From contig JBGCEJ010000006.1 in the NCBI GenBank assembly GCA_045106235.1, positions 43,455-107,454 of the forward strand: 64,000 nucleotides of DNA. Reading direction: 5' to 3'. Position numbers and translations under genes: made by a program. The notes below the pieces were generated by a model. It did no database searches. It was not told the DNA's origin and was given only the letters and a program-made list of their open reading frames with translations. This stretch comes from Myxococcota bacterium (GTDB lineage: Bacteria; Myxococcota_A; UBA9160; UBA4427). Positions 1 through 64,000 of the stretch are shown here, in pieces. The first letter of the stretch is position 1, and each line of letters opens with the position of its first letter.

Positions 1-804
1 GCAGGCGACAAGTCTGCGGATCTGCTGGCCGCCGCGGGCCGAGGGAAGGGGCTGCGGGTCACCGAACTCTCGTACGAGACGGTCGGTGAGGGGCCGATCG
101 CGCCCGACTGGGTTTCGCCCCGGATTCGAGCCATCTTGCGCGATCCCTACCGCAAGGGAGCTCGGTACCAGAGAGCTCAGCTTCGGTTGCTCGATACGCT
201 TTCGCCGGACCAGGTCCTCGACGCCCGAACGCTTCGCGAACATCCCGATCACGAGGACAAACTCTTTCAGTACCGAGCGTTGGAGGGCCACGTGCCGGTG
301 CTGACTACCTGGCCCGCAACGCGAAGCTATACCGGTCCGTTTCCAGTGGTCCTCAAACGTCGCATCGCGAGCGGCGGGAGGGGGACATTCCTGGTGCGTA
401 CGCCGGAAGAACTCTACGCCCGGCTTCAAGTGGAGGCGGCCGAGGAGTGCATCTTCCAGGAATATGTAGAACTCGACGCCGACTACCGGATTCTAATCTT
501 AGGCTCGCGGGTCATTGCGACCGTGTCGCGACAGATCCGCGTACATGAGGAAGCAGAGGGAGCGCGGCTTGCGGTCAAAGTTGACGCGCCTGTGACGCTC
601 GCTCCCGCAGTCGTCGAAGACGCGAGACGCGTGGCCGAGATCTTCGGCTGCGACTTCTGCGGAGTCGATATTGTGGAATCGCGAGGGCGCCACTTCGTGA
701 TCGAGTGCAACGTCTCCCCGCAGTTTCGAAGCACCGCAAAACTCATCGGGCAGGACATCGCGGGAGAGGTCATCGATTTCCTCGTGGCGAAGGATGTGGA
801 GTGA
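1..804 (+). CDS. ATP-grasp ligase (RimK / alpha-L-glutamate ligase-like), 5' partial
   Basis: Frame 1 is open from base 1 to TGA 802-804. The C-terminal half reads RILILGSRVIATVSRQ...FCGVDIVESRGRHFVIECNVSPQF, typical of the RimK-type ATP-grasp fold. Confidence 0.75.
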   Translation, partial: AGDKSADLLAAAGRGKGLRVTELSYETVGEGPIAPDWVSPRIRAILRDPYRKGARYQRAQLRLLDTLSPDQVLDARTLREHPDHEDKLFQYRALEGHVPVLTTWPATRSYTGPFPVVLKRRIASGGRGTFLVRTPEELYARLQVEAAEECIFQEYVELDADYRILILGSRVIATVSRQIRVHEEAEGARLAVKVDAPVTLAPAVVEDARRVAEIFGCDFCGVDIVESRGRHFVIECNVSPQFRSTAKLIGQDIAGEVIDFLVAKDVE

Positions 805-1967
805 GTGTCGTCCCGGCTGCTGTCCGTGAAGTCGACGCGGCGTTAGTGAGGGTAGATCGCTCGACGGAGTTTCTTCGCCTCGTGACGCCGATCAACACGG
901 AGCAGGCCTGGGAAGATTTCGATCGATCCAACTTTGAGCGTGAACCCCGTTTTGTTCTGCCGCCACTCGACGCGGCACCACGCGAAGCTCTCGCAGCATT
1001 GGAGGCGGTTCCTGTTGCTGGCGTCGCGCACGCCGCGCTTCAGCGAATCTTCGGCGACCACTGCGAGCAGTTGCATCGCAAACTTCGCATGCTCGAGTCA
1101 CGGAACACGCCCGCCTTCGTGGCGGGAAGTCTCGAGGTCTTCGGCGGCGCAGATCCTGGGCTACTCCGTGAGGCCGAGAGCGTGCTCGAACGGGTCGCGT
1201 CACCTAGCACACAGGCATCAGGCGAGATCGTGACAGTAGACGCATTCGCACGGATCGCGCGGGAGGAATTGGCGCACTACGAGGCCATCTATCCGGAGTT
1301 CAGCTCCGTAGTCGAGATCGATCCGAACAGCTCCGGATTGGTCGTTTCGCATGGCCGCCTTCGAGTTGGAGCGGGCGCGCAGATATCCCGAAGTAGGGTC
1401 GAAGCGTTGCTCGCCCACGAGATCGGCACGCACGTGGTCACCTATGTCAACGGCAAGTCGCAGCCTATCCAACTGCTGTCATCCGGGCTTGCCGGCTACG
1501 AAGAGCTTCAGGAGGGCCTAGCATCCTTTGCAGAGTATCTGGTCGGCGGGCTCAAAGCGGATCGCATGCGACAGCTCGCGGCGCGCGTGGTGGCCGTTCA
1601 CCTGATGATCGAAGGAGCCGGCTTCATCGATATCTTTCGAAGGCTCCACGCTACGTTGGCGTTCCCGCCACGAGAGGCCTTCCTGATTTCCATGCGAGTC
1701 CTTCGAGGAGGGGGACTAACCAAGGACGCCATCTACTTGCGCGGGCTATCGAGGCTGCTGAGTTACCTGCGGGAGGAGGGCGATTTCGAGGAATTAATGC
1801 TCGGGAAGTACGCGCTCGGTCAACAGCCGTTCATTCGCCAATTGCGGGACGAGGGCGTACTCCATGGATCAGTCGTGCTTCCGCGGCATCTCGCCGCCGA
1901 CGGATCTCTCGCCCGCCTCGCTCGCGCTCGTCTAGGGATCTCGATGCCGGATCTCGTGTCCTCGTGA
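801..1967 (+). CDS. DUF1704 / QEGLA-motif protein (tyrosine/phenylalanine carboxypeptidase-like metalloprotease fold)
   Basis: HEIGTH zinc motif and YEELQEGLASFAEY (QEGLA) motif. GTG 801 overlaps the ATP-grasp stop (GTGA), with AAGGA 6 nt upstream. The 705-800 part of the ORF-track entry overlaps the previous gene. Confidence 0.8.
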   Translation: MSVVPAAVREVDAALVRVDRSTEFLRLVTPINTEQAWEDFDRSNFEREPRFVLPPLDAAPREALAALEAVPVAGVAHAALQRIFGDHCEQLHRKLRMLESRNTPAFVAGSLEVFGGADPGLLREAESVLERVASPSTQASGEIVTVDAFARIAREELAHYEAIYPEFSSVVEIDPNSSGLVVSHGRLRVGAGAQISRSRVEALLAHEIGTHVVTYVNGKSQPIQLLSSGLAGYEELQEGLASFAEYLVGGLKADRMRQLAARVVAVHLMIEGAGFIDIFRRLHATLAFPPREAFLISMRVLRGGGLTKDAIYLRGLSRLLSYLREEGDFEELMLGKYALGQQPFIRQLRDEGVLHGSVVLPRHLAADGSLARLARARLGISMPDLVSS

Positions 1968-2221
1968 TCCGCAGTCCATGGCATGGAAGGGGTTCGCCCC
2001 CTTGGCCCTGCGCGACACGAGTCGCGAGAGTCGAAGCCTGAACCGAGGTCAAGAACGGGTTTTCAGATTGTAACTATGTCCGGTATCGGCGGTCTTCTGC
2101 TAACCGGATGTCGCGTTACGCCGAGCGGGTCGCGCTAGAAAGTCGTGTGGTCTAGTCGAAATTTCCACTAGTCCGTTTGCATCTGAAGACACGAAGACTG
2201 CGCGTTTGCGGAGCCAAATTT

Positions 2222-2248
2222 CGACTTGACCTAAAGTTGACCTAAGTG
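2222..2248 (+). repeat. Direct-repeat motif CGAC-TTGACCT-AAAG-TTGACCT-AAGTG
   Basis: TTGACCT twice with 11-bp periodicity. A near-identical copy lies at 2474-2500, a collapsed copy at 24586-24602, and single CTTGACCT copies at 24698-24705 and (inverted) 2547-2554. Confidence 0.45.
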
Positions 2249-2322
2249 TCCGTCACGCACCTCTACGCACCGTAAACCTCGTAAACACCAATGAATTCAA
2301 GGATCGGAACACGTTGCCAACG

Positions 2323-2414
2323 GCAGGGGGAGCTGAGAGCGATCAGCGAGCGACGAGTATGAGAGGTCGCAGACCTCGAAGGGGATGCCAGTTCGAATCT
2401 GGTCTCGTGCTCCA
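2323..2414 (+). ncRNA. Non-canonical tRNA-like gene (class-II-like, 92 nt, encoded CCA)
   Basis: T-arm GCCAG-TTCGAAT-CTGGT (2387-2403). The 3' acceptor strand CTCGTGC pairs 6/7 with GCAGGGG (2323-2329). Discriminator T plus CCA (2411-2414). The D-arm is a 5-bp stem GCTGA/TCAGC with a 6-nt loop. The putative anticodon stem GCGAC/GTCGC closes an 11-nt loop. A terminator follows directly. It is not foldable into a standard cloverleaf by eye. Confidence 0.45.
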
Positions 2415-2417
2415 CTT

Positions 2418-2469
2418 AAACCCCCGATTGTTCTCGTGTATACGAGATGGTCGGGGGTTTTCTGTTGTT
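2418..2469 (+). terminator. Rho-independent terminator
   Basis: AAACCCCCGA ... TCGGGGGTTT outer stem, with inner stem TCTCGT-gtat-ACGAGA, followed by TTTTCTGTTGTT. Confidence 0.7.
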
Positions 2470-2473
2470 AGGC

Positions 2474-2500
2474 CTAGTTGACCAATACTTGACCTAGGTG
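2474..2500 (+). repeat. Second copy of the TTGACC-N5-TTGACCT direct-repeat motif
   Basis: CTAG-TTGACC-AATAC-TTGACCT-AGGTG, same orientation as 2222-2248, on the other side of the tRNA-like gene. Confidence 0.45.
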
Positions 2501-3343
2501 AGCTCTACTCGTGAGGCGAACGGCGAAGCATGCTTTCTAGGGAAGCAGGTCAAGTCTTGAGCGTCGGTTGTGCTTCGAGTCGACGACGCGATTCGTGTGC
2601 AACGTGATGGTTGCGTCCAGGACACAAGGCGTATACCGAGTCCTTCTTGTCCTCATTGGTCTCATAGGCGCCTCGAGCCGCGGCCTCTGTTTGTCTGCGA
2701 GGCTCGGTGAGTCCGCCGCGCCGATTGCGATGCCCCGGGGATCGGGGATTGGGCCACCCACTATTCGTGGTATTCAGGTCTCTTGGCTACTTCTTGGCTA
2801 TGAGGGCTGCGCAGTAAGCGGATTCAAAGGAGTTTCCGATTGCGCGAGACTTGCAGCGCCGCCGGCCGGCGCGAAATTGATCTTCCGACGTAGCGAAGTT
2901 CGGTTGGAGCGATCGCCTGTCGAACGCCCGGACAGGGTCACGACTGGCTTGGTGGCGCTATCGTCTCGATGTTGAGCTGACCCTCTAGACCCGCCAGACG
3001 ATGAACGAAGAACCCTTGATAGTCCGGCGACATTCCCATCTGGGTCAGGGCGGCGCGAGCGGGTAGACGGAGGTAAGGGGCCCCCTATGGGCGTTTGTGA
3101 ACCAGAATCTTCTCGAAAGTTGGGATTCGGACCGCACATTTCCGGCTTGAGAAGCAGAGTTGCCGATTTGTGGGGCATCAGGTGCGAGGATGGGCCGATT
3201 TCGATCAAGTGGGTGTCGTTGCTTTTTAGGCCCTGCCTACCTCCTGGATGGGGAGCGCCGGTGCGTTGAGGAAACCGGTTGCGATTCTTTGGGGAACCGA
3301 TGCCGAGTAAGAGACGGTCTTGGAGCTCCTTATTACGATGGAT

Positions 3344-5389
3344 CTAGGCGGATCCCGAATCCGATTCTCCTCTGTCGGGGGCGGAACCTGGCTGAATGAG
3401 CGGTAGCCGGATGCTGAACCTGGTCCCTACGCCATCCTCCACTTCGAAGTCCAAGATTCCGCCATGCTTTTCAGCGATTGATTGATAGGCGATCGAAAGA
3501 CCCTGCCCAGTTCCCTTGCCGACACCCTTGGTTGTAAAGAAGGGATCAAATACCCGTGCTCTCGCGGTCTCAGGAATGCCTCCACCATCATCTTCGATCA
3601 AGACACGTGCATAGTCGTCCTCCAGCAGTGTCGAGATCCGAACCTTTCCCAGAGTGGCAGTTCCTTCTCTATGCTGCTCGATTGCGTGGGCCGCGTTGAC
3701 GACGATGTTGAGGATGCACTGCTTGATCTCGCCGGCGTGGCAGGGGATGGTCGGTAAATCGTCCGCGAGGTCGAGTTCGACTTCGGCGACGTATTTCCAT
3801 TCATTGCGCGCAACTGTGACTGTGCTTTCGATCGAACGATTGAGATCGACCGTCTGAAAGCCCTCCGCTCCAGGATGCGAGAAGTCCTTCATCGCCTTGA
3901 CGATCTCCGCGACTCGAGAAATCCCATCTCGCGATTGTGCGACTGCGCCAGGAAGCTCTTTGATCAAGAAGTCGATGTCCGCTCTCTGAGCCGATTCGCG
4001 GAGCGTAATTAATGACGGGGGCAAGGCTGTCGCCTCGGCCTGCTCCGAGCCCGTTTCTTCCAGCACCGCGTCGACGGACTCAAGGATTTCTACAAGGTCT
4101 GCCAGTGAGTCGTCTAGAAATTCGAGGTTGTCGCTGACAAACTGCGCTGGTGTATTGATTTCATGCGCAATGCCCGCGGCGAGCTGTCCGATCGATTCGA
4201 GTTTCTGTGCCTGAAGCAACTTTGATTCGATTTCGCGCTGTTCGGAGATGTCTCGCATCATCGCTGCGAATGCGAGGTCCTCATTCACCGTGAATCGGCT
4301 GACGGTCATGACCAGCGGAAAGTGGTCTCCATTGCTCCGCTTCCCGCTGACCTCCCGTGGTCGCCTGAGCGTCTTGTCGTCTCCGAATCCGTATGTTGCG
4401 ATCCATGCACGTACGGCATCACGGTCGTTCTCGTCGAAGAGATCATCGAACTTGCGGCCGATGGCATTGGATCCGTCGACTCCGAAGATTTCAGCGGCGG
4501 CGTGGTTGAAGGCTGAGATCTCTCCCGCCTTGTCGAATGCGACGATGCCGTCAGCGGCCGCCTCTAGGATCGCTTTCGTCCATTCTTCACTCGCGCGAAG
4601 GTTGAGTGTCACTCCCTGCAGACGGCGGTCAATGATGCTGCTGATGATGGAGAGGCCGAGGATGAGTCCTGTGGCGATCCAGACGCCGAGGCCGAGCTGT
4701 CCGGGAGACAGAACGTTCGAGGGAACGACGCGATCCATGTCATGAAAGTGGAAGGAGGCCATCATGGCGGTGTAGTGCATCCCGGCCACAGCAAGGCCCA
4801 TCAGCAGGGCACTCGCAGCAAGTCCAGCGCGGTCGAACCTGAATACATGGTGGAAGCGAAGTTTGGCGGCCAGAGAGAGCGTAGCGAGTCCATGCGCCAC
4901 CAGAATAGAGAACGCGAACATTCTGGGCTCGTAGACCGTGTTCGCTTGCATGACCATCGCCGTCATGCCGAGATAGTGCATGGTGCCGATGCCACCGCCC
5001 ATGAGGAGCCCCCCGACGTTAAGTCGAAGCCAGCTCGGGTTCGATCCGCGCATAATATGGAGGGCGACGGCACTGGCGCCGATGCCGGGAAGCAACGAGA
5101 GCGCAGTGATGCTCATGTCGTAGGCGACGGGCATGTTCATCTCGTACGCGAGCATCCCAACGAAATGCATCGTCCAGATCCCGAAGCCCATCGCCAGCGA
5201 ACCTGCCACAAACCATGTTCGCCGCGAGAGAGCCGTTCGTGCATGGACCACACGTTCAGTCGTTAGGAGGGAGGAGTAGGCGGCGAGAGCGGCGATTGAG
5301 ACCGACAACAATACGAGTCCCGGGCTCAGGGTACCCGTCATGGCCTGGCTCAGATCGTGGCTTTCGTTAATGAAGGTCAAAGAATGCAA
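3344..5389 (-). CDS. MHYT-domain / PAS sensor histidine kinase
   Basis: Three MHYT motifs in N-terminal TM helices (MHFVGM, MHYLGM, MHYTAM), a PAS-like segment, H-box AAGIAHEINTP, and HATPase G-boxes (DDGGGIP, GTGQGL). Confidence 0.9.
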   Translation of the reverse strand: MHSLTFINESHDLSQAMTGTLSPGLVLLSVSIAALAAYSSLLTTERVVHARTALSRRTWFVAGSLAMGFGIWTMHFVGMLAYEMNMPVAYDMSITALSLLPGIGASAVALHIMRGSNPSWLRLNVGGLLMGGGIGTMHYLGMTAMVMQANTVYEPRMFAFSILVAHGLATLSLAAKLRFHHVFRFDRAGLAASALLMGLAVAGMHYTAMMASFHFHDMDRVVPSNVLSPGQLGLGVWIATGLILGLSIISSIIDRRLQGVTLNLRASEEWTKAILEAAADGIVAFDKAGEISAFNHAAAEIFGVDGSNAIGRKFDDLFDENDRDAVRAWIATYGFGDDKTLRRPREVSGKRSNGDHFPLVMTVSRFTVNEDLAFAAMMRDISEQREIESKLLQAQKLESIGQLAAGIAHEINTPAQFVSDNLEFLDDSLADLVEILESVDAVLEETGSEQAEATALPPSLITLRESAQRADIDFLIKELPGAVAQSRDGISRVAEIVKAMKDFSHPGAEGFQTVDLNRSIESTVTVARNEWKYVAEVELDLADDLPTIPCHAGEIKQCILNIVVNAAHAIEQHREGTATLGKVRISTLLEDDYARVLIEDDGGGIPETARARVFDPFFTTKGVGKGTGQGLSIAYQSIAEKHGGILDFEVEDGVGTRFSIRLPLIQPGSAPDRGESDSGSA

Positions 5390-5856
5390 AATTAACTCCC
5401 TGAATCCTGTCGCTGCGACGTTAAGGGAGTCCTGTGCGGGCGCGATATGACTTTTCTATCTGCACGGAAGCTAGGTCGGAAGCCCATGGTCGTCGGTGAT
5501 TCGGTGCGTATCGGCTGATCCTTGATAGATACACATCCTCCGAAACGTGGAATCTGGACCCACCGAAAGCCGGACCTCAGAATCTTCTTTTTTAGAGTGG
5601 GCCATTTTGACTCAAAGTGAGGCGGACGGTCCACTATACGCAAAGATGCGTCGAATGGTTACTGATTGCAGGATTGAGAATTAGTAGTTCACCCGATCGG
5701 GCGGATTGCTTTGGTAGCCGATGAGTGACCTATGCATCGTTCAGACCGGCTCTCTCGATCAATCGTAGTGGGAACATTATGGACGAGCGGAATTATGGGG
5801 CGATTGTACCTGGTGCGGTGTCCGGGGGGCGCTGTGGATTTATATGTTAGTCCATG

Positions 5857-5875
5857 TTGACTCGGGACGAGTCAA
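5857..5875. promoter_or_regulatory. Perfect 8-bp inverted repeat TTGACTCG-gga-CGAGTCAA
   Basis: Sits in the divergent kinase/regulator intergenic region, about 30 nt upstream of the ATG at 5906. Candidate operator or 5'-UTR hairpin. Confidence 0.35.
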
Positions 5876-5905
5876 AGGGCGAAAAGGGTATGGAGGCCTC
5901 GGATC

Positions 5906-7099
5906 ATGACGAAGGTGCTTTTTGTAGACGATGAACAAAGTGCGCTTGACGGTCTTCGCCGATCTTTGCATAAGCACTGTAAGGATTGGGAAATGCGCTT
6001 TGCCGTCGGAGGGGAGGAGGCGATCGCGCTGATGGCCGAGCAGGCGCCGGACGTGTTGATCAGCGACATGCGAATGCCAGGGATGGACGGATCGGCACTC
6101 CTGCGCGTCGCTCAGGAACGCTGGCCGGGGACTGCTCGACTTCTGCTGAGCGGATACTCTGATTCGGAGGCAATTATGCGCTCCACGCTCGTGGCCCATC
6201 AGTTCATGAGCAAGCCCTGCGACGGTGAAGAGCTTCGCGAGACGGTCGATCGCGCCAGCGCGCTTACACGGCTGATCGGGGACCCTGCCGTCCGGGATGC
6301 GATTGGTGAGGTCGACAAACTGCCAGCTGTACCCGAAACGTATCGCCAGTTGACGAAGGTTTTGGCGCTCGGGGAGGTGTCACTCGACATGGTGGGCAAG
6401 GTCGTTGCCAAGGATCCCGTCATCGCGGCGAAACTGCTCCAGCTCGTGAATTCGTCATTCTTCGGTTTGTCTCGTTCCATCAAGGAAGTGAGGGACGCGG
6501 TCTCGCATCTGGGCCTCGACGTAGTCCGCGACCTCGTGCTGACCCTCGGCGCGTTCTCTTGTCCGGGAGTGCCAGAGGCCACCCAGCGGACACTCAGGGC
6601 GGTCGCGAAGCGCTCGATGGCGGTGGCGACGGTCGCGCGCGCGATTGCGCCGGAGGAACATGCCGACGCCGCGTATTCTGCGGGTCTCCTCGTGGATGTT
6701 GGTCAGACAGTCATCGCAATGAGGATGCCGGAGGGCTTCGAGAGAGTCGCTGCCCAGTGCGCTTCCGGGCTCTCGCCGCGAGTCGAGACCGAGCGCGAAG
6801 TCATCGGCGCTGATCATGCGGCGATTGGAGCATTCCTTCTCACACAGTGGGGGCTTCCGTATGACCTAACGAGCTCTGTCGCGTTCTGTCACCGGCCATC
6901 GGAATTGGGCTGTGATGCAGCTCCGATCCTCACGGCACTTCATGTGGCCGACGCTTTGGTCGAGGAGGTCGTCGATAGCAGCTGGCGCGAGGGCGCAGTG
7001 TTCGATCACGAGTATCTGGAGCGAGCGCGCGCGCTCGAGCAGGTCGAAGAGTGGCGTGGTGCGGCCAGTGTCGCGCTTGCCACAACCGAGGACGATTGA
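5906..7099 (+). CDS. Response regulator receiver + HDOD domain protein
   Basis: Receiver signature VLFVDDE...LISDMRMPGMDG...KP. The HDOD-like part reads LPAVPETYRQL...DPVIAAKLLQLVNSSFFGL. GGAGG RBS upstream. Confidence 0.9.
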   Translation: MTKVLFVDDEQSALDGLRRSLHKHCKDWEMRFAVGGEEAIALMAEQAPDVLISDMRMPGMDGSALLRVAQERWPGTARLLLSGYSDSEAIMRSTLVAHQFMSKPCDGEELRETVDRASALTRLIGDPAVRDAIGEVDKLPAVPETYRQLTKVLALGEVSLDMVGKVVAKDPVIAAKLLQLVNSSFFGLSRSIKEVRDAVSHLGLDVVRDLVLTLGAFSCPGVPEATQRTLRAVAKRSMAVATVARAIAPEEHADAAYSAGLLVDVGQTVIAMRMPEGFERVAAQCASGLSPRVETEREVIGADHAAIGAFLLTQWGLPYDLTSSVAFCHRPSELGCDAAPILTALHVADALVEEVVDSSWREGAVFDHEYLERARALEQVEEWRGAASVALATTEDD

Positions 7100-8217
7100 T
7101 GAGTCATAGTCGAATTCTCTGCGTAGATGACGAGCAGAACGTGCTGGATGGACTCCGGCGAAACCTGCGTCGCGACTTTGACGTCACGATTGCCCTCGGC
7201 GGGGCAGAAGGTCTGAAGGTACTCGAATCCGAGGATTTCGAGGTCGTGGTGTCTGATTACCAGATGCCGGAAATGAGCGGGGCTGAATTCCTTGGCCAGG
7301 TTCGTGAGCGCTGGCCGCACGTCACGCGCATCTTGCTGACGGGCAATGCCGATCTAGACGCCGCGATCAAAACGGTCAACGAAGGCCATGTCTACCGGTT
7401 TCTTCTCAAGCCCTGTCCGAAGGAGGTCCTGATTCCCGCGCTCAAATCGGCGTGTGAGTTGAACCGCCTGGTGCGGGCGGAGCAGGTCCTTCTCCAGGAT
7501 ACGCTTCATGGCGCGGTTCGACTATTGATGGATGCGCTTTCTCTGGTGAGCCCTGACGCCTTTGGTCACTGTGGTCAGGTCGCGAGTCGGGCGGGCGAGA
7601 TCGCATCGGATCTTGGAGTGGATGAGCCATGGAAGGTTGAAATGGCGGCGCTCCTTGCGCAGGTCACGCTTGTCACGCTTCCGACCGAGACGGCCGAGAA
7701 GCTGAGGTCTGGCGAGGAACTTTCACGCGATGAACGCCAGATGGTGGAACGGCTGCCTGCGGTGGGGAGCAAGCTGCTCGCTCCGCTGCCAAGGATCGAA
7801 GACGTGTGTGAACTCGTCGAACAGCAGGGGGCGCCCTGGGGCGCAGGCGCGAGGCCCGAAACCAATCCTTCGTTGGGTGCCTCGGTCTTACGTGCCTGCA
7901 TCGACGCAGAACTCGTCGCGGCGCAGGGTGTACCATTCGCCGCTGTAATTCATACGCTCAAGCAGCGCAAGGATTTCTATCCGGAGTCCGTACTCGAATG
8001 CCTGGAACGGCATCCGCCGGACGAAGCGGACCAGGGGCGGGAGATATCCGCGATCGATGTCGTAGCGGGGATGGTCCTGCTCGACCCCATTCAATCGGTC
8101 GACGGGCGACTGCTCGTTGCGTCCGGGAGTACCCTGACGACCGCGACCGTCGAACGCATCCGGAATTTTTGTACCAACACGGAGATTAAGGAGCCCATTC
8201 GCGTGATGGGGGGATGA
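7099..8217 (+). CDS. Response regulator receiver + degenerate HD-GYP-like output domain
   Basis: ATG 7099 overlaps the previous stop (TGATG). Receiver signature ILCVDDE...VVSDYQMPEMSG...KP. The C-terminal helical domain resembles RpfG-type HD-GYP, but no HD or GYP residues are visible. Confidence 0.75.
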   Translation: MSHSRILCVDDEQNVLDGLRRNLRRDFDVTIALGGAEGLKVLESEDFEVVVSDYQMPEMSGAEFLGQVRERWPHVTRILLTGNADLDAAIKTVNEGHVYRFLLKPCPKEVLIPALKSACELNRLVRAEQVLLQDTLHGAVRLLMDALSLVSPDAFGHCGQVASRAGEIASDLGVDEPWKVEMAALLAQVTLVTLPTETAEKLRSGEELSRDERQMVERLPAVGSKLLAPLPRIEDVCELVEQQGAPWGAGARPETNPSLGASVLRACIDAELVAAQGVPFAAVIHTLKQRKDFYPESVLECLERHPPDEADQGREISAIDVVAGMVLLDPIQSVDGRLLVASGSTLTTATVERIRNFCTNTEIKEPIRVMGG

Positions 8218-8333
8218 TCGACCCAACCGGCACGGCCGGGTGCCGCATGGGCGACACTGATCTGTCGCTTGTTGCGCGATCCGCGCGTATGGGACCCACG
8301 AGGGGGAGGGGCACGTCCCTCGTGCCTGGCGGG

Positions 8334-9203
8334 TCAAGCGGGTGCTACGGGGCGTTCGCCTCGGAGTGTGATCTTCTCCATGCGTCGGGGCTGTGGATAA
8401 TAGTCGTAGACCGCGTAGTGCTGGACCGCGCGATTGTCCCACATAACAAGGGTGTCCCGTTCCCAATGGATGCGCTGTTGGTTCTCGGGAATGCTCGGCT
8501 GCTCGAAGAGGAAGTTCAGCACCGACTGGCTCTCTTGCTCGGTCATGCCCTTGATTCGGATCGTGAACTGCCGGTTGGCGAAGAGTACCTTGCGCCCGCT
8601 AACCGGGTGCTGGGTCACGACCGGGTGGGTGGGGTTCGGCCAGCGCTCCTCCATCTCTCGCAGGACCTGTCGCGACTTTGCGTCATGCGACAAGAAGTTT
8701 CGGTACGGCTTGATGTCGTGCACGGCTTCGAGTCCGGACAAGAAGCGTTGCCAATGATCGCTTAGGCCTTCGTAGGCGGCGGTCATGCTGGCGATCAACG
8801 TATCGCCGCCACGTTCGGGAGCGACGACGGACCGTACAATCGAGGCCGACGGGGGCTCTGCTCGAAATGTCTCGTCGGAATGCCAGATGTCGGCATGTTG
8901 ACTCTGCTTGAGCCCATCCTGAGTCTGGATAACGACGAGTTCCGGGAACTCGGGAGGCTCGGGGGGAGGGAAGGGGTGGATCATCGGTTCGCCGAGCTGT
9001 CGAGCGAATTCGAGGTGTTGCCTCGAGCTGATCGCCTGGTTTCGAAAGACGAGGAACTCATGCTCGGCGAACGCACATTGGATCCGGTTCACATCTTCCG
9101 CGGACAGCGCTTCTTCGAGTGATACACCGCGGATCTCGGCGCCCAGGTTGGGTGAAATAGACAGAGGATCGATTGCCAGATTAGACTGCTGACCGCTTTT
9201 CAT
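8334..9203 (-). CDS. TauD/TfdA-family Fe(II)/2-oxoglutarate dioxygenase
   Basis: HADIWHSDETF ... GGDTLIASM ... WDNRAVQHYAV motifs. Confidence 0.9.
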   Translation of the reverse strand: MKSGQQSNLAIDPLSISPNLGAEIRGVSLEEALSAEDVNRIQCAFAEHEFLVFRNQAISSRQHLEFARQLGEPMIHPFPPPEPPEFPELVVIQTQDGLKQSQHADIWHSDETFRAEPPSASIVRSVVAPERGGDTLIASMTAAYEGLSDHWQRFLSGLEAVHDIKPYRNFLSHDAKSRQVLREMEERWPNPTHPVVTQHPVSGRKVLFANRQFTIRIKGMTEQESQSVLNFLFEQPSIPENQQRIHWERDTLVMWDNRAVQHYAVYDYYPQPRRMEKITLRGERPVAPA

Positions 9204-9299
9204 CGTTTTACCGCTGCCTCCTTCTAGCTATAGGAAGGATTACAAGCTGCAATCCATTCGTGCTATCGATTGTTTGAATCTTATGGATAAGGATATCTA

Positions 9300-10163
9300 A
9301 TGGATTTGCACCAGGTCAGATGCTGGCTCGCGGTCGTCGACGCCGGAAGCTTCACCGCTGCCTCGGAGCGTCTTCACCTAACTCAGCCCGGAGTATCCTA
9401 TGCGGTCAAGCAACTCGAGGACGCGCTCGGGACGCCGCTCTTTGAACGGCTGGGTCGGAGCGTCACGCTCTCCGCGGCCGGTGAAGTCTTCCTTCCCCAC
9501 GCTCGGCAGCTCATCCAATCGGCCGAAGTCGCCACTACGACGGTTGAGCATTTCAAGGGGCTCAGGGCAGGCGTCCTGACCCTCTCTGCCGTTCGCAGCA
9601 TTCTCCCGACACCGTTGGCTACCTGGGTTTCGGCTTTTCGAGATCGATACCCGGGCGTCCTCGTTCGGCTGGCCTTTGCAGGTGGGCCGAAAGCCGTCGT
9701 GGACCAGGTGCGCTCGGGGCGATGCGAGCTTGGATTCGGAGCGGGCCCGGCCGTGCCGAGCGGATTGGTCTGCCGCGAGATCGCGCACGAGGAGTTCATG
9801 GTCATCTTTCCACCCGACCTGCCGCCCCCGTCTGGTCGCCTCACCTACGCTCAGCTTGCCGGCTACCCGTTCGCCATGCCATCGCGCGGAAGCGAGCGCG
9901 ACGTGTACGACGAATACTTTCGAAGCGGCGGAGGCGAGCCCGAAGTCGTGGTCGAGACCTTCGAACGCGATGTCATCCTCGAGTTGGTCGTTCAGGGCAC
10001 CGCGTGCGCCGTTGTTCCTGCGGATTCGGCCCGCGAGGCGGCGCGGCGCGGCGCCCACCTCCGCCGATTCCACCCACGGATCACGCGACCGATCCTCGCG
10101 CTCCACCGTGAAACGCCCCTGTCGCCTGCTGCCACCGAGTTCCTGCAACTCGTCGAAGAATAG
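9300..10163 (+). CDS. LysR-family transcriptional regulator
   Basis: N-terminal wHTH FTAASERLHLTQPGVSYAVKQLE, and LysR substrate-binding-like remainder. Divergent from the TauD gene. Confidence 0.9.
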   Translation: MDLHQVRCWLAVVDAGSFTAASERLHLTQPGVSYAVKQLEDALGTPLFERLGRSVTLSAAGEVFLPHARQLIQSAEVATTTVEHFKGLRAGVLTLSAVRSILPTPLATWVSAFRDRYPGVLVRLAFAGGPKAVVDQVRSGRCELGFGAGPAVPSGLVCREIAHEEFMVIFPPDLPPPSGRLTYAQLAGYPFAMPSRGSERDVYDEYFRSGGGEPEVVVETFERDVILELVVQGTACAVVPADSAREAARRGAHLRRFHPRITRPILALHRETPLSPAATEFLQLVEE

Positions 10164-10235
10164 ATGCGTGGGAGCAGGTCTGGGCGATCAAGGGCCTGCA
10201 ATTTGGTCAGTGGACGGCGAAGCCGCGCGACGAGA

Positions 10236-10652
10236 TCAGGTCACGCCTGGGACCGTGTCGTAGGTGGGCAATGACGCGGGCTCCGTGTGCCAAGGCGCGC
10301 GCGAGGCGAAGTAGACATGGACCGAGGGCTTCACGGACGGTGTGTCGTCGAGTACGCCGAAGCGAATGTTGATGAAGGCGCCCGCTTCTTGCCGATTGAA
10401 GAGGCTGGAACCACAGACTTTGCAGAAGCCGACGCGTCCCGTCTCGTTCTTGTTGTAGATCTGGATGAGCTCTTGGCCTCGCTCGACGACCACCTTCTCG
10501 TTCTCGATTCTGCCCCAGGCGGAACACTGGGAGCCGCTGAACTTCTGGCACTCGGAGCAATGGCAGTAGCCCGCGATGAGGAATGCGTCATCCACGGAGA
10601 GGGCTACGCCTCCGCAGAGGCAGGTGGCCCTTAATATTCGAGTGTCAGTCAT
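10236..10652 (-). CDS. GFA (glutathione-dependent formaldehyde-activating / CENP-V) family protein
   Basis: Zn-binding Cys pattern CLCGG...CHCSECQK...CKVCGSSLF. Start moved to ATG 10652 (AAGGGAG upstream). Confidence 0.85.
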   Translation of the reverse strand: MTDTRILRATCLCGGVALSVDDAFLIAGYCHCSECQKFSGSQCSAWGRIENEKVVVERGQELIQIYNKNETGRVGFCKVCGSSLFNRQEAGAFINIRFGVLDDTPSVKPSVHVYFASRAPWHTEPASLPTYDTVPGVT

Positions 10653-10750
10653 CCTGATGAAGCTCCCTTTGGATCGTAGTCGCAAGATCCTAGCGGCAAA
10701 TCGCGCGTTGCCGGGGGCGGGGCCCGAGTCGACTCGCGGGTGAGTGAATG

Positions 10751-10812
10751 GGACGGGGAGCTTCGAGCGAGAAGCGGGCGAACGGAATGCCGGTTCGAAT
10801 CTGGTCTCGCGC
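10751..10812 (+). pseudogene. Degenerate paralog of the 2323-2414 tRNA-like element, lacking the anticodon arm
   Basis: GGACGGG-GA-GCTTC-GAGCGA-GAAGC-13 nt-GCCGG-TTCGAAT-CTGGT-CTCGCGC. Same D-loop and T-loop as copy 1, with a compensatory D-stem change. About 26 nt are missing. Confidence 0.4.
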
Positions 10813-10831
10813 GCGCTCTTTCCGATGTTCT

Positions 10832-11668
10832 CTACTCGATCGCTTCGAGCGCTCTAGCCAGCGGTTCCAGTTGTGCCGCTCGGTACGGGTTCCGCATCGA
10901 GAAGATCACGACGTCGACCCCTGCGTCGCCTAATGCCGCGGCCTGAGCGGCCGACTCCTCGGGAGCTTGATCTGCTGGGAGCGCCACTTGAACGGAACAC
11001 GTGATCTCCGCGGAGTTTCGCCCGACGGCCTCACAATGCTCCTCGAGAATCGCGCGCTTTGCCCGAAACACATCCGGAGGCGCAAAGGGAAGGTTCCAAT
11101 GGTCTGCAAAGCGGGCGACGATTCGAAGTGTCCGCTTTTCGCCTCCACCGCCGATGACGATGGGTGGGCAACCCTGCGGGCCTTTGGGTTCACAGCGCGC
11201 CTGGGACAACTGGAAAAAATTTCCGCTGAAATCCGTATGCTCATTCGAGAGCAGGCTCCGAGTGACCTCGACGCATTCCTCGAAACGATTCATGCGCTCC
11301 TTCATCGGTAGCAGATCGATTCCGTAGGCCGCACATTCCGCCTCGTGCCAGCCTGCTCCAATCCCCAGATCGACGCGTCCCCCGCTCACGATATCCAGAC
11401 TCGCCGCCATATTCGCGAGCAGCGCGGGATGGCGATAAGGCGTGCCCGAGACCATGCAGCCGATGCGGATTCGATTCGTCGCCTGAGCGAGCGCCGAGAG
11501 CGTCACCCACGCCTCCATGCACGGCCCGTTCGGATCGCCCACGAGTGGATAGAAATGATCGAAATTCCAGGCGCTCTCGAAGGTCTCGATCTCGTCGGCG
11601 GCCTGCCATACAGCGAGCATGTCCTGCCAGCCGCAATGCTGCGGCGGCGTCTTGATCCCGAATCTCAT
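10832..11668 (-). CDS. LLM-class (luciferase-like) flavin/F420-dependent oxidoreductase
   Basis: MRFGIKTPPQH...FESAWNFDHFYPL and GIGAGW motifs typical of the LLM family. Confidence 0.85.
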   Translation of the reverse strand: MRFGIKTPPQHCGWQDMLAVWQAADEIETFESAWNFDHFYPLVGDPNGPCMEAWVTLSALAQATNRIRIGCMVSGTPYRHPALLANMAASLDIVSGGRVDLGIGAGWHEAECAAYGIDLLPMKERMNRFEECVEVTRSLLSNEHTDFSGNFFQLSQARCEPKGPQGCPPIVIGGGGEKRTLRIVARFADHWNLPFAPPDVFRAKRAILEEHCEAVGRNSAEITCSVQVALPADQAPEESAAQAAALGDAGVDVVIFSMRNPYRAAQLEPLARALEAIE

Positions 11669-11701
11669 TGCATCTCTCCCGTGCGCATTGCGCCCTTGTT
11701 T

Positions 11702-12970
11702 TCAGTAAACCCGGTCGGCAAGGGAGATCCCGTCGGCGAGGGCGGCCAGCGCAAATCCCGCGGTGCGGCGATAGCCATCTGTGATCTCGAGGATTTCCTT
11801 TTGGCTGATGACCTCATCGATCTGTGTGAATCCGTTAGGCGCGCGTTCTTCGACGAGCTTCATGGGCAGCTCGGGGCCCAGTTCTCGGTTTGCTAAGACG
11901 ATTGAGGCCGTCGCGGGGATGCGCTCGGATGCGTAGCGAGCCAGCGCCTGCGTTGGGTGATCCGGCTGACATCGTAGACATCCCGCCAATACGCGCGCAT
12001 CGAGGATCGCCTGGGAGGCGCCGTTCGATCCGATCGGATACATCGGGTGGGCGGCGTCACCGAGTAGGGTCGTCCGGCCGAAGGACCACTGATCGACGGG
12101 GTCGCGGTCGATCATGGGGAATCGGAAGGTCCCCTCGGCCGATCGGATCAGCGCCGGCACGTCGAGCCAGGGGAAGACCCAGGATTCGAATCGGTCGATG
12201 AAGTCGGCGAGCACGCCGGGCTGGTTCCAGTCTTCGCGTTCCGTCGGTTCGAGGTCGGGCATGCGGAGTTCCGCGATGAAGTTGATGAGCTGCCGGCCGT
12301 TTTTGAGGTCGCTCACGGGGTAGGCGACAAATTTCTGGTCCGGGTGACCGGCCCAAACCATCGTCCGACCATCGAGCATCGGTGCGGATTCGGCCAGGCC
12401 GCGCCAGAGGAGGGCGCCGTTCCATTTGGGCACGCCTTCATCGGGATAGCGATGGCCGCGCAGCACGGAGTGGATGCCGTCGGCGGCGACGAGGAGTGAG
12501 CCTTCGACGTCGATCTGCTCGGCGATCCCGCTGCGCTTGTTGAAGCGGGCATGGATGCCTGCCGTGGTCTCTTCGACGCCCGTAAAATGATGGCCCGTGT
12601 GGATCCGGTCGAGGCCGAGCCGTTCGACGGCGGCTTCGAGGAGGATCTGCTGGAGGATACCGCGATGGATCGAGAGCTGGGGCCACGCATAGCCGGCGGC
12701 GGCACCGCGCGGCTCGTCCCAGATCGATTCGCCGCGCTTCGTGAAGTAGGCGAGCGATTGAGGCGCAATCGATTGCGCTTCGAGCGCCGGGAGGAGGCCG
12801 AGCGCATCGAGCTCGCGCACGGCATGGGGAAGCAGGTTGATCCCGACGCCGAGGGCACGAATGCTTTCGACGGATTCATAGACCTCCACCTCAAAACCGC
12901 TTTGATGCAAGCTGAGGGCGGTGGTCAGTCCTCCTATGCCGCCGCCTACGACGATCACGGGCTCGGGCAC
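11702..12970 (-). CDS. FAD-dependent aromatic monooxygenase (salicylate / 3-hydroxybenzoate hydroxylase-like)
   Basis: GxGxxG VIVVGGGIGGLT, and the LLGDAAHPMYPIGSNGASQ FAD-binding fingerprint. GTG start. Confidence 0.9.
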   Translation of the reverse strand: MPEPVIVVGGGIGGLTTALSLHQSGFEVEVYESVESIRALGVGINLLPHAVRELDALGLLPALEAQSIAPQSLAYFTKRGESIWDEPRGAAAGYAWPQLSIHRGILQQILLEAAVERLGLDRIHTGHHFTGVEETTAGIHARFNKRSGIAEQIDVEGSLLVAADGIHSVLRGHRYPDEGVPKWNGALLWRGLAESAPMLDGRTMVWAGHPDQKFVAYPVSDLKNGRQLINFIAELRMPDLEPTEREDWNQPGVLADFIDRFESWVFPWLDVPALIRSAEGTFRFPMIDRDPVDQWSFGRTTLLGDAAHPMYPIGSNGASQAILDARVLAGCLRCQPDHPTQALARYASERIPATASIVLANRELGPELPMKLVEERAPNGFTQIDEVISQKEILEITDGYRRTAGFALAALADGISLADRVY

Positions 12971-13431
12971 TAGTGCACCTCGAAGACGTGGATACGCACC
13001 GTCGATCGCTCGCGCTCACCCCAGGCGATGCCAAGGGTTCGGTTGAGCCGCTCGTAGCGCGGGGAAGAGGTGCCGAAGCGGATCTGAGTGCGGAAATAGT
13101 ACTCTGACGGATCGACGGGCTCGCCGGCGGCCAGACGCGTGAGGACTTCCGGCGCCGCGGCGCGAAGACCATCGGATTGAATCTCGATCGAGTCTCCCGC
13201 GTCGGTCTGCAAATAGTAATGGGCGGAGAGCTGAATGGTTCCGTCAGCCTGGACCGTCTGCCAATCGAGACCTCCGGGTCCGACCTGACCGTTCAAGCCG
13301 TCGACGCCCTCGAAGGTGCCGCCGACGAACCGGATCAAGCGCCGTTCGCCGTCGGGAAAATTGCCGAGCGTCGTCGGCGGTTCTGCCTCGATGGTGATAT
13401 CAAGGAGCGGGCTGAGTTCGATCTTCATCAT
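12970..13431 (-). CDS. DUF3237 (UPF0311) family protein
   Basis: GERRLIRFVGGTFEG...GGLDWQTV...DG pattern. ATG 13431 overlaps the upstream stop (ATGA). Confidence 0.7.
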   Translation of the reverse strand: MMKIELSPLLDITIEAEPPTTLGNFPDGERRLIRFVGGTFEGVDGLNGQVGPGGLDWQTVQADGTIQLSAHYYLQTDAGDSIEIQSDGLRAAAPEVLTRLAAGEPVDPSEYYFRTQIRFGTSSPRYERLNRTLGIAWGERERSTVRIHVFEVH

Positions 13432-14219
13432 TCGAACTCGACCGACACGCTCCCGAGGCCCTGGTCGAAGCTGCACTCGACTTTGTCGCCCGCCGCGATC
13501 GGAACGGCGCGCACGAACGAGCCCGTGAGGATGACCTGGCCGGGTTCGAAGACCACGCCGAACTCGCCTAACTTATTGGCGAGCCACGCGACGGAGGTCA
13601 CGGGGTTGCCGAGAACGGCGGAGGCCTCTCCCTCTTCGAGGACTTCCCCATTCTTTGAAAGAGCGCCCTGGACGCGTCGGATGTCGATTTGATCAAGCCG
13701 GCGAGGGTTTGCGCCGAGGACTGCCGCGCCGCAGGCGGCCAGGTCGGCCACGGTATCGACGATGCTGAATCCTGGCTCGCGCTGGACACGGAAATCGACG
13801 ATCTCGATTGCGGGTAAGACAAAGTCCGTCGCGCGGATCACGTCGACGGGCAGCACGCCCGGTCCCGAGAGCGCTTCCTTCATAACAAAGGCGATCTCCA
13901 TCTCGACGATCGGTGCGAAGAAATGCGAGAAGGGGACGGAGGTATCCTCGGGAAGGAAGAGATCGTCGGTCATCGCGCTGAAGTCGGGCTCTGTCGTACC
14001 GGCCATTTCCTGCATGGGCTTTGACGTGAGGCCAACCTTGTAGCCCTTGATCTGCCGACCCGCCGCGACTCGCCGGCTCACGAAGTCTTCTTGAATTCGG
14101 TAGGCGTCTTCGATTTCAATCTCGGGGTAGGCGCCCGTCAAGCGCGGGACCGGTTTGCGTGTCTGATAGGTTTCGACGAGCGCGTCGGTGATTTTCGAAC
14201 GAGTGGCATCATCCAGCAT
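13428..14219 (-). CDS. 2-oxohept-3-enedioate / 2-keto-4-pentenoate hydratase (HpaH/MhpD family)
   Basis: EDAYRIQEDFV...GYKVGLTSKPMQ N-terminus, and FAH-fold C-terminus. Confidence 0.85.
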   Translation of the reverse strand: MLDDATRSKITDALVETYQTRKPVPRLTGAYPEIEIEDAYRIQEDFVSRRVAAGRQIKGYKVGLTSKPMQEMAGTTEPDFSAMTDDLFLPEDTSVPFSHFFAPIVEMEIAFVMKEALSGPGVLPVDVIRATDFVLPAIEIVDFRVQREPGFSIVDTVADLAACGAAVLGANPRRLDQIDIRRVQGALSKNGEVLEEGEASAVLGNPVTSVAWLANKLGEFGVVFEPGQVILTGSFVRAVPIAAGDKVECSFDQGLGSVSVEFE

Positions 14220-14221
14220 GA

Positions 14222-15016
14222 TCAGGCTCCCTTCTGGGTGGCTTTGCGGACCGTTTCGAGACTATTGGCCGAGGCGCCTGCGAGTGCATTCACGTCGGTT
14301 GTGACTGAAACCATCTGGAAGCCCTGTTCGACTCGGAGGGGGGCGACCGCCGCGTTCGATAGAACCGCTGCCGCCTTTCTGTGTTTGCGGGTCGCGGCCA
14401 AAACACGGGCCACGGCCTCGTCGAAGACGGGCTTTCCGTCGTTATCACCGGGCGGGAGGCCCAATGCGATCGAGAGGTCGAAGGGCCCCACGAAGAGGGC
14501 GTCCACGCCGGGCACCGCGGCGATCTCGTCCACGTTTTCGAGGGCCTCGGCCGTCTCGATCATGGGAATCACAGCGACGCGCTCGTTGGCCGTGGCGAAA
14601 TAGCCGAGTCCGTCCCGGGTATTCACCCGGATCGGTCCGAAGCTGCGGCGTCCGGCCGGCGGGTAGAGACAGGCGTCGACCATGCGCCGAGCGTCGTCCG
14701 CGTCCTGGATCATCGGAACCAGGATGCCCATCGCGCCGGCATCGAGCATACGACCGATGATTCCGGGCTCGTTCCAAGGGACGCGCACAATAGGCGAGAT
14801 CCCCGCGCGATCGGCGGCGCGGATCATGTCCAGAGCGCCTTCGTATTCCATGCAGCCGTGCTGCATATCGATCAGCACCCAGTCGAAACCGAGCGGCCCG
14901 ATGGCTTCGACGCCGAGTGCTCCCGGCATCATGCACCAGGCGCCGAGCGTGGTTTCACCCGCGGCCCAGCGGGGCAGCATGGAGGGGGCCTGTTGGGCAG
15001 TCGTTAGTTCGGGCAC
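14222..15016 (-). CDS. HpcH/HpaI-family aldolase
   Basis: [17 protein letters not shown] and IPMIET motifs. Confidence 0.9.
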
Positions 15017-15046
15017 GAGAACTCCTTTCGATTTGGATCAGGCGGC

Positions 15047-16249
15047 TCAGCGCGATTCGCTTAGCTCGTAGCGGATCGGCAGGCTCTTGAGGGACGAGAT
15101 CCAAAACGCGTCGACCCAGCGCGGTTCACCGGCGAGCTCGATGTTCCGGATCCGCGGAATCAATTCCTCGAATAGCGACTGCATCTCGGCTTTGGCGAGT
15201 GTCTGGCCTATGCATGCGTGGGTTCCCGTCCCAAAGCCGAGGTGCGGATTGGGATTGCGATCGACGCGGAATTCATCCGGCGCGTCGAAGACGTCCTCGT
15301 CGCGGTTCGCCGAGGCGAAATTGATGCAGACATCCTGCCCCTTTGCGATAGACACGCCGCGAAGGACAGTGTCTTCCGTTGCGGCCCGAAGGAAGTTCGT
15401 CGTTGGCGTGACGAAGCGGATGATCTCATCGATGGCGGTCGCGATCAGCTGGGGCTGAGTCTGCAGTTTCTCGAGCTCGGCCGGGTTGCGAATCAGCGCC
15501 AGGAGTCCACCGCTGATCGCGCTGGCCGTTGTATCGTGCCCGGCCGTCACCAATACGAGCACATGGGACATGGCCTCGATGGGGGCAAGAGGGTTGTCGT
15601 CGATGGATGCATTCGCGATTGCACTTGCGAGATCATCGCGGGGTTCGCGCTTACGCGATTCGATCAGATTGGCGCAGAAGGCGATGGCTCGCTCGAAGTG
15701 CCCCGCATCGCCCGCGAAGTCTTCATCCTCCTGCCCGAACGCGCGTTTCGCGATTTGAAGAACGGTGTCCTCATCCTCGCGCCCAACTCCGAGCAAGCCG
15801 CAGATCATGCGCAAAGGATGCGGTGCGGCGAGGAGGTCGACGAAATTGCCTTCGTTCGTCGTGGCCATTTCGTCGATGAGCTCTCGCGAGATCTCGTCGA
15901 AACGGGACGTCATGCGTCGAACGTTTCGGGGCGTGAGCCAGTCACGATAGATCTTTCGATGTTTCGTGTGCTCTGGTGGATCCATGTCGAGCATCGTCCG
16001 CATCGGCGCCGGATTGTCGCGACGCATGCCGATCATAGACCGCTCTGTGCTTGTCCAAAGATTCGGGTTGCGGGAGATCTCGACGATGTCAGCGTGCCGA
16101 GTGATGAGCCAGAACGGGTCGACCAGATCGCTCTCGTACCGTCTGACGGGTTCGTTCTTTCGAAGAGCCTTGGCGGCCGCGTGCGGGAAGCCATGCTGAC
16201 CCCAGTACTGCGGATCGAGGATCAGTCCAGGATCGGCGTCTGCGCTCAT
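15047..16249 (-). CDS. Cytochrome P450
   Basis: Heme-thiolate loop FGTGTHACIGQTLA, I-helix AGHDTT and an ExxR motif. Confidence 0.9.
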   Translation of the reverse strand: MSADADPGLILDPQYWGQHGFPHAAAKALRKNEPVRRYESDLVDPFWLITRHADIVEISRNPNLWTSTERSMIGMRRDNPAPMRTMLDMDPPEHTKHRKIYRDWLTPRNVRRMTSRFDEISRELIDEMATTNEGNFVDLLAAPHPLRMICGLLGVGREDEDTVLQIAKRAFGQEDEDFAGDAGHFERAIAFCANLIESRKREPRDDLASAIANASIDDNPLAPIEAMSHVLVLVTAGHDTTASAISGGLLALIRNPAELEKLQTQPQLIATAIDEIIRFVTPTTNFLRAATEDTVLRGVSIAKGQDVCINFASANRDEDVFDAPDEFRVDRNPNPHLGFGTGTHACIGQTLAKAEMQSLFEELIPRIRNIELAGEPRWVDAFWISSLKSLPIRYELSESR

Positions 16250-17145
16250 CTTCCACCTCGGAGCTTCGCCATCTCTTCCAACTCGTCCGGCGTGAGCGAA
16301 TCAGGGCCGAGCGCAACCGAGCGCACACCGACGGAGTCCGTGGGCTGGTGGCCGATCGCGTGGGTCGGCGCCGGAATCTCGGCGACCGTATTCGAGAGTC
16401 GCCCGAGGCCGGTCACTTCGACTTCGACGACATCGCCGATCGTCATGGGGCGCGAATTCGCAGGTGTCCCTGTGAGTACGACATCGCCGGGCAGGAGCGT
16501 GATGTGTCGGCAGAGATCGGCCAGCATATAATCGATCCCGAAAGTCATCTCTGAAACTTCGTCTTCCTGCACGACTTCGCCGTTGATCAAGGTACGCAGG
16601 GTCGATTCGCGCACGTCGACGCCGCGCACGATCCCCGGTCCGACGGGACAGAAACCGTCCATACCCTTGACGCGGGTCATGCCGCCGGCGTCGGTGTCTC
16701 GGTAATCGTGACAGCCGACGTCGTTCGACGGGGCGAAGCCTGCGAGGTAGCTCCATGTATCCTCGGGAGCGACGTTTCGCATGGGCTTTCCGACGATGGC
16801 CGCGATCTCGCCCTCGTAGTTGAGGTACTGGCAGTCGGCGGGACGATGGACGGAGCCGCGATGCGCATTCATGGCTGTCGTCGGTTTGTGAAAGTAGGTC
16901 GGTGTCGGACCCATCTTGGCGCGAAACTCAACGGCGCGTGACTTGTAGTTGAGGTGGACGCAAAGGATCTTGGTCGGGTCGCACGGGGGCAGGTAGGTCG
17001 CCGTGGCTTCCTCGACCTCTCGCCCGTCGCCGAGCACGAGGACCTCTTCCTTGGGCTTGACCCATTGAGAGATGCCCTCATGGATGATCCGTCGCCATTC
17101 TTCACGTTCGCCTTCGAGGACGTTGCCGTTTGCCATGGTGCTCAT
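16246..17145 (-). CDS. Fumarylacetoacetate hydrolase (FAH) family protein (HpaG-like isomerase/decarboxylase)
   Basis: YEGEIAAIVGK, DVVLTGTP and similar motifs. ATGA overlaps on both sides. Confidence 0.9.
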   Translation of the reverse strand: MSTMANGNVLEGEREEWRRIIHEGISQWVKPKEEVLVLGDGREVEEATATYLPPCDPTKILCVHLNYKSRAVEFRAKMGPTPTYFHKPTTAMNAHRGSVHRPADCQYLNYEGEIAAIVGKPMRNVAPEDTWSYLAGFAPSNDVGCHDYRDTDAGGMTRVKGMDGFCPVGPGIVRGVDVRESTLRTLINGEVVQEDEVSEMTFGIDYMLADLCRHITLLPGDVVLTGTPANSRPMTIGDVVEVEVTGLGRLSNTVAEIPAPTHAIGHQPTDSVGVRSVALGPDSLTPDELEEMAKLRGGR

Positions 17146-18002
17146 CGCGCCTCCAGGTCGAACCAGACATGAACCTGTCCGGTTGCGAGTGCGTTTTCGT
17201 ATTCGGACATTCGGCGTCCCTTTGCTGTCCAGTCCCGTCCGCCGAGCGCGCCGGCCATCATCAGGTAGTGCCCGAAGCGTCCCTCCGGCTTGACTGCCTG
17301 ATACTCGGGGTAGTAGTCGAGGACGGCGGCGTGATCTCCGCGCTCCCAGAGATCAAGGACATGGCGATCCTTCTCGCGTGCCTCGTCTGAGAGCACACAA
17401 CTGGCGTCGAATGCGGCGTGCTTGGATGAATCATCGAGCTTCGGGAATTGATGGCTCATGCCGCCGCTCCCGATCAACGCGACCCGCGAATCACTCTGCT
17501 GAATGGCTTCGGCGAGAACCGCCCCGAAGTCGAGGAAGTTATGTCGTTCCGCCTGCTGGCAGATTCCGACACGCATCACTTTCTCGCCGCGGCCGATATA
17601 GTGAACGATGTTCACGGTGGGATACTGCATGGCGATATTCGGGCTCGGCGTGTTGAAGACCGGCACGTTCTTTTCCGCCGCTACCTCTGCGGTGAGTCCC
17701 GCAAGCTCGGGCGCGCCGGGGAAATCGAACGGATGGTCGTTCAGGACCATCGGAAGCTCGTCTGAGGTATAGAGACCGTGGTAGCGATCGCCTCCGGCGA
17801 CGACGTGGCCGAGTGTCGTGAAGAAGTGCGTGTCGAAGATGACGAAGGTGTCGGCCTCGACGCGATCGAGCGCCTCGCGGACGGTTTCGAAGCCGGCGAC
17901 GAGGGTCGTATCCTGCCCCCCGCCCATGCCGGCGCGAATCGCTTCGGGGGCCATGATGGCAGGCTGATGACTGAGCACCGCCGCTGCGACGATCTCTCCC
18001 AT
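17142..18002 (-). CDS. Class III (LigB-type) extradiol ring-cleavage dioxygenase
   Basis: MGEIVAAAVLSHQP...FDTHFF...IGSGGMSHQF. Start moved to ATG 18002, preceded by AAGGAG. The longer ORF-track N-terminus has no support. Confidence 0.85.
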   Translation of the reverse strand: MGEIVAAAVLSHQPAIMAPEAIRAGMGGGQDTTLVAGFETVREALDRVEADTFVIFDTHFFTTLGHVVAGGDRYHGLYTSDELPMVLNDHPFDFPGAPELAGLTAEVAAEKNVPVFNTPSPNIAMQYPTVNIVHYIGRGEKVMRVGICQQAERHNFLDFGAVLAEAIQQSDSRVALIGSGGMSHQFPKLDDSSKHAAFDASCVLSDEAREKDRHVLDLWERGDHAAVLDYYPEYQAVKPEGRFGHYLMMAGALGGRDWTAKGRRMSEYENALATGQVHVWFDLEAR

Positions 18003-18039
18003 ATTGATCTCCTTGATGCAGTGAATCGCTCGCCTCTGA

Positions 18040-19494
18040 TCAGGCGAAGCTGTCCTTGCGAATTGCGACGTTCTTGACGTCGCAGTAGAAGTCGAAGCTC
18101 CAGGTGCCGCCCTCTCGACCGATTCCCGACTCGCGAGATCCACCGAAGGGCGCGCCGAGTTCGCGGACGAAGAAGCAATTCACCCAGACCGTCCCGGCGA
18201 CTACGCGGGAGGCGATCTCCCAGGCGCGTTTTTCGTCGCGGGTGAATAGGGTCGCGGCCAGCCCGTAGCGGGTGGCGTTCGCTTCATCGATGACTTCCTG
18301 GTCGTCGTTGAAGGTCTGCCACGTGAGCACGGGGCCGAAGACTTCGCGCTGGACGACTTCCATGTCTGTACGCACGTTTTTCAACAAGGTCGGCGCGTAG
18401 AAGAGGCCGCCGCGTTCATGGGGACCGCCTCCCCAAACAGCTTCGGCGCCCGCTTCGATGGCACGCTGGACGAAGCCGTCGACTCGGTCGAAATGCTCCT
18501 GCGTAATGAGCGGTCCGACGCGTGTCGTCTTGTCGTGCGGGTCGCCCACGGTCATCGCCGAGACGGCCGTGCGGACTTTTTCCAGGAATTCCTCCTCGAT
18601 GGATGCTTGGACAAGGACCCGCGTGCCGGCGAGGCAGACCTGGCCTGCGTTCATGTACTGCATGGCCACGGTTTGGGCGGCGGCATCGAGATCGGCATCG
18701 GCGAAGACGACGAAGGGCGATTTCCCGCCGAGCTCGGAAGCGAGCGGTGTGAGCGTTTGCGAGGCAGATTGACCAATGAGTCGGGCTGTTCCGGTCGACC
18801 CAGTAAAGCTGATCCGGTCGATGTCCTCGTGCGCGACTAACGCAGCACCTGCCTCTTCGCCGATCCCCTGAACGACGTTGAGTACGCCGGCCGGCAGTCC
18901 TGCTTCCGCGGCAATCTCGGCAAGGAGCGAACAAGAGAGCGGCGCCCACTCCGGCGGCTTGATCACGATGGTGTTGCCCGCCGCGAGAGCAGGCCCCACT
19001 TTCCAGGTGGTGAGCATGAGCGGCGCGTTCCACGGGGTAATCAACGCGGCGATGCCGGCGGGGTCATACCGCACATGATTCACGACCTCGGGTGAATCGA
19101 TCTTTTCGTCGAGTAGCTTCATCGCGTGTTCGGCGAAGAACTCAATATTCTGGGCGGCGCGGGGAACCATGCGCATCTGGTTTCCCATGAGCAGCGAGCC
19201 GTTGTCCGCAGTCTCGACCGCCGCGAGTTCGGCCGCCCGCGCGCGGATGCCGTCGGCAAAGCGCTTGAGAATCGGGAGCCGGCCGGCGGCGCCGAGGGCT
19301 GCCCATTCGGGGAACGCAGCACGCGCCGCGGAAACGGCCGCCTCGACCTCTTCGGGGCCGCCGGCGGCGACGGAGGCAAGCAGCGAACCGTCGATCGGCG
19401 AGAGGACGTCGAAATGACGGGAGGAGGGGACACGCGTTCCGCCGATCCAGTGATCGGTCGAGACGCGGGTTCCGGCGATGTCGGTCTTGTTCAT
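18040..19494 (-). CDS. NAD(P)+ aldehyde dehydrogenase (hydroxymuconic-semialdehyde dehydrogenase-like)
   Basis: ELGGKSP and catalytic-Cys region NAGQVCLAGTR, FTGST motif. Confidence 0.95.
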   Translation of the reverse strand: MNKTDIAGTRVSTDHWIGGTRVPSSRHFDVLSPIDGSLLASVAAGGPEEVEAAVSAARAAFPEWAALGAAGRLPILKRFADGIRARAAELAAVETADNGSLLMGNQMRMVPRAAQNIEFFAEHAMKLLDEKIDSPEVVNHVRYDPAGIAALITPWNAPLMLTTWKVGPALAAGNTIVIKPPEWAPLSCSLLAEIAAEAGLPAGVLNVVQGIGEEAGAALVAHEDIDRISFTGSTGTARLIGQSASQTLTPLASELGGKSPFVVFADADLDAAAQTVAMQYMNAGQVCLAGTRVLVQASIEEEFLEKVRTAVSAMTVGDPHDKTTRVGPLITQEHFDRVDGFVQRAIEAGAEAVWGGGPHERGGLFYAPTLLKNVRTDMEVVQREVFGPVLTWQTFNDDQEVIDEANATRYGLAATLFTRDEKRAWEIASRVVAGTVWVNCFFVRELGAPFGGSRESGIGREGGTWSFDFYCDVKNVAIRKDSFA

Positions 19495-19539
19495 TGATCG
19501 GCTCCGTGGGCCCGGAAGATCGCGGCCCGATATTGAAGA

Positions 19540-20190
19540 TCAGTTCTCACCGGCAACACCTCGCAACTGCAATGCGAGGGATTCGCGAAGCAGGCCCAGA
19601 TGGTCGGCTGAGACGAGAGAGACATCCTCAGCAAGCCCGCTCTGCAGGAGCGAGAAGTAGAGGGCGAACAGATTCCGGGCGAGCATCCGAGAGGGGATTT
19701 GTTCCGCGACTTCACCGCGCGTCTTCGCGGCCTTGATCCGGCGCTCGGTTAGTTCGTAGATGCCGTTCATGAAGTCGTGGAGCCCTTGGCGGTTGGGCTC
19801 CCGAACGAAGGCCATTTCTTTCGCATAAACGCGGCCGAGTGCGCGGTCGCGTTCGTGGAACTCGCTCATCGCGCGGTAGACGTGAAAGACTTCGTCGAGA
19901 AGAGTCGCTCGCTTTGGGAGCGTGGCGAAGGCTTCATCACGAATACGGACCATGTCTTCCTGGAAGACGATGACCAGCAGCTCTTCTTTCGACTTCGCGT
20001 AGAGGAAGAGGGTGCCCGTCCCGATATCGGCCTCCTCCGCGATCTGGCGCGTGGTCGTGGCCTCGAATCCCTGATCCGCAAAGAGGCGTTGCGCCGCCGC
20101 ACGGATGCGACGGAGCTTGTCGTGCTTGCTGCGCTGGCGGCGTCCGACCGTTTCGGGGGGCGCCTCAGAGGTTTGAGCTTGATCATTCAT
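19540..20190 (-). CDS. TetR-family transcriptional regulator
   Basis: HTH region FEATTTRQIAEEADIGTGTLFLYAKSKEEL. Confidence 0.9.
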   Translation of the reverse strand: MNDQAQTSEAPPETVGRRQRSKHDKLRRIRAAAQRLFADQGFEATTTRQIAEEADIGTGTLFLYAKSKEELLVIVFQEDMVRIRDEAFATLPKRATLLDEVFHVYRAMSEFHERDRALGRVYAKEMAFVREPNRQGLHDFMNGIYELTERRIKAAKTRGEVAEQIPSRMLARNLFALYFSLLQSGLAEDVSLVSADHLGLLRESLALQLRGVAGEN

Positions 20191-20484
20191 GACTGTGATC
20201 AGTTTTAACGTAGGGAGGGCCGACCCGTCAAGTGAGGGGCGGCGCGATCGTCGGTCTCATGGAAAGGGTGGCGACGGGAAGCGCGCAGGGGAGGGGCTCA
20301 TTGGGCTTCTACGAAAAATGCCCGATCCCAGGGCGCGCTTTCAGGTGCGATGAGGCCGCCCGCAGCCACTTATGCGAAACGCCCGATTGTGAACCCCTTC
20401 ACAGGTGAGACTCCGCCGCTCGGTCATGCTCACGTCATCCGAAACCCCAACAGCACCCACAAGCACCCAGAAGGATCCCACCTC

Positions 20485-21747
20485 ATGCTGAATTCCGTCG
20501 ATCGCACCCAGTCTCTCGGCTCCACCATCGCCCTTGCCATCGGGGCACTCGGCCTCGCCTCTGCACCTGAAGTCGCCCAGGCAAGCGCCGGCGTGATCGA
20601 AATCAACCAAACCTGCGCCATCCAAACTGGCTGCCTACCGGGCGATACACCCGGCTTTCCCGTCGTCTTGGATGCGACCGTTTCGGCGAGCTATCGGCTG
20701 ACTTCGAACCTGATCTTCACGGACATCAACACCGACATAATCACGGCCTTTGTCGCGAGTGAAGGAAATTCGATCCCCATCACGGTTGACTTGGGCGGCT
20801 TCGACATCGTCCGACAGGACTGTCTGACTTCCTCTTGCACCACCCTGGCTGGCTTCGGCAACGGGGTAAGCCTGGGCGCTCAAAGTACGGTGCGGAACGG
20901 AGGGGTTATCGGAGTAGGCCGCACGGGTGTGGGGGTCGGAATCGGCGGCCGCGTTCAAAATGTCAGCGTCGCACGCGCCGGGCAAACCGGAATCTCCGCT
21001 GGCAGCCGGTCCATTCTGGAATCGAACACGATCAGCTCTCCGGGAGTCTCTGGAATCGACGCTGGCGAAGGCGTCATCATCCGGAGCAACACGGTCCTCG
21101 GCTCCGACGGGAACGGCATCGAAGCGGGAGGGAACGCCACGATCTCCGGAAACATCATTAGAAACTCCGATGAAGCCGGGATCGAGATTTCGGTCGGCCA
21201 TTCGCGCATCGCAGACAACAACATCTCAGAAAGTGGCGGTGCGGGGATCGTTGGCGGTCGCCATATGACTGTCGTCGGCAATACGGTCGAAGACTCAGGC
21301 TCAGCCGGCATCTCCGTCGGCGAATCCGGGAACATTTTGAATAACAACGTCGAAGATAGCGGTGGCACCGGAATCCTCGCGACTGAGAGTACGATCGTAT
21401 CCGGCAACAACGTCGATAGCTCTGGTGCGGGCGGAATCTCTGTCGGCGCGAGTGGGAAGGTCTCGAATAACGTGATCTCGTTCAGCGTGAGCCGAGGCAT
21501 CCTCGTCGGCGCGGGAAGCACGGTGGCGGGCAATACCGTGAGAGGCGGCGCAAGCGACGGCATCGCCGCGAATGCAGGTTCGATCGTCGAGCGAAACACA
21601 GTTCGAGGCGCCCTCGGCCGAGGACTCGCGCTCAGCGCAGACGTCGGGTACCGCGGAAACGTCTTGAGCTCCAACAGCACAGGAACCGTCTCAGGCGGAG
21701 TCGAGCTGGGCTCGAATCTCTGTGACGGCAGCACGACTTGCCCGTAG
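20485..21747 (+). CDS. Secreted right-handed parallel beta-helix repeat protein, paralog 1
   Basis: ATG 20485 with AAGGA RBS, then a signal peptide. EINQTCAIQTGCLPGDTPGFPV head, about 22-aa G-x-N-x-I/V repeats, and C-terminal LCDGSTTCP. Confidence 0.8.
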   Translation: MLNSVDRTQSLGSTIALAIGALGLASAPEVAQASAGVIEINQTCAIQTGCLPGDTPGFPVVLDATVSASYRLTSNLIFTDINTDIITAFVASEGNSIPITVDLGGFDIVRQDCLTSSCTTLAGFGNGVSLGAQSTVRNGGVIGVGRTGVGVGIGGRVQNVSVARAGQTGISAGSRSILESNTISSPGVSGIDAGEGVIIRSNTVLGSDGNGIEAGGNATISGNIIRNSDEAGIEISVGHSRIADNNISESGGAGIVGGRHMTVVGNTVEDSGSAGISVGESGNILNNNVEDSGGTGILATESTIVSGNNVDSSGAGGISVGASGKVSNNVISFSVSRGILVGAGSTVAGNTVRGGASDGIAANAGSIVERNTVRGALGRGLALSADVGYRGNVLSSNSTGTVSGGVELGSNLCDGSTTCP

Positions 21748-21845
21748 CGAGGATTCTGCGGGTCCCGGAAACCCTAGCCCTGCGAATACCGGACGAGCGG
21801 CGATTCGAGAACCCGCCCGGGTTGGCCTAGACTCAATCGACCTAA

Positions 21846-22538
21846 ATGCGACCCTGGACAACCGTTGATCAGGAGTATGTGCCCGACGACGAAGGCACGA
21901 TGTACCTGATGCGCCGCGGCAGCGAGTTCGTCATCGTGGCCAACGACCGCGAGCTGATGAGCAATCGCTTGCACGGCTCCGAGGATGCGCTCGCGGATCT
22001 CGCTTGCGACCGCCTAGTGGAGCTGGATGACGCCCGCATCCTGGTGGGTGGCCTGGGGATGGGCTTCACCTTGGCGGCGGTGCTTCGCCGCATTGGCCGG
22101 AGCGGGGAGGGCGTGGTGGCGGAGCTGATCCCGGCCGTGGTGCGCTGGAACGAGGAGTACGTGGGCCGCGCCGCCGGGCACCCTCTGCAGGATCCGCGCG
22201 CCCGGGTGCACGTCGGCGACGTCACGGACGTCATCGAGGACTCGAGTGCCGAGTGGAGCGCCATTCTGCTGGACATTGACAACGGCCCCACGGCGCTGAC
22301 CCGCCCTGGTAACGGCTGGCTGTACACGAAGGAGGGCCTCAGGGTCGCTTACGAGGCCTTGATCCCTGGCGGTATCCTCGGGATCTGGTCCGCCGCGAAC
22401 AGCAAATCATTCACCCGGCGTCTGCGCGCGACGGGGTTCGAAGTCGAGATGCTGGAGTACACCGAGGACGGTCGCCCCACGCCGGATGACAGCGGAACCC
22501 ATGTCTTGTGGATGGCGCGTCGCCCCCATCTCACTTGA
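21846..22538 (+). CDS. Spermidine-synthase-like class I methyltransferase-fold protein
   Basis: ILVGGLGMGFT SAM-fold glycine loop and ILLDIDNGP, as in aminopropyltransferase-like proteins. Confidence 0.65.
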   Translation: MRPWTTVDQEYVPDDEGTMYLMRRGSEFVIVANDRELMSNRLHGSEDALADLACDRLVELDDARILVGGLGMGFTLAAVLRRIGRSGEGVVAELIPAVVRWNEEYVGRAAGHPLQDPRARVHVGDVTDVIEDSSAEWSAILLDIDNGPTALTRPGNGWLYTKEGLRVAYEALIPGGILGIWSAANSKSFTRRLRATGFEVEMLEYTEDGRPTPDDSGTHVLWMARRPHLT

Positions 22539-22568
22539 ACGCCCCGCGCCTATGACTATATTCGCGCG

Positions 22569-23735
22569 GTGTTATCCGACGCGCCTGGGCGCCCCTTTTG
22601 CTATCGCTGTCACAAGCCGCAGGTCACCTGCATTTGTGACTCCATATCGCCCGTCAACAACACCACGAAGGTATGGCTGGTGCAGCATCCGCGCGAGCGC
22701 TTTCACCCGATCGGGACGGCACGCATAGCGCGGCTCGGACTGAGTAACTTCGCGCAAACCATCACCCATAGAGCGCGCGATGAGGCTCCTGAGCACCTTC
22801 CGGCAGATGCGGCGCTCTTGTTTCCGGGGGAGGGCGTGCCCACGTTGGCGGAATTGGCACCCACAGAGCGCCCCTCCACCTTGGTCGCGATCGACGGCAC
22901 CTGGCATCACGCCCGGACCGTGTTCCGCGACAATCCGTGGCTGCAAAAGTTGCCGCGCTACGGGCTCGAGCCCGCCGCGCCCAGTCGTTATCGGTTGCGC
23001 GAAGAACCTGCAGCCCACTGTCTATCCACCATCGAAGCCATCGTGCAGGCACTGTCGGTATTGGAACCCGATACCCCGAGCCTGGATGGTTTATTGCGCT
23101 CATTTGAAACCATGATCGACGAACAATTAGCGATTATTGCGCAGCGTTCCGCAGGCCACCGCACGCGAAGGTCACCCCGTAGCCGACGCGGCATTCCCCA
23201 AGCCATCCTCGATGAGCCTGAACGTGTGGTGGTGGTTTCGGGCGAATCGGCTCCGCGGGGTAATGATCCGTCTTCGCCGCGTTTCGCTTTGCAGTGGGTT
23301 GCGTCCCGAGGGTTGTTGCCAGCGGCGAGCGACGACAGCTTCGAGCAGTTCAGCTGTCCGCCGGTCGATCGATTTCCGAACGACCGTCACTGCCTGGACA
23401 TGGGGCTTTCTGAAGAGCAGTTAAAGCAATCTGGCTCGCAACAGGAGTTGAAGGAGGCTTGGTTGGAGTACACCCGAAAGGACGACATCATCGTCAGCTG
23501 GAACGACGGACCTTTGGCATTGCTCGCGCGGGCCATCGCGGAGCCTTCGCAGACCCTCCATCTGAAGAGCGCCTACTGCAGCCACAATAAAAGCAAGAGC
23601 GGCAGCTTGAGTTCGCTGGCAGCGCGGCTGGGTTTGCAGGTGCCCGAGGTCGGCGGCTCGGGACGCGCGGCGGTGGCGGTCGCGGAGTCCATCGCGGTGC
23701 TGAGGCACATGCGGTCGGCGGCGATGAGCAGCTGA
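22569..23735 (+). CDS. DTW-domain protein (tRNA-uridine aminocarboxypropyltransferase family) with about 180-aa C-terminal extension
   Basis: N-terminal Cys cluster CYRCHKPQVTCIC and DGTWHHAR (DTW) motif. GTG start, uncertain. Confidence 0.75.
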   Translation: MLSDAPGRPFCYRCHKPQVTCICDSISPVNNTTKVWLVQHPRERFHPIGTARIARLGLSNFAQTITHRARDEAPEHLPADAALLFPGEGVPTLAELAPTERPSTLVAIDGTWHHARTVFRDNPWLQKLPRYGLEPAAPSRYRLREEPAAHCLSTIEAIVQALSVLEPDTPSLDGLLRSFETMIDEQLAIIAQRSAGHRTRRSPRSRRGIPQAILDEPERVVVVSGESAPRGNDPSSPRFALQWVASRGLLPAASDDSFEQFSCPPVDRFPNDRHCLDMGLSEEQLKQSGSQQELKEAWLEYTRKDDIIVSWNDGPLALLARAIAEPSQTLHLKSAYCSHNKSKSGSLSSLAARLGLQVPEVGGSGRAAVAVAESIAVLRHMRSAAMSS

Positions 23736-23950
23736 TGATTCACCTTCTGCGCGCAGAAAACGCTTCCGCGGTTTCGCTTCGCTTGCACCCGATGCTCAGC
23801 CGTCGTTTCGACTCCTCGAGCGCGACCCAGCCAATTGCCTACTGCATAGAACTTGGTATCGATGGGCTCATTGATGGTATTCAGCTGGAGTCGCAGCGAG
23901 TTTTAGCCCGAAGTGCCGTTAGGCCGAATTAGGGTTTTGGGCTCACAGCA

Positions 23951-24370
23951 ATGAGTAGTGAATATTCTATCCGAACATCGCGGTCCGCGTATTGGACGTG
24001 CTTCGTTGTTTTTTCTCCGATGATCCTTGGGTTTATTCTCTTGGGGATCGTGAGAAAGGCAAGCTTTGAAAGCGGATTTTGGGCTGTGCCTCTCTTTTTC
24101 TCAGCTTGTCTCATCTTCTTTGTTCTCTATCTCAGTCAGGAAGTGCATGTGTCGCACGGCGGGATAGTGCAGACCCGAATCGGGCTGACAGGAAAGAAGC
24201 AGATCATCGTTTCTTTTCAAGAGCTGACGGGATGGAAGGCGGAACACCCCTATAGGTTGTTCGGGGAGTCGGGGGAGGAGGTCATGGTCATTCCGTGGAC
24301 GGCTTTCGCCAACGCGGATCAACGACGCCTCTTCGACACGCTGAATTCGTTGGGGCTTCCGGCCGTTTGA
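23951..24370 (+). CDS. Hypothetical small membrane protein (two TM helices + soluble tail)
   Basis: ATG start and two hydrophobic helices. Lies in a visibly AT-richer patch. No recognisable family. Confidence 0.45.
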   Translation: MSSEYSIRTSRSAYWTCFVVFSPMILGFILLGIVRKASFESGFWAVPLFFSACLIFFVLYLSQEVHVSHGGIVQTRIGLTGKKQIIVSFQELTGWKAEHPYRLFGESGEEVMVIPWTAFANADQRRLFDTLNSLGLPAV

Positions 24371-24585
24371 CCATTTCTCGGCTTGCCTTTGAAACCAGAG
24401 GAAGCACTTGATCGACTCCATTCGCTCTTGGAACGGCTGGGGCGGGCGCGCCGAGTAAGTCGCGTATCGGGCCTACTCGTCAGAATTTTCAGTATGAGCT
24501 CACCCCATTCCGTCCGAGATTTCTAGCCGTGCGTGGTATTGCCCGGTTTATATCGGCGTTCGAGCGTCGTGGGCGTTCGGATGGT

Positions 24586-24602
24586 CGACTTGACCTGAAG
24601 TG
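24586..24602 (+). repeat. Collapsed copy of the CGAC-TTGACCT-AAGTG motif
   Basis: CGACTTGACCTGAAGTG. A further CTTGACCT is at 24698-24705. Both lie in the intergenic region upstream of 24816. Confidence 0.4.
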
Positions 24603-24815
24603 GCCCTCAATGTTCGTGACGGACCTCTACGCGTGACAAACGTCGTATTGATCGTCGAGCTCGCTGCAAACCCCGATCCGGGGTTGACGCAGGTAAACTT
24701 GACCTCGCGAAAATATTTGGTCAGGCTTCCACCTTGATTGGAGTTGCCCGTGATTGCAGAGATCAACGGCTTCGCCGTCGGGAGGGGTCCTCGGGTGCGT
24801 GAATCGAAAAAGGGT

Positions 24816-25928
24816 ATGTCTGGTGAGGTCGACCCCCTCTCATCGGGAGAGGCATGGGCAGAGTTCTGCGACGGACTGAAGGCGGCCGGGCAAGACATCC
24901 TGCGCCCCACGGCACCGAACAGCGAGATCGATCTTGCCGAGGGCCATCGATATCTGACCCAAATCATTCGCTCGGGCTTCGAGCTCGTCTTTGAGGCGGG
25001 GAATCCCGCTGATCCCGCGCTGCGCGTGAGCCTTGGGGGTGGCCTTAAGGTTGGCTGGGATAACCCCGATAATTTGCATCATAATGCGACGCTGCGTGGT
25101 GGCTATACCTATCGTTTGAGCGGAACGCGCGGCGAGGCGCACTACTTCTCGATCGGCGTCTACGCCGGTTCGTTCGCAAAGGGCGGCAGTCGGCTGATTG
25201 CATTCGTCGATTTCGACACCCTGGACTTCGACGAAGATGGACGTTTTGAAGTCGTCCTCTCGGCGGAGGAGCATCCCGGCAATTGGATTCGACTCGAACC
25301 AGATACGACGTCGATGATGCTCCGCCAGATCTTCTGGGACCGCAGCGCAGAAAGGCCGGCGGAGCTGGAGCTCGAGCGGATCGATGGCTCTGGTCATTCG
25401 CGGCCGCTTGATGCCGCGACGACGGTTGCTGCGCTCAAACGTGTGAACGGCATGATGCGCGGGACTAATAAAGTCATGTTCGATTGGGCGGACCGCTTCC
25501 GGGAGCGGCCGAACGAATTGAGTCCGGGAGACGAAGAGAGTAACGAAAGCCTCCAGGGCATTCCCGACCAGAAGCTCGCCTGTGGATGGTGGGAAATCTC
25601 GCCCGAGCAGGCAGCCTTGATTGAGTTCCCTGTGCCGAACTGCCGCTACTGGAGCTTCGTTCTGAGCAATTATTGGGGACAGTCCTTCGACTACGAGCGA
25701 CATCCGATTCACGTGAACGACCGCAGCGCCGTGCGAAATGCCGGTGGCACGATCACGCTCGTTGTTGCACATCGCGATCCCGGTTTGCCGGGCGTGAATT
25801 GGCTCGACACTGCGGGGCACGACTCCGGAGTCTGGCAGTTTCGATGGCTTGAGTCTGAGGGCGGCGAGATCCCGGTACCTCGGGTGGTCGAGTGGGGATC
25901 AATCTCGGCGAAGAACGCAAGGGGATAG
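24816..25928 (+). CDS. DUF1214-like protein
   Basis: C-terminal YWSFVLSNYW...GGTITLVVAHRDPG...NWLDT resembles the DUF1214 signature. Start set at ATG 24816. Confidence 0.55.
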   Translation: MSGEVDPLSSGEAWAEFCDGLKAAGQDILRPTAPNSEIDLAEGHRYLTQIIRSGFELVFEAGNPADPALRVSLGGGLKVGWDNPDNLHHNATLRGGYTYRLSGTRGEAHYFSIGVYAGSFAKGGSRLIAFVDFDTLDFDEDGRFEVVLSAEEHPGNWIRLEPDTTSMMLRQIFWDRSAERPAELELERIDGSGHSRPLDAATTVAALKRVNGMMRGTNKVMFDWADRFRERPNELSPGDEESNESLQGIPDQKLACGWWEISPEQAALIEFPVPNCRYWSFVLSNYWGQSFDYERHPIHVNDRSAVRNAGGTITLVVAHRDPGLPGVNWLDTAGHDSGVWQFRWLESEGGEIPVPRVVEWGSISAKNARG

Positions 25929-26032
25929 GAAAGGCATCAACGACTCCCTGTTCTTCCTCGATATGTGCGTCGGCAAGGTTGCTCGCATAGAGGAGTATTG
26001 GGTGACCGAATCTTGGATTGAGGAGAAGAACC

Positions 26033-26428
26033 ATGCCGAAGGATCGAAAGTCGCTTGCGCACGAATTTCTGAATGTCCTCGGAAGTGGCGACGCGAAGGC
26101 CACGCTTTCCCTCATGACCTGCGACCCGAGCTGGGCGTTCTGGGGAATTGAGCGGCCGGGGACTGACGGGGTTAGGAGCATTATCGCGGCGGCGCGAAGC
26201 CTCTACAAGGAAGGTTCCAAGTCATGGATTTTCGAGGGTGAGTACGAGTCGGGAGACACCGTGATTATGCAAGCGACACTCAAGGCCACAACGTTTAAGG
26301 GCGAGGCCTACGAGAATCAGTACATATTCTTTATTCACTTCGAAGGCGATAAGGTGGCGCGCGTCCAGGAGGCGAGTGACACGGCCTACATCGAGGAAAA
26401 GTTTGCCGGCTGGTCCGAGCCACGATGA
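26033..26428 (+). CDS. NTF2/SnoaL-like fold protein
   Basis: About 130 aa with SnoaL-like pattern. GAGGAG RBS before ATG 26033. Confidence 0.65.
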   Translation: MPKDRKSLAHEFLNVLGSGDAKATLSLMTCDPSWAFWGIERPGTDGVRSIIAAARSLYKEGSKSWIFEGEYESGDTVIMQATLKATTFKGEAYENQYIFFIHFEGDKVARVQEASDTAYIEEKFAGWSEPR

Positions 26429-26490
26429 TGCGGGAAAGAGTGTAATGATCGATACAATCGGATCTATCCCCGCGAATTGGAGTTCGCCTC

Positions 26491-28713
26491 ATGCCTGCTG
26501 AGTGGTTCCATCGCTCCTGTTCCATCTGCGAAGCGAGCTGCGGTATTCGTGTTCTGGCGGACCGCGAGACGCGCAAGGTTCTGCGGATCGAGGGGAATCC
26601 CGACGACCCGATCAGCCAGGGGCACGTCTGTCCCAAGGTGACGGCGATGCAGGGCGTTTTCGAGGATCCGGATCGTTTGAAGCGCCCCCTTCGCAAGACA
26701 CCGACGGGCGAATGGGAGGAGATTTCCTGGGACGAAGCCTACGACTACGCGGCGGAGCGCATCGGCGCCCTTCAAGCCGAGTTCGGTAACGACACCCTTG
26801 GCGTTTATATCGGAAACCCATCGGGCTTCGACGTGGGTTGTCTCCTCTATAATCGTTTCGTGCTCGAATCGCTGCGAACCCCGCGCATGTTCTCGGCCGC
26901 GACAATGGATCATTTCCCCAAGCTGTTTACCTCGCGTGTGCTCTTCGGGAAGGGGTCGATCCTTCCGATTCCGGACATCGATCGCTGCGACTATTTCCTG
27001 TGTCTCGGGGGGAATCCCGTTGTTTCCCAGGGCAGCCTAATGTCTGCGCCGGGTGTCACGAAGAAGCTTCGCGCAATCCAGGAGCGGGGGGGGCGCGTCG
27101 TCGTCGTCGATCCGCGGCGAACCGAGACGGCGAAGCTCGCAGACGAACATCTCTTTGTGCGTCCCGGGAGCGACGCCTATTTTCTATTTTCGATCGTCCA
27201 CGTGCTCTTCGAAGAAGAGCGGGTCCGGCTTGGTCGCTTCGCCGAATTCACGGACGGGCTCGACACGGTTGAGATGCTCGCCGCCGAGTTCTCGCCGGAG
27301 TCGACCGCGGCTGCGACGGGGATTGATGCGAAGACGACGCGACGGATCGCGCGGGAGCTCGCCGACCATCCACGCGCTTGCGTGTACGGAAGGATCGGCA
27401 CTTGCACAGTCGAGTTCGGCACGCTCGCGAGCTGGCTTATCGATGTCGTGAATATCCTGTTAGGCCGCTACGACGAGCCCGGGGGCATGATGTTTCCGCG
27501 TCCTGCGACGGGTCAGCACGAGCGGGGCAACCCTATGCCTCCGATTTCGATCGGCCCCTATAAGACGGCGGCGAGGGGGCTGCCTACTGTGGATGGCCAT
27601 TTGCCGGCCTCGGCCTTCGCGGAGGAACTCGATCCGAAGAGTGCGGGCGAAAAGCGGGTCCGGGCGCTGCTCGTGACGTGTGGGAATCCCGTGCTCTCTA
27701 TGCCCGAGGGAGACCGGATCTCCGAGGGGCTCGCCGGTCTCGAGTTCATGGTGGCCGTCGATATCTATCTGAACGAGACGACGCGCCACGCAGATCTGAT
27801 TCTGCCGACCGCGCCGCAGCTGACGCACGAGAATTTTGACTTCCTTTGTCAGTCGACGGCGGTTCGCAATCACGTGCGGTACGGCGAGCAGGTCTTCGAA
27901 CCGGAGCCCGGGGAGAAGCGCTCCTGGGAGGTCTATATTGAACTCGCTGCGCGACTGAATAGTGCTGATCCCGGGGCTTACGACGACGTACACGTGATGC
28001 AGAACGCGACGCGCTTCGCAGGGAAGCTGGGGCTCGACGCGGACGAAGTGATCGCGGCGCTCGGGGACGAACGGGGGCCTATGCGGATCGTGGATCTTCA
28101 GCTGCGATGTGGGCCGTACGGCGATCATTTTGGGAAGCGGCCCGAAGGGCTGAACCTCGACAAGCTGAAGAAAGCGCGGGCCGCGGTGGATCTGGGCCCG
28201 TTAGAGCCGCGCTTTCCCGACATCCTGCGGACAGAAGGCAGGCGGATTGACCTTGCAGATCGACGGATCACAGACGATGTGGCGCGACTTATCGAGCGCC
28301 GCACGAGCTTTGAAGATCCCGACGGCCTTCGCTTGATCGGTCGACGTCAGGCTCGGGGAATGAATTCCTGGCTTCACAACCTGCCTAACCTCGCCAAGGG
28401 GAAGCCGCGTTGTACGCTGCTGATACATCCCGAGGATGCGCGGCGCCACGGTGTTCGCGATGGAGGTCGGGCGGCGCTCGAATCTCGGACCGGGCAGCTT
28501 GAGGTCGATGTGGAAGTGAGCGAAGAGATGATGCGGGGCGTTGTGAGTCTTCCTCACGGCTTTGGTCATGGAGGGCAGGGGACGCGTCTAGGTGTTGCGG
28601 TTGAGCGACAGCCCGGCGTCAATGCGAATGCCTTGACCGACGCGGCGCCCCTCGACGTGCCTTCCGGCACGAGTGTCGCGAACGGCATTCCGGTCGAGGT
28701 TCGCGGGATCTAG
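26491..28713 (+). CDS. Molybdopterin (bis-MGD) oxidoreductase, single-subunit type
   Basis: N-terminal 4Fe-4S motif CSICEASCG...GHVCPK, molybdopterin oxidoreductase core, and C-terminal MopB beta-barrel (VSLPHGFGH). Confidence 0.9.
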   Translation: MPAEWFHRSCSICEASCGIRVLADRETRKVLRIEGNPDDPISQGHVCPKVTAMQGVFEDPDRLKRPLRKTPTGEWEEISWDEAYDYAAERIGALQAEFGNDTLGVYIGNPSGFDVGCLLYNRFVLESLRTPRMFSAATMDHFPKLFTSRVLFGKGSILPIPDIDRCDYFLCLGGNPVVSQGSLMSAPGVTKKLRAIQERGGRVVVVDPRRTETAKLADEHLFVRPGSDAYFLFSIVHVLFEEERVRLGRFAEFTDGLDTVEMLAAEFSPESTAAATGIDAKTTRRIARELADHPRACVYGRIGTCTVEFGTLASWLIDVVNILLGRYDEPGGMMFPRPATGQHERGNPMPPISIGPYKTAARGLPTVDGHLPASAFAEELDPKSAGEKRVRALLVTCGNPVLSMPEGDRISEGLAGLEFMVAVDIYLNETTRHADLILPTAPQLTHENFDFLCQSTAVRNHVRYGEQVFEPEPGEKRSWEVYIELAARLNSADPGAYDDVHVMQNATRFAGKLGLDADEVIAALGDERGPMRIVDLQLRCGPYGDHFGKRPEGLNLDKLKKARAAVDLGPLEPRFPDILRTEGRRIDLADRRITDDVARLIERRTSFEDPDGLRLIGRRQARGMNSWLHNLPNLAKGKPRCTLLIHPEDARRHGVRDGGRAALESRTGQLEVDVEVSEEMMRGVVSLPHGFGHGGQGTRLGVAVERQPGVNANALTDAAPLDVPSGTSVANGIPVEVRGI

Positions 28714-29046
28714 GTTCGCTCAATCGGTTCCGCGGGGCGGGCGGCAGGAAAATCTTCGCGTAGGCTCGCCCCTCGTGCCCCTGTAAAAGGAAGCGCCGAG
28801 GCTGCTTTCGGAATGCCCGCGAATAACGACTTCCTTTGGTTGAATGTCTTTCTGCGGGCCACCGCTGCGCCTCCGGCCGCCGTCCCCGCGCCGGGCGTGG
28901 GGAGCTTGGTCGGGTTTGCGCTGGACACTATTTCCATGGGGACCCGTGCGCTCATGCCGCGTCGGGGCTGACGTTAAACGACGCAAGCTTTCGCGAGAGC
29001 CGCACGGACCAGTCTTCCAAAGACTGGAAAGCTGGAAGTTCAATAC

Positions 29047-30078
29047 CTAAGTCCGACGCCCACGCTGACGCGAAACGACACCGAGGGCGAGGACGCCCGC
29101 CGCCATGAGCGGCCCGAATCCGGGTTCGGGCACGATGCTCAGAGGGGGCGCATCTGCTCCCTCAAGTGTGAAGCCGTCGACCAGCAGAACTCCAAGGGAT
29201 GCTGTGTTCAAAAAGTCCACATAGCCTTCCGCGGCGTCTACATTTCCTGTCTCACCCACATTGAGTTCACGGAAATCTTCTAGAAAGGCATGCGTCGCAG
29301 ATCCAATCGCAGCGCCAAAGACGTTCACAGTATCACCCCCTGAAACAGGCACGGTGATCCCGATTCTCATGCTGAGCGCGTTTGCATTTGTCGAGAGAAA
29401 CTCAACCTGGGTCCAGACGCCATTCAAATTCGGGTTGGCAATCAAGTTGCTGAATGCGTCGAAGACTTGGAACGACTCTCCGGGAACCACGACATTTGAA
29501 TCGGGCATCCAATCTTGATCATCGAAGTTTAAGTATCGGCCTGCCAGGGAATATCTTCTCGTGGCAAGAGGGTTTCCAGCGGGAGTCACCGTAATAATCA
29601 CCCCACCGGATAGTCCGAGCGCGGGGGAGCCAACGTCATAATTGAAGGAACCGTCCACGTCTGCGAATACAGTCATCAGAGACTGCCCGGTCCCACTCAA
29701 AGTCGCGTCATAAGAGATAAGTCCCGACATATTCGCGACCAGCGCCGGATCGTTCGTTCCCTCAAACGTACCGATGAGGTTCTCTGTTCGAGTCACCGCT
29801 CGTGCGGCGTCAAGGCGATAGCCCGAGTAGCCTCGAATCAGTCCTGTATTTTCATCTACGTCGGCGCCATTCGTATGAGAATAGTCTTCATCACTCATCA
29901 CGGGATCGAGGGTTGGGTTCACGACGACGTTCCCCGCACCGATGACTGACTCGACGGTGTCTGCCGCGTCCGCGGGGTGGAACACGACGAATGCCGTCCC
30001 CATCGCTTGAGTTGAACCGAATAGAATGAAAAAAGGTGCCGCAAACAACAGGATGGAAGTACGGAATTCGATCTTCAT
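29047..30078 (-). CDS. PEP-CTERM sorting-domain protein
   Basis: Signal peptide from ATG 30078. C-terminus IVPEPGFGPLMAAGVLALGVVSRQRGRR. Confidence 0.8.
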   Translation of the reverse strand: MKIEFRTSILLFAAPFFILFGSTQAMGTAFVVFHPADAADTVESVIGAGNVVVNPTLDPVMSDEDYSHTNGADVDENTGLIRGYSGYRLDAARAVTRTENLIGTFEGTNDPALVANMSGLISYDATLSGTGQSLMTVFADVDGSFNYDVGSPALGLSGGVIITVTPAGNPLATRRYSLAGRYLNFDDQDWMPDSNVVVPGESFQVFDAFSNLIANPNLNGVWTQVEFLSTNANALSMRIGITVPVSGGDTVNVFGAAIGSATHAFLEDFRELNVGETGNVDAAEGYVDFLNTASLGVLLVDGFTLEGADAPPLSIVPEPGFGPLMAAGVLALGVVSRQRGRRT

Positions 30079-30250
30079 GGATCCTCGCAGGGGATTTGAC
30101 AAGAAATGGCGAACGGTCGGAAAGAGCTGCAAATCCGCCACTCACAAGATGGGGCGTCGTAGTAATTCATAGCCGACCGCGCAGCCGAGCACGCCCATTC
30201 TCATGAATGGGCGTGAATGAGCGTGTAGACGACTCGGTCTGAACCTTTTG

Positions 30251-33200
30251 TCACGCGCTCTCGGCAGCGTGTCCTCGGCGATACAAGGCTTGAAGGAGGC
30301 AGAGCCCTGCGCCTAGAAGGAGTCCAAATGCGGGCTCGGGAACGTACGAAGTCTCGAAAGTGCCTGTGAGTCCCCCAGTCACGAGGTCGAGATCGCCATT
30401 GCCGTCTAGGTCTGCGAACACCGGTGTGGAGAAGTCCCCCGTGTCCTCTCCGTCAAAGGGGTTGTCTGATCCGTTTCTGGAGATGAAGGTGGGGGCCGTC
30501 GCGCTCCCGGTATTCTCGAAGAAATAGAATACGCCGGCGAGTTCACCGACCACGAGATCCAGATCGCCGTCCTTGTCTGCATCGACGAGAGCAGGCGTCG
30601 AGTTTCTCCCGACATCTTCGCCATTCATCGGGTTGCTTGCGCCCGTGAGTTCCAGAAAGGTCGGGTTCGTTTTACTCCCCCTGTTCTCGAAATAGCGAAT
30701 CGTTCCTTCCTCGGCGCCCGAGATCAGGTCGAGGTCGCCATCGCCATCCAAGTCGCCCAGCGCGGGCGCCGACTCGAATCCAATATCCTCTGCGAACATT
30801 GGACTGCCGACTCCGGCGAGGACGGTAAAGTCGGGGTCGTTGGCCCTTCCTACGTTTTCGTAGTAGATGAATGTGCCGTTGACCTCGCCGGAAATAACAT
30901 CGTCATCCCCGTCGCCGTCGAGGTCTCCCAGGGCAGGCTTGGCGAGGGCGCCGACGACCTCGAGTCCAAAGGGACTCGCTGCCTGCTGGAAAATTGCGTT
31001 CGTGGCGCCGCCCGTGTTCTCAAAGAAGGTGAACCTTTGATCTTGCTCCCCTGAGATGAGGTCGAGGTCTCCGTCGCCATCGAGGTCGCTGAGTGCAGCG
31101 GCTGAATAGGAGCCAATATCGACGCCGCTGAGGGGGTTGTACGCGGCAATGAATCCCTGCATCGAACTCGTGGGGACGATGATCGTATTTTCGTAGAAGC
31201 GGAAATCACCGTCATCGGTCCCAACGATGAGGTCAAGGTCTCCGTCGCCGTCCATATCACCCGAGGAAGGTCCTGAATTGGCGCCCGCGAAGGGAATCTC
31301 GAGTGGGCTCGACGCGCCAGCGAGTTCGCTGAACGCGGGATTCATGGGGGTTCCCGTATTCTCAAAATAGTGGGACAAGCCGTTCTCGTCCCCGACAGCG
31401 AGATCGAGGTCTCCGTCCCCGTCAAAATCGCCGAGTGCCGGTTTTGAGCGATTGCCGATGTCCGCGCCGTCGAGGGGATTGGCAGCGCCGGTTTGGGGAG
31501 CGAAGTCGGGGCCCATGTTTTGGAAATAGGAGAGCGTGCCAAAGGCCTCGCCCACCAGGAGGTCCGGATCCCCATCCCCATCGAGGTCAGCCATGGTGGG
31601 GCTCGAGCTTATCCCCACATCGATATAGTCCACGCCGCTGAAGGGTTGGAAATTGAAAACCGGGTTCGTGCTGCTGCCCACATTGCTGTAGTAGAGAATT
31701 TCGCCTGAGCTTGCTCCGACAAAGAGATCAAGGTCTCCGTCGTGATCGAAGTCAGCGAGCGCCGGGCTGGAGCTACCACCCGTGCCTTCTCCGTCGAGCG
31801 GGTCGGCCGCGCCGACTTGCAAGATGAAGGCGGGGCTTGTCGCGGTCCCTGTGTTCAGGAAGTAGCTAAAAGTACCGTCGAGTTTTCCGCTAATGACGTC
31901 GAGGTCCCCATCGCCGTCGAGGTCGGCTTGGACCGGGGAAGAGACGAGTCCGATATCCTGACCTTCGAGTGGGTTCCCGCTTCCGACACGTTCAATCATG
32001 ACGCTGTCGAGGTTCTCGAAATACGTCACGCCCGACGGCCCACCTTGGTAGAGGAGGTCTATATCGCCATCGCCGTCGAGGTCGCCGCCCGTCGGATTCT
32101 CACCATTCTGGCTGAGCTCGCTGTAGCGGAAAGCGCCTTGATTGATCGCCTGGGGAACGAATACTGGATTGGTGGCACTTCCCGTATTCTCCAAATAGAC
32201 AGGACTAAAGCCCAATGCGACGGCATCCAAGTCGCCGTCGCTATCGAGATCGCCGAACCAGACGCTGTGTGTGTTGCCTGGATTAATTCCGTCGAGTGGG
32301 TTGGCGGCACCGACCTGGAGCGTGAAGACCGGGCTCAAGGCGCTTCCCGTATTCTCGAAATAGCGAAATCCGGCCGAGAGTCCGCCCACCATCAAGTCCA
32401 GATCGAGGTCTCCGTCGAGATCCGCCAGGGTCGGTTGGGCGAAGACTCCGCCGTTCACTCCGTCGAGTGGATTCCCCGCTCCAGTCAGCTCCGTGAAAAC
32501 CGGCGAATTGGCCGTGCCCGTATTCGAGTAGTAGACGAAGAATCCGGTATTGATTCCGACGAGAAGATCGAGGTCGCCGTCGCCGTCGAGATCGCCGATC
32601 GCGGGAATGCTATCGAGTCCGGCATCGAATCCATCGAGCGGATTCTGAATTCCAACTTGAGCCGTAAAGCTTGGAGCGTTCGCTGACCCCGTGTTTTCGA
32701 AATAGCGAAAGTCGCCGCCTGATTGTCCGGCGAGCAAGTCGAGATCCCCATCCGCATCGAGATCCGCCATCGCAGGAGCCAATCCGGATCCGAGGCTGGC
32801 TAGGCTCAGCCCGTCGAAGACGTTTGCTCGCTTCTCTCGTTCGACCAAGTCGCCTTGGAGGTTCTCGAAGTAGACAAGCGTTCCAAGATCACCGTCCATC
32901 GCAACCAGGTCGAGGTCGCCGTCGCCGTCAAGATCGCCGAATGCGGGACGCGGACGGAAGTTGAGATCGGCTTCTTTGAGTGGGTTTGCCTCGTCTTCGA
33001 GCAACTCAAAGACAGGCGCATTGACGCTGCCTGTATTCTCGGCATAGCGAAGGCCGAAGCCAATTGTCAGCACGAGGTCTAAATCGGAGTCCCCATCTAA
33101 GTCGTGGAAGCGGAGGCCTTGGGCCGTGAACGTCGAACCCAATCCATCGAAGGGGTTGTCGGTCCCCGTTTGGTAGAGGAAGACTGGATTGACCGGCGTT

Positions 33201-33802
33201 CCGATATTCTCAAAGTAGAAAAAGACTGAAAATTGCTGCACGACGAGGTCGACGTCGCCGTCCCCATCGACATCCGCCATCGCCAGCCTTCTTGTGTTGG
33301 TGTCGAGGGCAGACATGAAGGAACTCGGCCCGTCGAGCGGGTTAGTTGGTCCGCTCTGAAGGACGAAGTTGGCGTTCGTCGCGCTGCCCGTGTTTCTGTA
33401 GTAGCTGATCTCGCCGCCGGCTTGGCCTGAGACCATGTCCAGGTCGCCGTCCGCATCAAGGTCGACCATATGAGGCGAGCTCGATTGGGAATAGCCGACG
33501 CCGTTCAGTGGGCTGGCGGATCCGGTCTGCTCGACGAAGTTCGGCGCAGTCGCTGTTCCCGTGTTCTCGTGGTAGGCGAAGTCGCCTGTGCTCTGGCCGA
33601 GAATGAGGTCTAGATCCCCGTCTCCGTCGAGATCGGCCAGCGCTGGCGAGGAAGCGACGTCCACGATCTCGCCATCAAAGAGATTGTCTACGCCAATGCG
33701 TGGGGCGAAGAGTGTTGCGTCGGCTGAGGCCAGGCCAGCTGCGAATCCGACGGCCAGCATAACGGCGACGATCTTAGTCGCGAAGGGGAGCAATTGAATC
33801 AT
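30251..33802 (-). CDS. FG-GAP/VCBS repeat protein with PEP-CTERM anchor (about 1180 aa)
   Basis: More than 15 repeats of ...DLDGDGDLDL...YFENTGSA.NP.F. C-terminus YVPEPAFGLLLGAGLCLLQALYRR. The start is either ATG 33802 (signal-peptide-like) or 33871. Confidence 0.9.
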   Translation of the reverse strand: MIQLLPFATKIVAVMLAVGFAAGLASADATLFAPRIGVDNLFDGEIVDVASSPALADLDGDGDLDLILGQSTGDFAYHENTGTATAPNFVEQTGSASPLNGVGYSQSSSPHMVDLDADGDLDMVSGQAGGEISYYRNTGSATNANFVLQSGPTNPLDGPSSFMSALDTNTRRLAMADVDGDGDVDLVVQQFSVFFYFENIGTPVNPVFLYQTGTDNPFDGLGSTFTAQGLRFHDLDGDSDLDLVLTIGFGLRYAENTGSVNAPVFELLEDEANPLKEADLNFRPRPAFGDLDGDGDLDLVAMDGDLGTLVYFENLQGDLVEREKRANVFDGLSLASLGSGLAPAMADLDADGDLDLLAGQSGGDFRYFENTGSANAPSFTAQVGIQNPLDGFDAGLDSIPAIGDLDGDGDLDLLVGINTGFFVYYSNTGTANSPVFTELTGAGNPLDGVNGGVFAQPTLADLDGDLDLDLMVGGLSAGFRYFENTGSALSPVFTLQVGAANPLDGINPGNTHSVWFGDLDSDGDLDAVALGFSPVYLENTGSATNPVFVPQAINQGAFRYSELSQNGENPTGGDLDGDGDIDLLYQGGPSGVTYFENLDSVMIERVGSGNPLEGQDIGLVSSPVQADLDGDGDLDVISGKLDGTFSYFLNTGTATSPAFILQVGAADPLDGEGTGGSSSPALADFDHDGDLDLFVGASSGEILYYSNVGSSTNPVFNFQPFSGVDYIDVGISSSPTMADLDGDGDPDLLVGEAFGTLSYFQNMGPDFAPQTGAANPLDGADIGNRSKPALGDFDGDGDLDLAVGDENGLSHYFENTGTPMNPAFSELAGASSPLEIPFAGANSGPSSGDMDGDGDLDLIVGTDDGDFRFYENTIIVPTSSMQGFIAAYNPLSGVDIGSYSAAALSDLDGDGDLDLISGEQDQRFTFFENTGGATNAIFQQAASPFGLEVVGALAKPALGDLDGDGDDDVISGEVNGTFIYYENVGRANDPDFTVLAGVGSPMFAEDIGFESAPALGDLDGDGDLDLISGAEEGTIRYFENRGSKTNPTFLELTGASNPMNGEDVGRNSTPALVDADKDGDLDLVVGELAGVFYFFENTGSATAPTFISRNGSDNPFDGEDTGDFSTPVFADLDGNGDLDLVTGGLTGTFETSYVPEPAFGLLLGAGLCLLQALYRRGHAAESA

Positions 33803-34266
33803 GCGGGCGGAGGGTCGCTGGGGCGTTGATCGAGCCGCGTTGGATAGGGGGGGGCGTTGGGTGGTGCGCATGGGGAAAACCTCTTCGGGTACAGGAGCAG
33901 GGCGTCGCAAGTCGAGTTGAAAAGAGGTCCAGGCCTCATCCCAACTCTATCAGAAACGGGGGTGAATACTGGCTTCGAAATCGCAGTGAATTCCTGAGCT
34001 TCCGCCCCGTCCGCCCCGTCCGCCCATTTTGAGCGGCCTAATTGCTAGTTAGATCCGATCGGAAACGTGGCGCGGTGCGATTTCGGTGAGCGAGCCGGTT
34101 TTCGGGCCGTCGCCAAGCCCCGATTCGGTTGCGGGGCCATTTGTAGTTGATTTGGTTTGCATTCATCGGCGCCGACCGCGTGGATTCGCTCGGGATCGAT
34201 CGGAGCGGCGAGGGCCCAGTCGAGCAGGGCGGGACTAACGTTAGGCGCGAGACGACTCGCCGATGA

Positions 34267-34756
34267 CTATTTCGTATCCAAGAAGGGCGGCATTTCGCCC
34301 GGAGGGTGTCGGTAGGACTTGTCCTTGGGGAAGGGCTGCAGGTCGGCTTCGCCCTCGTGTGTGTAGCCGTGGGTATCGAGGTAGTTGAAGGTGACGGCGG
34401 AACGTTCGGGAAGTTCCTCCTTGATCTCGTAGATGCGGTGGAATTGGGAGTATCGGATCTTCCACTGGCCGTCGACGCGAAGGTAACGATCGCGGTAGAA
34501 AGCCGTACCGAATAGGCGCATCCCTCGACGGAACTCATGGAGGTCGTCGTAGAGATACCAAGTCCCGATGGCACTGATGCTGGCGGCTGGGGCCCTCGGC
34601 TATGCCCGCGGTCGATTGAACCACGATCGAATTGAATCGCATCTGACCGCCTGTGACGACGGTGGGATGTCTCGGTCCGAGGGGCCGCGATCGGATACGT
34701 GGGGTCTTTCCTTGGAATTGACCGCGAGGCGTGCATGACGAGTCGTGTGAACACAA
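34267..34756 (-). pseudogene. NTF2/SnoaL_4-like gene remnant (frameshifted, N-terminally truncated)
   Basis: 34267-34599 encodes ...GTWYLYDDLHEFRRGMRLFGTAFYRDRYLRVDGQWKI..., a SnoaL_4-like C-terminus. The upstream part continues only in another frame and is too short. Confidence 0.4.
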
Positions 34757-34783
34757 GGCGGGATGAAAACGACCCTGGACGGC

Positions 34784-35494
34784 TCAGTCGTCTTCGCAGA
34801 GTTGGTTTCGGCGGGCTAGACCGGCAAGGCCGAGTCCAAGGAGAAAAGCGGTTCCAGGCTCAGGGATCACATTGATGGTGTAGGACGCGCTCGGCACATC
34901 GAAGCTGCCGTTCGGCGTGATCGCGGAGTCGCCGGCGAGCTGAGTGCCGAATTCGACCCCGTTGACGGTTCCTGTGACGAGAAATGTCAACGTTACGTCT
35001 GAGGTGTTGAACGTGCCGTCATACCCGTTGTCCTGGATCCCGTCATTGAAGCGGGGAGAGGATTCAGAGACTTCACGGGCTACGGAGGCTTGGATGATGG
35101 ACACGTTTCCGTTCGCTTGCTGGACCAGGTTCTGGGGATCGACCGGGCCGAAGCCCCCGTACAGGCCCCCGAGGCAGATCTCGAAAGAGATGCAGATGTC
35201 CACAAAATAGAAAGCGGCGGATTGCCCGCTGACGAGTTGGAGCCCAGTGAGATCGTTTCCGCCGAATCCTGACGCCGAGGCGCTAAAGCTCATGATTCCT
35301 TCAGCATACCAGGCACCCGGTCCGTCCAGATTGTCGACATTGAACTCGAGTGTGATGAGGTCTCCCACCTCCGCGGTGCGCGTTGTCGGACCGACGGTGG
35401 AAAACGCGACCGCGCTCGCGCTAGACGCAGACAGGAATAACGCCGTAGTGAGGAGAGTTGCTGCTAGTTTTCCGTACGGTCTTCGATTCTGCAT
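34784..35494 (-). CDS. PEP-CTERM protein, paralog of 49955-50674
   Basis: Signal peptide, TVGPTTRTAEVGDLITLEFNVDN, and C-terminus VIPEPGTAFLLGLGLAGLARR. Confidence 0.85.
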   Translation of the reverse strand: MQNRRPYGKLAATLLTTALFLSASSASAVAFSTVGPTTRTAEVGDLITLEFNVDNLDGPGAWYAEGIMSFSASASGFGGNDLTGLQLVSGQSAAFYFVDICISFEICLGGLYGGFGPVDPQNLVQQANGNVSIIQASVAREVSESSPRFNDGIQDNGYDGTFNTSDVTLTFLVTGTVNGVEFGTQLAGDSAITPNGSFDVPSASYTINVIPEPGTAFLLGLGLAGLARRNQLCEDD

Positions 35495-35631
35495 AACGTC
35501 GAATACCTCTTGTACCCGCGTGTACCTTCTTGAGTAGGCGTTTGGGCACTATACGCCAAGCCAGGGAGAACGCCCGCGAAGTTCGCAATGGGCACTCTTT
35601 GCAAGCTGAGCTGTTTGTTTCCCGTCACGAT

Positions 35632-36057
35632 TCAGCGGGTTTGCCAAATTGCGAGCCATTCAAATATAGGCGCTTTGACGCCGCCTGTATTCTCGGCATA
35701 GCGAAGGCCGTTGCCGACTGTCAGCAAGAGGTCTAAGTCGGAGTCCCGGTCTAAGTCAGGGAAGGCGGCGAGGGCCCAATCGTGCCGGGCGGCGACAAAC
35801 CCGACATCGTCTGCTGAAGTGCCGGAGACACCGGCGACGGCGCGGCAATGATTCCAGTGATAGTCACAGCCGAGACCCGAGAGGCCTGGGTCCGTTTCGA
35901 CGCCGTTGGGGATCGCGACCAGGAAGCCCTGATTCTCCGCGAGCCATAGGATTTCACCGAGAGATCCGGCGGCGACTTTCTCCTTATTCTGGTTTTCCCT
36001 GTGTAGATAGGAAGTGGAGAGGGGCGCGGCCGCGCCCAAGCGCGACGTGGCCTGCAA
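35632..36057 (-). pseudogene. Chimeric remnant: esterase (PHB-depolymerase/LpqC-like) fragment fused to an FG-GAP repeat fragment
   Basis: LAENQGFLVAIPNG...CDYHWNHC...SADDVGFV is esterase-like. It is followed by FPDLDRDSDLDLLLTVGNGLRYAENTGGVKAPIFE, about 80% identical at DNA level to 32992-33113. No signal peptide. Confidence 0.45.
35637..35757. repeat. About 120-bp duplicated segment of the FG-GAP gene (copy of 32992-33113)
   Basis: Shared 26-nt identical core CCTGTATTCTCGGCATAGCGAAGGCC and flanking similarity, read directly from both loci. Confidence 0.7.
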
Positions 36058-36060
36058 GCT

Positions 36061-37209
36061 CTAGCGATCCGCGACCAGCTCCACCTGCGCATTCATGCGG
36101 CCGAGTGCGCTCCGGATGTCCCGAACGATCCAGGCCACCCAGCCGACAGAGGCGAGGCCCACAAGCGCGGTCGGCAAGAAGGCGAGGGCGGCTGCCCAGA
36201 ACGCGAGGAACACAAGCCAGCGCAGGCCGGCGGTCGCGAAGCGCGACGGAGTCGACTTCACTCCCGGCGAATAGACAAACGACTTCACGCCGAGGAACCA
36301 TCCATTGGCGATCAGCGCGCCGAGGAATATGAATCGCGGCGGAGGCGCCTGATCGATCTCGGGGTCGTCGTCGTGCATAGCATCGCCGGCGGCGTCACCG
36401 GCTGCGAGTGATCTCTCGATGGCTTCCCATGCGTGGTTGGGGGTGGGGCGCGCAAGCGTGCCCTGCATGTTTTCGTCCGAGGGGACAGAGCGCCATCGGT
36501 AGAGCACGTGGCTTGCGCTCGTGAGCGCCAGTACGCCCGGCTGGAAGAAGCCCTTCGGATGCTCGAGCGTCCAGTCCGCCCCGCGCTGCAGAAACGCGAG
36601 GTCGCCCCGGTTCGCATAGAGGGTCAGCCAACCGCGCTCGCTGCAGGTTCTCGAGATCTCCTGATGCGGGTCACCGACGTTTTCGAATTCGAGCGCCCAC
36701 TCTTCGTGGGCCCGATCGGCGAGATGCTGCGGCTCGCTGGTGATGGCGAAAACCTCGCCCCCCGCGGCACGGATTTTCTCGACGACGCCCTCGTGCATGT
36801 AACTCCGTAACTCGGAGCGGCAGGGAGGTCACCAGAAGCCTCGATAGAACAGCAGCACGACGAAGGCATGCTTCGCGAGCTTTTCGTCGAGCCAGCGAAG
36901 GCGCGGCCCGGGCGGCGGGTCCAGCTCCGCTTGGATTTTTGCGCCGTCCGCGGTCGGGGCCGAATCGACGAACGCGACGTCCCATGCCTCGGCCGTACCG
37001 CCGACTCGAAACGAGCGCTGTTCGCAGCGATCTCCGCCGCAGAGGATGAGCCGCAACTCGTCGGACCCGCCCAGCGCTTTGTCTGCGTCGAGGATGCCTG
37101 TGACCTTGAACTCATCTTCGGCGGCGTCAGCGGACGCGTTGAACCAGGCGAGGGCGGCGTCGACGCGCGGCCTCAAAGCTTCGGGAATCGTCTCGCTGAC
37201 TTGCGGCAT
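36061..37209 (-). CDS. Candidate selenoprotein: membrane-anchored AhpC/TSA (redoxin)-like protein with UxxC motif (in-frame TGA at 36829-36831)
   Basis: ORFs 36829-37209 and 36061-36798 share one frame. Read-through gives VVLLFYRGFW-U-PPCRSELRSY-MHEGVVEKIRAAGGEVFAITSE. AAGGAG RBS before ATG 37209. 2-3 TM helices at the C-terminus. Confidence 0.6.
36803..36817 (-). promoter_or_regulatory. Putative bacterial SECIS hairpin
   Basis: On the mRNA, UGA is followed by 11 nt, then CUCCG-AGUUA-CGGAG, with G at the second apical-loop position. A CCCU/AGGG lower stem is possible. Confidence 0.4.
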
Positions 37210-37387
37210 GACCGTCTCCTTCCGGGGCGCTTGCGGCGCTCGAACCGAGCGCGACGTGAACTACGCGACCTGCGGCATCGATCAGAGCGTATCCCACATT
37301 TCGACATTGCTCCTGCCAGTAGACAGCGCGGGAGGGCAGGCAAGAACCCACTGGCCTGAGCCCCAGGCCCAAGGCATTCTTCGCGGC

Positions 37388-38662
37388 GTGGTCATCGAAC
37401 TCGACGAACAGACTCCGCTCGAGGCGGCAGAGACACTTCTTGGCGAGGCACTCGCGCAATCAAACACGCTCCATCTATCCGGAGCGCGTGCACTTCTTCG
37501 CGAGCGGCTCGCTTGTGTACTCGCGCTCACCGCAGTCGACCGAATCCCCGGTCTAGACGCCGCGCAACTCGCGCAGCTGCACAGCCTGCGCGTCCATGCA
37601 CAGTCAGCCTGGGCGCAAGATGCGCGCCACGGCGCACGCGCACTCTCGCGCAGTGCACAACGTGCCCCGACACGGCGCGACTGCGACGAAGGTTGGGAAA
37701 ACGTGGGGCGCATCGTCTCGGGCGCCGAAGTGGCTGCCGCGGAGGCGGTCCGGCTCGCGTCCTTGACCGACGAACCCAGCGTCCAGAACGCAGCGGATCT
37801 AGCCGAGGCCGCCGCGAAGGAAGCCCGAGGCATCGTCGAAAATCGGAACCATGCCTACACCTTCCATGCGGACCCCAGCTTTTCCTTCGGCGAAGGTTGG
37901 TACGTCGCGGCCGCGGCGCTTCTCACGGACATCGAGATCCAAATCGAACCCGACCAGGTCCAGAGCGACGCGGCCGAGCGCTTTCTTAGCGACGCCGGGC
38001 TCGGTGCGCGGCTCGTTCCCTATCGGTCGCGGCCGCGCGCGAACAAGGCTTTGCCGGCGATCATCGCCGATGCCTTCGGGAGGGATGCCCCGGCCGCCCA
38101 AAGGTGCTTGCGGCGAGCCTTCCTCGGCGAAGCGCCGCTTCCCGAAGTCGCGGAGTGGCTGGATGAAGCGTTCCGCGAGGCCTCGCCGGCGGCGGGCAAG
38201 GTCCTGATCTGGGTGCGAAAGGCCGTGCACGATGCGGAGCGCAATACCGCGGAGCGCGAGCACGCGACGATCTGCCGGTTGGCCGCGGAGCAGGGGCTCG
38301 TGCCGATCGTCTTCGGCGACGCACTGGACCAGGTACCCGCCGGCGCTGTCGACCTGACGCTCTGCTGGAAGGAGCCGCTCTTCCAAGGGGTGAATATGCG
38401 CCGGGCGCAGCTTTGGCTTTTTGAGGGGCTCGCGCGCGACCACGGTCTGGTCGGACAGGTCGGCGTCACTTCGGCGGGGATGGATGGGCCCGCGCTGATG
38501 GGGCTGCCCACGATGTACCTCACGGAGGAGCCGAATGTGCGGCTGGGGCGCTGGGTGGGGGCCATTCCGGGATACGAAGAGATCGTCCGCTCCGAGGGCT
38601 CTTTTGACCGGATCGGAGCGAGGTTTGCCGACTGGGCCGGCGGGGCGGGCAGGGCGGACTGA
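37388..38662 (+). CDS. Hypothetical protein with GT-B/heptosyltransferase-like C-terminal half
   Basis: Long ORF. The C-terminus reads KVLIWVRK...LVPIVFGD...GVTSAGMDGPALMGLPTMYL, resembling the nucleotide-sugar-binding half of GT9 enzymes. The start is uncertain: GTG 37388 is proposed, and the 37046 start would overlap the divergent gene. Confidence 0.45.
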   Translation: MVIELDEQTPLEAAETLLGEALAQSNTLHLSGARALLRERLACVLALTAVDRIPGLDAAQLAQLHSLRVHAQSAWAQDARHGARALSRSAQRAPTRRDCDEGWENVGRIVSGAEVAAAEAVRLASLTDEPSVQNAADLAEAAAKEARGIVENRNHAYTFHADPSFSFGEGWYVAAAALLTDIEIQIEPDQVQSDAAERFLSDAGLGARLVPYRSRPRANKALPAIIADAFGRDAPAAQRCLRRAFLGEAPLPEVAEWLDEAFREASPAAGKVLIWVRKAVHDAERNTAEREHATICRLAAEQGLVPIVFGDALDQVPAGAVDLTLCWKEPLFQGVNMRRAQLWLFEGLARDHGLVGQVGVTSAGMDGPALMGLPTMYLTEEPNVRLGRWVGAIPGYEEIVRSEGSFDRIGARFADWAGGAGRAD

Positions 38663-38833
38663 GTCGGCAGGGCGTCCCCAGCAAAGACAGCGGCCCGAGC
38701 CCTGCCTTTGCAGACTATTCGCGAGAACGTTCTATGCTCCGGGGCGGGGAAAATCAGCTCCTCACTCTCTCCACTCTCCCCACTTTTCTCACTTCAAGCA
38801 ACGCATCGATGCGCACACGGTGGATCAGCCTCT

Positions 38834-40021
38834 ATGACCGTCACAATCGGGACTCCCTTCAAATCTTCCGCAATCAAAGTGCTCTTGTGCGGCTCGGGTG
38901 AGCTGGGCAAGGAAGTCGTCCTTGAGCTTCAGCGCTACGGCGTGGAAGTGATTGCCGCCGACGCCTACGCCAATGCGCCGGCCATGCAGGTGGCGGATCG
39001 TTCGCATGTCTTTTCTATGCTCGATGGCGACGCGCTGCGGAAGGTGATCGAGGAAGAGAGGCCCGACTTTGTTGTGCCTGAGGTCGAGGCGATCGCGACG
39101 GACACGCTCGCCGAGCTGGAAAAGGAGGGCGTGGCCACGATCATTCCGACGGCCCGAGCGACGCAGCTGACGATGAACCGCGAGGGGATCCGTCGTCTCG
39201 CCGCGGAGGAGCTGGGGCTCACGACTTCGCCCTTTCAATTCGCCGAGACCGAAGACGAGTTCAACGCTGCGATCGCCGAGATCGGTCTGCCCTGCGTGGT
39301 CAAGCCGATCATGAGCTCGTCGGGGAAGGGCCAGAGCACGGTCCGGACCGAGGACGAGATCAAAGCCGCCTGGGATTATTCTCAAGCCGGCGGCCGAACA
39401 GGCAAAGGCAAAGTGATCATCGAAGGGTTCGTCGACTTCGACTACGAAATCACGCTGCTCACGGTTCGCCACGTGGACGGCACGTCCTACTGCCAGCCGA
39501 TCGGCCATATTCAGGTCGACGGCGACTACCGCGAATCCTGGCAGCCCCAGCCCATGTCGGACCAAGCGCTCGCGACCGCACAGGAATACGCCAAGAAGGT
39601 CACCGACTCGCTCGGCGGGCGAGGGATCTTCGGCGTCGAACTCTTTATCAAGGGCGACGAAGTGATCTTCAGCGAGGTCTCCCCGCGACCCCATGATACG
39701 GGGATGGTCACGATGGTTTCCCAGGACCTTTCCCAGTTCGCGCTGCACGCCCGCGCGATTCTTGGATTGCCGATCCCTAACATTGTCCAGCACGGCGCCT
39801 CGGCCTCGGCGGTGATTCTCGTCGAGGGGGAATCGGATAATGTGAGTTTCGGCAATCTCGGCGAGGCGCTCAGTCAGCCGAACACCCAGCTTCGCTTGTT
39901 TGGGAAGCCTGCTGTCGCGGGCCGACGCCGGATGGGCGTTGCGCTTGCTCGTGCTGAGTCCATCGATGGCGCTCGCGAGAAGGCGCGGCGGGCGAGCGCT
40001 GCGGTGGATGTGAAGCTTTAG
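38834..40021 (+). CDS. purT: Formate-dependent phosphoribosylglycinamide formyltransferase (GAR transformylase 2)
   Basis: [14 protein letters not shown]..., the ATP-grasp core and the PurT-specific C-terminus [11 protein letters not shown] 38834. Confidence 0.93.
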
Positions 40022-40079
40022 TCTTCGCCTGCGCGGGGCCGACGCTATCGGGTGTGGATGACTTTTGTTGGAGCTAAAC

Positions 40080-40910
40080 GTGTTTGAGACAATTTTGGTC
40101 GAGACTTCCGGCAAAATTCTCACGATCACGTTGAACCGGCCGGAAAAGTTGAATGCACTCACGCCCACGCTGCTCGCGGAAGTGAAAAGCGAGCTCGACG
40201 CTGCGGCGGAAAGTGATGATGTTTCGGTCGTCATCATTCGGTCTGCGGGGCGAGCTTTCTCGGTCGGCTACGACTTGAATGAGGAAGACTGGATCACCTC
40301 TCAATATCCCGCGAATTACCCCGACGGCGTCGACCGAGAGCAAGATGAGAAAGATATTGGGGCGCTGCTCGACTATTGGCTTGCGATGTGGCGGTTTCCG
40401 AAACCCATCATTTGCCAGGTTCAGGGTGCTTGCCTCTCAGGCGCGGGGGAATTGTTGGCGGTTTCTGATCTCGTCGTGGCAAGCGAAGACGCCAGCTTCG
40501 GACATCCTGCCGGAAGGGACTTGGGGATTCCGCCAACGGTGTTTTTCTGGCCGCTTACGATGGGGATGCGCAAGACAAAGGAGATGCTCTATTCCGCTCG
40601 GAGCATGAGCGCAGAGGAGGCCGAACGCCTCGGCGTGATCAACAAGGTTGTTCCCGCTGAAGATCTGGAAAAAGAGACCCGTTCGCTGGCCGAAGAGATT
40701 GCGAAAACTCCTGCAAAACATCTGATGGTTCTGAAGCAGGCGACGAACAATTTCTACGAAAATATGGGCGTCGAGAAGTCGACACGTCAGGCTTCAGACC
40801 TGGACGCCGAATTCCACCAAAGTCCGGTTTTCCTGGCGTTCTTCAAGCTGGTTCGCGACAAGGGAATGAAGGCCGCGCTCGCAGAGCGAAAGCGGTTGTT
40901 TGGCCCCTGA
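40080..40910 (+). CDS. Enoyl-CoA hydratase/isomerase (crotonase) family protein
   Basis: LTITLNRPEKLNAL...IIRSAGRAFSVGYDL...CLSGAGELL. The start is GTG 40080 or TTG 40065. Confidence 0.85.
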   Translation: MFETILVETSGKILTITLNRPEKLNALTPTLLAEVKSELDAAAESDDVSVVIIRSAGRAFSVGYDLNEEDWITSQYPANYPDGVDREQDEKDIGALLDYWLAMWRFPKPIICQVQGACLSGAGELLAVSDLVVASEDASFGHPAGRDLGIPPTVFFWPLTMGMRKTKEMLYSARSMSAEEAERLGVINKVVPAEDLEKETRSLAEEIAKTPAKHLMVLKQATNNFYENMGVEKSTRQASDLDAEFHQSPVFLAFFKLVRDKGMKAALAERKRLFGP

Positions 40911-40999
40911 GCAAGGAAGTCCTTACTCCAGCAGGTCCTCCACCTGCGAGCGATTGCCAATCGCCCGGTGACTAACGCGCCTGCTCTGATCCGGAGTTT

Positions 41000-41980
41000 C
41001 TAGGGACAGGTCGTTGTCCCGTTGCAGGAATTGCCGAGCATGTTGACGCCGCCGGACACGGTTCCGGCCGTGTTTCCGGAGATCATATTGTTGCGGTAGG
41101 AGACGTCGCTAGGGACGAGTAATAACCCATAGCCTCCATTGGAGGAGACTGTGTTGCCATAGATGTAGCTGTCCGCGCCGGCGATCACTCCGTGGCTGGC
41201 ATTGTCTCGGATCGTGTTATCGGAGACGGAGGATCCGGACGTTACGCTGATTCCAGAAGTTCCGTTTCGAAAGACATTGTTCGCGGATACGGTTGATCCA
41301 ATGCCAGCGTTGATTCCCTGGTCACCGTTCGATTTGACTGCATTGCGGATGACGATCGAGCCGCTGCCTGCAGAGATTCCGGTGAGGCCGTTCCCGGACA
41401 CGCTATTTTCAGAAATCACGCTCTTAGGCGAAATGATTCCGAATTCGGAATTCAGCGATACGAGACATTTCTCGACCATCGAATCTACTCCGGTGGAGAG
41501 GCCATCCAAGCCGTTCGAGGAGAGGTGCATCCGGGCCACTTCGGAGTGGTTTGCGAGGTCCAACCCGCGTGCGCCCATCCCGATCACGCGTCCGTTCTTG
41601 ATCGAAACGCGGGCATTGTCAAAGCCGGTCTTTCCAATTCCGAATCCGGTACCGGCGACCGGGATGCAGAGGGAGTTATTTTCGCAGCCCGAGCGGATGA
41701 TTCCGAAATTGTTGAGATCGATCGACACGTCACTTGCGTTGTAGATGATTCCCGAAGTGTTCTCATTCGGGATAATCAAGTTGCTGGTCAATCGATAGCT
41801 GCCGGGACCTGGGAGGGTCACGGGAAACCCCGCAGTATCGCTAGGAAAACAACCCGTCATCACCGCGCATGTCTGATTGATCTCGGAGGCGCCGTCTGTT
41901 GCGGACGCCTCGGATGGGGTAAAAGTGAAAAATAGGGTTAGGGCGAAAGGTGCAAGCGTCATTGCAGGCAGCCGGATCAT
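41000..41980 (-). CDS. Secreted right-handed parallel beta-helix repeat protein, paralog 2
   Basis: Signal peptide, EINQTCAVMTGCFPSDTAGFPV head, beta-helix repeats, and C-terminal SCNGTTTCP. Confidence 0.8.
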   Translation of the reverse strand: MIRLPAMTLAPFALTLFFTFTPSEASATDGASEINQTCAVMTGCFPSDTAGFPVTLPGPGSYRLTSNLIIPNENTSGIIYNASDVSIDLNNFGIIRSGCENNSLCIPVAGTGFGIGKTGFDNARVSIKNGRVIGMGARGLDLANHSEVARMHLSSNGLDGLSTGVDSMVEKCLVSLNSEFGIISPKSVISENSVSGNGLTGISAGSGSIVIRNAVKSNGDQGINAGIGSTVSANNVFRNGTSGISVTSGSSVSDNTIRDNASHGVIAGADSYIYGNTVSSNGGYGLLLVPSDVSYRNNMISGNTAGTVSGGVNMLGNSCNGTTTCP

Positions 41981-42149
41981 GGGAATCTCCTCGGACTTGT
42001 TTCAGCGCCAGCAGTAGCAGGCGCGCCTCTTTGTTATCCGTCAAAACCGGCTTCTCGTCTGTCCCCTGTGGAGGGGATAGCGGGAGTCGGCTCGGCCGGA
42101 TTAAATTGGGCATGCGCAAGAAGGCCTAGGCCTAGGCGTTGGTGGCTGT

Positions 42150-43088
42150 CTAGTCTTTGAGGGCGAAGCGCAGAGCGGCGAGCGCTCCTGCTCCGATTGC
42201 GAGGCTGATCGCCAGCGACGGTTCCGGCACGGTGATCGGCCCGGTCGACACGACGAAATCGTCGAAAAAGATGAACTCGTCTTTCGTGGGGGCCCAGTTC
42301 GCGCTGCCGCCGCCGAAGAACGTACTGAAGAGCAGCTGATCCACGCCGAGGGTCGCGACATCGCGAAAGCGCAGTCCGTCCATGTCGAGCACCAACTCTC
42401 CGTCGAGCCAAGCCTGAATCGCGCCGTCGTATTGGCCGGGGGTGTTCATGATGATTCGGTGTTGAAATGAATACCAGCGGTCCGCCTCGAATTCCGCCCA
42501 GCTCCCATCCGCCGTGTCATCCCATCGGATATTGTGGCCGAAGGTGCCCGGCTGGTCGGGGTGGTAGACGTATTGGATCGCATTGGCGCGGTCGCCGGGG
42601 GCAGGGCCGTACGTCACCCACATCATCCGAGCACTCCACCCGTCCGTTCCGTTCGGCGTGTTCCCTCCGGTGTTCCCCGCACCACCCGCCAGGCCGGGCA
42701 GCTTTCCGCCTAACACGAAGTCGAAGTCCGCGCCGAATCGGATGCGGTAGCTGAGGTACAGCTCGTCGTGCGACTGGCCGAGGTTCATCCGCCATTCAGC
42801 GCCGCCGCCCGAAGGACCGACGGCGCCCACGCTGCCCTTCGGATACAGGAGGCGAAGTGAGCGTCCTCCATTGAATGCCGCATCGCCGCTCACAATGGTG
42901 GCGCGTCCTTCCTCAATCCCGGTCTCTCCCGGCGCGCCGCTCCAGTCCGCGCTCCAATTAGAGACGGTGTAAGGACCGACCGCGTCGTCCTCGAAATCGT
43001 TGGCGAAGATTGCAGTCTGTCCAACAGCCGCAGATGCGATCAGCAGACTGGCCATCAGGGATAGGCTCATGATCTTGAATCCGGTCAT
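42150..43088 (-). CDS. Polysaccharide-lyase-like (PF14099-type jelly roll) protein with PEP-CTERM anchor
   Basis: GGKLPGLAGG...GWSARMMW pattern. C-terminus TVPEPSLAISLAIGAGALAALRF. Confidence 0.75.
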   Translation of the reverse strand: MTGFKIMSLSLMASLLIASAAVGQTAIFANDFEDDAVGPYTVSNWSADWSGAPGETGIEEGRATIVSGDAAFNGGRSLRLLYPKGSVGAVGPSGGGAEWRMNLGQSHDELYLSYRIRFGADFDFVLGGKLPGLAGGAGNTGGNTPNGTDGWSARMMWVTYGPAPGDRANAIQYVYHPDQPGTFGHNIRWDDTADGSWAEFEADRWYSFQHRIIMNTPGQYDGAIQAWLDGELVLDMDGLRFRDVATLGVDQLLFSTFFGGGSANWAPTKDEFIFFDDFVVSTGPITVPEPSLAISLAIGAGALAALRFALKD

Positions 43089-43229
43089 CTTCGAATGCCT
43101 CCTTATTGCGAAACCGCGAAGCGCAAAGCGAGAAGGAGGAGTTTTAGAGTCTTTGGTATCGGGTCTCGGTGACGAAGCCCACCTTGGACGGGCTTTTCAA
43201 ACCACAGCTCTGCTGCGAACATCGCTTCG

Positions 43230-43928
43230 ATGAATTCTCTTTCCTCCGCTGAACTTGAAGCACGCAGCCTCTATCGAAAGGGCGGGCTGTGGGTGCTGAA
43301 CAAGCCCTACGATCTGCCGACTTCCGGACGGAGCCTCGCGGATCCCGACTGTCTGCAGGCTCAGCTGATCGAGCAGCACGGCGACATGGTCTGGGCGGTT
43401 CACCAACTAGATGCGGACACGACCGGACTCAATCTCTTTGTGACGGAGAAGCGCCTCGTTCATGTGTTCAAACAGCGCATGACCTGGCCGCTGTGCGTGA
43501 AGACCTACCTAGCGGTCTTGCACGGCATTCCGGACCGCGATGAGATTCACCAAGAAGCCCCGATCGGAGATCACCCAGAAGACGCGCGTCGGGGGCTCGG
43601 CGTGAATCCAAACGGACGTTCGGCTTCCACACATTTCGAGATCGTGGACCGGGGCAAAGATGTCTGCCTTGCGCGGGTTCGCATCGAGACCGGGCGCACG
43701 CATCAGATCCGTATTCACGCAGCGGACATGGGGCATCCACTGGTGGGGGAGGAGTGGTATCGCGAACCGGCTTGCAGCTTGCATCCGCGGCAGGCTCTGC
43801 ACGCACATTGCCTGAGCTTCCGTGATGGGCGTGATGAGGATGAGCCTCGAGAGTTTGAGGCGCCGATTCCGGAAGATCTGCTCGACTTGTGTGACGGTCT
43901 GGGCCTCGACCTTTCGCTCTTGGCGTAG
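43230..43928 (+). CDS. RluA-family pseudouridine synthase
   Basis: HQLDADTTGL (catalytic Asp motif) and GRTHQIRIH. Confidence 0.9.
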   Translation: MNSLSSAELEARSLYRKGGLWVLNKPYDLPTSGRSLADPDCLQAQLIEQHGDMVWAVHQLDADTTGLNLFVTEKRLVHVFKQRMTWPLCVKTYLAVLHGIPDRDEIHQEAPIGDHPEDARRGLGVNPNGRSASTHFEIVDRGKDVCLARVRIETGRTHQIRIHAADMGHPLVGEEWYREPACSLHPRQALHAHCLSFRDGRDEDEPREFEAPIPEDLLDLCDGLGLDLSLLA

Positions 43929-43938
43929 GGGCTGGCGG

Positions 43939-44937
43939 TCAGCGAGCGGTCCGGGCCTCTCTCCAGCCGACCGCAGCGCCGCCCAGCGTCAGAAGCAGCG
44001 TAAGTAATAGGATCCACTCTCCCTTCCCGCCGGTCGGTACCGATGGCGAGGGGATACAATTGGTCGCGCCTTCAGCAGACGTCGTGCCCGCCGGGCAGCT
44101 GAGGCATTCATCCGCGCCTGAGCCACTGCTGAATGTGCCCGCTGGACAGATCACGCAGCTATCGCTCCCTGACTGGCCCGCGAAGAAGCCCGGAGCGCAT
44201 TCGACGCATATGAGGCTTCCTATGTTTGCTGCGAACCTTCCGGGGGAGCATGCAGCACAGCTGTCGCTGCCCGATAGGGGCATCGAAGTACCCGAAGGAC
44301 ATAGCTCGCACTCGGTGCTGGCCGAGCTCGCCGCGAAGCTACCGGGCGCGCATTCGATGCAATTTGCGCTGCCTGAACCGGCGGAGAAGAAGCCCTCCGC
44401 ACAGTCTGTACAGCTGCCACCCGCGACGGGGTTCGCTGTCCCGGGAAGACAGCTATCGCATTCTGCGGCACCGATGGGGCTCGACGTGCCGGTTGGGCAA
44501 AGGGTACAGCTCGGGCTTCCGCTTGCTGGACTAAAACGACCCTCCGGGCACAGCTCGCAAAGACCGCCTGGATTCGGGTTCGCCTGGCCGGGGACGCATG
44601 GGGTACAGCTCTCACTTCCGCTGGTGCTTGAAAATCCCGGCGCGCAATTGATGCAGCTTGAGCTGCCCGTTGAGGATGTGAAGCTGCCCGCCTGACACGG
44701 ATTGCAACTGGTCGACGCTCCGGTCGCAGTGAAAGTTCCGGTCGGGCAAGACGTACAAGAACTCGCGTTCGTTGTGTCGCTGAAAGTGCCTGGCGCGCAA
44801 GCCAGGCAGCTAGAGAGGAATACGAAAGTCCCGGGCGGGCAGGATTGGGCGAAGGCAGGCCCTGCGGTGAGAAGAGTTGCAACGAGGCTGACCGACAGGA
44901 CAAGGGATCGGGAACGTGTGGGAAATGTAATCTGCAT
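43939..44937 (-). CDS. Cys-rich tandem-repeat surface protein (ephrin-receptor-like / GCC2_GCC3-type CxxC repeats) with C-terminal TM anchor
   Basis: Signal peptide, about 17 repeats of C-x2-C-x2-G-x-F/S-x5-7 with about 16-aa period, then VPTGGKGEWILLLTLLLTLGGAAVGWREARTAR. Confidence 0.8.
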   Translation of the reverse strand: MQITFPTRSRSLVLSVSLVATLLTAGPAFAQSCPPGTFVFLSSCLACAPGTFSDTTNASSCTSCPTGTFTATGASTSCNPCQAGSFTSSTGSSSCINCAPGFSSTSGSESCTPCVPGQANPNPGGLCELCPEGRFSPASGSPSCTLCPTGTSSPIGAAECDSCLPGTANPVAGGSCTDCAEGFFSAGSGSANCIECAPGSFAASSASTECELCPSGTSMPLSGSDSCAACSPGRFAANIGSLICVECAPGFFAGQSGSDSCVICPAGTFSSGSGADECLSCPAGTTSAEGATNCIPSPSVPTGGKGEWILLLTLLLTLGGAAVGWREARTAR

Positions 44938-45103
44938 CAGTCTTTCATTCTCTGCTAAGCGTGATCTTCAGCCGTCTTGGCTGGCCCGCTGTCGATCGAT
45001 GAAGCCCCGCGGTATGCGAAGCGATCGCTTTTCGCTTGTGGATGATCTTAGCGAGTGTTCGGGCCGACGGCGCTGCGCGTCCCTTGCGCATCGCCGACCT
45101 AGC

Positions 45104-46084
45104 TCAGTAGAACTGAGAGGCCCAGCTTCGGTAGCGCGTGATCTCACCATCGCCGTCGCAGAGCAAGGGCTTCGGGTTGAAGCGCTTGTTCTCCCAAATG
45201 GGGATGTCTTCGAGGAATTGCTGGATGATGTCGGTGATGATGGCTTTTCCGACACCCCGCTCAGTCGAAGCACCGCTGGACTGATCGATCGTGAGTGAGA
45301 AGCGCACGTCGATCAGATCGGCCGTGATCGGGGTTGTTGCCAGGATGAGGAGCGCTTCGCAGATTCCGGTAAAGCGGGCGGTCCCGAAGCCGAGGCCGTC
45401 ATAGTTCGAGATGATGCCGCCGTCGACTACGCCATGGGGCGTTTTGAATTGCGTGATTTGTTCGGCGCGGAGCTTCGGCCCTTCCATCGAGAGCAGCGTC
45501 TCCGGCACATCCACCGTCCCATGCACAAAATGGAAGTGCGCCCGGTCGGCGACGTTCTCAAGGATTTCTTGTGTGCAAGTCCGCACTTCGAGGCGATGGC
45601 GCCAGTACGTGGACCAGCCCGGGGCCTCGAACTCTTCGAAGGACCGCACGTCCCAGGAGGGCGGATTCCCGAGCGGGTCGTGCCAGACCATGAGCATTCC
45701 GTTGCGCTCGACACTTGGCCAGCGCTTTAGCTGGCTCCCGCGCGGAACCCGATTCGACTTTGCGTAAGGCACGTTCGCGCATGCGCCATCCTGGTCAAAA
45801 CGCCAACCATGAAAGGGGCAATGCAGATATTCGCTCTCGACTCTTCCACCTTTGCCTAAATGCGCCCCGAGATGCGGACAATGAGCATCGAAGACGAAGG
45901 CGGCGCCGGCCTCGGTCCGGCCAATCACGAGGTCTTGGCCGAAATAGCGGCTGGGCTGGACTGAGCCGGGCGGAATTTCGTCTGAGTACGCGACTTGAAA
46001 CCAACCCCGCGGAATAGGGAAGGGGAAACGGCTCGGGGCAGAGTCGGGTTCCTGGGAATTGCCTTTGGGGAATTGCGGCATCAC
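45104..46084 (-). CDS. Rieske [2Fe-2S] non-heme iron oxygenase (KshA/phthalate-type alpha subunit)
   Basis: CPHLGAHLG...CPFHGWRF Rieske motif. Confidence 0.85.
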   Translation of the reverse strand: MMPQFPKGNSQEPDSAPSRFPFPIPRGWFQVAYSDEIPPGSVQPSRYFGQDLVIGRTEAGAAFVFDAHCPHLGAHLGKGGRVESEYLHCPFHGWRFDQDGACANVPYAKSNRVPRGSQLKRWPSVERNGMLMVWHDPLGNPPSWDVRSFEEFEAPGWSTYWRHRLEVRTCTQEILENVADRAHFHFVHGTVDVPETLLSMEGPKLRAEQITQFKTPHGVVDGGIISNYDGLGFGTARFTGICEALLILATTPITADLIDVRFSLTIDQSSGASTERGVGKAIITDIIQQFLEDIPIWENKRFNPKPLLCDGDGEITRYRSWASQFY

Positions 46085-46162
46085 CCGGAGATTAGCGAAC
46101 GAATTGTCGAATTCTTGGGCGGTTGAGTGCTTTACCGCCTCGCTGAACCGCTCATCCGCGAA

Positions 46163-46873
46163 TCAATGCTTCGCAAGAAGCGAATCCCGACGCAGCAGAA
46201 CGATTCCTGCCCAAAGCATCCAAATAGAAGAGAAGTGAACTTGATAGTCGTGAACGGGACTCAGGCTTGCTTCGATTTCTGGTCCGAAGAAGGGATCGAT
46301 CGCCGAGATCGTCGCCGCGACACCAATTGACTGAAGCGCCCGGCCAAGCCAGCGCTCGCTCTGTGCGAGCCATCCCCCCATCATCCAGGTCCAGACCAGC
46401 CAGGGCACCATGGAAAACTGCCAAAGCCCTTGCCTAACGGTTGCGATTGACGCTTCCCACGCGCCGCCCAAAGCGACCTGCATCGCGGGATCCGCATCGC
46501 CGTAGACAGCGAGCACGCCCATGGTCACCCCCGTCATGACGCTGGCCGCCGTCACGGAGAGCACGATGAAAAGGAGTCCACAGAAAGTCGCGAAATCGAC
46601 GAGCAGAGGGTTTTTCGGTCGGAACCAATGCCACAAAAATAGGATGAGCGGCGCGCGGAGAAAGTAGTAACCGGCGAAGTCGAAGATTCCCCAGGCGAAT
46701 ATGAGCCGCGGCTTTGCGACCGGGATCGCTTCGATCGGTAGGTAGCCAAGGCTGGCGTCGAATTCGACGGCGGCGATGATCGAGTAGATCGCCGCAATAC
46801 AAAATGCGAAGGACAGGATGGATAGCCAGGCAACGATCTTCTGGGCGTCCGTCTTCCAGTCGGCTGTCATCAC
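46163..46873 (-). CDS. Hypothetical polytopic membrane protein (DUF4386-like)
   Basis: About 6 hydrophobic helices. No catalytic motif recognised. Confidence 0.55.
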   Translation of the reverse strand: MMTADWKTDAQKIVAWLSILSFAFCIAAIYSIIAAVEFDASLGYLPIEAIPVAKPRLIFAWGIFDFAGYYFLRAPLILFLWHWFRPKNPLLVDFATFCGLLFIVLSVTAASVMTGVTMGVLAVYGDADPAMQVALGGAWEASIATVRQGLWQFSMVPWLVWTWMMGGWLAQSERWLGRALQSIGVAATISAIDPFFGPEIEASLSPVHDYQVHFSSIWMLWAGIVLLRRDSLLAKH

Positions 46874-47129
46874 GCGCTCCTCTTAGTCAAAGCTGCATTC
46901 AAGATAAGGCAGAGCGGATACTCCACTTTGTCATCGATGGGTCGAAGGCGGCACGCGATGTAACGGCAGTCATAATTCGCCCGCAGGCGCGCCTCGGCCC
47001 CCCGGGCGAAGCGCAACTAGCATGGATCAAGTCTTTTTCCTTGACGCCGACCCGGGAATCAAAGACCGTAGCCGTCAGGCCCGATTTCGGCGTGTTTCAG
47101 CGCGGAAGGCCTGTCCTGGGAGATTTTTT

Positions 47130-47971
47130 ATGTGGATTCGTTTCGCTCCGGCGAGCCTCGTCGGTGTTTCGTTGTGGTTTGTTGCTGCTGTGGCCACCGC
47201 TCAGACCCAACCGTTCAGCTTCTCGGTCGAGAGTTTTTCGATTCCTGAGCGCGGCGTCTTTGATGACTTTAACGATGGCGTCATCGACCCTGCATGGGAC
47301 GGGTTGGTCATAGGTACCGTCGTGGAATCAGGGTCCAGCCTGACGATCTCGAATCCGGGTGGCTTTGGATTTCTGCCCGCTCCGCTGGTCAACGAGGCTT
47401 CGGGCGTGTCCGGGCAGGGCGTTGCGCTCGATTTTGCGGGCGACCTCACTGCGACAAGTATTTGGACGCAGCAGACACCTGATCTGAGCACGGGCTTTAG
47501 TCTCGCGCTCGGTTCGTTCAACTCTTCAACGACGAATATTCATCAAGTGAGCGTTGGTCTAGGAGATACCGTGCCTGCCATGGGGACGGTTCTGGGGGCG
47601 GTACCGGGCTCGGGGTGAGCGTGCTGTCTGTGGTTCGCGATTCTCAGGCCGGGAATATTCTCTCAGCGGAGCGAATCTCGATTCCTGTGCTGTCTGCGGA
47701 GATCACCGGCAACGTCCACCTCTCGCTGGCATTCGACGATGCGGCGAACACGCTGCAGCCGCTCTACTCGACCGACGGCGGTGCGACGGTTCTGGCCGCG
47801 GGGAGTCCGATTCCGTGGAACTTCTTCGGCGGCGGATTCGCGCTGTCGGGAAGCTCGACCGTGCCGGAGCCGGGAACAGCGCTGCTTCTTGGCCTTGGGC
47901 TTGCGGCCCTAGCGACCTCTCGCTCGTCACGGGCGGGGGTGTTGCGCGCCTTGGTTGAGGAGGCGGAGTAG
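47130..47971 (+). pseudogene. PEP-CTERM protein gene interrupted by a frameshift in a G-run
   Basis: 47130-47618 encodes the signal peptide and N-domain, ending at TGA 47616-47618. The next frame (47615-47971) carries the rest plus TVPEPGTALLLGLGLAALATSRSSR. The junction lies at GGGGG/GGGG runs 47594-47615. Confidence 0.55.
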
Positions 47972-49018
47972 GGGGCGTCGGCGCAGCAGCAGGGTATGCC
48001 CCAACCCGCCGACGAGTAGCCCCAGGAAGAAGCCGCCAAGATGGCCGCCCCAGGCGACACCGCCGCCACCGATGGCCCAGCCCGCGAGATTGAAGGCGAG
48101 CCAGAAGCCGACGTAGATTGGTGTTGATATTTTGAACTGCCAGACGAGTGCCATGAAGGTGAGGCTGGATTTGCGGAAGAGCATGGCATAGAGCGCGATC
48201 ACGCCGGAGATGGCGCCGCTTGCGCCGACCGCAGGCGTCCCTGCCGATCCGGCACTGAGTGAATAGAACACGCCGCCCGCGACACCCGCTGCCAAGTAGA
48301 ACGCGAGAAAGGCCGGGCCGCCGAGGACATCTTCGACATTGTCTCCGAGGATCCACAGGAAGTACATATTGCCGACGAGGTGAATGAGGCCAACGTGTAG
48401 GAATTGCGAGGTCAGTAGGCCGGACCACCATCCCGCCGCCGGCATCTGTGCCGGGTTGAGTGCATAGGCGTCGAAGTTCGCTTCTGTGCTCACGAAGGCG
48501 GCGGTGACGAGGAGGTGGATCACGACGTTCGCGGCGATCAGGCCGTACGTGACGAACGGCGTCTTATGCGGCGCGACATTGAACTCGATGGGTAAGCCGG
48601 TCAGGAGCTGAGTGAACCAATCGCGCCAGGTGGGCTCGCCGTCGACCGATTCCTGGGCGGCGGAGAGGTGATGCCCGGCAAGGGCATGGTCGAGGCTTCC
48701 GTGAGGGAGCCATACGCCCGAGCAATCCGGGCATGTCTCGACATGCGTTGGATTGATCTCGGAGAGGTCATGCACGATGAGTGTCGTCTTGCAGTTCGGG
48801 CACGCGTCCTGGCTGAGCCCTCGCCGCTCCCGCGTCGCCTGGGCTATTTTGTTGGCGCTCATCGCCGCGGGGTCATAGTCCTGAATGGCCGAAGCCAGAT
48901 CGCCGGCTTCGAACCAGAGACCGCGACAGCGAACGCATAATTCAGAACGGCAGCCTTCGGACTCGATCGGATCGAGGAGGCCTTGGCGGCAACTGGGGCA
49001 GTGTCTCGTAGGGGGCAT
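47927..49018 (-). CDS. Rhomboid-family intramembrane serine protease with N-terminal double zinc-ribbon
   Basis: CPSC...CVRC and CPNC...CPDC ribbons, then the rhomboid core with GASGAISG (catalytic Ser) and HLGGF (His). Confidence 0.85.
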   Translation of the reverse strand: MPPTRHCPSCRQGLLDPIESEGCRSELCVRCRGLWFEAGDLASAIQDYDPAAMSANKIAQATRERRGLSQDACPNCKTTLIVHDLSEINPTHVETCPDCSGVWLPHGSLDHALAGHHLSAAQESVDGEPTWRDWFTQLLTGLPIEFNVAPHKTPFVTYGLIAANVVIHLLVTAAFVSTEANFDAYALNPAQMPAAGWWSGLLTSQFLHVGLIHLVGNMYFLWILGDNVEDVLGGPAFLAFYLAAGVAGGVFYSLSAGSAGTPAVGASGAISGVIALYAMLFRKSSLTFMALVWQFKISTPIYVGFWLAFNLAGWAIGGGGVAWGGHLGGFFLGLLVGGLGHTLLLRRRPLLRLLNQGAQHPRP

Positions 49019-49105
49019 CCGGGGGAGCGTAGCAAGAGGGCGGGGCTACGCATTCAGTGAAGGCGACTTCGGTCTCGACTCAAGGCTTCGAATGCGAGGG
49101 GCGAA

Positions 49106-49138
49106 GGATGCACTCAAAAAAAACGAGGGGCCAAAATG
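49106..49138 (-). terminator. Rho-independent terminator (bidirectional hairpin, U8 on minus strand)
   Basis: CGAGGGGCCA-aaatg-TGGCCCCTCG, followed on the minus strand by TTTTTTTT. Lies downstream of the TRL lipoprotein gene. Confidence 0.7.
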
Positions 49139-49210
49139 TGGCCCCTCGCTCTTTGACCGAGTCGTATGTCGAATCGACGACGCATGAATGCGGCGTTCAA
49201 TTCGATGCGA

Positions 49211-49525
49211 CTAGTTACCGGTTACGGTCACGCAGGTCTCACCAATGAAGGGGTAGAAGCCCTTGGTGTGATAGTCCGCCGACGCGACAACGGTGATCCC
49301 GCCGTCGGCCTTGGCTGCGGCGATCGATGCGTCACCCTTGTTGATCAGGCCAATGATCGTGTTCGCGCAGGCGGTGCCGGTCTTGGAGCCGGTTGCCGCG
49401 GTCGCCAGGATCGGTCCCTTGACGTCCGTGATGAGGCCGATGCCGACCGGCGAAGGACCGGCTGCACAGCCTGCGGTGAAGAGGGCAAGCGACAGAACGG
49501 AACCCAACGCGATTTTCTTAATCAT
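49211..49525 (-). CDS. TRL-like family lipoprotein
   Basis: Lipobox LFTAGC and a GLINKGDASIAAA...TVTGN pattern. ATG 49525 with AAGGA RBS. Confidence 0.75.
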   Translation of the reverse strand: MIKKIALGSVLSLALFTAGCAAGPSPVGIGLITDVKGPILATAATGSKTGTACANTIIGLINKGDASIAAAKADGGITVVASADYHTKGFYPFIGETCVTVTGN

Positions 49526-49954
49526 TCTTGTTTCCTTTTGATACTGGTTGAATGAACGAACAGTTCGTTCAGATCGGCAGAGTAATGCAAAAAGTGAACA
49601 ATTACGTCGAGATAAGTGTGGAGAGTGAGCGGAAAATTGGAACAGCATCGGAGCGCGTGGAGGCTTCGCTCAATCAGAGCGCTCAAAGATCCAGTTGAAT
49701 TCGTGTGCGCTACATCGGGAGTTCTATCGATATCGGAAGTGGGAGATTCGTACTGCTTCTCAGGAGGACTGACTCCTGAGACTTCGATTGAATGGGACTG
49801 TGTGAGATTCAGCGAATTTCAATCGTCTCCCCTTGTCTGTCGTGCATAGGCCGCCTTGGAACACAACGTCAGGATGGGGCGGAGGAACTTCAACGTTTCC
49901 AGACTATTACGGACTTTCGTAAAGGTTGTTTACGAAACATCTTTTCTTGTGAGG

Positions 49955-50674
49955 TCATTGAGGATCGGAGAGCGCTTTGTTCGTCGCAGAAGTGGCGTGT
50001 CTCGGTTTTCGAAGGGCGAGACCGATCATGCCGAGTCCTAAAAGGAGAGCTGTCCCAGGCTCGGGGACGACATTGATCGTATAGGACGCGCTGGCGACAT
50101 CGAAGCTGCCATTTGGAGTGCTGACCGCGTCGCCTGGGAGCTGAGTCCCTAGTTCGACACCGTTGACTGCTCCTGTGACCAGGAATGTAAGCGCAACGTC
50201 GGAGGTGTCGAACGTGCCGTCGTATCCCCAGTCAAAGCTTCCGTCGGCGCTGGGGGCGCTGCCCGAATCGGCGTCGATGACTGCGACGTTTCCATTCGTC
50301 TGTTGTGTCAAGTTCTGGTTATCGACTGAATTGTCCCAGCCTGCAAGGAAATCGAGGCACAGGTCGGGGCTAACGCAGACTCCGCGAAGGTAGGAGAAGG
50401 CTGACTGCCCGTTGATGAGTTGGAGCCCGGTCAGATCGCTGCCCCCGAATCCCGATGCCGAGGCGCGGAGGCTGAGAACGCCTTCAAACTGGGAACCCGG
50501 CCCAGCGAAATTGTCGACATTAAACTCGAGTGTGATCACGTCTCCGACCTCCACTGAGCGTGTGGTCTCCCCGACGGTCGCGAATGTGATCGCGCTCGCG
50601 CTCACGGCATCGAAAAATAGCAACGCCGGAAATAGAACCTTTGTTGCCTTGCTAGGTCGCTGTGTCATCCACAT
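49955..50674 (-). CDS. PEP-CTERM protein, paralog of 34784-35494
   Basis: TVGETTRSVEVGDVITLEFNVDN and C-terminus VVPEPGTALLLGLGMIGLALRK. Confidence 0.85.
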   Translation of the reverse strand: MWMTQRPSKATKVLFPALLFFDAVSASAITFATVGETTRSVEVGDVITLEFNVDNFAGPGSQFEGVLSLRASASGFGGSDLTGLQLINGQSAFSYLRGVCVSPDLCLDFLAGWDNSVDNQNLTQQTNGNVAVIDADSGSAPSADGSFDWGYDGTFDTSDVALTFLVTGAVNGVELGTQLPGDAVSTPNGSFDVASASYTINVVPEPGTALLLGLGMIGLALRKPRHATSATNKALSDPQ

Positions 50675-50818
50675 TTCGATAGAACCCCTTGTGCTGCCCG
50701 CGGTCGGTTTCGATTTTAACCAGGTTATTTTACCTCAATGCAGGGGTAATCCTTCCACTTTTCTCAGGCAGACCGTGTTATTCACCCTAACGTTTCCGCT
50801 TTGCGAAGCGGAGCTTGG

Positions 50819-51652
50819 CTAGAGGATCTCCGGCGCGAACTCGCCTCTGCAGACGAGCTGCGTTCGTCCGCCGACCTGGATGACATCGCCCACTCGGAGA
50901 TACAAGCGGGACGGGCGCTTCATCTCGACGCCCTGATCCACCACGACCTCGAATGAGCCGCCGCGCAGATCCTTCAGGTATGCCGCGAAAGCGCTGTTGG
51001 CGCTTCCGGTGGCGGGATCTTCTCTGATGCCGCCAGCATCGAAGAACATGCGGCTCGCGAAGTCAGCGTCGGTGCCATACGCGTCCTCGGTAAAAATGAA
51101 GACGTGTGCGACTGCCAGGCCTTCCTGTTGATAGGTTCTATGTAGCGCTGGATTCAGGGCCGCTTGTCGCAAGGCGGTTAGATCCTTGACGCCGATGAGG
51201 ATGAATTCCGGGCCCACCTCAGCGAAGCGCGGCGAATAGCCGGTGGCGAGCTGCTCGGGTGTGAGACCGATTAACTGCCCAGCGCGCTCCGGATCGAGCA
51301 CGTCGTTCAGAGCGACCGGCGGCGGCGTCATCCAGCCTATGCCGTCTTCGAAGGAAACGGGAACGGCGCCACCCGCGAGATCAAGCGTGAAGGAGCCCGT
51401 TCCGCCGGCCAGCACCCACGCTGTGCCCACAGTGGGATGCCCGGCGAAGGGAAGCTCGGTAGACGGCGTGAAGATCCGCACGCTCGCACGGCCTTCTGCC
51501 TCCGCAGTGACGAAGGTGGTTTCTGAGAAGTTCATCTCCCGGGCGATACTCTGCATCTGCTCGGAGGTGAGCTCCTTCGCGTCTAGCACGACTGCGAGCT
51601 GATTTCCGGCCAGAGGCTTTTCCGCGAAAACATCGACGATGGTCAAATTCAT
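50819..51652 (-). CDS. PhzF-family isomerase
   Basis: [17 protein letters not shown]...NFSETTFV N-terminus and DAP-epimerase-like fold length. Confidence 0.9.
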
Positions 51653-52241
51653 GGCTTGCTCACTCGGTTGAATGGATTCTTTAAAGGCGGGTCTCGATCA
51701 ATCGCCTATTTCTTCGTAAACCACGCGGCGCCTTCCAGGCTGTCTTTTTATCTGGTTCCCCTAGTTCCCAGGGGACGGCTACGGACTCGAGCGTGGTGCT
51801 CGACCCGATTCGCGGGAATGTAGTCGTTTTAACACGGGACGCTCGCCATTGAGCCGGGGCATGGGGCACGCCCCGTGCGCGGTCCGAGGCGTCTCAAGGG
51901 GCGCGGGCCCAGAAGAACGGGACTGAGGTGACGCCTCGGCGGAGCCTTATGGCGGCCTCACCGTCCAACGTTCCTCGTGCTGCCCGAGATCTACTTCGTT
52001 TTGTTCCTGAGCCTTCCTCCGCATAACAATCTAGGCACGGACGATCGCCATCCCCTAAGACGCAGTCAGCGATGCAAATGATCTGATCACGCTTCAACTT
52101 TTCAATATTTAGGTAAACCCAGTCGCTCTCGAGGCCGAATGTCTCCGCAGTGAAGCGCTCAAGCGGGCGATTCTAGATTGCGCAGAGAATTAAGATCTCC
52201 CGATTTTTCGACAGGGGAAGACCAAGGTGGATAAGGTGAGC

Positions 52242-55200
52242 ATGAGCGTTCTAAGGTTCCGAGAATTTTTGAGTGTATTCGTCGTTCTGATGATGCTCCT
52301 CGTTGGCTGCGGCGATGGCTCGAATTCTGGATCGAATTCTGGGGCATCGGAATCAACACTGAATCCGGAACTCGAGATCGAGTCCGCTCAGACGCGCTTC
52401 CGAGGTCTCACTTCAGCCGCGACCGCCGGCGGTCCTTCTGTTTTGTTGCGATGGAATGACGCGACGGACACCGAGACGACCACCGCGGAGATGCGCTATG
52501 AGATCTACGCTTCGGCGACTTCGACTGGTCAGGATTTTTCGGAGCCGGTGAGAACGACCGCAGGGGGTGTCACCTCCATCGTGATCTCTGGTTCGCAAAC
52601 GCCGCTCGTCGCCGAAGGAACGCCCGTCTATTTCGTCGTGCGCTCCCTCGACACCGACGATGAGACGGATGACAACACGACGGAGCTGAGGGCTGTGCCC
52701 ATGCCTGCGGCGGCTGTCGCATACGTGAGTGACGTGGCGGCAGGGCCGGGCGCTCTGGGCGATCCGGCAGATCCCTTCACCACGATTCAGGCCGGCGTCG
52801 ACGCGGTTGAGGGCGCGGGTGCTGGCATCGTCCTGATCGATTCCGCTTCGGGCGGTACGACCTACGCGGAAGAGGTCGACCTAACGACTTCGGTGACTTC
52901 GATTGCGCTCTACGGCGGATTTAACCGCTTCTCGAATCTCGGCGCTTCGCCGGACGGGGACGATATCCTCGCGAGCCGAGATACTTCGATTTACACGACC
53001 ACGATTACGGGCGCGGGGCTCTCGCCGCTCGCCGACGAAGACGTTGTCCGCGTCGCCAATAACGGATCCCCAACCAACATCGATGGTTTGACTTTCGCCG
53101 GCGATTTCGAGATGTTGCAAACGAAGCCCTTCGGCTTCGATATCCAGGTGACCAATGGGGCCATGTCCATCGCGACGATGGCCCCGAATACCTTCTACAG
53201 TGTACTGGATGACAGCCAACCCGAAATTTTTTGGTTAGACGCTCAGCGGATCCCGATGACCTTCGATCAGAATGCAGGTTTCTCGGCCGCGGTGGAGTGG
53301 CCCATCGTTGAAGCGTACCCGGGTGCGACGGCTTCCGGGCCCGGCTCCATCGCGATCAATCCTGGCTTCGGCATCCAAGGGACCGACGTCGATATTCAGA
53401 TCAGTGGTACGAATTTCACTGAATACGCCGCGACGGGCTTCACCGCCACGGGCGGAGGGGAGCGCGCCAAGGTTCGTTTCATCGGCAATACCGCAGAGGA
53501 GGCCGTTGGCGCGATGGTTGTGGTTAACGGCGCGGTCGACTGGGTACGTTTCCAGAATAACTCCATCGTAGGACGCGGCGCGATCGTGACCGATGAGCTT
53601 GCGCCCATCCTGACCATTCCGACGACCGGAGCTGACTGGGTCGTCGCAGATAACGTCGTCAACAGGACCAGAGAAACTTCCGCCGTCAGAATCGAGGGCG
53701 TCGCCCCTGAAAATCCGGCAGCGGGCGGTGATGTCTCCATCAGCTTTAGTCGGAACAATCTCAAGGGCGTCAATGGCGCAGGCATCGACATTCAGGATAT
53801 TGGCAACGTAGGAACCGACGGCAGCGTCTCGATCGTCGTTGACTCGAACGAAACGATTGGTATCGACGAGGATCCGATTCGCATCGACACGCTCGCAATC
53901 GACGTGAATGAAGGCGTCGAGCTGAACCTCTTGATTGAAAATAACAAGTTGTTCAATTCCGACAGTAACGCGATTGAACTCGATTACAGCGTGTCAGCGG
54001 GCGAGACCACCACGATTACGATCCGCGACAACCTGATCTCGACCACGGAGAACGGCGCGACGGATATTTCATTCGTCACGTCGGGTACAGATGACCTCTC
54101 TGATGGTGGACATATCATCCTTGATTTCATCGATAATATCGTCTTGAACAGCGAAGATATTCAAATCTCCCCGCGAGTACCGCATAACGGCCGCTTCGAT
54201 TTGACTATGACAGGCAACCAGACCCTCAACTCAGAAGATGAGGGTGTGAGTATCCGGGCCGACGGGTATCTCGGCACCACGACTAGCAGCTATGCGTACC
54301 CTGACGGTGTCTTATTCGTCAATGTCTTCAATAACGACCTGAGGGGCGGGGATGACGAAGCCTTTGAGCTTCGGGGCGTGAACGACGATTCGACGGGGTT
54401 TGTCTATTTCGGGCATAACTTCGCGGGGATGTCTCCTGATCCCAGCGAGGTAGGGATCGACTTCGATCCCGTAGCTAACTTCCAGTATCTTTTTGAGAAT
54501 AATCTGCTCGGCTTCGGGGGCGTAGACAACGAGCCAGCCATGGATATCTCGGGTAACTCGAATGATTCTCCGTCCCTGATTATGATCAGGAATAACGTCT
54601 TCACCGCGTCCGGTGGCCCTGGTGTGGAGTTGCCAAGCTCGGGCGGCATGCCCCAGTTGGTCAACAACACGATCACTTACGGCGGGCAGGCCGATGCCGA
54701 TCAAGGCGGGATTCAATCCGATTCGGATACGAACCAGGCCTACGTTCACAATAACGTGATCGCGTTCAATTCCCCCTTCGACCTCGAGCAGGACACGGGG
54801 ATCATCGCCAACTACTCCTTTATCGGAGACGGTTCAGATCAAGCCGGTTTCGGGAACCTGAGCGGCGACCCCCTCTTTGATCTGGTCTTCGAAGACCTAG
54901 CCTTCTTTCCTTTCTCGTGGCTCGGCTCGGAATACCTCTACGGACTCGGTTCGCTCTCTGCGGCCGTCGATGCGGGTGATCCCGACTCCGATTTCAACGA
55001 TCCCGACGATACGCGAAACGATATGGGCGCTTACGGTGGCCCGGGCGCAGGTCCGATCGGTCCGGTTGGGGATAGCGCGGAGTTGCCTTTGGTCTTCCTC
55101 GGCAACTCTCCGCCCACCGAGCTCTATACCGGGGGAACTCTCCTGAGTAGTGGCGATGACCTAACGCTGGTGTTCAACAAGGTTGTTGACACAGATACTG

Positions 55201-55850
55201 TTGCGGACGCGCTCACGATCACGAGCGGTGGCGTTGAAGTGCCAGGAACCTTCTCGGCCGCGCTCGACGGCAATGGCGTTGTCTTCGCCCCCTCGACTGT
55301 GCTCAACCCGGGCGGGGCAGGGTTTGTCGATGTCTCGATTGATACCGATCTGGAGGACGAGGACGGTCTTAGCTTGGACTATCCGGTGAATCTGCATCTT
55401 GGCATCAGCCCCGGCGCCGCCACCGCTGAAGTCGAACCCAACGACGTGAACGATGGCGTAGTGGATGCGCTGGATATTGCTGCGGCTCAGGATGCATCCA
55501 CGGGTGCCGGGCCGGACACGTTTGAACTGACTTCTACGATCAGCACCTCGGCCGACATCGACGTCTACGCCGTGAGCGCCACAGCAGGGCAGCGCTTGAT
55601 GCTCACGATTCTCGATAGTCGACTGGTCGGCGGGGGCGAAGACGACGCGATCCGGCTTGATCTCTACGACGCGACCGGGGCGCTGTTGGTCCTCGGGAAC
55701 GACGACACGTTCAACCTCGACGGGACCAGTGATGGCGATGCCTATCTCGATTACGTGGCGCCCGCCAATGGCGATTACTTCGTCGTGGTGTCGAATGAGG
55801 ATCTAGGCGCCGGGCCGCAGGCCTATCGGTTGCTTGGGGTATTGCGCTAG
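52242..55850 (+). CDS. Giant lipoprotein: FN3-like + multiple right-handed beta-helix segments + Ig-like + C-terminal PPC (pre-peptidase) domain
   Basis: Lipobox MLLVGCGDG and G/N-rich beta-helix repeats. SbsA-Ig-like segment DTVADALTITSGGVEVPGTF. PPC signature EVEPNDV...YAVSATAGQRLML...DGDYFVVV. Confidence 0.85.
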   Translation: MSVLRFREFLSVFVVLMMLLVGCGDGSNSGSNSGASESTLNPELEIESAQTRFRGLTSAATAGGPSVLLRWNDATDTETTTAEMRYEIYASATSTGQDFSEPVRTTAGGVTSIVISGSQTPLVAEGTPVYFVVRSLDTDDETDDNTTELRAVPMPAAAVAYVSDVAAGPGALGDPADPFTTIQAGVDAVEGAGAGIVLIDSASGGTTYAEEVDLTTSVTSIALYGGFNRFSNLGASPDGDDILASRDTSIYTTTITGAGLSPLADEDVVRVANNGSPTNIDGLTFAGDFEMLQTKPFGFDIQVTNGAMSIATMAPNTFYSVLDDSQPEIFWLDAQRIPMTFDQNAGFSAAVEWPIVEAYPGATASGPGSIAINPGFGIQGTDVDIQISGTNFTEYAATGFTATGGGERAKVRFIGNTAEEAVGAMVVVNGAVDWVRFQNNSIVGRGAIVTDELAPILTIPTTGADWVVADNVVNRTRETSAVRIEGVAPENPAAGGDVSISFSRNNLKGVNGAGIDIQDIGNVGTDGSVSIVVDSNETIGIDEDPIRIDTLAIDVNEGVELNLLIENNKLFNSDSNAIELDYSVSAGETTTITIRDNLISTTENGATDISFVTSGTDDLSDGGHIILDFIDNIVLNSEDIQISPRVPHNGRFDLTMTGNQTLNSEDEGVSIRADGYLGTTTSSYAYPDGVLFVNVFNNDLRGGDDEAFELRGVNDDSTGFVYFGHNFAGMSPDPSEVGIDFDPVANFQYLFENNLLGFGGVDNEPAMDISGNSNDSPSLIMIRNNVFTASGGPGVELPSSGGMPQLVNNTITYGGQADADQGGIQSDSDTNQAYVHNNVIAFNSPFDLEQDTGIIANYSFIGDGSDQAGFGNLSGDPLFDLVFEDLAFFPFSWLGSEYLYGLGSLSAAVDAGDPDSDFNDPDDTRNDMGAYGGPGAGPIGPVGDSAELPLVFLGNSPPTELYTGGTLLSSGDDLTLVFNKVVDTDTVADALTITSGGVEVPGTFSAALDGNGVVFAPSTVLNPGGAGFVDVSIDTDLEDEDGLSLDYPVNLHLGISPGAATAEVEPNDVNDGVVDALDIAAAQDASTGAGPDTFELTSTISTSADIDVYAVSATAGQRLMLTILDSRLVGGGEDDAIRLDLYDATGALLVLGNDDTFNLDGTSDGDAYLDYVAPANGDYFVVVSNEDLGAGPQAYRLLGVLR

Positions 55851-55921
55851 TTCTGCCGCGTCTCCTCCCTGCATGGGGGGAGGCGCGGTACCCAGGCCCA
55901 GCGCCGTGTACCTATCATCGT

Positions 55922-57124
55922 TCACGGGCAGTTCAGCATCGTCCCGCATACATTGGAGCCTCCGTCCCGTCCATTCACGACCGTGCCGGCGAGGTTGTTC
56001 GCTCCAATCGCATTCTGGGTATAGACCGAGCTTCCGGTATCGAATCGCAGTCCGTAGCCTGCATTGGCTCGCAGCGTGTTGGCTTGTGCCATGCACCCGA
56101 GCGTGCAGTGGATGCCGTCATCCTGGGCGTCGGTTCCGTTTTCGAAGACGCTATTGCCGCGAACGACAGTGCCGTCCGTCGCGTAGATGCCGTCCGAGGC
56201 CGAACCGGAAACCGTATTGCCGCTGATGATCCCGCCGCTCCCAGTTTGGATACCCCGGTCGCCTGAGTTTCGGATGGAGTTCGACTCGATCATGGCCAAC
56301 GCGCCGGCGTTGATTCCGTCGAAGGCATTTCCGTTGATTGTATTGTTCTTGACGAGACCGCCATCGCCCGGGGTTCGGATTCCGTGCTGAGCATTGAATT
56401 CGGAGGTGTTGCCGACGAAGCTGGATGATTCGCCTCCGTTGAATCCGCTGAAAAAATTGTTGGAAGAGGTCGACCCCTCGACGCGTCCAGCGTTCCCAAT
56501 GGAAATGCCCTCGCGGGCCGAGCGGACCGTCGAGTTTCGAATGAGGCCGTTGCTTCCGACCCGGATGCCGAAGAGTCGGACATCCTCAACCGATACTCTT
56601 TCAACTATGCTGCCATCCACCAGAATAACGCCTTCGCCTCCGCAATCCGTGACGCGCACGTCTTGAACGAGAGCACCTCGCCTCACGATGTTGATCCCGG
56701 CGTTCCCCATTCCGTAAATGGATCCGTTCCTCACCGTCACGCCGGCGGATGACCCGGTGGCAGCGTAGATGCCCCTGCCACCTCCCTGGCGATTGCATGT
56801 GGTCTCCTTGGTGGTCGCATTCTGAGAGCATCGAGTGGGGCCCGCAATCGTGAAGCCGCCAAGGTCGATCGAGACTCCATTCTCGGTGGCCGCGACGCGG
56901 ATCCCATCCGTATTTTCGTTCGGCAGCAAGAGGTTGCCCGTAAGGCGGAAGCTTGTTGGCGAGTTGCTACCGATGGTGACGGGATAGCCGGGGACGTCGC
57001 CCGGAAAGCAGCCGGTCGCCGTGGCACAGGTGTGATTGATTTCGGCGACGCCGTCGCTGGCCTGCGCGGCGGTTGCGAAAATGGAGGCCGATGCGGCGAG
57101 GAGGAGAACGGTCTTTTTGAACAT
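55922..57124 (-). CDS. Secreted right-handed parallel beta-helix repeat protein, paralog 3
   Basis: ATG 57124 (MFKKTVLLLAASASIFATAAQA) with AAGGGA RBS. EINHTCATATGCFPGDVPGYPV head and C-terminal VCGTMLNCP. Confidence 0.8.
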   Translation of the reverse strand: MFKKTVLLLAASASIFATAAQASDGVAEINHTCATATGCFPGDVPGYPVTIGSNSPTSFRLTGNLLLPNENTDGIRVAATENGVSIDLGGFTIAGPTRCSQNATTKETTCNRQGGGRGIYAATGSSAGVTVRNGSIYGMGNAGINIVRRGALVQDVRVTDCGGEGVILVDGSIVERVSVEDVRLFGIRVGSNGLIRNSTVRSAREGISIGNAGRVEGSTSSNNFFSGFNGGESSSFVGNTSEFNAQHGIRTPGDGGLVKNNTINGNAFDGINAGALAMIESNSIRNSGDRGIQTGSGGIISGNTVSGSASDGIYATDGTVVRGNSVFENGTDAQDDGIHCTLGCMAQANTLRANAGYGLRFDTGSSVYTQNAIGANNLAGTVVNGRDGGSNVCGTMLNCP

Positions 57125-57277
57125 GATCAGATTCCCTTTAATTGGCTTGGGGATGAGATCGTGAGTGAGGCCTGGTTCGGATGGAAAAGGTGGAAAGAAT
57201 GAGGGCGGATACCCTGCGGGGCTGCGGGGGAAGAGCTGTAGTAGCCTTTCCCTGCTGAGCATTTTCAGGAGATCAAG

Positions 57278-58621
57278 ATGAGCGTTGCTGATGTCGGTGG
57301 GACCCGTGAAGACATGGTCGGGACCGCAATTTCTTCGGTGGGCAATACCGAGGGAAGCCCCGTCCAAATTCCAGCGGACCGGTACCGAACCGCCGAGTTC
57401 GCGGAGCTCGAACACGAGCACGTCTGGCCGAAGGCCTGGATCATCGCCTGCAGCATCGACCATGTCTCGAAGCCCGGTGACCTCTACGAAGTCCGGATCG
57501 GACGCTATTCCGTTCTCATCGTTCGGGGCCGAGACGGAGAACTCCGCGCTTTCCAGAACGCGTGCAAACATCGCGGGATCGCGCTGTGCTCCGGCGCTGC
57601 GGAAGACGTGAAGAACCTGCGCTGCCCCTATCACGGGTGGATGTACAACCTGCGCGGCGAGCTGACGGGCGTCCCTTCCCATAAGGGCTTTGGCGAGAAG
57701 ATGGACCGCTCGAAGCTCTCGCTCACACCTGTTCTGGTCGACACCTGGGGGCCTATGGTCTTCGTGAATCTCGACCTCGAAGCAATGCCGCTTGCGGAAT
57801 TTCTGGAGGTGGTTCCGGAGGATGCCTCCGCTCTCGAGCTCGACGATTTTCGATGTTATGCGAAAATCCGAACCGAGATCCCGGCAAACTGGAAGCTCGT
57901 CGCGGATAGCTTCTCCGAGACCTACCATATCCAGACGCTCCATCGGGACATGCTCGGCTCGATCGACGATATCGACGCGGGCCAAGAGATCTGGGGGCGG
58001 ACCGGTGTCTCAAGACAGCTCTACGGCGTCGCGAGCCCGCGGCTGATCAAGAGCGATGACCAGGGGATCTGGGATTCCTTCATTGTCACCCAGGGCGAGC
58101 GAATGGGGATCACAGAGTCTTGTCCCGCGCCGACGCCCGCGCACGGCGAAACCATGGTGGACGTGATCGGCGAGCGCGTGAAGCGGTTCCAGAAGGAAGT
58201 GAAGGGCATCGACCTGAGTCGTTTCAGCAATCACGCCGTCATGTATCTACACCAGTACAATATCTTCCCGAATCTCACGGTCCTGATCAGCGCCGATCTG
58301 ATGCAGGTCCTTTGTGCGCGTCCGGGAGCGACGCCCGGCCAAGCCGAACTCGTTGGGATGAGCTTCGAGCGGGAAGTGGAGGGCGTGCCGCGAGCGCGTC
58401 CCTTTGATGTCGACATGCCAATGGAGCAAGGCGACTTCGGCCACGTCCTCAATCAAGATGTCGAAATTTTGGTGAACGCGCAAAAGGGCGTCCAGCAACC
58501 CGGCCTCACGCATATCAGCCTCTCCTGCGAGGAGGCGCGCATCATCAATACGCATCGAAACCTGGAGCGCTATATCGGGATCGAGCCCAGTGAGATTCTC
58601 GGCGGACCGGCTGCTTCCTGA
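57278..58621 (+). CDS. Aromatic-ring-hydroxylating (Rieske) oxygenase alpha subunit
   Basis: CKHRGIALC...CPYHGWMY Rieske motif and a catalytic-domain-length C-terminus. Confidence 0.9.
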   Translation: MSVADVGGTREDMVGTAISSVGNTEGSPVQIPADRYRTAEFAELEHEHVWPKAWIIACSIDHVSKPGDLYEVRIGRYSVLIVRGRDGELRAFQNACKHRGIALCSGAAEDVKNLRCPYHGWMYNLRGELTGVPSHKGFGEKMDRSKLSLTPVLVDTWGPMVFVNLDLEAMPLAEFLEVVPEDASALELDDFRCYAKIRTEIPANWKLVADSFSETYHIQTLHRDMLGSIDDIDAGQEIWGRTGVSRQLYGVASPRLIKSDDQGIWDSFIVTQGERMGITESCPAPTPAHGETMVDVIGERVKRFQKEVKGIDLSRFSNHAVMYLHQYNIFPNLTVLISADLMQVLCARPGATPGQAELVGMSFEREVEGVPRARPFDVDMPMEQGDFGHVLNQDVEILVNAQKGVQQPGLTHISLSCEEARIINTHRNLERYIGIEPSEILGGPAAS

Positions 58622-58624
58622 GGG

Positions 58625-59119
58625 CTAGGGAGTCGGGATGAGGCTCGACTTGGCCGGAACATCCCCAAGCAGCTTCGGAAAGAGGCGCTTTGCCGATTCG
58701 ATCAGCATCTTGGAATCGGATATCCAGATTTGCTCGACCGATTCATTGTTGTTGAAATAGAGCCGGCCATCCTGAATCGTGAAGACCTCGGGGTGGCCCT
58801 TGTATAGATGTGAGCGGCTTGCCGCGTATGCGCAGTATCCACCGAACTGTGGCGCGTACTTCTCGGGATCCGAAACGAAGAGGGCTCGATGTTCCGCGTT
58901 CATGAAGTACCAAGTCGTGTCCCGCCATTCGTGTTGGAACTCGGCTGTTCCGCGAACGGCACGGCCCAGCGTGAAATAGGCGACGGTGTCATAGCCATCC
59001 AGCGCGGGGCCATTCAGCGAGGCCCGGTAGATCGGGTGCGCCGCTGAAGCGGTATGGGTGGCGAGGATCATCAGGAAAAGCGCAGTTGCGGCGACCGATT
59101 TCAGGATCGGATGAGTCAT
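58625..59119 (-). CDS. YHS-domain protein, secreted (Cys form)
   Basis: Signal peptide, then ALDGYDTVAYF...PEKYAPQFGGYCAYA. Confidence 0.75.
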   Translation of the reverse strand: MTHPILKSVAATALFLMILATHTASAAHPIYRASLNGPALDGYDTVAYFTLGRAVRGTAEFQHEWRDTTWYFMNAEHRALFVSDPEKYAPQFGGYCAYAASRSHLYKGHPEVFTIQDGRLYFNNNESVEQIWISDSKMLIESAKRLFPKLLGDVPAKSSLIPTP

Positions 59120-59397
59120 TCGGAGCCCTTTGGTTTCGTCTTCGGTCTTGGGTGGGGATATCGTCAAGCCGTTCATTTTGAATCGGTTGCCCCGCTTTTT
59201 CGCTGAATTGGATTCAGTTCTTTCCCGGTTCGAATGATTCGGACAGCGTCGAAGTTCCTGGCCTCCGCCGCCTGGGCAGGCCTACCCCATTGCATATTCC
59301 GTCGATCTGCCGGCCAATTGCTGATTGCTCGGGGACGGGTTTTCCCCGCTTCTGCGAGGAAGCACGAGTCATCAACACATATACGAAAGCTAGAGCG

Positions 59398-60183
59398 CTA
59401 GGTCTGGGGCGCGCCCGGTGAGGGATATCCCGCGGTGAAACCGCCGTCGACGACAAATTCGGACCCGGTGCAATAGGAGCTGTCGTCGGATGCAAGGAAG
59501 GTCGCCATCTTAGCGATTTCGGAGGGGAGGCCGGTTCGGCTCATGGGGGCGATGCGCTTTGTGTGTTCTTCGATCATTGCTTCGATCGGCACTCGGTCCT
59601 GGCCGGGCTCGGAAGCGAGCAGGGTATGGACGTGTCCTGGATGAATAGAGTTCACTCGAATGCCGCGCGGAGCGAGTTCCATCGCGACGGCCTTCGTCAT
59701 CCCGCGCACCGCCCATTTGCTCGCGATGTAGGAGATGATTCCCGGAGAGCCCACCATGCCGTCGATTGAGGAGATGTTGATGATGGATCCGCCGCCGGCT
59801 GCGCCCATCGCTTCGACGACGGCGCGCATGCCGAGGAAAACACCCGTCTGATTCACCTCGGTGACGCGGCGATAGCTCTCGAGCGTTGTCTCCTCGAAGG
59901 CGGCGCCCTCGGCCGTTCCGGCGTTGTTCACGAGAACGTTCAGCGAGCCGAAGGCCTCGACGGTTGAGCGAACCGCGCTCGCCCAGCTTTCTTCACTCGT
60001 GACGTCGAGCTGAACGAAGTGGACGGCGTCGCCGAGCTCTCGGGCCGTTTCAGCGCCGGCGTCCGCCAGCACGTCGCCAATCACGACGCGCGCGCCTTCT
60101 GCTACGAGATCTTCTGCCATCGCGCGCCCGAGACCGCGGGCCCCGCCGCTGATCAGGGCGATCTTTTCTTCAACTCTTCCCAT
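59398..60183 (-). CDS. SDR-family oxidoreductase (3-alpha/20-beta-hydroxysteroid dehydrogenase-like)
   Basis: ISGGARGLG cofactor motif, NNAG, and YIASK catalytic motif. AGGAG RBS before ATG 60183. Confidence 0.9.
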   Translation of the reverse strand: MGRVEEKIALISGGARGLGRAMAEDLVAEGARVVIGDVLADAGAETARELGDAVHFVQLDVTSEESWASAVRSTVEAFGSLNVLVNNAGTAEGAAFEETTLESYRRVTEVNQTGVFLGMRAVVEAMGAAGGGSIINISSIDGMVGSPGIISYIASKWAVRGMTKAVAMELAPRGIRVNSIHPGHVHTLLASEPGQDRVPIEAMIEEHTKRIAPMSRTGLPSEIAKMATFLASDDSSYCTGSEFVVDGGFTAGYPSPGAPQT

Positions 60184-60265
60184 TTTGATTCTCCTCTTGT
60201 GCGGCGGCCCGGGAGTGCTCCCCCTCCGCAACCGCGAGCGTACCCACACGGGCGCAAGAGGTCCA

Positions 60266-60667
60266 TCAAAGGGGTGAAGCTTGTTTGAACCAGCTGAACG
60301 TCAGTAATCCCGTGACGACGGCGACGATGATCACCGCAACGTTGACGCCGGCGACCGCCATTTGCGTTCCGTCCGTATGCAGCATGGAGCCACCGTAGCT
60401 GGCGCCCAGCGCCCAAGCGGTGAGGAACGCGCCGCATACGATCAGCGCGAGGGTGATTCCAAGTCGCGGTGCTCGCTGCGTCCAAACACAGGCGAGGGCG
60501 AGCGCGCAAATGCCTGCGTTCGTGAGCAGCTGCCAGGCTTCGTGCAGCCGGGCGTGTTCAGGCCATTCTGGGTTGAAGAGGTGGGTTGAGTTGATCTCCA
60601 TTACGGGAATCAGCCCGGCGAAGATGAGGGTGCTGAGGCCGACGGAAACTGTGGCAAGCTTGGACAT
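60266..60667 (-). CDS. Hypothetical membrane protein (4 TM)
   Basis: ATG 60667 with AAGGGAG RBS and hydrophobic helices. Divergent from the TetR gene. Confidence 0.55.
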   Translation of the reverse strand: MSKLATVSVGLSTLIFAGLIPVMEINSTHLFNPEWPEHARLHEAWQLLTNAGICALALACVWTQRAPRLGITLALIVCGAFLTAWALGASYGGSMLHTDGTQMAVAGVNVAVIIVAVVTGLLTFSWFKQASPL

Positions 60668-60736
60668 AGAGGCTCCCTTAATTAAAATAGACACCGTCTA
60701 TATATGTGTTAATGTAGACGCTGTCAATGAAATGCT

Positions 60737-61363
60737 ATGGCCAAAGCGAAACCTAAATCTTTCCATCATGGTGACCTGAAGCGCGTCTTATTCGATGTCG
60801 CTTTGGCGAGACTCGACGTGCACGGCGCGGAGGGCGTGACGATTCGCGCTGTCGCTAGGGATGCTGGCGTGTCCCACGGCGCGCCGGTGAATCACTACGC
60901 CGATCGATGCGCATTATTAACCGCACTCGCGAGGGCTCAGTTCGAAACACTGCTCGCCGAGATCGAGGCGCGCCTGCAGAAGGGAGAGGGGGCGGACGGT
61001 CCAAGGATCGACGCCTTCGCAGAGGCGATCGTCGATTTTGGGCTTCGCTACCCGCATCGCTACCGACTCTTATGGCGACCCGATCTCATTGATCAGCGCG
61101 AGCCAGAGCTTTTGGCCGTGATGGACCAGATCTACGACCGCCTCTGTGCCGAGATGTCGAAGGGGCTGGAAACCTCTGGCTCAGACGCGCACTTCGATCA
61201 AGACACCTACGCAGTCGCACTTTGGTCTCTGCTGCATGGGTATGTCGATCTACGTTTGTCCGGGATGTTCGAGCCTTCGAAAGACGGCGTGAGTGGCGCG
61301 CCGCGCGAAGAAGCGATTCTTCAGCTCTTTCGGCGGGCCCTGCCAGGATCCGGTGTGGTCTAG
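60737..61363 (+). CDS. TetR-family transcriptional regulator
   Basis: HTH region VTIRAVARDAGVSHGAPVNHY. Confidence 0.9.
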   Translation: MAKAKPKSFHHGDLKRVLFDVALARLDVHGAEGVTIRAVARDAGVSHGAPVNHYADRCALLTALARAQFETLLAEIEARLQKGEGADGPRIDAFAEAIVDFGLRYPHRYRLLWRPDLIDQREPELLAVMDQIYDRLCAEMSKGLETSGSDAHFDQDTYAVALWSLLHGYVDLRLSGMFEPSKDGVSGAPREEAILQLFRRALPGSGVV

Positions 61364-62145
61364 CGGATCAAAGGCGCGCCCGTCGCACGCCCCGGGTTTC
61401 GAACAGCCAGGGCGCGCAGCCGAGAACGGGCGGGCGCGAAGTCGGGTTCGGCACGAAGGCAGGTTGCGTATTCCGCTTCGGCTTGCTTGAGACGGAGAGT
61501 CGATTCTGCGACGAGGCCGCGGTGATAGGCGATCCGCCAAGGGGGGGCGCCTAAGCGCGCGGCGATATCGAGGCCTCGGTCGGCCTGCGCGTATTCTTCC
61601 TCGAGGTAGGCGACAGCGGCCAGCAACTCCCAGAGGCCCGAATGGTCTGGTGTGAGTTCTCTTTGTTCCTCAAGTAGTCGATGGGCGAAGCGGAGATTCC
61701 CTTCGTCGATTGCGATACGAGCGCGGAGAACGGCGGCGTCCGGATGAATGGGCTGAATGCTGCGGAGCACATCGAGGGTCTTGAGCGCATCTTCGTTCTT
61801 GTGCCGGTCGAAGGTGGCGGCGGCCGCGGCGAGGAGGACATCCGCGTCCCGAGGAAACTCAACCGCAAGCCGCTCGATCGCGAGGGAGATCTTGTCGCAA
61901 TCGACATGCGGCGTTTCTTGCGGTCGACGCTGTTCGCAGCCACCGTCCTGTCGCTTCGCGCGTTCCCAGGATTCGAGGAGGGGACCGAGTCGCGAACGAG
62001 CGGAATGGGGGTTGGGTGCGGGACGCGTCGGCGTCTGGCACGCAGCGAGAGCGGTCGTGCAAAGCAGGAGTACCACCAACGCGCGTTTTCGGCTGCGGGG
62101 CTGGAAGGCGTGGTTTCGTATCGCCATGGAATTAGCGTTCCCCAT
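61360..62145 (-). CDS. TPR-repeat lipoprotein (TadD-like)
   Basis: Lipobox LAAC and TPR-like helical repeats. The start overlaps the CpaF stop by 14 nt. Confidence 0.65.
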   Translation of the reverse strand: MGNANSMAIRNHAFQPRSRKRALVVLLLCTTALAACQTPTRPAPNPHSARSRLGPLLESWERAKRQDGGCEQRRPQETPHVDCDKISLAIERLAVEFPRDADVLLAAAAATFDRHKNEDALKTLDVLRSIQPIHPDAAVLRARIAIDEGNLRFAHRLLEEQRELTPDHSGLWELLAAVAYLEEEYAQADRGLDIAARLGAPPWRIAYHRGLVAESTLRLKQAEAEYATCLRAEPDFAPARSRLRALAVRNPGRATGAPLIR

Positions 62146-63550
62146 TCTGTGCGAACCAGGTCATAGGGACCTCGGCTCCTCGTTCTCTGATCTTTTCGGC
62201 GGAGCGCGGGACGATCCCGGTCGCCCTGTGGGCGCCTTCGAGGCGATCGTCGTGGAAGCCTTTGACTTCGAAGCGGTAGATCTCTTGAAGCAGAGGCACT
62301 TCGCCTTCGATTCCAGTGATTTCAGCGACGTGGGTAACGCGCCTTCGGCCGTCCTGACCGCGTTCGACATGGACGAGCAGATCGATAGCGGAGACGATTT
62401 GTTCGCGGATCGCTCGGCTCGGCAGCTCAACCCCCGCCATCAGAACCAGGGTTTCGAGTCGGGCCAGGGCGTCGCGCGGCGAATTCGCGTGGATGGTCGA
62501 GAGGCTGCCTTCGTGGCCGGTATTCATCGCCTGAAGCATGTCGAGCGCTTCGCCGGCGCGCACTTCGCCGAGGATGATCCGGTCCGGGCGCATGCGGAGC
62601 GCGTTGACCACGAGCTCGCGCTGCGAGATTGTACCGGCACCTTCGACGTTAGGCGGACGGGTTTCGAGTCGCACGACGTGGGCTTGATCGAGCTGGAGTT
62701 CGAGTGTGTCCTCGATCGTCACGATCCGCTCGTCGTCGGGGATCGCCTCAGCGAGCGCGCCGAGGAGTGTCGACTTACCCGCGCCTGTTCCGCCAGAAAC
62801 GAGCACGCATTGTCGATGCTGGACTACACCATGCAGGAACTCGCGCATCGAGGTCGACATCGCACCGGTGCGCTCGAGCTCGATCGCGCGGATGCGGTGA
62901 TGCCCGAAGCGGCGAATCGAAAGCGTGGGGCCGTCGGGTGAAACCGGCGGCAGGGTGGCGTTCACGCGCGAACCATCGGGGAGCCGCATATCCGCCATTG
63001 GTTGCGAGGTGTCGATCCGACGATTGGCGCGGCCCGCGATCCGCTCGATGATGCTGGTGAGGTGTTCGTTGTCCTGGAATACGATGGAAGTTGGCTGCAG
63101 CCGCCCACCGCGTTCGATGTAGACTTGGCTCGCGCCGTTCACGAGGATGTCTGTCACCGCGGGATCGGCCATCAGCGGGGCGAGGGGGCCTATGCCGAGC
63201 GCCTCTTCGCTGAGGGTCTCGACGAGGCGGATCCGCTCTGATTCGTTGAGCGCGACGTCTTCTTCTTCGAGCACACGCGCGACGAACTGCTCCACGATCT
63301 CGACGATTTCGTCGTCTGAGGCGTCGAGTCGGCCGGAAGCGGTGAGCTCGTCGACGAGGCGGGCCCGAAGGCGAGCCGTGACGTTGAGGGAGCTGGTCTC
63401 TTTGGGCCCGTGACTCGGCGGTTTGGCGCCGGGGGCGCTTCGAAAGGATCCCCCCTTCGCATCTTCTCGGGTCTGACTTCGCTCCCAGGTCGCGTACTCC
63501 CGGGTCATCGACCCCCGCAAGCGGGCGCGGAGCTGATTTGAGTCGCTCAT
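62132..63550 (-). CDS. cpaF: CpaF/TadA-family type IV pilus (Flp/Tad) secretion ATPase
   Basis: Walker [14 protein letters not shown], Asp/His boxes, and a TIEDTLEL motif. Confidence 0.93.
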
Positions 63551-64000
63551 GTTCGCCCCGCAAAGGCCGTGCGCAGGCGGCGCCAGAAGCGCATGCCGCT
63601 CTCGCTTTCCCCGGAGTTCGGAGCGAACCCGCGCGCGGAGGATCCTTCGGCCGCCGCTGAGATCGCCTCGGTGGCGGACTCGTTTTCCGCGAGCGCAGTC
63701 GACTCGGCATCGTTGATGACCGCGTTCATCGCGCGCCCCCAGCCGCGCCGGCCGGCATCAAGGATTCGCGGTCGGCCCAGGTTGAGCGCCGACAAGACGC
63801 GCTTATCGTAAGGCACTTCAAAGTCGACATCCTCACCGATCCGCTCAGCGACCTCATCTCTTGGCAGCTGGCCAGGGAAGGGCGGCGAGTTCCGGTTCAA
63901 CACGATGCGCTGGCGGTCCGCGGGGATCTCGAGTCGGCCTAACATTTCGTGAAGGCGCGCGGCACCAATCACGTCGGGAACCGTGCCCTGATTGACGAGG
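63547..64000 (-). CDS. CpaE/TadZ-family pilus assembly ATPase-like protein, partial (N-terminus beyond window)
   Basis: The frame is open to base 64000. LVNQGTVPDVIGAARLHEML...IVLNRN...FEVPYD matches the CpaE C-terminal pattern. Confidence 0.7.
   Translation of the reverse strand, partial: LVNQGTVPDVIGAARLHEMLGRLEIPADRQRIVLNRNSPPFPGQLPRDEVAERIGEDVDFEVPYDKRVLSALNLGRPRILDAGRRGWGRAMNAVINDAESTALAENESATEAISAAAEGSSARGFAPNSGESESGMRFWRRLRTAFAGRT

Follow-up and report, generated by a model that had tools for sequence, protein, structure and literature searches.

A probable island-junction copy of a tRNA-Gly(GCC) 3' half with a covarying two-hairpin insert in a Myxococcota bacterium

What is a piece of DNA that ends like a tRNA gene and has no cloverleaf? 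The window analyzed here, a stretch of 64,000 nucleotides from a Myxococcota bacterium, contains such an element of 92 nt at positions 2323-2414. A sequence-only reading had described it as a non-canonical tRNA-like gene with a long D-stem, an 11-nt 'anticodon' loop, an encoded CCA and its own terminator. The T-arm (GCCAG/TTCGAAT/CTGGT, with a G-U closing pair), the acceptor 3' strand, U73 and the genomic CCA are indeed found where that reading had placed them. The claim of a strong terminator is partly upheld: the hairpin at 2418-2460 is very stable (-27.4 kcal/mol, z = -6.2, with none of 200 shuffles as stable) and is followed by a U-rich tail, but a simple terminator scan did not call it. 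The 92-nt element folded whole is no better than its shuffles (z = -0.5).

A canonical tRNA was defined as an ARAGORN call or a match to Rfam RF00005 at 29 bits or more. ARAGORN found no tRNA gene and no one-piece or permuted tmRNA gene within the window. The Rfam tRNA, tRNA-Sec and tmRNA models also gave no match, and the tRNA model gave none even at E <= 10 over positions 1800-3000. No Rfam family reaches its gathering score in the element; SpF41 (23.8 bits vs a gathering score of 52) and rdlD appeared as sub-threshold matches only, which stem from the T-arm and the terminator. The tRNA-Sec and allo-tRNAs are recognized by an 8/5 or 9/4 acceptor/T arrangement, a long D-stem and a UCA or other anticodon in a 7-nt loop. 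The hallmarks of tmRNA are a tRNA-like domain, a tag reading frame and pseudoknots. A 7-bp acceptor stem together with an anticodon arm with a 7-nt loop is not conserved among the homologs of the element. Three acceptor-stem candidates, GCAGGGG, GC(G)ACGAG with a bulge, and GUAUGAG, were tried and rejected: none covaries, all fail in copies derived from tRNA-Arg, and the second overlaps a helix that does covary. GCAGGGG can be drawn against CTCGTGC with six of seven pairs here, but this pairing is specific to the copy, as others have GAAGGGG, TGAGGGG and similar sequences.

The interior helices of the earlier reading have mixed fates. GCTGA/GAGCGA/TCAGC, GCGAC...GTCGC and GAGGTC-GCA-GACCTC are each present as local hairpins. 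The first, taken for a long D-arm, is merely one of two alternative pairings of a hairpin (P1) that belongs to an insert described below. The second, which closed the 11-nt loop, clashes with a hairpin that covaries across the family. The third, described as a competing structure, is the conserved one (P2). The proposed kinship with tRNA-Sec or allo-tRNAs fails, as there is no Rfam tRNA-Sec match and a canonical tRNA-SeC(TCA) is encoded at C23:456580-456678 along with a full tRNA set. The idea of a recoding tRNA finds no cloverleaf to rest on, and other members of the family do not keep the acceptor and 'anticodon' helices that had been drawn. U73, offered as a sign of tRNA-Cys, is the plain discriminator of tRNA-Gly. 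The element is not a free-standing tRNA gene. What stands is that it is tRNA-derived and non-canonical and that it ends in an encoded CCA and a terminator-like hairpin.

The source of the tRNA-like parts is the only tRNA-Gly(GCC) gene of the genome (C6:22222-22297), which lies 23.5 kb upstream on the same strand. The 13 nt on the 5' side of the element (CACGTTGCCAACG) and the 28 nt at its 3' end are exact copies from the 3' half of this gene, and these matches are not due to chance. Fragments of tRNA genes at genomic-island ends are known under the principle of tDNA integration (Islander database, PMC4383910), and tRNA fragments are known to be mis-annotated (PMC9897764). The element shares with such fragments an exact tRNA 3' copy on the same replicon, in the same orientation and downstream of the gene, a boundary-marking position, and a break of synteny (PMC4383910; PMC9897764). 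Its identity starts at the anticodon stem-loop, as in the 'A' (anticodon-centered) class of crossovers. The earlier reading had also allowed for a decaying tRNA gene and had named the 3' remnant of an ordinary tRNA as an outcome that would refute a new gene. For the tRNA-like parts this is what was found, but the interior is a conserved, covarying insert. We consider it likely that the element is an island-junction copy of a tRNA-Gly 3' half that bears this insert, here called module M. The coordinates are collected in Table 1. The many copies, the marking of island junctions and the presence of one covarying insert in different tRNA types were overlooked in the first reading.

Table 1. Features of the junction and of two related loci, in positions of the window.
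Feature	Position	Strand	Remarks
R arm, right end of upstream island (unit 3)	2221-2309	+	two phased repeats TTGACCTAAAGTTGACCTAAG at 2226-2246
CACGTTGCCAACG	2310-2322	+	tRNA-Gly positions 28-40, anticodon-stem 5' strand and anticodon loop; putative att crossover region
Module M	2323-2386	+	insert at variable-loop position; 84.5 bits with the M-only model R2
M leader GCAGGGGGA	2323-2331	+	
M hairpin P1	2332-2354	+	GCTGA (2332-2336), GA, GC, loop GATCA (2341-2345), GC, GA, GCGAC (2350-2354)
M linker GAGTATGA, between P1 and P2	2355-2362	+	
M hairpin P2	2363-2377	+	GAGGTC-GCA-GACCTC
M 3' linker GAAGGGGAT	2378-2386	+	
T-arm	2387-2403	+	copy from tRNA-Gly(GCC); 100% identity with C6:22270-22297, C6:31018-31045 and C6:38165-38192
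Acceptor 3' strand, discriminator, CCA	2404-2414	+	copy from tRNA-Gly(GCC); CTCGTGC 2404-2410, T 2411, CCA 2412-2414
T2, composite hairpin (2418-2460) and U-rich tail	2415-2470	+	terminator-like; opens the left arm of the downstream island
P' arm / L, left end of downstream island (unit 4)	2478-2645	+	TTGACC at 2478-2483 and 2489-2494
Degenerate shortened relative	10751-10812	+	P1-like GCTTC/GAGCGA/GAAGC, T-arm and CTCGCGC; 31.6 bits with R1
Decayed junction	24585-24720	+	R-like arm (78% identity), short hairpin, TTGAC..TTGACC; tRNA-derived core lost

Module M is an interior of 61-64 nt with two hairpins, flanked by GA/GA. We defined the family of M-bearing tRNA 3' halves by an anticodon-loop remnant, two GA/GA-flanked covarying hairpins at the variable loop, a T-arm, an acceptor 3' strand and CCA, and built covariance models of the whole family (R1) and of M only (R2). 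The window copy belongs to this family, with 116 bits against R1 (E about 1e-23), and its outer P1 helix is weakened to three of five pairs. In sets of 62 and 74 aligned copies, 92-93% of the paired cells are paired vs 24-42% in slid controls, and 157-160 cells are changed on both sides vs about 40 in shuffles, in alignments that are derived from covariance models and thus biased towards the modeled structure. P1, its inner G-C pair, and P2 each covary. The covariation therefore bears out the hairpin once described as competing, but neither the acceptor helix nor the one closing the 11-nt loop. The G-U pairs fall on the sense strand, and would-be A-C mismatches are few in P2. Across the family, P2 is free in sequence and in length (3-15 bp), and the T-arm, acceptor strand and CCA are intact in most copies despite the freely differing P2 sequences. 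P2 as a dispersed REP-like repeat was considered and rejected, since the genome has no further occurrences of its sequences. The acceptor 3' strand has no conserved pairing partner in the family, and in Arg-type copies it pairs with nothing. Hence stand-alone copies of that type cannot form a tRNA-like minihelix, which weakens a simple 'tRNA mimic' reading.

More than 70 copies of M were found in one order of uncultured Myxococcota. Besides tRNA-Gly 3' halves, M is found in tRNA-Arg(CCG) 3' halves located after a tRNA-Val-tRNA-Arg pair, and in a half of tRNA-Arg(TCG) within the source genome. One full-length tRNA-Arg(CCG) with M is recognized by the Rfam tRNA model (41 bits), which places the insert in the variable region, and the genome that encodes it also keeps a normal tRNA-Arg(CCG). 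All four M copies of the source genome are in tRNA-half contexts. In relatives without an island, tRNA-Gly is followed by a terminator, a conserved spacer, and then a single M-bearing copy or a pair of them, every copy having a terminator of its own. Within one genus, M is nearly identical at Gly-type and Arg-type sites, and it differs among genera. In most Gly-type copies the 3' strand of the anticodon stem is damaged and reads CGGAA instead of CGUGA; a chimeric tRNA built from such a copy would therefore probably be faulty. The degenerate relative at 10751-10812 is without P2, CCA and R arm. No earlier description of an M-type insert was found in the literature searched, and on that basis M is newly described as an insert at the variable-loop position of three different tRNAs. 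M has no match among known mobile elements in plasmid and phage sequences, and neither the M pattern nor the R pattern was matched in IMG/VR.

The neighborhood of the element shows what kind of junction it occupies. Three full copies, 7-8.7 kb apart, have a common layout of R arm, core, T2 and L arm, and two of the three add an exact 48-nt tRNA 3' half with a terminator and a spacer. The R arm in the window shares 92-93% identity with its counterparts at C6:30909-31015 and C6:38056-38162. T2 is homologous to the sequence directly 3' of the real tRNA-Gly and of the other two copies. The L arm contains about 150 nt of conserved non-coding sequence after the TTGACC pair, including a degenerate palindrome (GACCATCACG-N7-CGTGATGGTC), and no conserved small ORF of the excisionase kind was found in it. 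TTGACC-N5-TTGACC has six occurrences in the genome, all at island junctions. The copies thus part a tandem array of 7-9 kb units, and the decayed junction at 24585-24720 suggests that the array reaches at least that far. Pfam scans show that the units carry metabolic and regulatory cargo that differs from unit to unit, which contradicts a tandem segmental duplication with identical cargo.

Comparison with relatives places the boundary at the tRNA gene. In five genomes (G007, G012, G019, G025 and G036), including a sister genus, gene order is kept over the 9 kb upstream of tRNA-Gly. Downstream of it synteny is lost, and only junction modules match. This synteny break at the tDNA is typical of island ends, and an integrase inside the island, the other usual sign, is missing: PF00589 has no match on contig C6, and the Pfam scans of the unit genes show cargo only. 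No recombinase was found in or beside R-type islands in the source genome, in G400:C34 or in two long metagenome contigs. In G007, an integrase directly adjoins tRNA-Gly. The array has the features of an integrase-less tandem array of the CIME/IME kind, namely att-type flanks with conserved arms, no recombination module and unrelated cargo.

Several observations point to recombination at one site. At least nine unrelated arms join tRNA-derived sequence exactly between TT and GCCAAC. The recombinant types include R joined to H3 plus T2, R joined to H3 plus T1 plus spacer followed by an M-half, R joined to an M-half plus T2, R joined to an M-half plus the native terminator, and spacer joined to an M-half plus T2. 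The R arm recurs with about 90% identity in a different family (G400, L127) and in metagenome contigs. The junction of R with M is also about 90% identical in another family, which serves as evidence that it has probably spread horizontally. The recombinant types and these near-identical junctions suggest indirectly, by their structure, that R-type islands may be mobile.

We propose that the element forms the center of an attP-like joint where two cargo islands meet, in an array anchored at the only tRNA-Gly(GCC). To its left lies the right arm R of the preceding island, and to its right the left arm of the next one, made of T2, the TTGACC repeats and L. A recombinase supplied in trans would cross over in the anticodon-loop sequence TGCCAAC. 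Each crossover would swap left parts (the tRNA 5' half, the native spacer or island arms) against normal or M-bearing 3' halves. M sits exactly where class II tRNAs have their long variable arm; M-bearing halves lie directly downstream of the tRNA gene in uninvaded genomes, and islands carry them in their putative attP. As to the role of M, we lean slightly towards an RNA domain, encoded on the sense strand and displayed on a tRNA-3'-half scaffold, at a locus that may double as a secondary 'safe-harbour' att site. A fuller version is more tentative and less likely than not. It would have M as a new RNA domain grafted into the variable-arm position of the 3' halves of tRNA-Gly(GCC), tRNA-Arg(CCG) and tRNA-Arg(TCG) and swapped within the lineage. 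M would be expressed on the tRNA scaffold, and now and then within a complete tRNA whose variable arm measures about 75 nt. Such an RNA would act in the biology of tRNA-anchored islands served by a recombinase in trans, for example by marking or regulating secondary 'safe-harbour' att sites. The native spacer has been lost in the window copy, so the expression of this copy is uncertain. A sigma-70 scan found no sigma-70-like promoter at the element, and the native spacer, read by eye, fits neither a sigma-54 nor a sigma-70 promoter.

Parts of this arrangement have precedents. Tandem island arrays and integrase-less elements, mobilizable or cis-mobilizable, are known, as in the ssrA islands of Dehalococcoides (PMC3146451) and the accretion of elements (PMC13651849). 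As in those arrays, unrelated islands stand head-to-tail after one t(m)DNA and are parted by 3'-end repeats (PMC3146451; PMC13651849). Some members of the known arrays lack recombination genes, whereas all four units here are without a recombinase. The separators differ as well, being composites of about 400 nt with phased-TTGACC arms and an M-bearing tRNA half. Unlike known tDNA fragments, the copies have a variable loop interrupted by a conserved, covarying module of 55-80 nt, apparently native units lie beside the tRNA gene with their own spacer and terminator, and the islands are without an integrase. Class II tRNAs, tRNA-Sec and allo-tRNAs likewise place extra structure between anticodon stem and T-stem, but M has 3-5 times the length of any natural variable arm, consists of two hairpins and purine-rich linkers, and is mostly found on 3' halves without the 5' acceptor strand, D-arm and anticodon stem. 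The tRNA-like domain of tmRNA, YrlA and SpF41 resemble the element in having a T-arm and an acceptor-like CCA end on a non-tRNA structure. They differ from it in that here no Rfam threshold is reached, the acceptor 3' strand has no conserved partner and the location is tied to att sites.

Integron attC sites are recognized by R''/L''-L'/R' boxes, extrahelical bases, and an IntI integrase and attI nearby. M may be likened to them in that pairing is conserved rather than sequence and that the sites part cargo without a recombinase. Unlike attC cassettes, the units here are of 7-9 kb with multiple genes and their own regulation, and the sites combine tRNA-derived sequence with lambda-like arm repeats; there is no IntI-type integrase or attI nearby and no integrase of any kind on contig C6. 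The likeness bears on the strongest alternative, by which M would act purely as DNA, as an accessory recombination site in attP and attB with the tRNA-like ends carried along. It might be a platform for recombinases or directionality factors, or a folded single-strand hairpin like attC. We regard a DNA-only role, taken as a whole, as unlikely. Native copies own a conserved upstream spacer and terminators, a DNA site would need no intact CCA, discriminator or T-arm, and the sense strand is the one favored by the G-U pairs. Palindromes bound by a protein keep their sequence and not just their pairing, whereas P2 varies freely in sequence as well as in length. These points stand against the constant position of M in att-type junctions, between the crossover sequence and the island P' arm, and against the loosely cassette-like parting of integrase-less cargo blocks by structured sites. 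Folded-ssDNA sites likewise show hairpin covariation, and M variants are genus-specific across tRNA types, as would be expected from co-evolution with a lineage-specific protein.

M could also be a small non-autonomous mobile insert (MITE-like, intron-like or spread by gene conversion) that targets the variable loop at GGG^TC, with hairpins selected for tolerance by the tRNA fold only. The same insertion point is used in three tRNAs with the variable loop GGGTC, the 3' linker CGAAGGGRAU looks like a repeat of the target CGUGAGGGUC in the manner of a target-site duplication, M is near-identical at Gly- and Arg-type sites within a genus and different between genera, and a full-length tRNA-Arg(CCG) with M exists. 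We nevertheless judge such an insert improbable, as M never occurs outside tRNA-half contexts (four of four in the source genome), and neither terminal inverted repeats nor a transposase or reverse transcriptase associated with it were found. An intact tRNA is seen in only 1 of more than 70 copies, with the normal tRNA-Arg(CCG) kept alongside, and the conserved loop and linker sequences imply more than passive tolerance.

By a plainer account, the element would be a decaying tRNA-Gly fragment, that is, a displaced tDNA half with neutral junk inside. Its ends are an exact tRNA-Gly 3' half at an island boundary, a textbook fragment origin (PMC4383910; PMC9897764), and some copies are degenerate, among them the one at 10751-10812 of the window and several others. 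This account is very improbable, and is largely refuted by the covariation and the multi-tRNA distribution: different genera and families keep the interior, every pair in P1 and in P2 shows compensatory changes, and M recurs in other tRNA types. A working non-canonical tRNA (Sec-like, allo-tRNA or recoding) is hardly credible here, because the intact 3' parts of the element and the acceptor pairing drawable in this one copy are set against empty ARAGORN and Rfam searches, a missing anticodon arm, unconserved acceptor and 'anticodon' helices, and the canonical tRNA-SeC and full tRNA set of the genome.

Island-end tRNA fragments are routine and often mis-called as odd tRNAs, and identification of the parent tRNA gene resolves this case. 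What is not routine is a covarying two-hairpin insert at the only site where a tRNA accommodates additional structure, common to att sites from three tRNAs and found both on islands and as native tandem units. Should M be an RNA, as we slightly favor, uncultured marine Myxococcota would have a new non-coding RNA family specific to their clade, and M would be a natural case of an RNA domain on a tRNA scaffold. As a DNA site, M would represent an unusual att architecture for metabolic-cargo islands without a recombinase. Either way, the models R1 and R2 provide a handle for mapping a large system of island exchange at tRNA-Gly and tRNA-Arg loci. The sequence GAGCGATNAGCGAGC was also seen upstream of tRNA genes in Erythrobacter cryptus and in a Blautia MAG; about 0.2-0.5 such matches are expected, and these two are probably due to chance.

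The tRNA-like element at window 2310-2414, with the T2 hairpin that follows it, is well supported as an island-junction copy of a tRNA-Gly 3' half that bears an inserted module, M. Searching the window's own assembly gave eight related sites on contig C6, which holds the window. The genome has a single tRNA-Gly(GCC) gene, a bona fide one (Rfam, 68.6 bits) located 23.5 kb upstream of the element on the same strand. Element positions 2387-2414 are identical to the final 28 nt of this gene and positions 2310-2322 to its anticodon-stem/loop sequence CACGTTGCCAACG, and a hairpin plus a 'TTGTTGTTAGGT...TTGACC...TTGACCTAA' stretch follows both gene and element in homologous form. The tRNA-like ends are those of the 3' remnant of an ordinary tRNA, the outcome that the sequence-only reading had named as refuting its unusual tRNA. 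The T-arm GCCAG/TTCGAAT/CTGGT, the acceptor strand CTCGTGC, the discriminator T and the CCA were all found where that reading placed them. Its strong terminator after the CCA is a 43-nt composite hairpin followed by a U-rich tail, which is very stable (-27.4 kcal/mol, z = -6.2, 0 shuffles as stable) but is not called by a simple terminator scan.

Locations of the features discussed (C, contig; L, locus; G, genome, G000 being that of the window)
Feature	Location	Remark
tRNA-Gly(GCC)	C6:22222-22297	parent gene
Full copy	C6:31142-31252
Full copy	C6:38289-38391
Module M	window 2323-2386	inside element
T-arm	window 2387-2403
Acceptor strand	window 2404-2410
Discriminator T	window 2411
CCA	window 2412-2414
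Composite hairpin	window 2418-2460
Degenerate copy	window 10751-10812
R-like arm, hairpin and repeats	window 24585-24720	R-like arm 78% identical to 2221-2283
tRNA-Arg(TCG) 3' half with M	C63:7959-8049 (L121 about 950-1065)	G000, minus strand
tRNA-Arg(TCG)	C5:215896-215972	G000, real gene
Full-length tRNA-Arg(CCG) with M	C201 (L078 1468-1616)	G021
L palindrome	L009 7474-7500
L palindrome	L009 16432-16455
L palindrome	L010 3563-3592
L palindrome	window about 2590-2615	degenerate
15-mer	L095 650-722	Erythrobacter cryptus DSM 12079, upstream of tRNA-Gly(GCC)
15-mer	L092 6622-6708	Blautia MAG, upstream of tRNA-Gln
171-nt repeat frame	window 30380-33660	minus strand

Each junction runs from the arm R (~90 nt, with two phased TTGACCTAAG repeats) through a tRNA-Gly-derived part that begins at the anticodon stem to T2, two TTGACC repeats and the arm L, conserved and non-coding over about 200 nt. 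TTGACC-N5-TTGACC occurs 6 times in the 5.8 Mb genome, every time at these junctions. At both upstream junctions an exact 48-nt tRNA-Gly 3' half comes next after R, then a second terminator (T1), a spacer of 60 nt and the element; at the window junction R passes via CACGTTGCCAACG straight into the element. The units between junctions measure 7-8.7 kb and carry unrelated cargo: acyl-CoA dehydrogenase, DsbA, a luciferase-like oxidoreductase, sulfatases, TauD, MFS transporters, RimK/ATP-grasp/MATCAP, and an MHYT kinase together with a pair of response regulators. Synteny with 5 relatives, including a sister genus, holds over the 9 kb upstream of tRNA-Gly; downstream, matches are confined to the junction modules. 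This pattern is characteristic of a tDNA integration hotspot that holds islands in tandem array. Fragments of tDNA at the ends of islands have ample precedent, as have tandem arrays (PMC4383910; PMC3146451; PMC9897764). The window's islands differ from genomic islands at tDNA as defined by an integrase within the island: the units contain none, and contig C6 has no PF00589 matches. Further along the window, an R-like arm, a short hairpin and TTGAC/TTGACC repeats occur together without the tRNA-derived core. This is probably a decayed junction and suggests that the array continues that far, spanning >46 kb. The L arm of each island also contains a conserved, non-coding palindrome, GACCATCACG-N7-CGTGATGGTC followed by GGAcGTATACaGAG, which may serve as an operator or as an additional site for recombination.

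The relatives are uncultured Myxococcota MAGs by record title. In several of them tRNA-Gly is followed by a terminator, a conserved spacer (...TTGGAsCC...TTAAGAGCAT) and one or two tandem element copies, each with its own terminator. R1, the covariance model of the whole element, detects it in 31 of the family's 68 genomes, at up to 18 copies each. R2, the model of M only, gives hits in 17 of the 401 genomes taken from across the phylum, and those 17 belong to one order. Many unrelated left flanks join the element at precisely TT|GCCAAC. In metagenome contigs R occurs with every possible partner on its right: it is joined to a normal 3' half with T2, to a normal half with T1, spacer and element, to the element with T2, or to the element with native-type terminators, and a junction of about 90% identity was found in a different family. 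In relative G007 a 455-aa tyrosine integrase directly adjoins tRNA-Gly, and at the far end of its island tRNA identity again begins at TTGCCAAC. The junctions would arise by site-specific recombination in the anticodon-loop sequence, with crossover at TGCCAAC and a recombinase supplied in trans; the window copy would be an attP structure re-formed between two tandemly integrated elements. A crossover there matches class 'A' of the sites described for tDNA (PMC4383910). Several MAG records titled 'uncultured Spirochaetaceae' (L090, L096, L102, L103, L109, L111) contain these Myxococcota-type elements too and are probably mislabelled.

Alignment of the element to tRNA-Gly (...TTGCCAA-CGnnA-GGG, M, (AT/TC)-GCCAG...) places M between G46 and U47 of the variable loop. 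Its layout is GGGGGA-[P1]-GAGUAKGA-[P2]-GAAGGGRAU, with GA...GA bracketing both hairpins. P1 has a 5-8-bp stem, tandem G-A/A-G, two G-C pairs and a GAUNA loop; the P2 hairpin has 3-15 bp and varies freely in sequence. In the R1 alignment (62 copies) 91.6% of cells are paired, against 30-42% in slid controls, and 157 cells are changed on both sides (shuffles about 38), with compensatory changes in all P1 and P2 pairs. In the R2 alignment (74 copies) the values are 93.4% against 24-35%, and 160 against about 40, and the inner G-C pair of P1 flips to C-G 9 times. Both alignments were fitted to the model, so these counts lean its way. Even so, the diversity is plain by eye: P1 stems include GCUGC/GCAGC, GUCGC/GCGAC, GCCGC/GCGGC, GUUGC/GCAAC, GCUGU/ACAGC, GCUGA/UCAGC, CGAUCUGC/GCAGAUCG, CGAAUCGC/GUGAUUCG and AAAACUGU/ACAGUUUU. 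On the sense strand G-U pairs are common, and P2 has few unpaired cells, which fits folding of M on that strand. The 'acceptor' helix GUAUGAG/CUCGUGC of R1 was rejected, its variation being essentially one-sided and the helix broken in Arg-type copies. The three small hairpins of the sequence-only reading all exist in the sequence, but only GAGGUC-GCA-GACCUC, treated there as a competing fold, is conserved in the family, where it is P2. The 'D-arm' GCUGA/UCAGC of that reading is instead another way for the P1 5' strand to pair locally, possible in the window copy because the distal partner GCGAC matches at only 3/5 positions. A 15-mer matching the P1 loop, GAGCGAT(C/G)AGCGAGC, lies immediately upstream of tRNA genes in two unrelated organisms, probably by coincidence, since about 0.2-0.5 chance matches are expected.

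M also occupies the same position in other tRNAs. In several genomes it lies in tRNA-Arg(CCG) 3' halves downstream of tRNA-Val(CAC)-tRNA-Arg(CCG), and the window's genome has it in a tRNA-Arg(TCG) 3' half. The latter comprises a complete anticodon stem-loop, M, T-arm, acceptor strand and ACCA, and is identical to the real gene over the whole anticodon stem-loop, T-arm and acceptor end, except for one substitution in the T-arm 5' strand. Genome G021 carries a full-length M-bearing tRNA-Arg(CCG) (Rfam tRNA model, 41 bits, 73-nt variable-region insertion), which ARAGORN misses, and an intact tRNA-Arg(CCG) on contig C787. ARAGORN found no tRNA-Arg(CCG) in the window's 93%-complete assembly, and relatives have tRNA-Val(CAC)-tRNA-Arg(CCG)-X; the locus may fall within a repeat-caused assembly gap. 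The variable loop GGGTC is common to all three M-hosting tRNAs. Within a genus, M variants are near-identical at Gly- and Arg-type sites, and between genera they differ, which implies exchange or homogenisation among site types.

We lean towards a role for M as a sense-strand RNA: its pairing is conserved and its sequence is not, native copies come with a conserved spacer and a terminator of their own, and T-arm, acceptor strand, discriminator and CCA are all kept intact even though P2 varies freely from copy to copy. A simple tRNA mimic is argued against by the acceptor strand, which has no conserved partner in stand-alone copies, and by the damaged anticodon-stem 3' strand of most Gly-type copies. 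It is less probable that M acts as a DNA-level or folded-ssDNA recombination site, and somewhat less again that it is a small insert targeted to tRNA variable loops, a reading compatible with the others. Neutral decay of the element is improbable, being contradicted by the covariation. Least credible is a real unusual tRNA: ARAGORN calls no tRNA or tmRNA anywhere in the 64-kb window, no Rfam family matches the element at gathering thresholds, matches at E <= 10 are sub-threshold and driven by T-arm and terminator, and a canonical tRNA-SeC is present elsewhere in the genome. Shuffled sequences fold as well as the complete 92 nt (z = -0.5). No plasmid, phage or IMG/VR records match the element, and no description of a conserved structured insert at the variable-loop position of att-site tRNA halves was found in the literature searched. 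Should M turn out to function as an RNA, the element would be of greater interest.

Elsewhere in the window, a minus-strand reading frame repeats a 171-nt (57-aa) unit about 13 times; the unit is rich in GTCGAGGTCGCCGTCGCC, a motif of the D-x-D-x-D-G type. The frame probably encodes a large FG-GAP/VCBS-like surface protein unrelated to the element.
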